NCBI GenBank assembly: GCA_002269645.1
Contig: NIVC01000251.1
Coordinates: forward strand, 62,001-126,000
DNA length: 64,000 nucleotides
DNA from: Macrostomum lignano
Lineage: Eukaryota
Direction: 5' to 3'
In this document: positions 1 through 64,000 of the stretch, piece by piece
Numbering within the stretch: position 1 is the first letter of the stretch
How the letters are laid out: every line of letters starts with the position of its first letter
The notes under the pieces: generated by a model
Told to the model about the DNA's origin: nothing
Databases searched by the model: none
What the model saw: only the letters and a program-made list of their open reading frames with translations
Program-made: the position numbers and the translations under genes

Positions 1-639
1 GTGTCAGTAATCATTTTTAGACAGCATCGGATCAGTTTTCAGGCCGCTTTTTTTCAATTCTATAGCTCAGATTTTTCAGTCGTCCGACCTGTCTCTTGTC
101 GTTGCTGTACTTTCCAATTGTTTTCAAATATTAAATTTGGTTAAATCGATACACCTAAAATACTTCCCACAGTCGCCAAACTTACTAATTAGCAGTAGTA
201 GGATTGTAGTTAAAATTTTATAAACTGATCATTTTCCCCTTTACAGTCTGCCTACTCTTTGAGTCGGCTAATTTGTAACAAGTGAACATTGTTGCAAGCT
301 TGAAATGCAACCTCAACAGTTAAGTTACACTATGACGCTACCAACTTACAAGTAATAACTGAATACAAACTTCTTTTTCTTACCTGTGTAAGAAAACAAC
401 TATAAATGCTTATTTATGAAATATACTAAAGCACACAAACAGATACAATTCGCCTGCGTTTTTGTGCTGAGTTTAGCATAACAACAGCGTTAACTGATTC
501 ATTTTGTACTTGCTTTCTATATTGTAATTATAGCATCTTTAATTTTCTTAAATTGGGTAGGGAAATTTCGTAGGAGACCGAAGTTAAACTGTAAAAACGA
601 ATAAATTTTTTTATGCTCGCGCTCTTCATAACCGCAGAG

Positions 640-962
640 GTCCCACAGAACTCCTCCCACCAACGAACATCTCCACCCGCAGAACCTCTACCCCCATAAA
701 ACCCCTCCCCCCACAAAACCCCTCCCCCACAAAACCCCTCCCCCACGGAACCCCTTTCCCCACAAAACCCCCTCCACACAACCCCCATGGAACCCCTCCC
801 CGCACAAACCCCACACAGAACCCCCTCCACGGAACCCCTCCCCGCACAAACGCCCCCCTACAAACCCCTTCCCCCACACAGAACCCCATGCCCCACAGAA
901 CCCTCCCCCCATATAACCTCCACAGAACCCTCACCCACAAAAAACCCGTTCCCCCCCCCAAA
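640..962. repeat. C-rich low-complexity degenerate repeat (core like AAAACCCCTCCCCCCAC); G-rich on minus strand
   Basis: Many C4-C8 runs separated by short A-rich spacers; the Gly/Pro-rich ORFs called here are artefacts. Confidence 0.85.
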
Positions 963-1056
963 TTCTTTCGCACAACTTCTACCAGTTATTTATGTCTAAA
1001 CAGTAGTCAATAAGCAATCAATAAAAAAGCATCAACATTACGTGTATTACAAATTC

Positions 1057-2511
1057 ATGTCTCAGCTAACGCCAATTAGAGATCAATCCGCCACTGTTCC
1101 ACCTGGAATGGTTGGCGGCGGCGGCGGCGGCGGCGGGTCATCTTTAGCATCGTCTAGCGGCGGCGCTGGTCAAACCAATCCTACAGAATCATTCGATTCT
1201 GTTCAACGCTACCTGCGTTTAATGATGAAGCTGAAAGAGGTCACGGGCAAATACTTGGATCATTCGTTGGCTCAGTCGCTTCATCAGGCTGTCGAATTTG
1301 ATTTAGGCGACGCTGATTATTACGAACGAACTCCGCCCATACCGCAGGAGCTGCCTCAGTTACTCGATCAGATGGAAGTGCTATTAAAACACTTGATTAG
1401 TTGGGCAGATTTGCACCTGTGCCAACAGACCGCAGCTATGAGTATTGGTGCTAGTATGAGGCAGCAGCAGCAGCCTGGTCAGCAAGACCACCTATCTCTA
1501 GACGCTGAGTCCGTTCGTCAACGATCTCAAAACGACATCGAGCGTTGTCAAGCGTCTGTAGAGCCTCTAGCCGATTTAGTTAAGCGCCTGTCTCACAGTG
1601 CCGCTTCTGGAGCTGCCGCGGTTGCCGCTAAAACAGCCGCTGCCGCAGAGGCTGCTCGCGCCGCGGCTGCAGCGGCTGTTGAGGCGAAAGCGAAAGCCGA
1701 AGCCGAGGCTTCAGCCAGGGCGGCGATTGAAGAAGAGCGAGCTCAAGCGGCCCAGGCTGAAGCGGCCAAAATTGAAGCTGAAGCGGCCGCCGCATCAGCC
1801 ACCGCTGCCACTTTGCAAGCTGCAGAAGCAGAAATTTTAGCCAAGACTGAAGCTCAGTCTGCTGATTCTGCAGTTAGGCAAGAGGAAGTCCAACAAGATT
1901 TGAAGCAGGCCCCATCGTCTGTTCCAGCTTCTTCTGCATCAACTAGTCATTCTAGCACGCCTCAGCCTCAGCAGCCAGAACAGGAGCAGCAGAAAATAGT
2001 TGAAAAGAAAGAATTTGAAGAGCCAATGGAATCCAAAGCTCAACGAGAGGATGAAAAAGAAAAGCATCTACCAGTAGTTTCTTCTGCTACATCCGATGCC
2101 CCAATAAAATCGGAACAATTCCTGCCAACGTCGCTTGAGCAACAACCAACTCAAGCTAGTGCATCGACTTCTGCTACTAGCACTACTGTTAGTAGTAGTA
2201 CTACTTCATTAACAGTTAAACCTGAAGCAGCATTGACAACTGTCGGCGAGGATATGATGACATCTGAGGATGTTGACATGCTTTCAGCTGTTGATGCACT
2301 TATCGATTCTCAACAGCAGCTGGAGCAGCAACAGTCTCAAGCTGCTACCGATGCTTCTGCCACAGCTGCTCATACTACTGAACCGTCTACTACTACTACT
2401 TCTACAGCTGAAGATGTTGAAATGATTGACTTTATCACCTCCGCAACTGGAGACGATGGCGGAGGTGATGGCGGCGGTGGCGGCTCATCAAATAAACCAC
2501 CGACTGTGTAA
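1057..2511 (+). CDS. MED29: Mediator subunit 29 (intersex)-like protein with long Ala-rich and Ser/Thr/Gln-rich C-terminal extension; single exon, 484 aa
   Basis: First in-frame ATG at 1057 (track starts at GTG 1042), stop at 2511. Segment SFDSVQRYLRLMMKLKE...LDQMEVLLK resembles the recalled MED29 core (DFDPVQRYKMLIPQLKE...CDQLELCLR). Not database-confirmed. Confidence 0.65.
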   Translation: MSQLTPIRDQSATVPPGMVGGGGGGGGSSLASSSGGAGQTNPTESFDSVQRYLRLMMKLKEVTGKYLDHSLAQSLHQAVEFDLGDADYYERTPPIPQELPQLLDQMEVLLKHLISWADLHLCQQTAAMSIGASMRQQQQPGQQDHLSLDAESVRQRSQNDIERCQASVEPLADLVKRLSHSAASGAAAVAAKTAAAAEAARAAAAAAVEAKAKAEAEASARAAIEEERAQAAQAEAAKIEAEAAAASATAATLQAAEAEILAKTEAQSADSAVRQEEVQQDLKQAPSSVPASSASTSHSSTPQPQQPEQEQQKIVEKKEFEEPMESKAQREDEKEKHLPVVSSATSDAPIKSEQFLPTSLEQQPTQASASTSATSTTVSSSTTSLTVKPEAALTTVGEDMMTSEDVDMLSAVDALIDSQQQLEQQQSQAATDASATAAHTTEPSTTTTSTAEDVEMIDFITSATGDDGGGDGGGGGSSNKPPTV

Positions 2512-2769
2512 AACATCAAAACGTTTTTTAACTTGCTACTGCTTAAGTAATATATTGTGCATACAAACCCAGCTTTAAATTTGTGTAATTGGTCAATTCA
2601 GTAGTAAAATAAATAAATAATGTCAATGGTAATCCGTCTTTTTACTTTTTCTTAAATTATTATGAAATACTAGTGTGATTTTCTTACATTTTGTTCGTTT
2701 TTATTTATTTTTGTCCTATGTAAACTAATCATCCTCTGCTTCAATAGATTATTTTTTCGACGCATGTAG

Positions 2770-3724
2770 TAGACACAGCTACCCCTTCAGTAATGGACAC
2801 AGCTACCACTTTAGTAATGGACACAGCTATCACTTTAGTAATGGACACAGCTACCACTTTAGTAATGGACACAGCTACCACTTTAGTAATGGACACAGCT
2901 ATCACTTTAGTAATGGACACAGCTACCACTTTAGTAATGGACACAGCTACCACTTTAGTAATGGACACAGCTACCACTTTAGTAATGGACACAGTTACCA
3001 CTTTAGTAATGGACACAGCTACCCCTTCAGTAATGGACACAGCTGCCACTTTAGTAATGGACACAGTTACCACTTCAGTAATGGACACAGCTACCACTTT
3101 AGTAATGGACACAGTTACCACTTTAGTAATGGACACAGTTACCACTTTAGTAATGGACACAGCTACCCCTTCAGTAATGGACACAGCTGCCACTTTAGTA
3201 ATGGACACAGCTACCACTTTAGTAATGGACACAGCTACCACTTTAGTAATGGACACAGCTACCACTTTAGTAATGGACACAGTTACCACTTTAGTAATGG
3301 ACACAGCTGCCACTTTAGTAATGGACACAGCTGCCCCTTCAGTAATGGACACAGTTACCACTTTAGTAATGGACAGTTACCACTTTAGTAATGGACACAG
3401 TTACCACTTTAGTAATGGACACAGCTGCCCCTTCAGTAATGGACACAGTTACCACTTTAGTAATGGACACAGCTGCCACTTTAGTAATGGACACAGCTGC
3501 CACTTTAGTAATAGACACAGTTACCACTTTAGTAATGGACACAGTTACCACTTTAGTAATGGACACAGCTACCACTTTAGTAATGGACACAGCTACCACT
3601 TTAGTAATGGACACAGTTACCACTTTAGTAATGGACACAGTTACCACTTTAGTAATGGACACAGCTACCCCTTCAGTAATGGACACAGCTGCCACTTTAG
3701 TAATGGACACAGTTACCACTTCCA
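2770..3724. repeat. 24-bp minisatellite (CACAGCTACCACTTTAGTAATGGA), about 39 copies
   Basis: Direct reading; period 24 gives the MDTATTLV repeat ORFs. Confidence 0.97.
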
Positions 3725-3751
3725 GTGTACACAGCTCCTCTCATCCTGTTT

Positions 3752-4363
3752 ATGCCCGTCATCGCCTCCAACCCTCATTCGCCAACAAGCCGGCAATCGG
3801 CCCCTCGCCCTCACCTACGCAGCCTACTTGCCATTCTGTGCGTCAGCGGTGTCTCATTCCTGCTAGCACTGAGCAGTCATCAGTCAGCAGTGTTGTCCAG
3901 TTCTGTCATGACATCGACAGCCTCCGAACCGAGCGAAGCCTCAATGGGCCAGTGCTCGCTGCCTGGCGACAGTCTCAAGCCGTCAATTTTCACTAAAATA
4001 ATCCATCGAGAAGTTCCAGCAAAGATTCTGTACGAAGACGAATTGGTAATTTCGTTTCTTGGCTTGCCGCAGAACCGCGTCACCCCTGTGCAGTTTCTTG
4101 TTGTGCCAAAGAAACAACTGGCCACGCTGGAGGAGGCGAACTCTTGCGATGAAGCTGCTCTAGGCCGAATGTTTACCGTTGCTAGTCTGGTTGCTAAGCA
4201 ACAGGGAGTTACCAATGGTTACAGATTGGTTATTAATAATGGTAACGATGCTGGTCAAGAGGTGCCTCATCTGCATATTCACGTGTTTTCGCTTAACGCC
4301 CAAAAAGTAAAAAAATTGCGGAAAAGTGTCCTGTCAACTTGCAAAAAAATTTCCGTTTTTTGA
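3752..4363 (+). CDS. HINT: HINT-family (HIT) protein, copy 1; native C-terminus replaced after HLHIHVF
   Basis: In-frame ATG at 3752. SIFTKII..EVPAKILYED, GYRLVINNGNDAGQEVPHLHIHV are HINT motifs. Identity with copy 2 ends at 4288, then reads into unrelated AT-rich DNA. Confidence 0.8.
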   Translation: MPVIASNPHSPTSRQSAPRPHLRSLLAILCVSGVSFLLALSSHQSAVLSSSVMTSTASEPSEASMGQCSLPGDSLKPSIFTKIIHREVPAKILYEDELVISFLGLPQNRVTPVQFLVVPKKQLATLEEANSCDEAALGRMFTVASLVAKQQGVTNGYRLVINNGNDAGQEVPHLHIHVFSLNAQKVKKLRKSVLSTCKKISVF

Positions 4364-5936
4364 TTTTAAAGTGCCGAAAATTACACTTGAATAGCATTTT
4401 TAATTTTTTGCTTTTTTATATTATAGATTTTTTATATTGCATCTTTCGCAATTAAAACAATTTTCTTGAGTTTTCTTTGATTTGTTGTTGTGGTAATTAA
4501 ATTACAATTGATTTTTACATACTATTCTGTTGCATTTTCTTTAATTTTCTTCAACTGAATTTATAATTCAATTGCAATTGATTTGTAAAAACTATTTTGT
4601 TGCATTTTCTTCAATTAAAGTGGTTATTAAATTACAATAATTTGTGAAGTACAGCCTCCTTTGTAACAGTTATCTGATCCAACTTTTTTGAGTTGCCTTC
4701 ATTTTAATTGATTCAAATTGCATTTTAATAAATAAATGTTGGATGCTGAATGTTAAATGTGCACCTTTTTTCACAATTCATACACAAAAGGCTCGATGCA
4801 TCAGATCTTGGTATAGAGATAAAAATGACTAAAACTGTTTTAAGTCTCATCTGGCATAGCATGTTTTAATTTATAATGAAGAATTTCGATATCAGGATAA
4901 ATGAGTTATTAGACAGAAAAGGTTGGAATTATTCATGTTTTTTTGAGTATGCATGCTGAAATTTAGTTTTATCTTAACATTTATCGCTTTGGCCTAAAGT
5001 ACAATTATTCCCACATGACAATAAAAAGCTAAATAAAAACACATTTCGTTAAAATTAATGTAGTTGTTGGCGCAGGAAGAATGGAAAAGTATTTATCAAA
5101 ATTATGATGTCGTTTAAACTATGGTATAATAGCTTATCATTATTAATATATTATGTAACGATGATTATTATTATAATCGAAGTATTTTTATCTTGTTATA
5201 ATCAGGGGCAGACAAAATCAGACAAAACAAAAATGCAACATCATTTTTTGATGTATCAGTTTTAATTAAATTAATATTCGTTAGTTATTTTAAATTCGGA
5301 GTGTGTGGTAAGTTATTTAGGTTTTAATGGGACGTTACCAACAATGAGAACAAGAACGATTGTTGCATAAATTGTTTGTTAATTACAGATGTATGTAAAG
5401 GGAAAAACAGACATTCATGTTAAGTAATGCGTAGATACTACGAGTAGTCTGTTGCATTTTTGCAAAGAAGATATTCCATTTTGGAATATCACATAGGAGA
5501 AATATTATAATATTGCTACAGACAATTGAAAGTAAAGTAAATATATATTTATCTCCAGGCAGCTGACCTTTTCGTATTGTACTTTGAAGTTCCTATTCTT
5601 GAAATTAAAATGTTTATCTATTAGGAAATCCATAGGTAGTCAATATCTTTTAGCTTTACCATCATGTTCATTAGTAGTATTAATGGTGCTTTTCCAATCC
5701 TAGCATTGTGGCCAGTGAAAAATTTATCAGCAATGACAAAAGCCCATGATTTACTCTGAAGTATTCTATTTATAAATGCTAATCATATAATACATTCATT
5801 TCCTGTTAGAAATCTTCCAGACTTGGTTAGCTGATATTAAAAAAGGGTTAGACTAATTTGATAACGTTCGTGTGCTCTAGATTTTAAGTCCACAGTTACC
5901 CCTCCAGTGTACACAGCTCCTCTCATCCTGTTTCAG

Positions 5937-6509
5937 CCCGTCATCGCCTCCAACCCTCATTCGCCAACAAGCCGGCAATCGGCCCCTCGCCCTCACCTAC
6001 GCAGCCTACTTGCCATTCTGTGCGTCAGCGGTGTCTCATTCCTACTAGCACTGAGCAGTCATCAGTCAGCAGTGTCGTCCAGTTTTGTCATGTCATCGAC
6101 AGCCTCCGAACCGAGCGAAGCCTCAATGGGCCAGTGCTCGCTGCCTGGCGACAGTCGCAAGCCGTCAATTTTCACTAAAATAATCCGCCGAGAAGTTCCG
6201 GCAAAGATTCTGTACGAAGACGAATTGGTAATTTCGTTTCTTGGCTTGCCGCAGAACCGCGTCACCCCTGTGCAGTTTCTTGTTGTGCCAAAGAAACAAC
6301 TGGCCACGCTGGAGGAGGCGAACTCTTGCGATGAAGCTGCTCTAGGCCGAATGTTTACCGTTGCTAGTCTGGTTGCTAAGCAACAGGGAGTTACCAATGG
6401 TTACAGATTGGTTATTAATAATGGTAACGATGCTGGTCAAGAGGTGCCTCATCTGCATATTCACGTGTTTGCTGGACAACCTATGAGTTGGCCACCTGGC
6501 ACTGACTAA
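5937..6509 (+). CDS. HINT: HINT-family protein, copy 2, intact C-terminus (GQPMSWPPGTD); HINT2-like N-terminal leader
   Basis: HIT motif HLHIHVF and conserved WPPG tail. Reading frame is open from an acceptor (ctcctctcatcctgtttcag|, exon start 5937); first genomic in-frame ATG only at 6090. Confidence 0.88.
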   Translation, partial: PVIASNPHSPTSRQSAPRPHLRSLLAILCVSGVSFLLALSSHQSAVSSSFVMSSTASEPSEASMGQCSLPGDSRKPSIFTKIIRREVPAKILYEDELVISFLGLPQNRVTPVQFLVVPKKQLATLEEANSCDEAALGRMFTVASLVAKQQGVTNGYRLVINNGNDAGQEVPHLHIHVFAGQPMSWPPGTD

Positions 6510-6734
6510 TTGAAGTTAGCGATTATCGATCTCCTCGTTGGAGTACATTTTAAAAACCTTTCATTGTATAATAAAATTAAGTCTTCTATTGAAGCCAAAT
6601 AGTCTGCCTTTGATTGGAAATATATACTCATATATATCGAATTTTTTATTTTTGTGCGTCTTTAGTAAACTCGTACAAATAAACGCTTTTTGCTTCTTTT
6701 TAATTCGATTCATAGTTTTACAGGAAATTTCCTT

Positions 6735-7075
6735 GTTAGTGCTCAATAAAGTTCAAGACGATTCTCACTGAAGTTTAAGGCGATTGTCACTGAAGTTCAA
6801 AACGATTCTCACTGAAGTTTAAGGCGATTGTCACTGAAGTTCAAAACGATTCTCACTGAAGTGCAAGACGATTCTCACTATAGTTCAAGACGATTCTCAC
6901 TATATTTCAAGACGGTTCTCACCACAGTTCACGACGATTCTCACCACAGTTCACGACGATTCTCACCACAGTTCACGACGGTTCTCACCACAGTTCACGA
7001 CGATTCTCACCACAGTTCACGACGATTTCTCACTATAGTTCAAGACGATTCTCAATAAAGTTCAGGACGATTCTC
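6735..7075. repeat. 22-bp degenerate minisatellite (GTTCAAGACGATTCTCACTGAA)
   Basis: Direct reading, about 15 copies. Confidence 0.9.
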
Positions 7076-7260
7076 GATTAAATTTTGTGGCAAATCTCTG
7101 TAAACTTTTTTAAAGCGATTCTTAGAAAAATTACATTTGGTTATTCTACAAGCTACACCTTAACTACGTTGACATCATTTTACAGCTTATATATCAACTG
7201 TCTCTTTCTGATCATTGATCGTTAAAAAGCTTGAAAAGAACTTCGGGTATTTCTAAGATA

Positions 7261-8325
7261 ATGCTTTGTCGCATCTACCAACGCTGCCACCATTCTACTC
7301 AACCGTTTGCTTTGCTGCAACACTTTGCAAACAAATCTTTGCCAATCAATTTCTATAATTGCGCCTCTACAAGTGCTTATGCTACTACTAGCCTGAGTTG
7401 TTTGACTCAATCTTGCGCTATTAATCGACGTCAATTGTCGCAGGCTTCTCTAACTGATCAGTCCTCAGAAAGTAAACAATTGCTTTCACGCCAGCAACAG
7501 TCCAAGCCGAAACTGCATTGGACTGAAGAGTTTCGCATTCGATCGCCGAAGGTTCCACTGAGTAGACTGCAGGACGAGCCAGTTGTAGCCATAGACATTG
7601 AAAGCGACGCCTTTAACGATAGACGGATAGCATTTCTATTGCGTCGGGGCATTTTAAAAGTGCCGCTGCATCCGAGAATGCGCGGTCTAGGCAAGATACT
7701 TAGCTATTGCGGTTTGTTTAGCCTGCCCTACTTGATGTTCTGCAAATGGGCTGGCGGTACACCTTTGCTTGGCGAGATGACCACTTATGCTATTCCAGCT
7801 ACAGTAGCTGGTGTCTGTATTGGGTACCTTGGCATCAATCTAGCCTTAGAGAAGGCCTATCTTGCTAATAGAATCTATTCGATAGCATTAGACGAAAATA
7901 ATCCAACAATGGTTTATATTAGCACCTTGCCTGCTGGCGGTTGGCTTCACGGACAGCATCGCAGCTACGTGACTACTATTGATAATATCGTAGTGGACAC
8001 CGAAAATTCCAGTAGAAATTGGGCTAAACTGAGCTTCAAAGCTGGCGGCGAAGGTCTGTCATTCTCTTTGCCGATAAGCAAACGAAAATGTTTTGTAGTC
8101 GATGGCAGGGCAATGTCGGCGTTCACCTCAGCAATCTGGTCGTCTAGTTCGGCTGCATCGGCGGCTAAGCTATCGGACATGCGCGGCTTCGATCAGGTGT
8201 CCTTGCCGAATGAACGGGAAATTGATCGTCACCTTGACAGTTTAATGACTCCTGAAAATGCCAGTCAGTCGAGTGAGAAGTCTGAAGAATCTAATCAGAA
8301 TAAGGAACAGAAATCCACTGCTTGA
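7261..8325 (+). CDS. Single-exon 354-aa protein with mitochondrial-type N-terminus and two hydrophobic helices; TMEM70/TMEM186/TMEM223-like (tentative)
   Basis: Long non-repetitive ORF, ATG 7261 to TGA 8325. R/S/L-rich leader, hydrophobic segments ILSYCGLFSLPYLMF and IPATVAGVCIGYLGINLAL followed by a beta-rich stretch, as in TMEM70-type proteins. Coding likely; family assignment weak. Confidence 0.6.
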   Translation: MLCRIYQRCHHSTQPFALLQHFANKSLPINFYNCASTSAYATTSLSCLTQSCAINRRQLSQASLTDQSSESKQLLSRQQQSKPKLHWTEEFRIRSPKVPLSRLQDEPVVAIDIESDAFNDRRIAFLLRRGILKVPLHPRMRGLGKILSYCGLFSLPYLMFCKWAGGTPLLGEMTTYAIPATVAGVCIGYLGINLALEKAYLANRIYSIALDENNPTMVYISTLPAGGWLHGQHRSYVTTIDNIVVDTENSSRNWAKLSFKAGGEGLSFSLPISKRKCFVVDGRAMSAFTSAIWSSSSAASAAKLSDMRGFDQVSLPNEREIDRHLDSLMTPENASQSSEKSEESNQNKEQKSTA

Positions 8326-9047
8326 ATAATGGCGCGATTGTACACTCGTATTCGCGGAATTTTATAGCTTAGTATAACAACCGTCTGAGCACCGCTGTTA
8401 GTGCGATTGTATCACATCTATTTCAAGTATTTTGTCATCTGGACTTGTATAAAAAAGCATCATTTCTGTCGGTATTCGCACCCTGACGCAACGCCTTCGG
8501 CGACATCGTCCCTCAATCAGCGTTGACGGCAATTCTGCCTATTCTTCTACACAGGTGTACAGCGGCCCAGACTTTCTAATCGTCCGTCGGGCATGTGCAT
8601 TCTAGTATCTTTTTACCGCTAAAAAAATCTTGAAACTAAATTGAGTCAATGACAGTGGCTCTGAACCTGCCAGATGCAACCTTTCATAACCCAGGGTTGG
8701 AAACTCAACCGTATTTACTATAATTTATCAGTGAATTAGTTGATAAAAATCATCCAGCTTAGAACCATGCGTGTTGATAAAACAGGTAAAAAAAGTTCTG
8801 CTAACACGTTTTGTGTCTAGCTCCACCGTAAGGTTAACGTTACTGATGTTTGCAAATAATAAAGTTGTTAAAACACTGATAAAGTTTGAATTATCTAAAT
8901 ACACGGTCATTTTAAAGCTTGCTTTAAAAATTTAAATTTCTTTTCAATGTTTTTCAAATTTATCTGTCATATTTGTTATTCACGATATGTTTTCTAATTC
9001 AGCAGATAGAAATATATAGGAATTAATTCACTGTAGTTTGAGACTGA

Positions 9048-9108
9048 CTAACTGACTTGCTAAACGACTTGACTGACTGACTGACTGACTGACTGACTGA
9101 CTGACTAA
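9048..9108. repeat. (CTGA)n microsatellite
   Basis: Direct reading. Confidence 0.9.
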
Positions 9109-9596
9109 CTGCTCTGCTCTGTCATCCAATACGAAACTGTTCATTCCTATGCAGTCTCAGAGCTTGGACTGTTCAACAGTGGAAGTTTATTTACAAATCG
9201 ATCTAAAGTACACTAGTAGCCAGTCTAATTTCGATTCAGAGTCAATTTAGTTGAGGTTGTAGGCTTGGTCACGCTTGCTTTAGAGGAGCTCGTCAGCTGC
9301 AGGCTCGACATGCCTGATCAAACAGAATGCAGCCGAATTATTCTTCTCTGTCTTGTATTTCTAAATGAGAAAATCGTGTACTGTGCTCTGGATGTTTTAT
9401 TATTGAAAGCTGGACTTTTTTAAACTATCAGTAATTACACAGGAAATCTTGTTTTGTTAGAACTGTCAGTGAAAGGCATTATTGTAATCTTTTTTTGGGT
9501 GGAAATTTTGGATTTTAATTACGACGCTTTTTATTAACCATTCGTTAATTGACAGACATTTGCATCTGTATAATTTAGAAATAGTTTCCTATTATA

Positions 9597-10321
9597 GGTT
9601 TTTTCGTTTGATTTCATAAAATTGTCAGTTGATTTCGTCCATAGAAGTTGGCAGCGCGGCCATAGAGTCTATGGCAATAAAGTGCGCTGTTTTCCAATTG
9701 AATTCATAACTTTGCCACTTCATTTCGACTTGGCGCGCGGAGTGGCTCAAACACTGCCAGAGGGGGCTGGGATATCAGTGGGTGAATATCCATGGCCAAA
9801 CCTCTCATAGAAATGAAAAGCCTAGCTATATGAACGTGTCCTCTTCTTGGGCAACAGTCACCTTCCTTGTGTGCCTAAAAATGGCTGCATACGCGTCCAT
9901 TGGAAACGACAGAAGGCATCTTGTCATTGAAGCAATGAACAGGGGTGAGAAAGTGACGGACATAGCGCGATGGCTCAACATCAACAAACAGACAGTGTAC
10001 TCCATAGTGAAGGTGTACAAAGAGACTGGGCGCATCGACAAGCTGCCGAAAGGAGGAAACAATCCTAAGAAGCTGGCCGATCCAATCGCACAAGAACTCG
10101 TTTCTGACATGAAGACAATCCAATGTTGACATTAAAGGAGATGAAGGCGAAACTGCACACGACTTTCTGTTGCCTTTCTACTGAATATGTCGAAATGAAG
10201 TGGCAAAGTTATGAATTCAATCGGAAAACAGCGCACTTTATTGCCATAGACTCTATGGCCGCGCTGCCAACTTCTATGGACGAAATCAAATGACAATTTT
10301 ATGAAATCAAACAAAAAATCA
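9597..10321 (+). mobile_element. Internally deleted Tc1/IS630-type DNA transposon: about 133-bp TIRs enclosing transposase HTH region
   Basis: 9597-9729 is a near-perfect reverse complement of 10189-10321, with TA flanks. Internal ORF KVTDIARWLNINKQTVYSIVKVYKETGRIDKLPKGG then frameshifted DNPMLTLKEMK is a Tc1-like HTH. Confidence 0.85.
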
Positions 10322-10429
10322 TATATTTAAGTAAAAAGTGAGTGAATTTCATCTGTGGAAAACTAGCCCAGATTCTTGAAGTTTTCATCCTTTAATTGTC
10401 ATTAGAAATTCCCTACACGAGAATTTCGT

Positions 10430-10831
10430 CTGTGGATCGCTCTAGACCCTCGTTGATGATGAATTTACGGCACTTGCTGACAACGCCAGAGCACACGGTG
10501 TTGTGAATTTCGGGTGACTTGACCAGAGGCTTCAGTTCTTGCCACCTTACTCGCCTTTCTTGAACGCCACTGAAATGGCGATTTCTTGCATGAAGGAAGG
10601 CGGAAGCAGCGCTTGAATGATCCTCAAGTCGTCTTTAAAGTAAATGATCGTCAGGCGGCAGTAGCGGCAGGTGAGACCCTGCAGAACCAGCGTCTTCGCA
10701 TTTTGGGTCGAGAAGTGGAAGCTGCAATGGCTGCGATCACGGAGGAGAAATGCAGACAATGGTACGAATTCACACTTTGTTGCGGACCGCGGTGTCTGGC
10801 CCACGCAGACATTTTTTATTTATTGGATTGA
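10430..10831 (+). pseudogene. Degenerate C-terminal DDE catalytic fragment of an IS630/Tc1-family transposase
   Basis: In one frame: DNARAH (GAC 10479), an in-frame TGA, then LQFLPPYSPFLNATE; later AITEEKCRQW...PRCLA. These are classic DDE_3 motifs. Confidence 0.8.
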
Positions 10832-10872
10832 CTGTCAGATAATTTGGTCCTATTAAAGTTTTTTTTTGTCTA

Positions 10873-11064
10873 GCCATAGACAAGCACCAGCATCACAAGA
10901 AGCTCAGAATGCCGTACTTTCACCCTGAATATATTGCGAGCATGTGCTTGGACATAAATAGAATACTTTATAAATAAAGGTTTGCAGCTTCTGCAGCGGC
11001 TATTTGTCTATGTGTGAAAGTACGGCATTCTGAGCTTCTTGTGATGCTGGTGCTTGTCTATGGC
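10873..11064. mobile_element. MITE, about 190 bp, about 51-bp perfect TIRs (GCCATAGACAAGCACC...), TA on both sides
   Basis: 10870-10923 is the reverse complement of 11014-11067; TA|GCCATAGAC...GTCTATGGC|TA. Confidence 0.85.
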
Positions 11065-11611
11065 TAGGACCAAAGAAATCGAGCTTCTGGCGATCCAGTT
11101 ATATTATTCATCCATGGATTTTGCTTGTCTGTTTTCCTGTTCTGTTTGTTCTGTTACTGTTGTGCTTTCCCTGTTATTAATATACGCATGTTGAACTGAC
11201 GAATTTCACTTACTCTGTCGAATTCGAACTCACAATTTGCTATGGCTGACGAATTTGAACTCACTTTTGACGAATTCGAAATTGAAAAGGTATAGTATTT
11301 TTATTACCAGATTGAATTCCAAAGACTTTTGGACAGAATCATCAAAGAATTAATTAATTACTTAGATTAGCAAGTGAAGCTTGTCAAAAATTGTGAGCTG
11401 TAATTGTTAGTTTACGTCTACTAGCCATGATGCTTGTTTCAAAAATACAAGCAAATACAAGACTGGCTAAAAGCTGTCGGATGGTCGGTACAAATAGCTG
11501 TCCTTGACTAAAGTCCTTGATCGTCGATAATATTTTTGTAGCCTACAAGTATAAAAGCTAACCAAGTTCTACAGTGCCATTTCCTGTCGAGCGACGCCAA
11601 ACACAAATTCA

Positions 11612-12168
11612 CTAGGACAGTCTGGGCTATAGACTATCAACCCCGTTTGATTAAGTCAGTACCAGTTGGGCTGTCTGGGCCATAGACTATCAACCCCGTT
11701 TGATTAAGTCAGTACCAGTTGGGCTGTCTAGGCCATAGACTATCAACCCCGTTTGATTAAGTCAGTATCAGTTGACCAGTTGGGCTGTCTGGGCCATAGA
11801 CTATCCTCCCTGTTTGATTAAGTCAGTACCAATTGGGCTGTCTAGGCCATAGACTATCAACCCCGTTTGATTAAGTCAGTACCAATTGGGCTGTCTAGGC
11901 CATAGACTATCAACCCCGTTTGATTAAGTCAGTACCAATTGGGCTGTCTAGGCCATAGACTATCAACCCCGTTTGATTAAGTCAGTACCAATTGGGCTGT
12001 CTAGGCCATAGACTATCAACCCCGTTTGATTAAGTCAGTACCAATTGGGCTGTCTAGGTCATAGACTATCAACCCCGTTTGATTAAGTCAGTATCAGTTG
12101 ACCAGTTGGGCTGTCTGGGCCATAGACTATCCTCCCCGTTTGATTAAGTCAGTAGGACTGTCTGGGCC
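11612..12168. repeat. 53-bp tandem repeat, about 10 copies
   Basis: Unit GGGCTGTCTAGGCCATAGACTATCAACCCCGTTTGATTAAGTCAGTACCAATT. Confidence 0.95.
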
Positions 12169-12787
12169 ATAATTTATTATTGGTAATTGATAGATGAAGC
12201 AAGTAGCAAGTAAAATTATATTTTGGAAGATTTTCGTACTAAGTTGACCCCGGATTGTTACCGATTTCTTTTCGGAATAATGAGAATAGAGCTGATCGGA
12301 TTATGGAGGCAGGCAAAATTCTGTCCTGAAAGCCTTCTTATTAAGGAGCACTAATAACTGCCAATATGATTGGAAACGATAGATTAGCAGGCATATAGAA
12401 AATGTATAAGCTAATTGATGTCTCTTTAATGAAGAGTCTTTTTGTCACAGATTCTCTCGTCTAATCAAGTAAAAAAGACTAGATTGCATTTACTTTAGAA
12501 TTTTGCTCGGGTAAGCACCAAGCTTTGAGTTAGATCTTTTGTTTCTGTGGCGTTTTTGTGCGCTAATTGCTAATTTTTTGCTTAATAGCGATTCTCTTTT
12601 GAGCTGAGTTCATCAAGCGCATTAATACAGTCAGGTGGGCGTGCAACAGAAAACTGTGTGCTTTCTTTGTAGTTTAATCCTAATTATTTTAGCTAAATTG
12701 TCTATTGTCTTCTTTTAACTGTTTGCTTTTTCAAAATCCAAATTGAAATGTCTTTGGGCGTGTAAAAATTGCTGCGATCGTGTTGCG

Positions 12788-13875
12788 TGTTGCTAGGTTG
12801 CTGTTAGTTACCGTTGCTAGGGTGCTGTTAGTTACCGTTGCTAGGGTGCTGTTAGTTACCGTTGCTAGGGTGCTGTTAGTTACCGACCGTTGCTAGGGTG
12901 CTGTTAGTTACCGTTGCTAGGGTGCTGTTAGTTACCGTTGCTAGGGTGCTGTTAGTTACCGTTGCTAGGGTGCTGTTAGTTACCGTTGCTAGGGTGCTGT
13001 TAGTTACCGTTGCTAGGGTGCTGTTAGTTACCGTTGCTAGGGTGCTGTTAGTTACCGTTGCTATGTTGCTGTTAGTTACCGACCGTTGCTAGGGTGCTGT
13101 TAGTTACCGTTGCTAGGGTGCTGTTAGTTACCGTTTCTAGGGTGCTGTTAGTTACCGTTGCTAGGGTGCTGTTAGTTACCGTTGCTAGGGTGCTGTTAGT
13201 TACCGACCGTTGCTAGGGTGCTGTTAGTTACCGTTGCTAGGGTGCTGTTAGTTACCGTTGCTAGGGTGCTGTTAGTTACCGTTGCTAGGGTGCTGTTAGT
13301 TACCGTTGCTAGGGTGCTGTTAGTTACCGTTGCTAGGGTGCTGTTAGTTACCGTTGCTAGGGTGCTGTTAGTTACCGTTTCTAGGGTGCTGTTAGTTACC
13401 GTTGCTAGGGTGCTGTTAGTTACCGTTGCTAGGGTGCTGTTAGTTACCGTTGCTAGGGTGCTGTTAGTTACCGTTGCTATGTTGCTGTTAGTTACCGACC
13501 GTTGCTAGGGTGCTGTTAGTTACCGTTGCTAGGGTGCTGTTAGTTACCGTTGCTAGGGTGCTGTTAGTTACCGTTGCTATGTTGCTGTTAGTTACCGTTT
13601 CTATGGTGCTGTTACTGTTTCTTAGTGTGTTGTTAGTTACCGTTGCTGGGGCGCTGTTAATTATCGTTGCTAAGTGAGTTAGCTATTATTTACGGTTGCT
13701 AAGGGAGCTGTTATTTTCCATTGCTAAGGGAGCTGTTATTTACCGTTGCTAAGATAGCTGTTAATTACTGTTGCTATTTATAAGTTGCTGTTAGTTACCA
13801 TTGCTAGGGAGCTGTTAGTTACCGCTGTTAGGTTATTGTTTACCGGATATCATTGCTGTGGTAACTCACCCGTTG
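12788..13875. repeat. 24-bp minisatellite (GTTGCTAGGGTGCTGTTAGTTACC), decaying at 3' end
   Basis: Direct reading; gives the LLVTVARV repeat ORFs. Confidence 0.95.
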
Positions 13876-14429
13876 CTAGAGTATGCTAGCCCTAAAGTGC
13901 TATGTACAGAGCTGTTATGTACTCTTATCTAGCTATTCATGTACTTTCGGCTACGTTATAGTTGATAATCATAAATCACTTTAAAACGCTTCTATACCAT
14001 TTGATTTGTCAGCAAATTTTTCTGAAAAAATGTTTTCAGTAATTTTCCCAGTTATTTAACTGCAGGTTTTTACCTACTTTTTCTACCTTTAACTTCGGTT
14101 AACTTGCAGGCAGTTAAGAGTTTCAGTCTCATGCACAGATTTGATCATACGTCAAAGGCGAAAGTCTACGCTTAAAAAGGGTGACATAGTCGAGGCCTTA
14201 TCTCTGCAATTAGGGTGCAAAGTTCAATCTTCAATCTGCAGTTCTATACGCAGGTACATTGTTAATAATAATTTAGAAATCCAACTTGACAATTCTTCAG
14301 TTGGCCACCAGCTGTCCACAGCGTGTCTTTAGCGGCTGGCTCTCGTGCCATCTGCCTTGGCCAGTTAGTAACAATACAAAACTTTATTTTTGTTCGGCTA
14401 AAGAGTTCGCATTCCGGTTTAAAGAGAAA

Positions 14430-17400
14430 ATGTCTAATAGCAGGCAAGATCAACTGCAGCAGGACTACCCATCAGCTGTCAGAGCTCTTAACAAGCTGCA
14501 GTCAAACGCCGCAAATTTAGAGCAGGTGCTGCGCGAGAAGGATTCCAGGTGTGGCGATAAAATACCAGAAATGATGCGATGGGCTGCTAAGCTGGGTGAG
14601 ATCTGCTGTTCCTTTGTTCCTTCTGTTGTTGCTGACACGCCTTGGTGCTGGCGCCCTTGGTGCTGGCGCCCCTTGGTGCTGGCGCCCTATCGTGCTGGCG
14701 CCCTTGGTGCTGGCGCCCCTTGGCGCTGGCGCCCCTTGGTGCTGGCGCCCCTTGGTGCTGGCACCCCTTGGTGCTGGCGCCCCTTGGTGCTGGCGCCCCT
14801 TGGTGCTGGCGCCCCTTGGTGCTGGCGCCCCTTGGTGCTGGCGCCTTTTGGTGCTTGAACGTGTCAAAGTTTTTGTCAGCTGCTGCTAAAATAACCTATT
14901 ATAAGATGACGAGCCATTTATTACTGTAAAAGCAGGGATATTTACTCCAGCCGTTTACCCTAAACGCGCTCTATTTAGATGTAACGCCTGCCGACTACAA
15001 CTCACTTCGTGTGATCCACGTGACCGGCACCAAGGGTAAAGGCGGAACTTCGGCCTACGCCGAATCTATTCTACGTTGCCATGGTTACCGTACAGGTTTC
15101 TTCTCGTCGCCGCATTTGGTAGAAGTTCGCGAACGAATTCGAATCAACGGCCGGCCTCTGTCGCGTGAACAGTTTGCTAAGCAGTTTTGGCGCGTGCACG
15201 GCAGGCTGATCGGCACGTGCTCTGCGGGTGAGCCCGAGCCGGCCTATTTTCCTTTCCTAACGCTGATGGCTGTGTGGACTTTTCTGGCTGAAAAGGTGGA
15301 CGTTGCTATTGTTGAGGTAAGCGCTAGTAGTGTGCATCAACTGGTGGTTAGGTATAATATCCCCTTTCTAAGATGTAAGCAACCGTTGCTAGGGTATAAA
15401 ATCCCATTGCTAGGGTGAATATCCCATTTCTGGAACCGTTGCTAAGGTAAATACCCCATTTTTAAGCCATAAGGAACCGTTGCTAAGGTAAATACTCCAT
15501 TTTTAAGCCATAATGAACCGTTGCTAGGGCATAATATCCCATTTCTAAGGGATAAGAAACCGTTGCTAGGGTATAATATCCCATTTCTAAGGGATAAGAA
15601 ACCGTTGCTAGGGTATAATATCCCATTTCTAAGGCATACGGAACCGTTGCTAGGGTATAATATCCCATTTCTAAGGCATAAGAAACCGTTGCTAGGGTAT
15701 AATATCCCATTTCTAAGGCATACGGAACCGTTGCTAGGGTATAATATCCCATTTCTAAGGCATAAGAAACCGTTGCTAGGGTATATAAGGAACCATTGCT
15801 TAGGTATAATATCTTGTTGCTAAGGTATATAATCAGCCGTTGCTACGTGTAATCTTACGTTACAACAGCGAGTTACAATTTTGATTAGAGTACGATATGC
15901 CCTGCTACTAGAGTATAAATATCGGTTGCTAGGGTATTAGCAAGTGTCTGTTGCTAAGGTATGAAATGGTTTATTTCGTTAACAGTTTAATATTGAACTA
16001 GACCAGGCTATTTGTACTACTCGTATTAACAGCAATAATAAAAATTCCGTTTTTTCAAAGAGCCTAGTGACACTTTCAATGCACAGCAGAAATTTAAATT
16101 TATAAATAATCAATAAAAGGACACTTGAAGGTCAATGTTTTCACACTGTCTGCACCTGTGCATTAAGAGAAGAGATTCGATATTGCACTGTACGAGCGTA
16201 ATTATATTCAACATCGACAATTTCCATGCTAGACATTTAAGTGCTTTCTGGGAAACCTGACAAAAATGCCTTCAAAAAATCAATTCCAGTGCAGTATAAC
16301 AAAACTGTATAGCTCCCGCTAGAGCCGAAATTGAAGTGCATTCAAATGCGACTCAGGTTGATTCCTTTATCAATACCAATATTTTATCGTTGATTATTAG
16401 TGGGGACGTTGCTCATCCTGCCTTTGAACTTGACAGATAGAAAGCATCTGGCTCTAATGGCTCAGATGCTAATTGTCACTCTGAACCTCGCCCATTTTCA
16501 CTCTCAATCTCACCAATTGTCACTCTCAACCTCGGCAATTGTCACTCTTAACCTCGCCAATTGTCACTCTCAATCTCACCAATTGTCACTCTCAACCTCG
16601 CCAATTGTCACTCTTAACCTCGCCAATTGTCACTCTCAATCTCACCAATTGTCACTCTCAACCTCGGCAATTGTCACTCTTAACCTCGCCAATTGTCACT
16701 CTTAACCTCACCTATTGTCACTCTCAAACTTTCTGAATTTCACTCTCAACCCCAAAAAATATCACTCTCAACCTCGCCAATTGTCACTCTCAACCTCGCC
16801 AATTGTCACTATCAACCTCGTCCATTTTCACTCTCAACCTCGCCAATTGTCACTCTCAACCTCGCCAATCGTCACTCTCAACCTCGCCATTTTCACTCTC
16901 AACCTCGCCAATTGTCACTCTCAACCTCGCCCATTTTCACTCTCAACCTCGCCAATTGTCACTTTCAACCTCGCCAATTGTCACTGTCAAACTTTCTGAA
17001 TTTCACTCTCAACCCCAAAAAATATCACTCTCAACCTCGCCAATTGTCACTATCAACCTCGTCCATTTTCACTCTCAACCTCGCCAATTGTCACTCTCAA
17101 CCTCGCCAATTGTCACTATCAACCTCGTCCATTTTCACTCTCAACCTCGCCAATTGTCACTCTCAACCTCGCCAATCGTCACTCAACCTCGCCAATTGTC
17201 ACTCTCAACCTCGCCAATTGTCACTCTCAACGTAGCCAATTGTCACTCTCAACCTCGCCCATTTTCACTCTCAACCTCGCCAATTGTCACTATCAACCTC
17301 GTCCATTTTCACTCTCAATTTCGCCAATTGTCACTCTCAACCTCGCCAATCGTCACTCTCAACCTCGCAATTGTCACTCTCAAACTTTCTGAATTTCACT

Positions 17401-20400
17401 CTCAACCCCAAAAAATATCACTCTCAACCTCGCCAATTGTCACTCTCAACCTCGCAATTGTCACTCTCAAACTTTCTGAATTTCACTCTCAACCCCAAAA
17501 AATATCACTCTCAACCTCGCCAATTGTCACTCTTAACGTAGCCAATTGTCACTCTCAACCTCGCCCATTTTCACTCTTAATTTCGCCAATTGTCACTTTC
17601 AACCTCGCCAATTGTCACTGTCAAACTTTCTGAATTTCACTCTCAACCCCAAAAAATATCACTCTCAACCTCGCCAATTGTCACTCTCAACCTCGCCAAT
17701 TGTCACTATCAACCTCGTCCATTTTCACTCTCAACCTCGCCAATTGTCACTTTCAACCTCGCCAATTGTCACTGTCAAACTTTCTGAATTTCACTCTCAA
17801 CCCCAAAAAATATCACTCTTAACCTCGCCAATTGTCACTCTCAACCTCGCCAATTGTCACTATCAACCTCGTCCATTTTCACTCTCAACCTCGCCAATTG
17901 TCACTCTCAACCTCGCCAATCGTCACTCTCAACCTCGCCCATTTTCACTCTCAATTTCGCCAATTGTCACTTTTAACCTCGCAAATTGTCACTGTCAAAC
18001 TTTCTGAATTTCACTCTCAACCCCAAAAAATATCACTCTCAACCTCGCCAATTGTCACTTTCAACCTCGCCAATTGTCACTGTCAAACTTTCTGAATTTC
18101 ACTCTCAACCCCAAAAAATATCACTCTCAACCTCGCCAATTGTCACTATCAACCTCGTCCATTTTCACTCTCAACCTCGCCAATTGTCACTCTCAACCTC
18201 GCCAATTGTCACTATCAACCTCGTCCATTTTCACTCTCAACCTCGCCAATTGTCACTCTCAACCTCGCCAATCGTCACTCAACGTAGCCAATTGTCACTC
18301 TCAACCTCGCCAATTGTCACTCTCAACGTAGCCAATTGTCACTCTCAACCTCGCCCATTTTCACTCTCAACCTCGCCAATTGTCACTATCAACCTCGTCC
18401 ATTTTCACTCTCAATTTCGCCAATTGTCACTCTCAACCTCGCCAATCGTCACTCTCAACCTCGCCAATTGTCACTCTCAACCTCACCAATCGTCACTCTC
18501 AACCTCGCCAATTGTCACTCTCAACCTCGCCAATTGTCACTCTCAACCTCGCCAATTGTCACTCTCAACCTCGCCAATTGTCACTCTCAACGTAGCCAAT
18601 TGTCACTTTCAACCTCGCCAATTGTCACTGTCAAACTTTCTGAATTTCACTCTCAACCCCAAAAAATATCACTCTCAACCTCGCCAATTGTCACTATCAA
18701 CCTCGTCCATTTTCACTCTCAACCTCACCAATTGTCACTCTCAACGTAGCCAATTGTCACTCTCAACCTCGCCCATTTTCACTCTCAATTTCGCCAATTG
18801 TCACTTTCAACCTCGCCAATTGTCACTGTCAAACTTTCTGAATTTCACTCTCAACCGCAAAAAATATCACTCTCAACCTCGCCAATTGTCACTTTCAACC
18901 TCGCCAATTGTCACTTTCAACCTCGCCAATTGTCACTGTCAAACTTTCTGAAGTTCACTCTCAACCCCAAAAATTATCACTCTCAACCTCGCCAATTGTC
19001 ACTCTCAAACTCGCCAATTGTCACTATCAACCTCGTCCATTTTCACTCTCAACCTCGCCAATTGTCACTCTCAACTTCGCCAATCGTCACTCTCAACCTC
19101 GCCAATTGTCACTCTCAACCTCGCCAATTGTCACTCTCAACCTCGCCAATTGTCACTCTCAACCTCGCCCATTTTCACTCTCAACCTCGCCAATTGTCAC
19201 TCTCAACCTCGCCAATTGTCACTCTCAACCTCGCCCATTTTCACTCTCAATTTTGCCAATTGTCACTTTCAACCTCGCCAATTGTCACTGTCAAACATTC
19301 TTAATTTCACTCTCAACCCCAAAAAATATCACTCTCAACCTCGCCAATTTTCACTCTCAACCTCGCCAATTGTCACTATCAACCTCGTCCATTTTCACTC
19401 TCAACCTAGCCAATTGTCACTCTCAACCTCGCCAATCGTCACTCTCAACCTCGCCAATTGTCACTCTCAACCTCGCCAATTGTCACTCTTCACCTCGCCA
19501 ATTGTCACTATCAACCTCGCCAATTGTCACTATCAACCTCGTCCATTTTCACTCTCAACCTCGCCAATTGTCACTCTCCACCTCACCAATTGTCACTCTC
19601 AACCTCAGCAATTGTCACTCTCAACCTCGCCAATTGTCACTCTCCACCTCGCCAATTGTCACTATCAACCTCGCCAATTGTCACTCTCAACCTTACCAAT
19701 CGTCACTCTCAACCTCGCCAATTGTCACTCTCAACCTCGCCAATTGTCACTCTCAACCTCGCCAATTGTCACTCTCAACCTCGCCAATTGTCACTCTCAA
19801 CCTCGCCAATTGTCACTCTCCACCTCGCCCATTTTCACTCTCAATTTCGCCAATTGTCACTTTCAACCTCGCCAATTGTCACTGTCAAACTTTCTGAATT
19901 TCACTCTCAACCCCAAAAAATATCACTCTCAACCTCGCCAATTGTCACTCTCAGCCTCGCCAATTGTCACTATCAACCTCGTCAATTGTCACTCTTAACT
20001 TCCCATTTTTCATTCTCAGTGTCCCCATTGTCACTCCCGTCACTCCAGGTGGGCATCGGCGGTCGTTACGACAGCACAAACTTTGTCTCGTCTCCCTGGG
20101 TGTGCGCCTTCTCCCCTCTCGGCCTCGATCACACCGCCCTCCTTGGCAATAGCATCGCCGAAATTGCCTGGCAAAAAGCTGGAATCATGAAGCCCGGATG
20201 TCCCTCAGTGACTGTCTATGGCCAGCCAGAAGAGGGCCTGGCTGTGCTTCAATCCCAGTCTGCCGATCTGGGTTGTCCGCTGTTGATCGCTCCAGAGCTG
20301 AATGAACTGCCCGAGTCGCTAGCGGGCAGGTTGGCTCCATCGCAGAAGGCCAATGCCGCTCTGGCCGTGGCCGTCTGCCGAGTGTGGCTGCGCAGAGCTC

Positions 20401-20631
20401 GGACTGATGAGGCCTTGCTGGAGGCTGGGCGAGGCCTGGTTGTGGTGAGTGTTCTGGCTGCGACAGTACGGCACTGAGACAGGCAGACTGACAGACAGTA
20501 GTACAGACACTTAGACACTAGGGCAGACACTGAGACAGACATTAAGACTGAGAAAGACACTGATACAGACACCAAGAGAGACTTACACTGGGACAGACAG
20601 ACACTAAGACAGACAGACAGACAGACAGACT

Positions 20632-20686
<55 letters not shown>

Positions 20687-20691
20687 TGACT

Positions 20692-20763
<72 letters not shown>

Positions 20764-20794
20764 CTAAGACAGACAGGCAGGCAGACAAACAGGC

Positions 20795-20839
<45 letters not shown>

Positions 20840-22503
20840 GGCAGGCAGGCAGACACTAAGACAGACAGACAGACAGGCAGACACTAAGACAGACAGACAG
20901 ACAGACAGACAGGCAGGCAGACAGACAGGCAGACACTAAGACAGACAATAGGACAGACACTGAGATAGACACTAATGCAGACATAATACAGACACTTTAA
21001 TACAGACTCTAAGACAGACACTGAGACAGGCATTAGGAGACACTAGGACATCGCTAAAACAAATCAACAGTCACACAGGGCTCATGCATGCAATTATAAT
21101 ATTTTGCTTGCAGCATATTTGAAACTGTCAATGTCACTTTTCGTGCCCCTATCTGCAGAGACATAAATTTACATGTAGTAGTTCGACATTTGACGCGTTC
21201 GCGGTGTTCTTGTGTGTCATTTTTCTTCTTTTTTTAGAAAACCACATGAAAATTGACGGTTACTTTCATTGAATCTCTAGCTGACGCTGTCTACTCTTTA
21301 TCAATTTGAGTTACAAGGACTGGCATTTAGCTAAAAAGTACCATTCGTTCTTGTCTCTGTCTGTTACACTATTCATTTTTAATCAGGGCCTTATATGTAT
21401 GCTACTCGTATGTTACACTATGATCCCTGTGATCCTTCTGAGTTGGTAGTTAGTGACACTGCATGTTCTTCATACTATTTATCTCGTATAATTGGTATTA
21501 GCCTTCTTCATGACCGTCTGAATGGGTCATAAACCTTCTATGATCTTCATGACCCTTTTGTATTAGTCATAAACCTTCTATAGTCTTTATGACTTGTTTG
21601 AATTGGTCATAAAGCTACTATGATCTTTATGACCCGTCGGAATGGATCATAAACCTTCAATGATCTTCGTGGCCCGTCTGAATTGGTCATAAACCTTCTA
21701 TGATCTTTACGACTTGTCTGAATTGGTCATAAATTTTTATGATTATCCTGACTCCACTAAATCGATCATAAACTTTTCAACCTCGTATTTGACAGCCTAA
21801 TTGAATATTGTCATCACGAACTGCATAATCGTTGATGTTGCAAACTCTGTACAAACCTGTGCATTTCCCGCAGAAAAATCCAACCGAAGATTCAAACGAC
21901 CCCCTAGATTTGGAGGCCTGCAACCGTGGCTTGTCCCTTGCCAGCTGGCCCGGTCGCTATGACGTCATGCCCTACCGCCCAGGTGTCACCCTGTACATTG
22001 ACGGCGCTCACACAGTTGAAAGCGTATCCCAGGCCGCCAGCTGGTTTGCTAATCTGCAACAGGGTCGAATTGGCGCTAAGAAAAAATTGCTATTCAATAG
22101 AACCGGCGACAGAAGGCCTAAGGATCTGCTGGCTCAGTTGGTTAAATTAGGATTTGTTCAGGCTGCATTTTGTCCCAATGTTGTGGACTCAAGGAGCTCA
22201 GGCAGCAGCCGTAGTGCCGATCTATTCAGCGCGTTGGCTTCCGGTGACTCTAGCGGTATCCGACTCAAAGTTGAAGAGAATAAAACCGCTTATGAGCAGC
22301 TTGATAGCCAATGCGATTGTCGAATGTTCGATTCCGTAGCTGAAGCCCTCGAATGGTTGGTTACTGACGGAAATGGCTCGGACGAGATGCAATGCGATGT
22401 ACTTGTCACCGGCAGTTTGCACTTGGTTGGCTGTCTGTACGCAATGCTAGCGCCCCAGGTGGCCGACGGGGAGACAACTGGGGAGGCTAGAGCTATTAGC
22501 TAG
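14430..22503 (+). CDS. FPGS: Folylpolyglutamate synthase; exons 14430-14595, 14979-15316, 20049-20444, 21874-22503 (509 aa)
   Basis: Motifs [81 protein letters not shown]. All introns GT-AG with matching phases (1,0,0); total 1530 nt. Confidence 0.96.
14636..14857. repeat. 16-bp minisatellite (GGCGCCCCTTGGTGCT) in FPGS intron 1
   Basis: Direct reading; a related 15/16-bp array recurs at 32232-32335. Confidence 0.93.
15375..15830. repeat. 42-bp minisatellite (core AACCGTTGCTAGGGTATAATATCCCATTTCTAAGG) in FPGS intron 2
   Basis: Direct reading, about 10 copies. Confidence 0.92.
16470..20040. repeat. 22-bp satellite (CAATTGTCACTCTCAACCTCGC) with recurrent variant cassettes, about 3.5 kb, FPGS intron 2
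   Basis: Direct reading; runs to within a few bases of the acceptor at 20048. Confidence 0.97.
20470..21050. repeat. (AGAC)n microsatellite with degenerate flanks, FPGS intron 3
   Basis: Direct reading. Confidence 0.95.
21500..21780. repeat. Degenerate about 40-bp repeat (GAATTGGTCATAAACCTTCTATGATCTTTATGAC...)
   Basis: About 6 diverged copies. Confidence 0.8.
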
Positions 22504-22599
22504 CTCTTAGTAGTCTGCCCGAGTTGTCAGCCGAACAGCGTAATTAACTATTAGCCTGACGAAAATGGCCCTTTGTTACACTCTTACCTTTGATTCCTT

Positions 22600-22760
22600 C
22601 CTCAGAATGTACATTCAACCCCCTTTTAACTCCTGCCCCCCCAAATGTGCATTCAACCCCCTTTCAATTCCTACCCCCGAATGTACATTCAACCCCCTTT
22701 CAACTCCTACCCCCGAATGTACATTCAACCCCCTTTTAACTCCTGCCCCCGAATGTACAC
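22600..22760. repeat. 36-bp tandem repeat in FPGS 3' region
   Basis: Unit ATGTACATTCAACCCCTTTTCAACTCCTACCCCCGA, about 4 copies. Confidence 0.88.
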
Positions 22761-23219
22761 TCAGCGTCCATCGATCCTAAATATTGGTTTCAACTTGACG
22801 ATATTGAAAATATTGTGCTTTGTGAAAAGTTTGTTGTTCATCGATTTTTTTGCTTCCTTTGTTTTTTGTTTTTCTGATTTAACTTGATTATTTTATTCAG
22901 CAAATCCTTGATATTTTGATACAAGCGTAAAATGTTTGAAAGAAGGTTATGTTTCGTACAACTATATTTAGATATGGCATTTACTCGCTAAAAACAAAAT
23001 CATGAAAATTTATATTGTTACATTTTGCAACCAATTATAGTTGCTAGCTTTTTGCCAACAATTATTTTTCCTAATATTTTACCTGGATATATCTACTCAA
23101 AATACTGTAGTGTGTTGAAATCATTTCCGTGGATTGTAACTGGTACGCAAGGCAGGAAAGTTTATTGTAGCTTTATGAGCTTTCATCATGATGCTTAAAA
23201 TATCTAGATACTTGCTATT

Positions 23220-23575
23220 TAATGTACACTCGCTCCAGACCACAAACCCACCACCCCAGTGTACACTCGCTCCAGAGCACAACCCCACCACCCCAGTGTA
23301 CACTCGCTCCAGACCACAACCCCACCACCCCAATGTACACTCGCTCCAGAGCACAACCCCACCACCCCAGTGTACACTCGCTCCAGACCACAACCCCACC
23401 ACCCCAATGTACACTCGCTCCAGACCGCAACCCCACCACCCCAATGTACACTCGCTCCAGACCGCAACCCCACCACCCCAGTGTACACTCGCTACAGAGC
23501 ACAACCCCACCACCCCAGTGTACACTCGCTTCAGACCACCACTCTACCACCCCAGTGTACGCTTGGCACACCCAG
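23220..23575. repeat. 37-bp minisatellite (GTGTACACTCGCTCCAGACCACAACCCCACCACCCCA)
   Basis: About 9 copies. Confidence 0.95.
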
Positions 23576-25179
23576 TTAAATTTAAAATATTCTGCTACCA
23601 ACTACCAGTTGTAGTTTTCCATTCCGAAACCCGTGACTGGTTGATCTATTTATTAATCAATTCGTCTTATTAATAGCCAAGATGCCTAAAACTATCCAAG
23701 CTTCTAATTTTGAGCATTTGATCCCTCAATCGGAGTCTATTATGTTTGCCATTGTACTGCAATAAAAAGTTGTATATTTTTGACATTGATTCTATGCAAA
23801 TTCAGATGAGATATCTGACAATACAGACTTTATATAGCTTCATCTATATGCACTATAACTGTAGTGTATTGTCTTTGCTTCACTCTTTTGTTTCCCAGCC
23901 AGGAAAGAGATAATTTTCGCGCGCAACAAGTGAAACAATAGCAAGCGACATGTCAACCGTGCAAATCTTCCTTTTCTCTCTGTGTGGCTTTCCATTTTCT
24001 AAAAGCTCTGTCTCTTTTTCCTCTTTTAGCAGACATTGTAGAGCATTGATCGTGCTCTCGCGTGAGAAGAGGAGAGGCGAAAAATCATTTCTATATTCCT
24101 GCTGATGCTGACTGCAACTATTGCACTTTTAATACGGGATGTTAGAATGATCAGGTGAAACAAATCTTTGATGAAGCAGCCCTCATTAGTGCTAGAAATT
24201 CATTCGTCCATGTCAAGTTTACTAATCAGATGGCGAAGCATTCGTGCTTAAAGGTGGTACAGGTACATGTATAGCTACTCGCGCCCATCATTTTACTACT
24301 ATTGACTTCGTTCTTGGCTAGACGTGTTTTGTATTTTCCTATAGCATAAAGCTGTGTCTTTCTATCTAACAATATATGTAGACGTGTATTAAGCTGCTTC
24401 CAGAGCTGCTTTGTACTTTAAAATTTAGTAAAAAAGACGAATACCTACACCTTTTCCATTCAATTTCAACAAAATATGAGCTGTGTCTTCGTCAGACACT
24501 CGTCCGTATGGCCCTCGGGGTTCAACATCATCATCTGCGTCACCGTTTTTTTCAATTCTTCATCTGCTTCTGTGAACATCTCGTCGCTCATTCTTCTTTT
24601 TTGTTAACATGAAGCTTCTGTCTTCTGGAAGCGAACTTCAAGAAGAGCAACACTCAGTTTACAGTGAGGAATGTAATAGAGAGTCATACATAGGCAGTTT
24701 AAAGTATTTTTTGTTAGCTTGAGAGGGGCTATTGAAGATTGATGCAGTACAGTGTACACTAAAAATATGCGTCAAAAATGTTGTGCTGAAATTGAATGCC
24801 GCATGCCGACATTGAATGGGTCCTCCTTGTGGAATTCGAATGATGGTTGAAGTAGCTAAATATAAAATGATGAAATTGAATGCGAGTTTGATTGAAATTG
24901 AGCGGAAAAGGTGTAGTAGGCCTGACCTTTGGGAATGCCGGTAACAATATCAGGATTTGTTTCTACGGATGTGAAGATAACATTAATAAGAAGCATTGTA
25001 TTTTAAGGCTATAGCTCATTTTTTTACTTATCCAGAACTCACCTCAAAATAGCTATTTCAGACGTGAATGAGAAAATTCCTGCTAAATGTACCTGTATGC
25101 GCTATGCTAGTTCTGGGAGTATTGTTTGACTGACTTTGTGTATAATATTTTGTGTGTGAAATAGTACAAAGGACTAGTA

Positions 25180-26172
25180 CGATTGCCCCCCCTTTTGAAG
25201 TATTTAGTACAATATAGACTAGCACCATTGCCCCCTCTGTAGTATTTAGTACAATAGACTAGCACCATTGCCCCACTCTGTAGTATTTATTACAATAGAC
25301 TAGCACCATTGCCCCACTCTGTAGTATTTAGTACAATAGACTAGCACCATTGCCCCACTCTGTAGTATTTATTACAATAGACTAGCACCATTGCCCCACT
25401 CTGTAGTATTTAGTACAATAGACTATCACCATTGCCCCACTCTGTAGTATTTAGTACAATAGACTAGCACCATTGCCCCACTCTGTAGTATTTAGTACAA
25501 TAGACTAGCACCATTGCCCCACTCTGTAATATTTAGTACAATAGACTAGTACCATTGCCCCACTCTGTAGTATTTAGTACAATAGACTAGCACCATTGCC
25601 CCACTCTGTAGTATTTAGTACAATAGACTAGTACCATTGCCCCACTCTAGTATTTAGTACAATAGACTAGCACCATTGCCCCACTCTGTAGTATTTATTA
25701 CAATAGACTAGCACCATTGCCCCACTCTGTAGTATTTAGTACAATAGACTAGCACCATTGCTCCCTTCTGTAGTATTTAGTACAATAGACTAGCACCATT
25801 GCCCCCTCTGTAGTATTTAGTGCAATAGACTAGCACCATTGCCCCACTCTGTAGTGTTTAGTACAATAGACTAGCACCATTGCCCCACTCTGTAGTATTT
25901 AGTACAATAGACTAGCACCATTGCCCCCTCTGTAGTATTTAGTACAATAGACTAGCACCATTGCCCCCTCTGTAGTGTTTAGTACAATAGACTAGCACCA
26001 TTGCCCCCTCTGTAGTATTTAGTACAATAGACTAGCACCATTGCCCCCTCTGTAGTATTTAGTACAATAGACTAGCACCATTGCCCCACTCTGTAGTATT
26101 TAGTACAATAGACTAGCACCATTGCCCCCCTCTGTAGTATTTAGTACAATAGACTAGCACCATTGCCCCACT
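25180..26172. repeat. 41-bp minisatellite (GTAGTATTTAGTACAATAGACTAGCACCATTGCCCCACTCT), about 24 copies
   Basis: Direct reading. Confidence 0.96.
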
Positions 26173-26482
26173 CCGAGGAGTAAATGTTGGCTAAACACCA
26201 ATAATGCAGCCCTGTTTTATACATGCTGCCATAGATTTCAAAAGTATTTTTCGAATTAATGGATGGATGATAAACAAAACTCGTCTAGAAAGGACTGGAT
26301 TTGCTGAGTTTGAAACAGCCAATGACTGATGCTCCAAGCAGCTGTACTCTAATGGCAAGGCCGTTCACAGCCTTTTAAAACATTATAACCTCTCAGTTCA
26401 CCCTCACTGTTCTGTTTGGGAATCATAAACTCTAACGAGTAATATCCAGCCTATCGATTCACTGGCACCTGGCATCGCCATC

Positions 26483-37188
<10,706 letters not shown>

Positions 37189-37314
37189 AAATGTCTCAGT
37201 TGTTTTTATATGGATTCATATCAAAATCCATCTCTGTTTCTTGTAATGCATGCATTCTTAACCAAGCGGTCCCACTTGCAGTCACACACCGGAGTCTCAC
37301 CACACAGCCTCTCG

Positions 37315-37822
37315 ACCACAGAGACTCTTACCTCAGAATCTCTCATTCCAGAATCTCTCATTCCAGAATCTCTCATTCCAGAGACTCTCACCTCAAAATC
37401 TCTCATTCTAGAGACTCTCACCTCAGAATCTCTCATTCCAGAGACTCTCACCTCAGAATCTCTCATTCCAGAGACTCTCACCTCAGAATCTCTCATTCCA
37501 GAGACTCTCACCTCAGAATCACTCATTCCAGAGACTGTCATCCTAGAATCTCTCATTCCAGAGACTCTCATCCCAGAATCTCTCATTCCAGGGACTCTCA
37601 CCCCAAAATCTCTTTTCCCAGAGACTCTCACCTCAGAATCTCTCATTCCAGAGACTCTCACCTCAGAATCTCTCATTTCAGAGACTCTCATCCCAGAATC
37701 TCTCATTCCAGGAACTCTCACCTCAGAATCTCTCATTCCAGGGACTCTCATCCCAAAATCTCTCATTCCAGAGACTCTCACCTAAGAATCTCTCATTCCA
37801 GGGACTCTCATCCCAAAATCTT
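37315..37822. repeat. 30-bp minisatellite (AGAGACTCTCACCTCAGAATCTCTCATTCC)
   Basis: Direct reading; about 17 copies. Confidence 0.95.
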
Positions 37823-38229
37823 TTTACCCCTTATTTTGGATTATTTTTTTACACATTTAATTTAATTTCTTTTCTGTCTGTCTGTCTTACTAGACAACCA
37901 ATTTTAATCAGGTGACGATGGTAAGCTGTACGTATCATAATAATTCAATTGTCAAACTGTTAATTGTGGCATTTTGTATTGTCTAACGCTCGTAATGGTA
38001 GTTAGCAGTTTGCGATTCTTTCGAAAAAAATCCGTGCGTTGACGTTTGTCATAAATAAATTTATTAATTAAATTCAAAAATTTTGTGCTTAAGCTCTCAA
38101 GGATAACTCCTTGTACTCCAGTTACTCCAGTACAGTGGCGTAGTTAGTTAAATCTAAATTAAACCAAAGGAACCAAGGCTTGACGAATGAAAGGAGCTCA
38201 ACTCTTGCCACCTCTCGGATCTGGTTTCC

Positions 38230-38520
38230 ACCGGCACAGGAGACAGGGGTAGAGGTTCCAGAGACAGGGGTAGAGGTTCCAGAGACAGGGGTAGAGGTTC
38301 CAGAGACAGGGTAGAGGTTCCAGAGACAGGGGTAGGGGTGCCAGAGACAGGGGTAGAGGTGCCAGAGACAGGGGCGCCCACCAAGAGACAGGGACACCCA
38401 CCAAGAGACAGGGACACCCACCAAGAGACAGGGACACCCACCAAAAGACAGGGACACCCACCAAGAGACAGGGACACCCACCAAGAGACAGGGGTGCCCA
38501 CCAAGAGACAGGGGTGCCCA
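38230..38520. repeat. Two adjacent 21/20-bp arrays (CCAGAGACAGGGGTAGAGGTT; CCACCAAGAGACAGGGACAC)
   Basis: Direct reading; they share an AGAGACAGGG core. Confidence 0.9.
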
Positions 38521-38629
38521 CATTAAAATTGTTTAAATTGGCTTGAACTCGTCGCTGCACTACAATCAGTAGGCCAAATTGAATTTTTAAATTGAAATTT
38601 TCGTTTAAACCAAGGACCACTAGAAGTTA

Positions 38630-39540
38630 CCTCCCTCCTCTCCTCTCCCCTCCTCTCCTCTCCCCTCCTCTCCTCTCCCCTCCTCTCCTCTCCTCTCCTC
38701 TCCTCTCCCCTCCTCTCCTCTCCCCTCCTCTCCTCTCCCCTCCCCTCCTCTTCTCTCCCCTCTTCTCTCCCCTCCTCTTCTCTCCCCTCCTCTTCTCTCC
38801 CCTCCTCTTCTCTCGTCATATCACAGAATATCACAAACCCGAAATATCATAAACCCGAAATATCACAAACCCGAAATATCCTAAACCCGAAATAGCATAA
38901 ACCCGAAATATCATAAACCCGAATATCATAAACCCGAGATATCAAACCCGAAATATCATAAACCCGAAATAGCATAAACACGAAATAGCATAAACACGAA
39001 ATATCATAAAGCCGAAATATCACAAACCCGAAATATCATGAACCGAAATAGCATAAACCCGAAATATCAAACCCGAAATATCATAAACCCGAAATAGAAT
39101 AAACACGAAATATCATAAACCCGAAATATCATAAACCCGAAATATCACAAACCCGAAATATCATAAACCCGAAATAGCATAAACCCGAAATATCAAACCC
39201 GAAATATCATAAACCCGAAATAGCATAAGCTCGAAATATCAAACCCGAAATATCATAAACCCGAAATATCATAAACCCGAAATAGCATAAACCCGAAATA
39301 TCAAACCCGAAATATCATAAACCCGAAATATCAAACCCGAAATAGCACAAACCCGAAATATCATAAACCCGAAATATCATAAACCCGAAATATCATAAAC
39401 CCGAAATATCATAAACCCGAAATATCACAAACCCGAAATATCATAAACCCGAAATATCACAAACCCGAAATATCACAAACCCGAAATATCATAAACCCGA
39501 AATATCACAAACCCGAAATATCACAAACCCGAAATTTCAC
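38630..39540 (+). repeat. (CTCCT)-type pyrimidine tract (38630-38812) followed by 16-bp array TATCATAAACCCGAAA (38818-39540)
   Basis: Direct reading. Confidence 0.95.
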
Positions 39541-39544
39541 AGAA

Positions 39545-40210
39545 CAGAGCAGCAGGCTGAGGTCGCCGTGGGGCCGGAGGTTCCACTCGAGCCAAGGCTG
39601 GCTCGACCAGTTCTTTTGCTGGTCCCGTGCTCGTGGCCCCCAACCCCACCCCCATCGCCGTTGTCACCACTCGGATCAACCAGTGGGTGGCTTCAAAGCA
39701 TAGGGAGAGGTAGGCTGACGCCCCCGACTGCCGGCAATCCCACGCGGCTGTCCTGTCCTTCCTCCGCCCTGCGCAGGGCCCTGCTTGGACTCAACTGCAG
39801 GGACATCAGGGCGGTGACCATGGCCCTCTCGGGTCATGGCTGCTTTGCCAGGCATCGCCACCTCCAGGAGAAAATCCGCAGTGAGGAATGCCCATTCTGC
39901 CTCTCCGGTGTCGAGAATGCGGAGCACTTCATCTGTGAATGCCCCGCCTTTACTCAGGACAGGCTCACCTACCTCGGCCCAAACCCGGACCTCTCCGACG
40001 TTTTAAGGCCCGAGAATTTCTGCCAGCTCGTCCGCTACCTAAGGGCTACCGGGCGAGCGACAATCCACCTCCTGGACTCCCCGGAGGGGGACCGCGCTGC
40101 GGACACCGGCGCCACCGGAACTCCCTGCGCGACACCGCAGCATTAGACAACACCGCTGCATGCAGATGCTGGGACCCCCTGCAGCTCAGTCATGCAAGTC
40201 AAGTCAAGGG
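39545..40210 (+). mobile_element. 5'-truncated non-LTR retrotransposon 3' fragment (post-RNase H region plus CCHC knuckle; I/R1/LOA-type)
   Basis: ALSGHGCFARH...CPFC...ENAEHFICECPAF..DRLTYLG is the typical C-terminal zinc motif; frameshifted upstream. Confidence 0.85.
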
Positions 40211-40750
40211 CCAGATAGATAAAAAATCTAAAGCACATGGCTGCGGGCCGTGAAGAGAAAGAAGACAGCTGAGAAAAGACACACGCCTTGAGCAGGCTGG
40301 ATTGCTATTGTGAAGCTTCAAAGGACCCGGGGGGCGGAAAGAGAGGCTTTTAGCCCCCATAGATGGTAGACTGAGGTTGGAATTGAGGACTTGCAGTGCC
40401 CACTCTTATACAATCGAAGCAATGTTTTCAGCGATCACTCGCGCAAATTGCAATGCCCAGGGCTTAAGACAGTAAGTCCTACGTTTATGAAGGCATCCAG
40501 AAGACGAATGTTTTAAGAGGCCAAACTTAAAGGCTGGAGAAATATTCGCTATGATTGAGTAGTTAGCCATTTTAATTCATGTTGAGCCATGGCTTGCAAC
40601 ATGGGCACGCTTCCCATCTTGCTAAACTGGGCACATGTAGTGTGAGCATCTTTTGCGTGTATTTTGTTAGTTAATTGATTGTATTAGTTTCTATATTGTT
40701 AATTATTATTTTGCTTCAATTTAGTCACGCGGTCTAATGTACTTTTTTCT

Positions 40751-41536
40751 TGTTAGTTAAAATCTAAATTTGTAAACAGTTTAGAAGTTAGACGCCAATT
40801 CTGTGACTCAGCGGAGGGTTGAGTTTTTCTGCGAACCCCAGCTTTGCGCGGCCAGCCAATCAGAACCGGCCTGGACCCTGGCACGCGGCAAGTTCCAGTT
40901 CTACCCGGCGCCGCGGGCACAGTGCAAATCGGCTTAGCGGGCGGCCGGCCAGACGACCACCACCCGGCTTGAGGGGGAGGGGGTTTTGAGGGTTTGACTC
41001 TGACTATATATGAAAGTGTGTTTGGCAATCAGATCTCACTTCTGTTTTTCCGTCCCCGGTTTTGATTTTTGTCCCGGCTTTCCGGCCGCTTGCCCTTGTT
41101 TTGGTTCGCGCTTTGAGGCGCTTGAGTTCATCACCCCCGGTCCATATTTTTGTCCCCGCCCGACCGCTTCAGTCTTGTAGCGTAACGTAGCGTAACTTCT
41201 GTCTGAAGTCATCGCTATCAAGCGCGGTTAAATAGAGACTGTCGGATCTGATCAAGTACGCGGCCTCGACCCCGAGGGCCTCAGTGTCACACTGAAGGGC
41301 AGCGCTGATAGAATTTAGTCAGTGCTCCGTTGAACGGTCAATTCGGCAGGGCTCTCGTTCGAGTGTAGGTTTTGGTTTAGGCCAGGGGTTAGGAGTCTTC
41401 TCCGTGGGCCCGTGTGCGGTTTCTTCTTCTTCAGCTGAGATCCGCTTGCCAGTTGCGTAATTAATTAGTTATTAATCGTTATTATCATCGGTGTCAATTT
41501 TATCTGCGCCGTGAATCGTATTAAGAACCCTGTAAC
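40751..41536 (+). mobile_element. Possible solo LTR or retroelement promoter segment
   Basis: Starts TGTTAG; GC-rich body with CCAAT (40856-40860) and TATATA (41005-41010); ends ...CCCTGTAAC. No clean TSD or canonical CA end verified. Confidence 0.3.
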
Positions 41537-42083
41537 TTTATATAACTTGTCAAATTAAATCGTCAAGTCAATTACTTATTAGCTATTCTCATTAGGATTA
41601 TCACTCTCTAAATCTATTCGGTTCGTGTTCCATCGCGTTCTTTCTTTTCTTGTACTGTACCTGCGGCTATTGGAGAAAGACTGGTAGGACTCGCCGACCG
41701 GCGATAGGCGATTAGGGCCAATAGCTTTAAAATCTCTGAACGCTCCAAGTAGGTTTGTTTGTCTAGGGCCTAAATAATTGCTTATCGTGCATGCTATATA
41801 CATTTATTGTATCTATCAAACACATACAATATTTTCATCAAATAGCTCTATTGTCCAGCTTCTGTGGCAAGCAGTGAGAGATGAAGAAATGGAGACCAAA
41901 TTAAAAAGCAGAGCTAGGCAATTCGCAGTCTGCGTGCCACGTAAAGAATTGCATCGAAAGCGTGCACGCGCGCTTGGTGCGTTTTAGAGAGAGTTGTTTA
42001 TAAAAGCAGCTGACCCGAAGCAGCGCATTTCTGTTTCAATTAGGAAAGATTAAATTTTATTCAGGCCTCACAAAACCAAACAC

Positions 42084-42278
42084 ATGAAGATGTAACTTGG
42101 CATCGCACTGCTGTTGACCCTGTTCCTGGTGTCCGAACTGGCAGCCAGCAACCAGTGGGAGCAGCCGGACGAGCCCGACACGCTTGACGCCCTCGCAAGC
42201 GTTATCAAACATTGTGAAACACGACTGAAAACTGTTTTTTATTTACAGGCTAACACCATACGGACTAATAGCAACTAA
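42084..42278 (+). pseudogene. Small secreted-peptide-like gene with premature TAA at codon 4
   Basis: MKM*LGIALLLTLFLVSELAASNQWEQPDEPDTLDALASVIK...; TATAAAA at 41999-42005 and an acceptor-like ttttattcag upstream. Confidence 0.45.
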
Positions 42279-42569
42279 AGTGCTATTACTAACAATTATA
42301 ATAAAGTAATTTGTTCACTAAGTTATGTGAACACACGTAGGCAGGGGGGGTTACTGTCTTTGTATTTTGCTTCCATCGCTAACATCAGAGATGGATTCAT
42401 GTCTCTGGCGCCCTCCCTAAAGTGAATCCTGGCTACACACCTGCACATAGGGAGATCAAAAACCGTTCTTTTCTTTCATTGTTAGAAAGTTAAGATAGCT
42501 GTGTCAGAGTTCGTCTACTAATGAGTAGAAAGTATAGAATGTGACTCGAAAGATGTCAAAGAAATGGCG

Positions 42570-43142
42570 CCCATGACAGAGTGCGGAGTTTTAAAGTATC
42601 TAAGTATACGAGCGTAGTCTTCGGTGTCGAATACGGAGACTCGTTTGGTAGCCCGGAGAAACCGGGTGAGCCGTGGGATGTTCTCGGGCCGGCAAGCGTC
42701 GTTCAGGGACGGGTTGGGCCCGAGGTGGTTGAGCCGGTCTCAGTTGAAGGCCGGGCAGTGGCAGACGAAGTGCTTGGCGTCTTAGTTCTCAAGGTTGCAG
42801 AAGGGGCAGAGTTCGCTCAGCGGGCGCTTCGGAGGAAGCAGTGCCTGGCAAAGCAACCGTGACCCGTGAAGATCATAGTGAGAGCGCGGATATCTTTTCG
42901 ATTTGGTTCAAAAGATTTTCTGCAGCTTGGGGGACGGGTTGGGCACTGCCGCACGGGATTTTGGCGGCAGTTGGAAATGCCATCCCATCTGCGCAGGTGC
43001 CAGGATGTCCGCCCAGTCGTTAATCTGACGATTAATGACCGTGGCGGGGATGGGGGCCAGAGGCACGGGGCCAAGGAGCGAGCTGGAGCTACCCGTCTTA
43101 GCGAGGGAGTCAGCGAGCTCGTTACCTTGCGTGTCCTGGGAC
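42570..43142 (-). mobile_element. Second, diverged non-LTR 3' fragment of the same type, inverted
   Basis: Minus strand, with frameshifts: VPGH..GNELADSLAK (RNase H end), RKDIRALTMIFTGHGCFARH, KHFVCHCPAF..DRLNHLGPNP. Confidence 0.85.
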
Positions 43143-44707
43143 CCTCCTCTTCTCTCCCCTCTTCTCTCCCCTCCTCTTCTCTCCCCTCCTCTTCTCTCCC
43201 CTCTTCTCTCCCCTCCTCTTCTCTCCCCTCCTCTTCTCTCCCCTCCTCTTCTCTCCCCTCTTCTCTCCCATCCTCTTCTCTCTCCTCCTCTCCCTCATCT
43301 TCTCTCCCCTCCTCTTCTCTCCCCTCTTCTCCTCTCCCCTCCTCTCCTCTCCCCTCCTCTCCCCTCCTCTTCTCTCCCCTCCTCTCCTCTCCCCTCCTCT
43401 CCTCTCCCCTCCTCTCCTCTCCCCTCTTCTCTCTCCTCTTCTCTCCCCTTCTCTTCTCTCCCCTCCTCTTCTAAATAGGAAGATTACTTAGAAACGTGTC
43501 TGTCTGCTCTGCTCTCTGTGTAAATTCAAGGGTCGTCATCACAAACCCGAAACATCACAGCTCCGAAAACACTTCCCATTATAAACCCGAAATATCATTA
43601 CTCCGAAAGATCTCGAACGCCCAATGGTTTTTGTTTTTCGGGTTTGTGATGTTTCGGGTTTATGATATTTTGGGTTTATGATATTTCGGGTTTATGATAT
43701 TTCGGGTTTATGATATTTCGGGTTTATGATATTTCGGGTTTATGATATTTCGGTTTTATGATATTTCGGGTTTATGATATTTCGGTTTTATGATATTTCG
43801 GGTTTATGATATTTCGGGTTTATGATATTTCGGGTTTATGATATTTCGGGTTTATGATATTTCGGGTTTATGATATTTCGAGTTTATGATATTTCGGGTT
43901 TATGATATTTCGGGTTTATGATATTTCGGGTTTATGATATTTCGGGTTTATGATATTTCGGGTTTATGATATTTCGGGTTTATGATATTTCGGGTTTATG
44001 ATATTTCGGGTTTATGATATTTCGGGTTTATGATATTTCGGGTTTATGATATTTCGGGTTTATGATATTTCGGGTTTATGATATTTCGGGTTTATGATAT
44101 TTCGGGTTTATGATATTTCGGGTTTATGATATTTCGGGTTTATGATATTTCGGGTTTATGATATTTCGGGTTTATGATATTTCGGGTTTATGATATTTCG
44201 GGTTTATGATATTTCGGGTTTATGATATTTCGAGTTTATGATATTTCGGGTTTATGATATTTCGGGTTTATGATATTTCGGGTTTATGATATTTCGGGTT
44301 TATGATATTTCGGGTTTATGATATTTCGGGTTTATGATATTTCGGGTTTATGATATTTCGGGTTTATGATATTTCGGGTTTATGATATTTCGGGTTTATG
44401 ATATTTCGGGTTTATGATATTTCGGGTTTATGATATTTCGGGTTTATGATATTTCGGGTTTATGATATTTCGGGTTTATGATATTTCGGGTTTATGATAT
44501 TTCGGGTTTATGATATTTCGGGTTTATGATATTTCGGGCTTATGATATTTCGGGTTTATGATATTTCGGGTTTATGATATTTCGGGTTTATGATATTTCG
44601 GGTTTATGATATTTCGGGTTTATGATATTTCGGGTTTATGATATTTCGGGTTTATGATATTTCGGGTTTATGATATTTCGGGTTTATGATATTTCGGGTT
44701 TGTGATG
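43143..44707 (-). repeat. Pyrimidine tract (43143-43471), short forward 16-mer copies (43537-43610) and long inverted 16-bp array TTTCGGGTTTATGATA (43640-44707)
   Basis: Reverse complement of the 38818-39540 array. CATCACAAACCCGAAA at 43537 and TTTCGGGTTTGTGATG ending 44707 form inverted ends. Confidence 0.93.
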
Positions 44708-45329
44708 CCCCCGCCCCTCCAATACAAAGGACCTGGACCTGGCCGAGTTTAACGTTTGGTTATGCCACCTTGATATCATGGCTGATCTCACATGAATTTG
44801 TCTCCAACTTTTGTAACAATAAACATGAATCAATTTTACACGGAGGAAAAACCGTTTAATCCTCCATCTTCACTGGATGGAGGGCTTTCATTTCAGGAGG
44901 TGCCATTCCGTTTTAGAGGGCGCCATTTCCATTGAGGAGCGCCATTTCATTTGAAAAGGCGCCATTTCGTTTGAGGGGGCGCTATTTAATTTGAGGGGGC
45001 GCCATTTAATTTGAGGGGGCGCCATTTCAGTTGAGGGGGCACCATTTCATTTGAGAAAACGCCCTGCCATTTCAAGACATGCTCCAGACACCAACAACCC
45101 CCTTCCATGCACTCAGAACACTCAGCCCCAAATGAGCGCAGCCAATGAGGTTGAGTCTACTCAATCCCGGCCAACCCCGCTCACTCCCTGCACTCAAAGC
45201 CTCACGTAGGGCCAATAAAATCCCTCTTGAGCCATTTATTAACAAGAATCCCAACAAAAACAGCAACACGAGAGACTGTGGGAGTTCTGAGTTTTGTAGA
45301 AGACAAGAAAACAGAAATCAACTCCAATC

Positions 45330-46388
45330 ATGTTCGGCATGGAAGCCATTTTGAACGAAGCTGACGACTGCAAACGTGCATCTGCCGCTCTACAAAAGAA
45401 ACTTGACGAGCATCTAATTGATGAAGAAGAAGATGCTGTTGATGTTGAATTAGCCAAAGAGAATGACTCCGATAAGGAGTTGCCTGCAGTGCCAGCGACC
45501 GCCTCTGCTACTTCGACTGGAGCAGGACTCAAATTTGGAATGTCGGCAATTCTTGGCGAATCAATGACGGCTCAATGTGAGTAGCAATTTAATTGATTTG
45601 TGCAACAATGCATAACAGGTAGCAGAATCTAACTGTATCTACCTAATAAACTACCATCTAACTAATAAACTACCTTCTACCTAATAAACTACCATCTACC
45701 TAATAAACTACCTTCTACCTAATAAACTACCATCTACCTAATAAACTACCATCTACCAAATAAACTACAATCTACCTAATAAACTACCATCTACCTAATA
45801 AACTACCATCTACCTAATAAACTACCATCTACCTAATAAACTACAATCTACCTAATAAACTACCTTCTACCTAATAAACTACCTTCTACCTAATAAACTA
45901 CCTTCTACCTAATAAACTACCTTCTACCTAATAAACTACCATCTACCTAATAAACTACCATCTACCAAATAAACTACAATCTACCTAATAAACTACCATC
46001 TACCTAATAAACTACCATCTACCTAATAAACTACCATCTACCTAATAAACTACAATCTACCTAATAAACTACCATCTACCTAATAAACTACCATCCACCT
46101 GCTAAAAACTACAATCTACCAAATAAACTAAAATCTACCTGAAAAACGACAATCTAAAATCTTATCTAATAATCTAGAATATAGAATTCATACAATTATT
46201 CAATTTAAAATTTATCAAATCTATCTACCTTAAGTGCAACCAGACCTGCAAACTGTCTAACCACCCAGTACATACCGCTCAAAAAAACAATTTTCAGCCA
46301 CTTCATCCTCTGCTGCGTTGCCGCCACCGCCTCCCACACTTCTGCCACCTCTGCTATTCGCTGGAGACCTGAGACACCTCATGTTTCT

Positions 46389-46431
<43 letters not shown>

Positions 46432-49400
46432 CATCAGCAGCAACATATAGAGGCCGCTATCTACTTTGGAAACTTATTGCATGGTAAGAATCTCTTATGT
46501 TTGACTGTATACATAGTGCATGCATTATTTGTTACTGCATACTTTGGAATATTACTGAAACCCCTCCCAAAATATATGCAGGCGAAATGAAATGGCGCCC
46601 CTTATAATGGAACGGCGCCCCCTCAAATGAAATGGCGCCTCCAATCAAATGAAATGGCGCCCCCCTCAAATGGAATGGCACCCCCCTCAAATGGAATGGC
46701 GCCCCCCTCAAATGGAATGCGCCCCCCTCAAATGGAATGGCGCCCCCCTCAAAAGGAATGGCGCCCCCCTCAAAAAAAATGGCGCCCCCCTCAAATGGAA
46801 TGGCGCCCCCCTCAAATGGAATGGCGCCCCCCCTCAAATGAAATGGCGCTCCCCTCAAATGGAATGGCGCCTCCAATCAAATGAAATGACGCCCCAATCA
46901 AAACAAAATGGCGCCCCTCAACACCACTCGCACCCACTCCAATGAATATGTGGCATCACGAGTTGAATTTTACATATCTTACTTAAGACTGAGATAATAA
47001 TTTTAACAAGATCAACTCACAGATGCCTTCAGTTGGTGATTTTTATGAACAAATTTAAATTAGGCTATTCATACTCATGTATGAATAGATTGAGACAGCT
47101 TACAAGAATACTTGTATAACCCCAACCCAATGCAGTGATTTTGTGAAGTGCGGCCACTTATTGTCAATGCTATCATAATAATCCTACATAACATAGCTGG
47201 GGATTTCAAGTCCTTTGTCTTCAATTTGATTCTCCAACAGGGTTGGGCCGTTGAAGGGGGTCGTGTTGGTTAATTTTGTCTTAAGTATTACATCTATTAT
47301 AAGAACTCTGAGTCCTAACTGAATTGGACACTTAGGGTAAGAATGAATATGAAGTGTTCTCAAATCTTTTACGGTCGGGGAGCTAATTAAAACTGGAATT
47401 TCTAACATTTCTATAACATCTATAAGGCAGTTTCACAATTCTAAATTCCTGTTATAACAAAAAAGTCAAAGACCTGTTCAAGCATTCCACTTCAATTGAA
47501 GGGCAGGGCGAGTCTGGTTTGAATAACCAATTAGTTGAAATTGTTAAAGTTGTGAATGATTCCAAATCGGTGAATAATAGCGAATGAAAAGAGGTGTCAA
47601 AAATTGTGGGCAAGTTTAATTGCTGTTAAAATCTTTCAGCTAATCTAACAATTGAACTGGAATTAGAATGGCTGTCGAGAATGAATATTCAAATGGGAAA
47701 ATTTCGCTTATAAAAGTGTCTAAATTCCGAGAGGGCATTGTCACGCGGTATAGTTCAGTTACAATGACTGGGATGTCTTGCTGACAATGGCTATAGTTGC
47801 ATTGTGTTGTGTGCTGTGGTCAACTGCAGGCAGGCCACGTATCTCACACTTGGTGTCTAATTGATCCTTACACGATTGGTTGCGTAATCTCCATGAGGTA
47901 GTATATCTAGCATAATATTGTTGAGTTTGAGTCTGTTGTGTACACAGCTAATCTATATTTGTTTAAATTATAACCGTCTTAAATGGCGAAAGCATGCTTG
48001 GAAGATTCGTGTTGAGGTGGGACAGATGGTGCCAAATTTAGGTGATAATACTCTTTGTCATGACGACAAGATATTGTAGTTGTTAGCTGATGCTGTTTGA
48101 AAGAGGTTTGGGAAGAAAGAGAAAAGAGAGAAGAGAAGAGAAGAGAGGAGAGAGAGGAGAGGAGAAGAGAGGAGAGAGAGGAGAGGAGAAGAGAGGAGAG
48201 AGAGAAGAGGAGAAGAGAGGAGAGAGAGGAGAGGTGAGGAGAATAGAGGAAGGAAAGGAGAGGAGAGGAGAGGAGAGGAGAATAGAGGAAGGAAAGAAGA
48301 GGAGAGGAGAGGAGAGGAGAGGAGAAGAGAGGAGAGAGAGGAGAGGAGAAGAGAGGAGAGAGAGGAGAGGAGAGGAGAGGAGAGGAGATGAGAGAGAGGA
48401 GAGAGAGGAGAAGAGAGAGATGAGATGAGCTAAGTGAGACTCACAAGCCGTCCCCAGCAACAGCCCCAGCGCAGTCTCTTTCACCCCATCCCTCACAAAA
48501 CCCACCCGCAGGCGGCTGTCCCAGCCTGCCGCCGCTGCCTCCGCCACCTCACTCGATGTCAAGCGGCACCTCAGTTGGAGTCTCCATGCCGCCGAGCTCC
48601 GCCCTGGCAACCACAGCCATCGCCGAATCCGCTGCAAACTTCTACCAGCCTCCGCATCAGCAGCCGCACCATCAGAGCCAGCATCCTCATCCTCATCATC
48701 ATCATCAGCAGCAGCAGCACTTTGCCATGCTTCAGCAGCACTGCGGAGCCGCTGCAGCCGCAGCTGCCGCCGCCGCGGCCGCCGCAGCATTTCGAGGCAA
48801 GCCGCGTCGCGGGATGCTCAGACGGGCGGTGTTCAGCGACCAGCAGCGGAAAGGCCTGGAGAAGATGTTCCAGCGGCAGAAGTACATCAGCAAGCCCGAC
48901 AGGAAGAAGCTGGCTGACAAACTCGGATTGAAAGACTCGCAGGTGAGTGCATAGAGAGAGACTTGCTCTTTGCGGAGGGTGATAAAAGTATCGGTGAAAT
49001 TGCGATTATTTTGATATTTTGAGTTCAGGGGCTAAGTTTTCATGAGATGAAAAGGAATTGAAGTTTATTGCCAAAAGACTAGATTATAATGAGATTTGCG
49101 TGTGATTCAGGTAAGATTTAGGTGAGATTCGGGTGAGATTTGGGTGAGATTCGGGTGAGATTTGAGGGAGATTTTGGTGAGATTTGTGTAAGATTCGGGT
49201 GAGATTTGTGTGAGATTCGGATGAGATTTGTGTGAAATTCGGGTGAGATTTGTGTGAGATTCGGGTGAGATTTGTGTGAGATTCGGGTGAGATTTGTGTG
49301 AGATTCGGATGAGATTTGTGTGAGATTCGGGTGAGATTTGTGTGAGATTCGGGTGAGATTTGTGTAAGATTCGGGTGAGATTTGTGTGAGATTCGGGTGA

Positions 49401-51263
49401 GATTTGGGTGAGATTCGGGTGAGATTTGTGTGAGATTCGGGTGATATTTGGGTGAGATTCGGGTGAGATTTGGGTGAATGTGGTCAAAATTTGGCCAAGT
49501 ACTATTTCGGCAGATTATAGGGATTTAATGGCCAAAATGGTAAAAATAGCCGTATTTTATCAGCGTTTCAAAATTCTTTCCACAGCATTGAGTTTCGTTG
49601 CTCAGAAATGTTTTCGTGGTCTCAAATTGATTGAATAAAAATTTGGGGTCTAACAATCTGCTCTCTCTCTCGCCCCAGATTTTCTTTATAATCCTTTCCC
49701 AAAAGCTATACGCCACAATGTGAATTGCAGCAATTTTAACACCTATAAAGTAACCTAGCCAGATCAGTTTACAACTAGAAGTTAAGTCAATTTTAAAGGG
49801 CCTTTCTGGCTCCTGTTTGATTGTTCTGTAATCGATCTGAATTCATGACTCTTTAATAGGCCCCGCTGAGGTGTGAGAAAATGCAGGCTAAATTCTCCCC
49901 TAGGACCCCTGTAATAACGGGATTAAGAAATTCAAGACACAATTTCTGCTGCCCCATGTAGAGAAACCGAATACTTGAGAGAACAATTTCTTGAGAATAT
50001 GACGGTTTTTGCTTCAACATCTCAATTGAGTTCTTTAACCCCCCTTTTTCAATATAGTATTATCCTAGCTACCAAATGGACCCGGAGCTAGCCCTGTACC
50101 ACGTGGTTTAATACCATTGTTTACACTCCCAATGCCCGCCAGCCCTGAGCCCCGCTGATGAGGGAGGTGAAGAGGGAGTGAAGGAGAAGGTTGGTAAGAA
50201 AATAATCCCATCTAATAGGACTTCATCAAGTGAGTTTTGCGGAATTGAACAAATTTTATATAACTGCTGTGATGACAAGTCGTTGACTTCTGACTCTCGG
50301 CGGGTTCCACCGAAGTCCCCGGCTATGGGCAAACATTTGAATTTCAGCTAGAGCGGACGGGTTCATTCTCTAGTTAGGGCAAACACAGCTCAGTATAAAT
50401 GCATGGGAATGAAATTAACAATCTTCCCCATAGGCCAAAGACTGAATTTATAGTTTCCTAGAGACCGCTTGTCTATATACACGCCAGTTTTGATGAGATG
50501 TTTGATTTTAGTCAAGGTTTTTTGATGTGGAACAAATATCCTCTCCATCTGTGTTCTTGACAACTGTTTCCTGAGAACGATCAAACTCAAACTAGGGTTG
50601 GAAATGCAACCAGCAATGACTTGTTGGAATGCAGAGTTTGCCTTCGAGAAAATGTTCTAACTCAAAGAAATAATTTGGGCTCCTCATCGAATGGCCTCAT
50701 AGAATAGCGCTTATACAATGGCGGTTATAGAATGACGTTCATAGGATGACGTTCATAGAATGACGCTCATAGAATGACGCTCATAGAATGACGCTCATAG
50801 AATGACGCTCATAGAATGACGCTCATAGGATGACGTTCATAGAATGACGCTCATAGAATGACGCTCATAGAATGACGCTCATAGAATGACGCTCATAGAA
50901 TGACGCTCATAGAATGACGCTCATAGGATGACGTTCATAGAATGACGCTCAAAAAACGGCGCTCATGAAATGACGCTCAAAGAATGACGCTCATACAGTT
51001 TCCCCACCAACTCGTTCTCTAACCAATAGGTGAAAATCTGGTTTCAAAACCGACGCATGAAATGGCGCAACTCCAAGGAGCGCGAACTCCTGACCTCTTC
51101 GTCCGGATCGTCGGTCAGGAAAGACTCCTCGTCAATTGCGGCTGGTTCAGGCGCCGCCAATGTTGAATGTCTGCAGGATGCCGGGAGACCCGACAGCTTT
51201 GAATACGAAATGCAGTTGGCTGGCGAGACAGCGCCTGAACTGGCAACCGATGAGGACCACTGA
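45330..51263 (+). CDS. Dbx: Dbx homeobox transcription factor; exons 45330-45576, 46298-46483, 48458-48942, 51030-51263 (383 aa)
   Basis: KPRRGMLRRAVFSDQQRKGLEKMFQRQKYISKPDRKKLADKLGLKDSQ|VKIWFQNRRMKWRNSKERELL is diagnostic for DBX; eh1 motif LKFGMSAIL. Phases 1,1,0 consistent; exon 3 acceptor could be 48458, 48464 or 48470 (all in frame). Confidence 0.95.
45640..46140. repeat. 19-bp minisatellite (CTACCTAATAAACTACCAT), Dbx intron 1
   Basis: Direct reading. Confidence 0.95.
46585..46918 (+). repeat. 20-bp AAATGGCGCCCC family array, Dbx intron 2 (inverted sister at 44900-45075)
   Basis: Direct reading. Confidence 0.9.
48108..48425. repeat. (GAGAG/GAGGA)n purine tract immediately upstream of Dbx exon 3
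   Basis: Direct reading. Confidence 0.95.
49105..49480. repeat. 22-bp minisatellite (GAGATTCGGGTGAGATTTGTGT), Dbx intron 3
   Basis: Direct reading. Confidence 0.94.
50730..50995. repeat. 14-bp minisatellite (CATAGAATGACGCT), Dbx intron 3
   Basis: About 18 copies ending about 35 nt before the acceptor at 51029. Confidence 0.94.
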
Positions 51264-51587
51264 TTGACTGATTGATTGATATAGTAATTTTATGGTCTTT
51301 GTCTTTTACTCTATGTTTAAGTTAAAGTTAAATTATGTTTCATTTTCATAACAGTTTAAAACATTTTTGCCGCGTTTTTTTCTCTTGTCGTATATAGAAA
51401 TTCGTCATTGACCTCCTATATTTGCATTGTAGTCAGTTTGCCTTTTCTTAGTTACTATCGCTGACCATGTACATCTATTATCCTATTAGCTTGTTTAAGT
51501 TCGCTTGCACTTATAATTCTCCGCAAGGGATACTGTTTCTTAGAATCGATGTAAATACACGCAGAAGTAGGTTTTTCAAACTTTAAT

Positions 51588-52530
51588 GTCAGTCAGCATC
51601 AAACTTGGGTTGTCAGTGGGTTGTCAGTCAGCATCAAACTTGGGTTGTCAGTGGGTTGTCAGTCAGCATCAAACTTGGGTTGTCAGTGGGTTGTCAGTCA
51701 GCATCAAACTTGGGCTGTCAGTGGATTGTCAGTAGGCATCAAGCTTGGGTTGTGTCAGTAAGCATCAAGCTTGGGTTGTGTCAGTAAGCATCAAGCTTGG
51801 GTTGTGTCAGTAAGCATCAAGCTTGGGTTATGCCAGTAAGCATCAAGCTTGGGTTGTGTCAGTAAGCATCAAGCTTGGTTTGTGTCAGTAAGCATCAAGC
51901 TTGGGTTGTGTCAGTAAGCATCAAACTTGGGTTGTCAGTCAGCATCAAACTTGGGTTGTCAGTCAGCATCAAACTTGGGTTATCAGTCAGCATCAAACTT
52001 GGGTTGTCAGTCAGCATCAAACTTGGGTTATCAGTAAGCATCAAACTTGGGCTGTCAGTGGGTTGTCAGTAAGCATCAAACTTGGGTTGTCAGTAAGCGT
52101 CAAACTTGGGTTGTCAGTCAGCATCAAACTTGGGTTATCAGTAAGCATCAAACTTGGGCTGTCAGTGGGTTGTCAGTAAGCATCAAACTTGGGTTGTCAG
52201 TAAGCGTCAAACTTGGGTTGTCAGTCAGCATCAAACTTGGGTTGTCAGTCAGCATCAAACTTGGGTTGTCAGTAAGCATCAAACTTGGGTTGTCAGTAAG
52301 CGTCAAACTTGGGTTGTCAGTAAGCATCAAACTTGAGTTGTCAGTCAGCATCAAATTTGGGCTGTCACTGTCAGTAAGCATCAAACTGAGCTGTCAGTGG
52401 GTTGTCAGTCCGCATCAAATTGGGCTGTCAGTAAGGGTCCCGCTTCCGTGTCAGTGGGTTGTCAGTCCGCATCAAATTGGGCTGTCAGTAAGGGTCCCGC
52501 TTCCGTGTCAGTGGGGTGTCAAACGCGGGT
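51588..52530. repeat. 24-bp family minisatellite (GTCAGTCAGCATCAAACTTGGGTT) with 35-37-bp variants
   Basis: Direct reading. Confidence 0.93.
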
Positions 52531-53679
52531 TGTCAGGCTTGCATGTGACGCTAGTTTAAAATACACACAATGGCACGCAATTTGTTTTCGCCCATCTGCT
52601 CACAAAATGATGGATGCTTGAGCTGATTATAAATCTAGCGAGTTAATTAACTTAATATTTAATCTTCAAGTTAAAGGCTTATTATTTTTGTTGAATTTTG
52701 CATTTTGTTATTAAGCACATTTTGATGGAATATTTCTGCTATATTAATAATAATCTGATTCCATAACGGAAATCCTTGGGAATTGGCGTTTAGCTAAAGT
52801 ATATAGATCCATTTAATTGCAGTCATCAATCTTGCAGCTGTCGATTCAATCAAGGCTTAGATGGGGAAAAATTCATTTTCGAAAACTGACACATTCGACT
52901 CGCACTCAAACCTCTCCCGCCTCTAGCGCTTTAATTGCCTTTCCATCAAAATTTGGCGCAAATCTTCTTCTTATAGAATTGAGCGGAGGCTCTCAAGTGC
53001 GTCAAACCTACAGGAGCCGCACTGAGTATGAAAACATGCGGCATGTATGCAGGGGATGTTGATGATTAAATTACAGTAATTCGTCTTTATGAAGTAGACA
53101 GAGGGGTAGATGATGAGCAGTAGATGTGTCAGATACACACGCAGATTTGATTGAATGATAAGCAATCCCTGTTATCGGCATTGATGCAAGTTTAGTTAAC
53201 AGTCTCCATGCTCGAAATAGACAGAGAGATGACACACGCGTTACGCGGGTTAAATACACAGTTTATATGTTGAACACATTTTCTCCATGCTTTTATAATA
53301 AGATATTTACGCAACTAAGGCCTTTATTTAAACAAGAATTGAACCCCCCCCCCGATCAGCGCCCGTAGCGTAGCCTAGTAACAACACGGCGCAACACACA
53401 AAAACAAATATGACACGGCCGCTAAAAGGTGTTTGAAATGAGGCTAGCGGACTATCAATATACAATTTTGTATCTTATGGTCTACAGGTGTCAAGTCTAA
53501 TTATTATAGAGCGCACATGTAAACTAATTAACGTGTTAAATTAATTTTACGTTGCTATACAACTAATAGACTTGTATAGAATTTGTTTGTGGCTTTTTAT
53601 ATAGAATTATTGTTTTAATTACAATTGATATGTAAATATATAACTTATAGTAGCAATCTAATAAACATGTATCTTAAGA

Positions 53680-54368
53680 AGCCCAAATGGCATTATTAGT
53701 GGGAGGCCAAATGGCATTAGTGAGAGCCAAAATGGCATTAGAGAGAGCCAGAATGGCATTAGAGAGAGACAGAATGGCATTAGAGAGAGCCAGAATGGCA
53801 TTAGAGAGAGCCAGAATGGCATTAGAAAGAGCCAGAATGGCATTAGAGAGAGCCAGAATGGCATTAGAGAGCCAGAATGGCATTAGAGAGAGCCAAAATG
53901 GCATTAGAGAGCCAGAATGGCATTAGAGAGAGCCAAAATGGCATTAGAGAGAGCCAAAATGTCATTAGAGGAAGCCAAAATGGCATTAGAGAGAGCCAAA
54001 ATGGCATTAGAGAGAAAGCCAAAATGGCATTAGAGAGAGCCAAAATGGCATTAGAGAAAGCCAAAATGGCATTAGAGAGAGCCAAAATGGCATTAGAGAG
54101 AGCCAAAATGTCATTAGAGGAAGCCAAAATGGCATTAGAGAGATCCAAAATGGCATTAGAGAGAGCCAAAATGTCATTAGAGGAAGCCAAAATGGCATTA
54201 GAGAGAGCCAAAATGGCATTAGAGAGAAAGCCAAATTGGCATTAGAGAGAGCCAAAATGGCATTAGAGAAAGCCAAAATGGCATTAGAGAGAAACCCAAA
54301 ATGGCATTAGAGAGAGCCAAAATGGCATTAGAGAAAGCCAAAATGGCAATAAGGGAGCCAAAATGGCA
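53680..54368. repeat. About 21-bp minisatellite (AGAGCCAAAATGGCATTAGAG)
   Basis: Direct reading. Confidence 0.94.
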
Positions 54369-55184
54369 CTTGATATGCTAAACTGCAGTCTAGTGTAAAT
54401 GATAGGTTAAAGATGCTGCTATTTTGATGATTTTTAAAAATTTTAAAAGTTCACTTACTTTTGACGCAGTTAAACTACAAATGTATTGTTAACTCTTCAT
54501 ATTGGGGTCTTCTTTAAATGAAATAACTAAGACAATCAATCCACCATTCCTCCAAATATTTTAACGCGTTAAACAAAAGCTACAATTACAAAGCAACAAC
54601 TTTGTTACTACTGATGACACGGGACTAATGAGTAGTGAACCAAGTTTTATTAAACTAAAAATGTTTGAAATTTAAGTGCACAATAGTCATTTAGTTATGA
54701 AACGAACTTAAAGAAATTAAATTAGAGAAAAAAGAGAAATTCATTGCAATGTACATTAGAAAGGTAATTAGAATATTGTAGTTACTGTACATTAAAATAT
54801 ATAGGATACGCAATTAACAATTTTATAGCATAGTAGGTAAAACAACACTGAATTTGGATTCGCTACAGAGGGGATAACAAAAATATGACAGATTATTACT
54901 AATATGTACATTATCTCTGGAACAGACTTAAGCAGAGTCGGTCGGGTTTAACGTGTCAGTGGTGGGGATACAGAGAAACGCGCGCGCATATTGGTACAAT
55001 GTGAAAACAAGGCGATGAAGGCTTTTAAAAAATAATTAATATATTTATATGACAGAATATGAATTATGAACATTGCCCATCAGCATATAGCAGTCAAATA
55101 ATTAACATGAGAACGCATTTAAGTAGTATAATATATGCAGCTGGGTTATGCGGGAATGGGAAGGGGATTTAGAGATCGGATTTA

Positions 55185-55975
55185 GATTATTAGAGATTAG
55201 ATAGAAGAAAAAAAGAAATGAAAGATATTGAACAGATTAAATGAGTTTACAGACAGAGTGGGAGATTTGAGATGGGGAGGTAGGATATGGGGGGTTTAGA
55301 TATAAGAGATTATATATGGCGACAGAGATTGGAGATTTGGGTGAGAGATTAGATATGGAAAGAGAGATTGGATGAAGAGAGATTAGATATAGGAAGAGAA
55401 ATTAAGTATGGGGATAGAGATTAGATATGGGGGAGAGATTAGATATGGGGAGAGATTAGATATGGAGAGATTAAATATAGGGAGAGAAATTAGATACGGA
55501 AAGAGAGATTAGATACAGGTAGAGAAATTAGATATGGGGAGAGAGATTAGATAAGATATGGGGAGAGAGATTAGATATGGGGAGCGAGATTAGATATGGG
55601 GAGAGAGATTAGATATGGGGAGAGAGATTAGATATGAGAAGAGAGATTAGATATGGAAAGAGAGATTGTATGAAGAGAGATTAGATATAGGAAGAGAAAT
55701 TAAGTATGGGGATAGAGATTAGATATGGGGGAAAGATTAGATATGGGGAGAGATTAGAAATGGAGAGATTAAATATAGGGAGAGAAATTAGATACGGAAA
55801 GAGAGATTAGATACAGGTAGAGAGATTAGATATGGGGAGCGAGATTAGATATGGGGAGAGAGATTAGATATGGGGAGAGAGATTAGATATGGAGAGATTA
55901 GATATAGGGAGAGAAATTAGATATGGAAAGAGAGATTAGATATACGCGAAGAGAGATTAGAGATGGGGAGAGATG
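55185..55975 (+). repeat. Degenerate about 19-21-bp array (GAGAGATTAGATATGGG); inverted sister at 56520-56945
   Basis: Direct reading; the sister array reads CATATCTAATCTCTC. Confidence 0.88.
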
Positions 55976-56097
55976 AGAGTTAACATTTGAGCGCAAAAAG
56001 CCGAGGCGATAAGATAGGTGATAAGAGCAATTAACAGACAACACCAAAGCGTTCACCTCAAGTAAAACATTCCCGCGAAAATTTTGCGCAGCCGCCA

Positions 56098-58737
56098 TCA
56101 ACCAAGGATGACCTCCTCGTCAGCCTCGGGCACCTCGACTGTTTCTAAGAAATGTTCGCGCACCTGCCGACCATGATCGAACCCAGGGTCCAGCATGCCG
56201 ACCGGTGCCCGTCCGAGTTGGTTTCGGAGTTTCCTTGGCCTACCAACCGATCGAGTGGTGGCCGCGGCGGACGAGATGATGGCCGTTGGGGACACCCCAA
56301 CAGGCAGCTGCTGGCTTGGCTTGGCGTGGGTCAGAGCGTGGGTCCGCAGGTTCGTTCTCTGGCCAAACCGCCGGTCGCAGACCTTGCTCGGGGTAGAATA
56401 GTAGAACATATAATTAATAATTAATAATTAAACATGGCCTTTAATAGTATCATTAATTTAAATACATCTTTTTACAAATTAATAATAACTCCCTACTTCT
56501 AATTTCTATCCCCACACCGAATCTATCCCCAATTCTAATTTCTCTCCCTATCTCTAATCTCTCTTCATATCTAATCTCTCATGCAAATCTCTAATCTCTA
56601 TCAACAAACCTAATCTCCCCACGTCTAATCTGTCACCATATCTAATCTTTCTCCCTATCTTTAATCTCTCTCTCTCTTCATATCTAATCCCTATCGCTAT
56701 CTCTAATATCTCTCTCCATATCTAATCTCTCTACTTATCTCTAATCTCTATCTCCATATCTAATCTTTCTCCCTATCTCCATACCTAATCTCTTCCTTAA
56801 TCTCTATCTCTCTCCACATATCTAATCTTTCTCTTTATATCTAATCTCTGACCCCATGTTTTATCTCTCTTCCTATATTAAATTATCTCTCATACCTAAT
56901 CTCTCTCCCAATCTCTAATCTCTGTACCTGTCTCTAATCTCTCATTCTGCACAAAGCAATCTAATCATGAAACCCCAATAAAATTATGCAATCACCTGAC
57001 ACTTAAACGGCTTCACTCCCGTATGCGTCACCATATGCTTGTTAACGTCTCCCTTGTCAGCGAATCGTTTCTGACAGATCGGACAGGGGAACTGCCTCTG
57101 ACCGGTGTGGCAGGTCAGGTGTCGGCGCAGATTAGTGTGCTGGTGAAAGCATTTGGCGCAGTAGGCGCACTGGTAGCATCTCTGATCCCCTCTGCCGCCT
57201 GTCTTCCTCAGCCGATGCACCGACTTGACGTGGTTGGCCAGCAGATGGGATTCAGCGAACGCCGACTGGCAAATGGCACAGATGCACGGCCGAGAGAACG
57301 ACGAGCCGGAGCCGACTCCGACATCATCAGCCATCGGATCGTCGCCATCCTCGTCGCTGGCATCATTCTCGTCGTAGCCGTCGTCTTCATCGGACTCATC
57401 CTGAGCAGACTGGTGCGCGTCCTCTGAGTGCCGTTTGAGTCCAGCCAGGCTGGGGAACCACCGACCGCAGCGGGGGCACTCGTAACTACCCGGATGGCTC
57501 AACAGGTGCCGGCGTAGTTCGGCCTCATCAACAAACCGACGATCGCACAGGGTGCAACGAGGACCGCTAATATTTTTATTAATATTACTATTGGTAGTAG
57601 TATTATTATTAAGACTTCTAAGCCGACGCTGCTTCTTTGGAGACGAGCCAGCCTCTTCTCCTTCATCACCTTGATCGGGCCGAGCAGCAGTCTCAACTTC
57701 GACATCGTCAGCCGACTGTCCGCGGCTGCTGAATTGCAGCAGACGAGAGTCGCGCAGATGGGCCTGACGAACGTGACGGCTCAGGTATTCAACGCGAGCG
57801 TAGCAATTGCCGCATAGACGGCACTGGAATCGCTTGCGACTGCCTTCGGGTAGAAGCACCAGGGCGCTCTGCAATGCGTCGTGAACTGACAGAGGCTCCT
57901 GATTAGAATTAGCTTCATCATCTGGTTCCTTATCAACCAGTTCCGTTGGAGCTTTTCTAGGCGAACTGGACATTGCGGTGAAGCCTTCTTGGGCCGCTAC
58001 CAGAGCGCGAACCTTGAGAAAAAGAAGACAAAATATTGTTTTGATTATTGTGCTATGTGGTATTAATTACTTAGCCCACGGATTTAGCTTCAGATCTGGC
58101 GCCAAAATACCCTACAGTCTTGTAGCTTCAGATGTGACGCTAAAATACCCTACTCTCTCTTGTAGCTTCAGATCTAGCGCCAAAATCACGGGTCCTCTCT
58201 AGCTTCAGTCTGATGTCAGAAAACTAATTAGAATTGGAAAACTGGCATAACTAAAGTTAAAGACAGGTACAAACCGCTAACCTGACTGCCAACGCTATCC
58301 GACAATCTTTTAGAAGCGGTTGCAACCCGAATAGTCGATATTGGCGCAGTGGAGCTAACGGCAGTTGAATTAGTTGACATTGACACCGGTTTCACAGCCG
58401 ATCTGGGTATGCTGATAACACAGCAATTATTTCTTCGTTCCACTGTAATACCACTAGACAAAGTTGTAGCTGTATTGTTAGTAGAACCTACTATGCTACT
58501 AACAGTAGCTGGAGTCACTGCACCAACAGATTTTGACACTGTAGAACCGGAGGCGTCCGACAGTCGAGTAATTTTAGTTCCAACACTATCATTTGATGGT
58601 TCAATTTTCACTTGGACTACAACTGGTTTAGAGGTGCCACCACCCACGCTGGAGGCAGTGCTAAAGTGGCGAACCAGTGGAGGCGATGCAGAAGAAGAGA
58701 CTATTTCAACTCTTCTTGCTGCTGCTGTTGAAGACAT
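56098..58737 (-). CDS. C2H2 zinc-finger protein, 7 fingers; exons 58737-58282, 58012-56996, 56382-56098 (585 aa)
   Basis: Seven CxxC...HxxxH fingers with TGQRQF and TGVKPF linkers; the last finger is split KCQ|VCDRRF by a phase-0 GT-AG intron; 1758 nt in frame. Confidence 0.92.
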
Positions 58738-58970
58738 TCTTTTTGGTTTGCTTCTGTAGACTGTAGAATTATTGAGTCAATTTAGCATGAAATTACAAAA
58801 AGTACCAATTGTACACTATCATTAACTGAGTTTGTCTTATTATTGATTAACTACAAATTTTAACTATAGCTATTGAATATTTCAGTGATAAGTTAATAAG
58901 TTATTTTTCAATTCCACAGAGTACAAAGTTTTCTAGAAGTACAAACTTTTTTGTTCAAACTTTTGCTTTA

Positions 58971-59758
58971 GGCTCATTCCATATAAGATGGACATATTTG
59001 GAAAATAGAAAAAAGTCAATATTCTTTGCTTGCCATTGCCTAATTAGCCTATTTTTTTACCAAATGTTTATATTGTGCAATATATACAATCTAAGAATAA
59101 AGGAATGGTAAAATGTTGGATTAGTATGTTATCAATTGGCAAAAAGTCATTTTTGTAAAAAATTTGGACATTTTTCGAAGCAAAAGACATCATTAAGATT
59201 TTGTACCTTTTAAAAACAAATAGAAAGCTTTTGAAGGTTGAAACAAACTATAGATAAAAGTATAGTACTTGCATCATCAGATAAAAGCATTGGTGACCAA
59301 ATAATCTATTATATTTTTAATGTATTAGTACCTCAAAGTTACTGAATTGACAGAAAAAAATATGTTACGACCATAATGTTACGACCATAAGGCTGCCTTT
59401 TCTTTTGTATCTTTGTTGCCTTTTGAGTTTATATATTCTAATAAAAGAGTATGATTTCTAAAGATGTTCTTAGTCAAATTTTAAAAATGTATTGCAAAAT
59501 ATCAAAAATGAAAAATGTTATAAGACTTTTACCTTTTAGTTTCTATATGTCAAAAATCCTGTCGTTACAACCATAAGTGTCATTTAAGGTTTAATAGCAT
59601 CTATACTAATGATGATATCTATATGAAACTCTATAAATATATTCTAGACAAAATAATCTTTCATTTAAAATATTGGTTTAGTATATTCTATTATTAGATT
59701 TCATTTTATAAGTAAAAATAACCTGTCATGTTACGACCATGCTTATATGGAATGAGCC
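58971..59758. mobile_element. Non-autonomous DNA transposon, 788 bp, 17-bp perfect TIR (GGCTCATTCCATATAAG), TTTA duplicated on both flanks
   Basis: 58971-58987 equals the reverse complement of 59742-59758; TTTA at 58967-58970 and 59759-59762; internal GTTACGACCAT repeats. Confidence 0.85.
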
Positions 59759-62700
59759 TTTAGATAAATTCTCAAAATTATTAAAACCTGCAAACAAGAA
59801 TCTAACTTGAACATTCTGGAAACTATGTACATTAAGGCCAACAAAAACAAACTTAAATAACTAATTTGCAGGGAATAATAGAAGCCAACAACTGAATGTA
59901 TTCTGAGGTATGAAGGTACTTGTTTGTAATGTGAAAGGGCCTTGCTTTTTTGTTAAAAACTTCTATCTAAGTGGTATCTTTACTAGTTACTTTAGTTCTA
60001 TTTTTTTTATGGCTATATTCTATCAACTTTTGATATTGTATTGAATTTTTATGCAAAATATTTTGATTCTTTTTTAATCAAATCTTATAATATGTATCTA
60101 GTTTTGTGGTTGCCAATTTTTTATATATTATATTTTTTATATTACTTGCTAAACCACCTACTTTTAGAACCATAACCATGGTGACCAAGTCCCCATAGTC
60201 AGGATGATGTACATTACGCGGGAAATTTCTGGCGTACAATTGAAAATTTTACTTTTTTTGGCGTACAATTAGCGTAAAAAATGAGGCAAAATAAATTTGG
60301 CGTACCTTTTGGTGTGACGCCGTGGCATAAATACACCAAGCAGTGTACGCCAACTCCAACCTTCACGCCAAAGTTAATATTAACAATTGTTGGCATAACG
60401 CTGTAACCTCAGAATCTTATTATAAAATCATAAAAACCGTAAAACTCGTAAGATGAAAGTTCATAACTATTCCTGATTTATAAAAATTTAAAATTCCACA
60501 TAGACTAATTGTGTTAATTTTCTAAAAAAACTTCAACAAAAAATTGATTTTTGTTGGCATTATTTGTAAGCCAATTTACTTTAAATGAAAACCACACATT
60601 TGTTAAATTTTTATTGTTAAAAAAATGTGTAACACGCAAAAAAGGTCATTTATTGTCGCATAGCCTAGAAAACCTTGCGTAAGTTCCTAGGAACTTGGCA
60701 TACATTTCAGTATGAAGTGGCATAGATTTTTAAGGGACTTTTTATTCCAGCATATACCATGACATGATCCTAACTATGGCCAAGTCCCATTGGTACTTGT
60801 CCTCTTATATTAGTCAAAACACCATAACCAAAAATGAACAATGATACTAATTATTTCATGTTTGACTTTGAGGTCCTAGGTCTTAGCCCTTAAATTTTAG
60901 CTACCTGCCTGTTTCCCGTACCTATTTTGTATACACATGATCATATATATAAGATCCTTTTAAGTTTTTTGCTTTTTTTCTATTTTATCTATATATTACA
61001 TTATAATTTTATTTTTACATTTTTAAGTTTTTAAAAAATGAAATATTATTTGCAATTATAATATACAAAAAATCAATTCATACTATTTAAAAAACTAGAG
61101 GCTTTTATTTGTAAAAAAAATAGTTTTAAATATTTTTTTTTGTCTAGCCATTAATTGTATAATGATTAGGCTAGTTGTCTATTACAATGTAACTAGATAA
61201 CACTTGCACTTTTTATAGATTTGAATAGAATTTTATTTAGGTAAGACCAAAAATTAGTTTTTTGGCAAAACATATATTTATATTGTCTAACCTTCTTAGG
61301 CTAGTCTTTACTCTAAGTTTTGTTTATTCAAAATCTAGGCTACTTTATAAAATCTTAGGACTAGTACTAATAATGCTAGTTGTAAGCCTTTTAATTATTA
61401 AATATGATGTGTTAAAATTTATTAAATGATTTACATTATAACAAAATTAATTTTTTTACTTTCTATACTTGAAAAAAGTTTTCCAATTTAATATTAACTT
61501 AAATATTACTTTTTTTATTCATAAACCTATACTCTAGGTTTTTTAAGGTAGGAAATCCAGATGCCAACTGGCCTTTGGCTCGAGACTGAAAATCCAGTTG
61601 TTAATGCCAATGGCTATTTTAGTATTTTTTTTTGGTTAGTTAGACTAGCCAAATTAGCCAAATTCTTGAGGATAGATATTTCTAAAGCTTATAAAACATG
61701 TATGCACTGTATGACTCTGGGAATGAGATTGTCTGGGACTTGTTATTGACATTGTTGATTTTTGTAACTTAGCTTAGTATTTAAGCTAGTTTAGGCCTAA
61801 TAAATATCAATATCTCTTATACCTATAACTCAAATTGGCAACTGGCAAAGGAAAAATAAAGTTGCCAGATAGGCCTCTAATGCCAAAAATCCAGATTGTA
61901 AATGAGATTTTCAAAAGGCCAAAAATGCAAAAACATTGCATGGCCTAAAAAACTAGCTTATAATTATAATTAATGTAATAATCAAAAACCTTTTAAACTA
62001 TAATAATTAGCAAGAGCCAATTGAAAGGCTTATCTTTTAAGGAAATTTATTGTTTAATTAGACTTTCTCTTTAGTAACAACGACACAAGTAATCTGACCA
62101 AGTTAGTAATTTTAAGGATATTTAGAATTCTTACACTTACACTGCCTTAGGCATTCACTTAACTACTTTAGGAAAATTGGTAGGCCTAAAATTTAACAAT
62201 TTTCGAATTTTTTAGCCTAGGGGTGTAAGGTCTAAAAGCCTACTCATTTGACTTTTGTTTAGGTTCTTTTTCATGTTATTGACCTTAACAAAGACAATAT
62301 TTTTAAAGTAGGCCTCTAAATTAAGATTTTAAATACTTGTTTAATAATATAAATCTAATCTTAGTCTAAGACTGCGCCTACATAACGATTGTTTATAAAC
62401 TCCAATGTTATTTGGTGTAATCATCATCTAAAAACTTTGACAATACAAAGATGAAGATGATTAGGATAATAAAAAACAGAAATAAGACTGGGTTTGCATG
62501 GTAGATTTTTTCCGCGAAACAGTGTTCTTCCGTTAATTGTAAAATATGTTCACTATAACAAATCTTAACATACTGAAAAGCATAGGTCTAGTTTAGTAAA
62601 AAGCATTTTTTTATTTCTTTTAAGCAAATATTTAATATTTTAAAAAATGTTACATGCTTGTGTTTTTTGCTTTATGTGTAATATTTAAATAATTTACAAG

Positions 62701-63289
62701 ACTTGCAGGCTAAAAGCAGGCCTGGACTCTGTGCATTCCCGTCTTTGGTCAACATTTTTCATTGCTGCTATCAAATTCTAAAATGCGCTGTGAAGGCTCT
62801 TGTATCAATGCTTGAAATCATATATAACTTGCAAATCGGTAATTTTCAAAATTTCTCAGAAGTCAGTTTAGTTTGAAATAAAATAAAACAAAAATAATTA
62901 AATATCTACGCAGCCCGGCTCTTTCTCTCATATTATCGGTAGCTAGTAGTAGCTTTGATATTATGTCAAATCAATCTATACAGTTTGGTTTAAAACCATT
63001 ATAAAATTTATTGGAGCAATCTTTGGCCAGCCGAGTTAATGGCATCGATAATCTAAAAAATCAGCCTTAAGGCCAGTCGTAAATACATGTAAATAGACGG
63101 AAGTTGAGAGAGGAAAATGTCGAGGGTTCAGACAATACATGTACGTATAAATATTGTCTGACTGCTAACAGATGTACACCGTTCGGTGCAAGTGTACAAT
63201 TACGTTACATAGCAGAGAGAATGCAAATTCACAGCATCATCTCCGTGTAATGCATTTGCGGTGCCGCTTCTTGTTTGCCTGCCGTCTGG

Positions 63290-63830
63290 CGGTCGTAGTG
63301 TAGTTTATCTAGAATTCATCGGCTGATGTTTCAACGGCTGCCATCGGACAGATTAGACAGAGTGTTGCTCTCGCGTTTGACGACTGTCTGCACTTCGGAG
63401 ACACCATTCACTGCTCAGCTTTAATTTGTGCGCCTCGTCGGCCGGCAGACGCGCACACGGCACTCGACAGTCAGCACTGCGTCCTTCCGCAGCTGCCTCC
63501 GCTTGCACGTCCGGCGGAGGCTTCTGGCCTGCTGCTTTTGCTTCCGTGACACTGCGCCATAGGTCCGTCGCTGAATCAGTACTTGTTGCGTGGTTATTGA
63601 AAACGACCCTCGAAGCAGACGGAGAGCCCTTCGTCCCAGCATCAGTTCAGTCGGCGACTTCTTAGTCAGTACGTGATGGATGACCAATACATCAGCAGCA
63701 GCTTCTGAAGCACGGCCACCTGCTGCACCGGCACGCCAGTATGCAGAGTGGTCTTGATACTACGTAATGCGCAGATAACGGTTGATTTTGGAGGTGAGGT
63801 GGGTGTCAGAGCCAATGCAAATTCAACGCC
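63290..63830 (-). pseudogene. Decayed Gypsy-type integrase C-terminal remnant
   Basis: Minus strand with frameshifts: LQKLLLMY...LTKKSPTELMLGR...KQKQQ...KRRQL..DAVL and EVQTVVKRESNTLSNLSDGSR*NISR resemble the end of the integrase core and following beta-domain. Confidence 0.55.
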
Positions 63831-64000
63831 TATCTAAATGCATTAGACCTCTTCTAATTGGTCCAGACCCTCATTATGATTCATGTAAGTCATTATGTGA
63901 GATATTCATGCATGTAACTCTCATGTAAATCTAATTATACATGTAATCAGTGTACATTCCCATTAGTACATTGTGTCGTACAGAAGCGACGACCAGTACA

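What the first reader, a model, noticed from the sequence alone, without database searches (positions are those of the whole stretch)
3745..5945. ATG versus CAG swap between HINT paralogs: a start codon apparently supplied by splicing (spliced-leader AUG)
Seen: copy 1 reads ctcatcctgtttATG CCC GTC ATC (3752) and copy 2 reads ctcatcctgtttCAG|CCC GTC ATC (acceptor 5935-5936). The 2-nt change turns the initiator into a textbook polypyrimidine-CAG acceptor at the same codon. Copy 2 has no in-frame ATG until 6090, yet keeps the 51-codon leader open. Known: flatworm spliced leaders end in AUG, which can act as the initiator Met. Inference: SL trans-splicing at 5937 would give copy 2 the same MPVIAS... 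N-terminus that copy 1 encodes genomically, a side-by-side case of genomic versus SL-donated initiation.
Basis: partly seen in the sequence, partly recalled or inferred. Interest (0 to 1): 0.85.

Follow-up and report, generated by a model that had tools for sequence, protein, structure and literature searches.

The report
Spliced-leader start codon; ATG probably artefact
In this flatworm (Macrostomum lignano) genome, a membrane-anchored HINT enzyme gene most likely gets its start codon from the trans-spliced leader RNA, a known flatworm mechanism, and the "genomic ATG" in its neighbouring copy is most likely a polishing error that wrote the leader's last bases into the assembly.

Summary
Copy 1 reads cctgtttATG|CCC (ATG 3752-3754) and copy 2 reads cctgtttCAG|CCC (CAG 5934-5936).

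The window is Macrostomum lignano Mlig_3_7, scaffold NIVC01000251.1. This species' 35-nt spliced leader (SL) ends in ATG. Copy 2's site fits the published SL acceptor motif [T/C]TNCAG. GenBank annotates every copy as a 5'-partial CDS starting exactly at CCC. The 51-codon leader contains a hydrophobic anchor, which a paralog with its own ATG also has. SL-donated initiation is therefore well supported, but it is a known mechanism (Cheng et al. 2006).

The "side-by-side" contrast is probably not biological:
- Six HINT copies on three homeologous scaffolds read tttCAG, tttATG or ttcATG. The variant bases always equal the SL's last 3-4 nt (CATG).
- The unrelated 483-aa gene upstream shows the same CAG/ATG difference at its own annotated 5' end.
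- Two scaffolds with only three single-base substitutions over about 6 kb of non-satellite sequence differ by multi-base blocks only at these two junctions.
- The assembly was Pilon-polished with STAR-mapped RNA-seq.

Copy 1's ATG is therefore most likely an SL fossil left by polishing. Genomic reads would settle it.

The parts
1057..1059 (+). ATG directly before the annotated 5'-partial CDS of the upstream 483-aa gene. This is a parallel case of the same CAG/ATG difference.
   Evidence: Window/L002 reads caaattcATG|TCTCAG. L003 reads cacattcCAG|TCTCAA. L001 reads cacattcATGTCT|CAA. L001 versus L003 differ here by AT>CA.
1060..2511 (+). CDS of a 483-aa protein with no Pfam match. It is annotated 5'-partial and lies upstream on the same strand as the HINT copies, so it may share an operon with them.
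   Evidence: Called genes of L002; ORF list; no Pfam family; no homologs found.
2772..3721 (.). 24-nt satellite (about 40 copies) that fills most of the spacer upstream of copy 1.
   Evidence: Tandem Repeats Finder.
3708..3751 (+). Acceptor-proximal segment shared with copy 2 (ccagtgtacacagctcctctcatcctgttt). It is a pyrimidine-rich tract, not a Kozak-like context.
   Evidence: Alignments.
3752..3754 (+). Copy 1 'ATG'. It equals the last 3 nt of the SL and sits where the other copies have CAG. It is most likely written in by RNA-seq polishing.
   Evidence: GenBank starts the CDS at 3755, not at this ATG (P0124).
3755..4363 (+). HINT copy 1: 202 codons plus stop. It is a truncated duplicate that keeps HLHIHVF, lacks the C-terminal AGQPMSWPPGTD, and carries the unique changes R74L and R84H.
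5890..5933 (+). Copy 2 pyrimidine-rich tract upstream of the acceptor.
5934..5936 (+). Copy 2 CAG, the 3' splice acceptor for SL trans-splicing. tttCAG matches [T/C]TNCAG.
   Evidence: The annotated transcript/CDS 5' end is at 5937.
5937..6509 (+). HINT copy 2: 190 codons plus stop, a complete HINT domain. It reads M-PVIAS... once the SL AUG is joined.
5997..6053 (+). Hydrophobic segment LRSLLAILCVSGVSFLLAL in the leader. It is a putative signal anchor or targeting segment.
   Evidence: Kyte-Doolittle 19-residue maximum of 2.16. Paralogs P0004 and P0005 have N-terminal hydrophobic segments too.
6090..6092 (+). First in-frame genomic ATG of copy 2 (codon 52). It is the alternative initiator that would give a HINT1-like soluble protein.
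   Evidence: UniProt/ML2 gene models start at this Met (P0001, P0125).
6450..6470 (+). Histidine triad HLHIHVF.
6570..6575 (+). AATAAA about 60 nt after the copy 2 stop codon. Likely poly(A) signal.
   Evidence: Read directly from the sequence.
6742..7075 (.). 22-nt satellite in the spacer between copy 2 and the next + strand gene (354 aa, ATG at 7261).

Best explanation
The locus is a same-strand gene row in Macrostomum lignano: a 483-aa gene, HINT copy 1, HINT copy 2, then a 354-aa gene. The spacers between them are filled with satellites.

The HINT pre-mRNAs are SL trans-spliced at a Y-tract-CAG acceptor that sits exactly at a codon boundary. The 35-nt SL ends in AUG, so the junction reads ...UUGCAUG|CCC GUC AUC. 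The SL therefore supplies the initiator Met for an N-terminally extended HINT, M-PVIAS..., whose leader carries a hydrophobic anchor or targeting segment. Leaky scanning to Met52 could also give a soluble HINT1-like form.

The true genomic base triplet at this site is CAG in all copies. The ATG in copy 1, and the ATG or cATG in other scaffold copies and in the neighbouring 483-aa gene, was introduced when the Canu assembly was Pilon-polished with RNA-seq reads that carried the last few SL bases.

What is shown:
- the sequences and the six-copy comparison;
- the recurrence at a second gene;
- the polishing method;
- the annotation start points;
- the SL sequence.

What is inferred:
- that the polishing step caused the ATG;
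- that the SL AUG is the codon actually used for initiation.
For: 1. Organism and SL. The closest proteins and the exact contig are M. lignano GCA_002269645.1, scaffold NIVC01000251.1. The SL is CGGTCTCTTACTGCGAAGACTCAATTTATTGCATG.

2. Acceptor. tttCAG matches the top SL acceptor motif [T/C]TNCAG.

3. Transcript end. Gene 5' ends in this annotation come from SL-trimmed read peaks plus TransDecoder. All five annotated HINT copies are 5'-partial CDSs starting at PVIA, although the frame stays open 17-24 codons upstream. The transcript models therefore begin at the junction.

4. The leader is probably coding. It has a hydrophobic 19-mer (KD 2.16). Paralog P0004, with a genomic ATG and an ordinary 5' context, and P0005 also have N-terminal hydrophobic segments before the HIT core. 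The only changes inside the hydrophobic segment among the six copies are synonymous.

5. Artefact. The six copies read tttCAG (3), tttATG (1) and ttcATG (2). The variant bases equal the SL suffix ATG or CATG.
- L001 copy 1 and L003 copy 1 are identical from -60 to +540 except for these 3 adjacent bases, and over 1,075 nt downstream.
- Across about 6 kb of non-satellite sequence, L001 and L003 differ by 3 single-base substitutions and a few small indels. The only multi-base substitutions are at the two SL junctions.
- The unrelated 483-aa gene shows the same swap.
- The pattern follows the scaffold: L001 3/3 ATG, L003 0/3, window 2/3.
- The assembly was polished with Pilon using RNA-seq mapped by STAR. 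The same study ran STAR with --alignEndsType EndToEnd and up to 1000 multimaps for its transcriptome mapping. End-to-end mapping forces short SL overhangs to align as mismatches.

6. Precedent. SL AUG is used as the initiator in Schistosoma (Cheng et al. 2006).
Against: - No raw genomic or RNA reads could be examined. Exact look-ups for M-started products found no transcript contigs.
- The paper does not state the STAR parameters used for the polishing step itself.
- A simple majority pile-up would predict a gradual decay of SL bases upstream. The observed changes stop sharply at -3 or -4.
- The window scaffold is 92-97% identical to the other two. The near-identity argument is therefore strict only for L001 versus L003 and applies to the window's copy 1 by analogy.
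- Window copy 1 carries another dinucleotide difference (CAT versus CGC at codon 84). Natural or erroneous multi-base changes therefore do occur in it.
- Use of the SL AUG rather than Met52 is untested. Leader substitutions are 3 nonsynonymous to 2 synonymous, which is uninformative.
Confidence: 0.7

Rival explanations
1. Copy 1 really has a genomic ATG and copy 2 really has a CAG acceptor, so the two paralogs reach the same MPVIAS N-terminus by different routes: genome-encoded versus SL-donated.
For: The assembly reads that way. A CAG>AAG>ATG path would keep a working acceptor at the intermediate step. The window scaffold is diverged enough (92-97%) for real differences to exist.
Against: - The same swap occurs at three junctions on L001 and at the neighbouring 483-aa gene.
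- The variant bases track the SL suffix, including the extra c in ttcATG.
- L001 and L003 are otherwise nearly identical.
- GenBank's transcript for copy 1 starts after the ATG. In the assembly, copy 1 has no AG at that SL-defined end.
- The context upstream of the ATG is a pyrimidine tract with T at -3, not an initiation context.
- RNA-seq polishing is documented.
Confidence: 0.15
2. The leader is not translated. The real initiator of both copies is the internal ATG (copy 2 at 6090, or 6126), giving an ordinary soluble HINT1-like protein. The SL AUG then opens only an incidental in-frame extension, or is skipped.
For: Met52 and Met64 lie 26 and 14 residues before the IFTKII motif, similar to HINT1 (alignment). 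The ML2/UniProt models start at this Met. Substitutions cluster just before Met52 (codons 47, 50, 53). A 51-codon open frame is not improbable by chance.
Against: - An AUG 33-35 nt from the cap, in-frame and with G at -3, would normally be used by scanning ribosomes.
- The hydrophobic segment shows only synonymous changes.
- Paralogs P0004 and P0005 have N-terminal hydrophobic segments that begin at bona fide ATGs.
Confidence: 0.2
3. An unannotated upstream cis exon supplies the ATG and is spliced to the CAG at 5936.
For: The same AG can serve cis- and trans-splicing in flatworms (PMC12582326).
Against: The RNA-seq-based annotation ends the gene at 5937 in every copy and labels it 5'-partial. 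The 1.57-kb spacer is AT-rich and no gene is called there.
Confidence: 0.05
4. The ATG alleles are real and arose by RNA-templated copying of the SL 3' end into the genome, that is, cDNA-mediated conversion at SL junctions.
For: The variant bases equal the SL suffix, and the swap recurs at independent junctions.
Against: A cDNA tract would be expected to carry all of the SL or none of it, not 2-3 nt. The upstream flanks are intact. A documented technical route exists.
Confidence: 0.03

Closest known systems
Flatworm SL 3'-terminal AUG used as initiator Met (Cheng, Cohen, Ndegwa & Davis 2006, J Biol Chem 281:733; 'slORFs', PMC9851317)
   Same: The SL ends in AUG, the acceptor sits at a codon boundary, and the ORF is open from the junction with no exon-encoded upstream AUG. 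The N-terminal extension carries targeting-like information.
   Different: It is shown here only by sequence and annotation, in a free-living macrostomid rather than Schistosoma. There is no translation evidence.
HINT1/HINT2 histidine-triad nucleotide-binding proteins (PDB 3o1z, 1kpa, 4inc)
   Same: HIT domain (PF01230), the HxHxHxx triad, and in copy 2 the C-terminal G-x-x-M-x-W-P-P-G. E = 6e-30 to HINT1. HINT2 also has an N-terminal targeting extension.
   Different: The leader has about 51-63 residues with a hydrophobic 19-mer, which looks more like an anchor than the HINT2 presequence. Copy 1 lacks the C-terminal strand and Trp.
Reference-polishing artefacts from RNA-seq (Pilon with STAR-mapped RNA reads in Mlig_3_7, PMC5730564)
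   Same: Non-genomic RNA bases at read ends, here the SL, replace genomic bases at highly covered junctions. The result differs between near-identical scaffold copies.
   Different: I found no published description of this specific error class (SL suffix overwriting the AG acceptor). It is inferred here from three junctions.
Relic SL sequences in dinoflagellate genes (mRNA recycling by retroposition; from my own knowledge)
   Same: SL-derived bases are found in genomic DNA directly upstream of coding sequence.
   Different: Those cases are retroposed cDNAs with new flanks. Here the upstream flank is fully conserved and only 2-3 bases differ.

Membership tests
SL trans-spliced mRNA with SL-donated initiator AUG | The species has an SL whose last three bases are AUG | tested here: met
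   M. lignano was identified. The SL ends ...TTGCATG (PMC8629364).
SL trans-spliced mRNA with SL-donated initiator AUG | Pyrimidine tract plus AG acceptor at the junction | tested here: met
   Copy 2 reads ctcatcctgtttCAG|, which matches [T/C]TNCAG. Copy 1 as assembled has TG, not AG.
SL trans-spliced mRNA with SL-donated initiator AUG | Transcripts carry the SL joined at this nucleotide | tested here: inconclusive
   The support is indirect. The GenBank 5'-partial CDS starts exactly at the junction in all copies, and this annotation's 5' ends come from SL-read peaks. No reads or transcript contigs were available, and reads would multi-map among the copies.
SL trans-spliced mRNA with SL-donated initiator AUG | SL AUG is in frame with the main ORF, with no in-frame AUG between the junction and the conserved domain's N-terminal extension | tested here: met
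   The junction is at a codon boundary and the first in-frame ATG is codon 52.
SL trans-spliced mRNA with SL-donated initiator AUG | Translation starts at the SL AUG | not testable with these tools
   This needs Ribo-seq, N-terminal proteomics or reporter assays.
HINT branch of the HIT superfamily | HIT domain with the HxHxHxx motif | tested here: met
   PF01230 at E = 1.9e-21 (copy 2) and 9.7e-21 (copy 1). HLHIHVF is present in both.
HINT branch of the HIT superfamily | C-terminal GGxxMxWPPG segment | tested here: met
   Copy 2 has AGQPMSWPPG, aligned to HINT1 GGRQMNWPPG. Copy 1 does not have it; it is replaced by SLNAQKVKKLRKSVLSTCKKISVF.
RNA-seq polishing artefact | The assembly was polished with RNA reads that can carry SL bases | tested here: met
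   Pilon was run with STAR-mapped RNA-seq. EndToEnd mapping was used in the same study, although it is not stated for the polishing step.
RNA-seq polishing artefact | The variant bases equal the SL 3' end, recur at independent junctions, and are the outliers between near-identical scaffolds | tested here: met
RNA-seq polishing artefact | DNA-only reads disagree with the assembly at these bases | not testable with these tools

The most novel reading that the evidence does not exclude
The ATG alleles are real. In M. lignano, SL acceptors whose SL AUG is the initiator would then be repeatedly converted into genome-encoded ATGs, at two neighbouring genes and on several homeologs. This might happen by RNA-templated copying of the SL's last bases, which would be a route by which trans-spliced genes lose their dependence on the SL.
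Probability: 0.08. Interest if true: 0.8.

Novelty: new member of a known kind. Interest (0 to 1): 0.3.

Why it matters
Biologically, this adds a clear candidate to the known class of flatworm mRNAs that need the SL's AUG. It is a HINT hydrolase whose N-terminal anchor or targeting segment exists only after trans-splicing.

It also explains why GenBank lists these proteins as 'partial'. And it explains why the UniProt models, which start at the internal Met and fuse the two copies, are wrong.

Practically, if the artefact reading holds, the M. lignano reference (Mlig_3_7) carries false ATGs and destroyed AG acceptors at SL junctions.

Tried and rejected
- An SL RNA gene in the window: none was found. 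There was no 16-mer match at up to 3 mismatches and no Rfam hit.
- Longer SL suffixes in the window and loci: they occur at chance level. The 8-mer plus GTAAG at 46476-46488 is an ordinary cis donor at the end of a polyQ exon.
- Transcript evidence via exact look-ups of MPVIAS-started products of copy 1 and copy 2: nothing is on record. One attempt had wrong coordinates.
- Look-ups of two other window ORFs to extend the annotation: not on record.
- Homology search with the 483-aa neighbour, to sample more SL-partial genes: no hits, not even to the query itself, probably because of low complexity.
- The paralog loci L004-L006 (Mlig012978): no CAG/ATG swaps. That paralog has an ordinary ATG with an A-rich context.
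- A search for poly(A)-type 'A-isation' between L001 and L003 as a second signature of RNA polishing: inconclusive.
- Retrocopy origin of the ATG copies: rejected, because the upstream flanks are conserved and do not resemble the SL.
- dN/dS on the leader: too few changes to be informative.
Full report
**Observation.** The two sites read exactly as reported. Copy 1 has ctcatcctgtttATG|CCCGTCATC, with ATG at 3752-3754. Copy 2 has ctcatcctgtttCAG|CCCGTCATC, with CAG at 5934-5936. The duplicated block is about 581 bp at 97.9% identity, 3708-4288 versus 5890-6470. In copy 2 the frame is open for 24 codons upstream of 5937 without an ATG, and the first in-frame ATG is codon 52 at 6090. Copy 1 is a truncated duplicate. 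It keeps the histidine triad HLHIHVF but replaces the last 12 codons (AGQPMSWPPGTD) with an unrelated 24-residue tail. It also carries the unique substitutions R74L and R84H in the conserved RKPSIFTKIIRRE stretch. Both copies hit the HIT domain. The closest solved structures are HINT1 (E = 6e-30) and HINT2.

**Source and annotation.** The top protein hits are Macrostomum lignano. An exact look-up places the window on Mlig_3_7 (GCA_002269645.1), scaffold NIVC01000251.1, with window base 1 at about 62001. GenBank annotates both copies, and their counterparts on two other scaffolds, as 'partial' proteins that begin with PVIA... This means the CDS starts at the base after the ATG or CAG (P0003, P0121-P0124). 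That holds even for copy 1, where the ATG is directly upstream in the assembly.

In this annotation, gene 5' ends were set by TBONE from RNA-seq reads that contained the spliced leader. The reads were trimmed and mapped, and ORFs were then called by TransDecoder (PMC5730564). The frame stays open 17-24 codons further upstream, so a 5'-partial ORF starting exactly at CCC means the transcript model begins at the junction. The UniProt models from the older ML2 assembly start at the internal Met and fuse the two tandem copies into a two-domain chimera (P0001, P0125).

**Is the SL-AUG idea viable?** Yes.
- M. lignano has a single 35-nt SL, CGGTCTCTTACTGCGAAGACTCAATTTATTGCATG (PMC8629364).
- The top motif at its SL acceptor sites is [T/C]TNCAG, which tttCAG| matches.
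- The junction falls on a codon boundary, so SL joining gives AUG CCC GUC AUC, that is MPVI....
- The leader contains a hydrophobic 19-mer, LRSLLAILCVSGVSFLLAL (Kyte-Doolittle 2.16).
- The more distant M. lignano paralog P0004 (67% identity in the core) begins at an ordinary genomic ATG (...aataaacagaATG) and also has an N-terminal hydrophobic segment. So does P0005, a 62%-identical relative from an unnamed source.
- Among the six copies, the only changes inside the hydrophobic segment are synonymous, although the numbers are tiny.
- All reported flatworm SLs end in AUG. In Schistosoma mansoni the SL AUG is in frame in 28% of trans-spliced transcripts and is required by more than 40 cDNAs (Cheng et al. 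2006, as summarised in PMC9851317 and PMC12582326).

The mechanism is therefore known, and this gene is a plausible new instance.

**Is copy 1's ATG genomic?** Probably not. Each of three homeologous scaffolds carries the tandem pair, which gives six copies.

| Scaffold | Copy 1 | Copy 2 |
|---|---|---|
| Window | tttATG | tttCAG |
| L001 (NIVC01000175.1) | ttcATG | ttcATG |
| L003 (NIVC01000100.1) | tttCAG | tttCAG |

Four points argue for an artefact.

1. The variant bases are always the SL's own 3' end, ATG or CATG. The changes never extend to -5, where the SL has G.

2. L001 copy 1 and L003 copy 1 are identical from -60 to +540 apart from the three adjacent bases at -4 to -2. They remain identical for a further 1,075 nt.

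3. From L001 4512 to 11025, satellites excluded, L001 and L003 differ by three single-base substitutions (6139, 6397, 9180) and a few small indels. The only multi-base substitutions are AT>CA at 7564-7565 and CAT>TCA at 9997-9999.

4. The 7564-7565 site is the annotated 5' end of a different gene, the 483-aa protein upstream of the HINT pair. There L003 reads attcCAG|TCT, while L001 and the window (1057-1059) read attcATG|TCT.

So the same CAG-to-ATG difference occurs at three SL junctions and follows the scaffold: L001 3/3, L003 0/3, window 2/3. Independent natural double and triple substitutions at exactly these positions, on a background with 0.05% single-base substitutions, are not credible.

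A technical route exists. The Canu assembly 'was polished with Pilon v. [quoted passage not shown] The same study ran STAR with --alignEndsType EndToEnd --outFilterMultimapNmax 1000. End-to-end alignment forces reads that start a few bases inside the SL to align across the acceptor, placing the SL bases as mismatches.

The direction of the error is clear. RNA reads can create ATG, nothing technical creates a consensus CAG acceptor, and SL-defined 5' ends require an AG. If this reading is right, the ATG is a fossil of the SL-exon junction. It then indirectly confirms that SL...AUG|CCCGUC mRNAs exist.

**Caveats.**
- I could not inspect reads or another assembly.
- The paper does not give STAR settings for the polishing step.
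- A plain majority pile-up would predict a gradual rather than a sharp upstream limit.
- The window scaffold is only 92-97% identical to the others. For the window's own copy 1 the argument is therefore by analogy with L001 versus L003 and with the neighbouring gene.
- Window copy 1 also has another dinucleotide difference, at codon 84.

**Locus context.** The 483-aa gene (1060-2511), copy 1 (3755-4363), copy 2 (5937-6509) and a 354-aa gene (ATG at 7261) are all on the + strand. A 24-nt satellite (2772-3721) and a 22-nt satellite (6742-7075) sit in the spacers. PMC8629364 describes M. lignano operons with repeat-filled spacers. This row fits that picture, but operon status was not tested here.

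**Verdict.**
- The inference that copy 2 obtains its initiator from the SL is well supported but not directly demonstrated. It is a new member of a known kind.
- The headline claim, a natural side-by-side of a genomic and an SL-donated initiator, is most likely an assembly artefact. I put that at about 0.8 for the ATG alone, and about 0.7 for the whole explanation.
- The most useful consequence is a warning about SL junctions in Mlig_3_7.

Noticed in passing
window 1057-1059 and 1060-2511; L001 7564-7570; L003 5060-5063: The upstream 483-aa gene (no Pfam family, Gly-rich N-terminus) is also annotated 5'-partial from an SL-type junction. It shows the same CAG (L003) versus ATG (window, L001) difference. 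Its first exon-encoded in-frame Met is codon 17, so it may be a second gene that depends on the SL AUG.
   Followed up: partly
window 3755-4363 and 5937-6509 (UniProt A0A1I8IEX6, A0A1I8H0U3, A0A1I8IY45): The UniProt/ML2 gene models (P0001, P0125, P0002) fuse copy 1 and copy 2 into a two-HIT-domain chimera that starts at the internal Met. They skip the leader and copy 1's tail, so they are probably mis-predictions.
   Followed up: partly
window 2772-3721 and 6742-7075; L003 9800-9960: A 24-nt satellite (about 40 copies, 93% matches) lies upstream of copy 1 and a 22-nt satellite downstream of copy 2. In L003, degenerate units of the first satellite also precede copy 2, so the tandem duplication included satellite units.
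   Followed up: partly
L003 10001-10573 versus L001 10001-10609 and 12237-12809: L003 copy 2 is a mosaic. Its first 165 or more codons carry the variants of the L001/L003 copy 1 type (P5, M97, H129, S166), but its 3' end is copy 2 type. This suggests gene conversion between the tandem copies. L001 is closer to L003 upstream of copy 2 and closer to the window scaffold downstream.
   Followed up: partly
L004 3059-3066 / L005 3058-3065: A 452-aa 5'-partial CDS starts at ctgag|ACTGCATGGCATCGG. TGCATG, the last 6 nt of the SL, lies 2 nt inside the annotated start and is out of frame. This could be chance or another SL remnant.
   Followed up: no
window 46476-46488: ATTGCATG|GTAAG matches the SL 3' end plus the SL RNA donor. 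However, it sits at the end of a CAG-repeat (polyQ) coding exon and looks like an ordinary cis 5' splice site. Three 8-mer SL suffix matches in the window is about the number expected by chance.
   Followed up: yes
window 21829-22503: An open frame has a weak Mur_ligase_C match. It is probably the last exon of a folylpolyglutamate synthase-like gene. Elsewhere there is a C2H2 zinc-finger ORF at 56984-57973 (- strand), and repeat-derived ORFs at 52047-52559 and 42866-43474.
   Followed up: no
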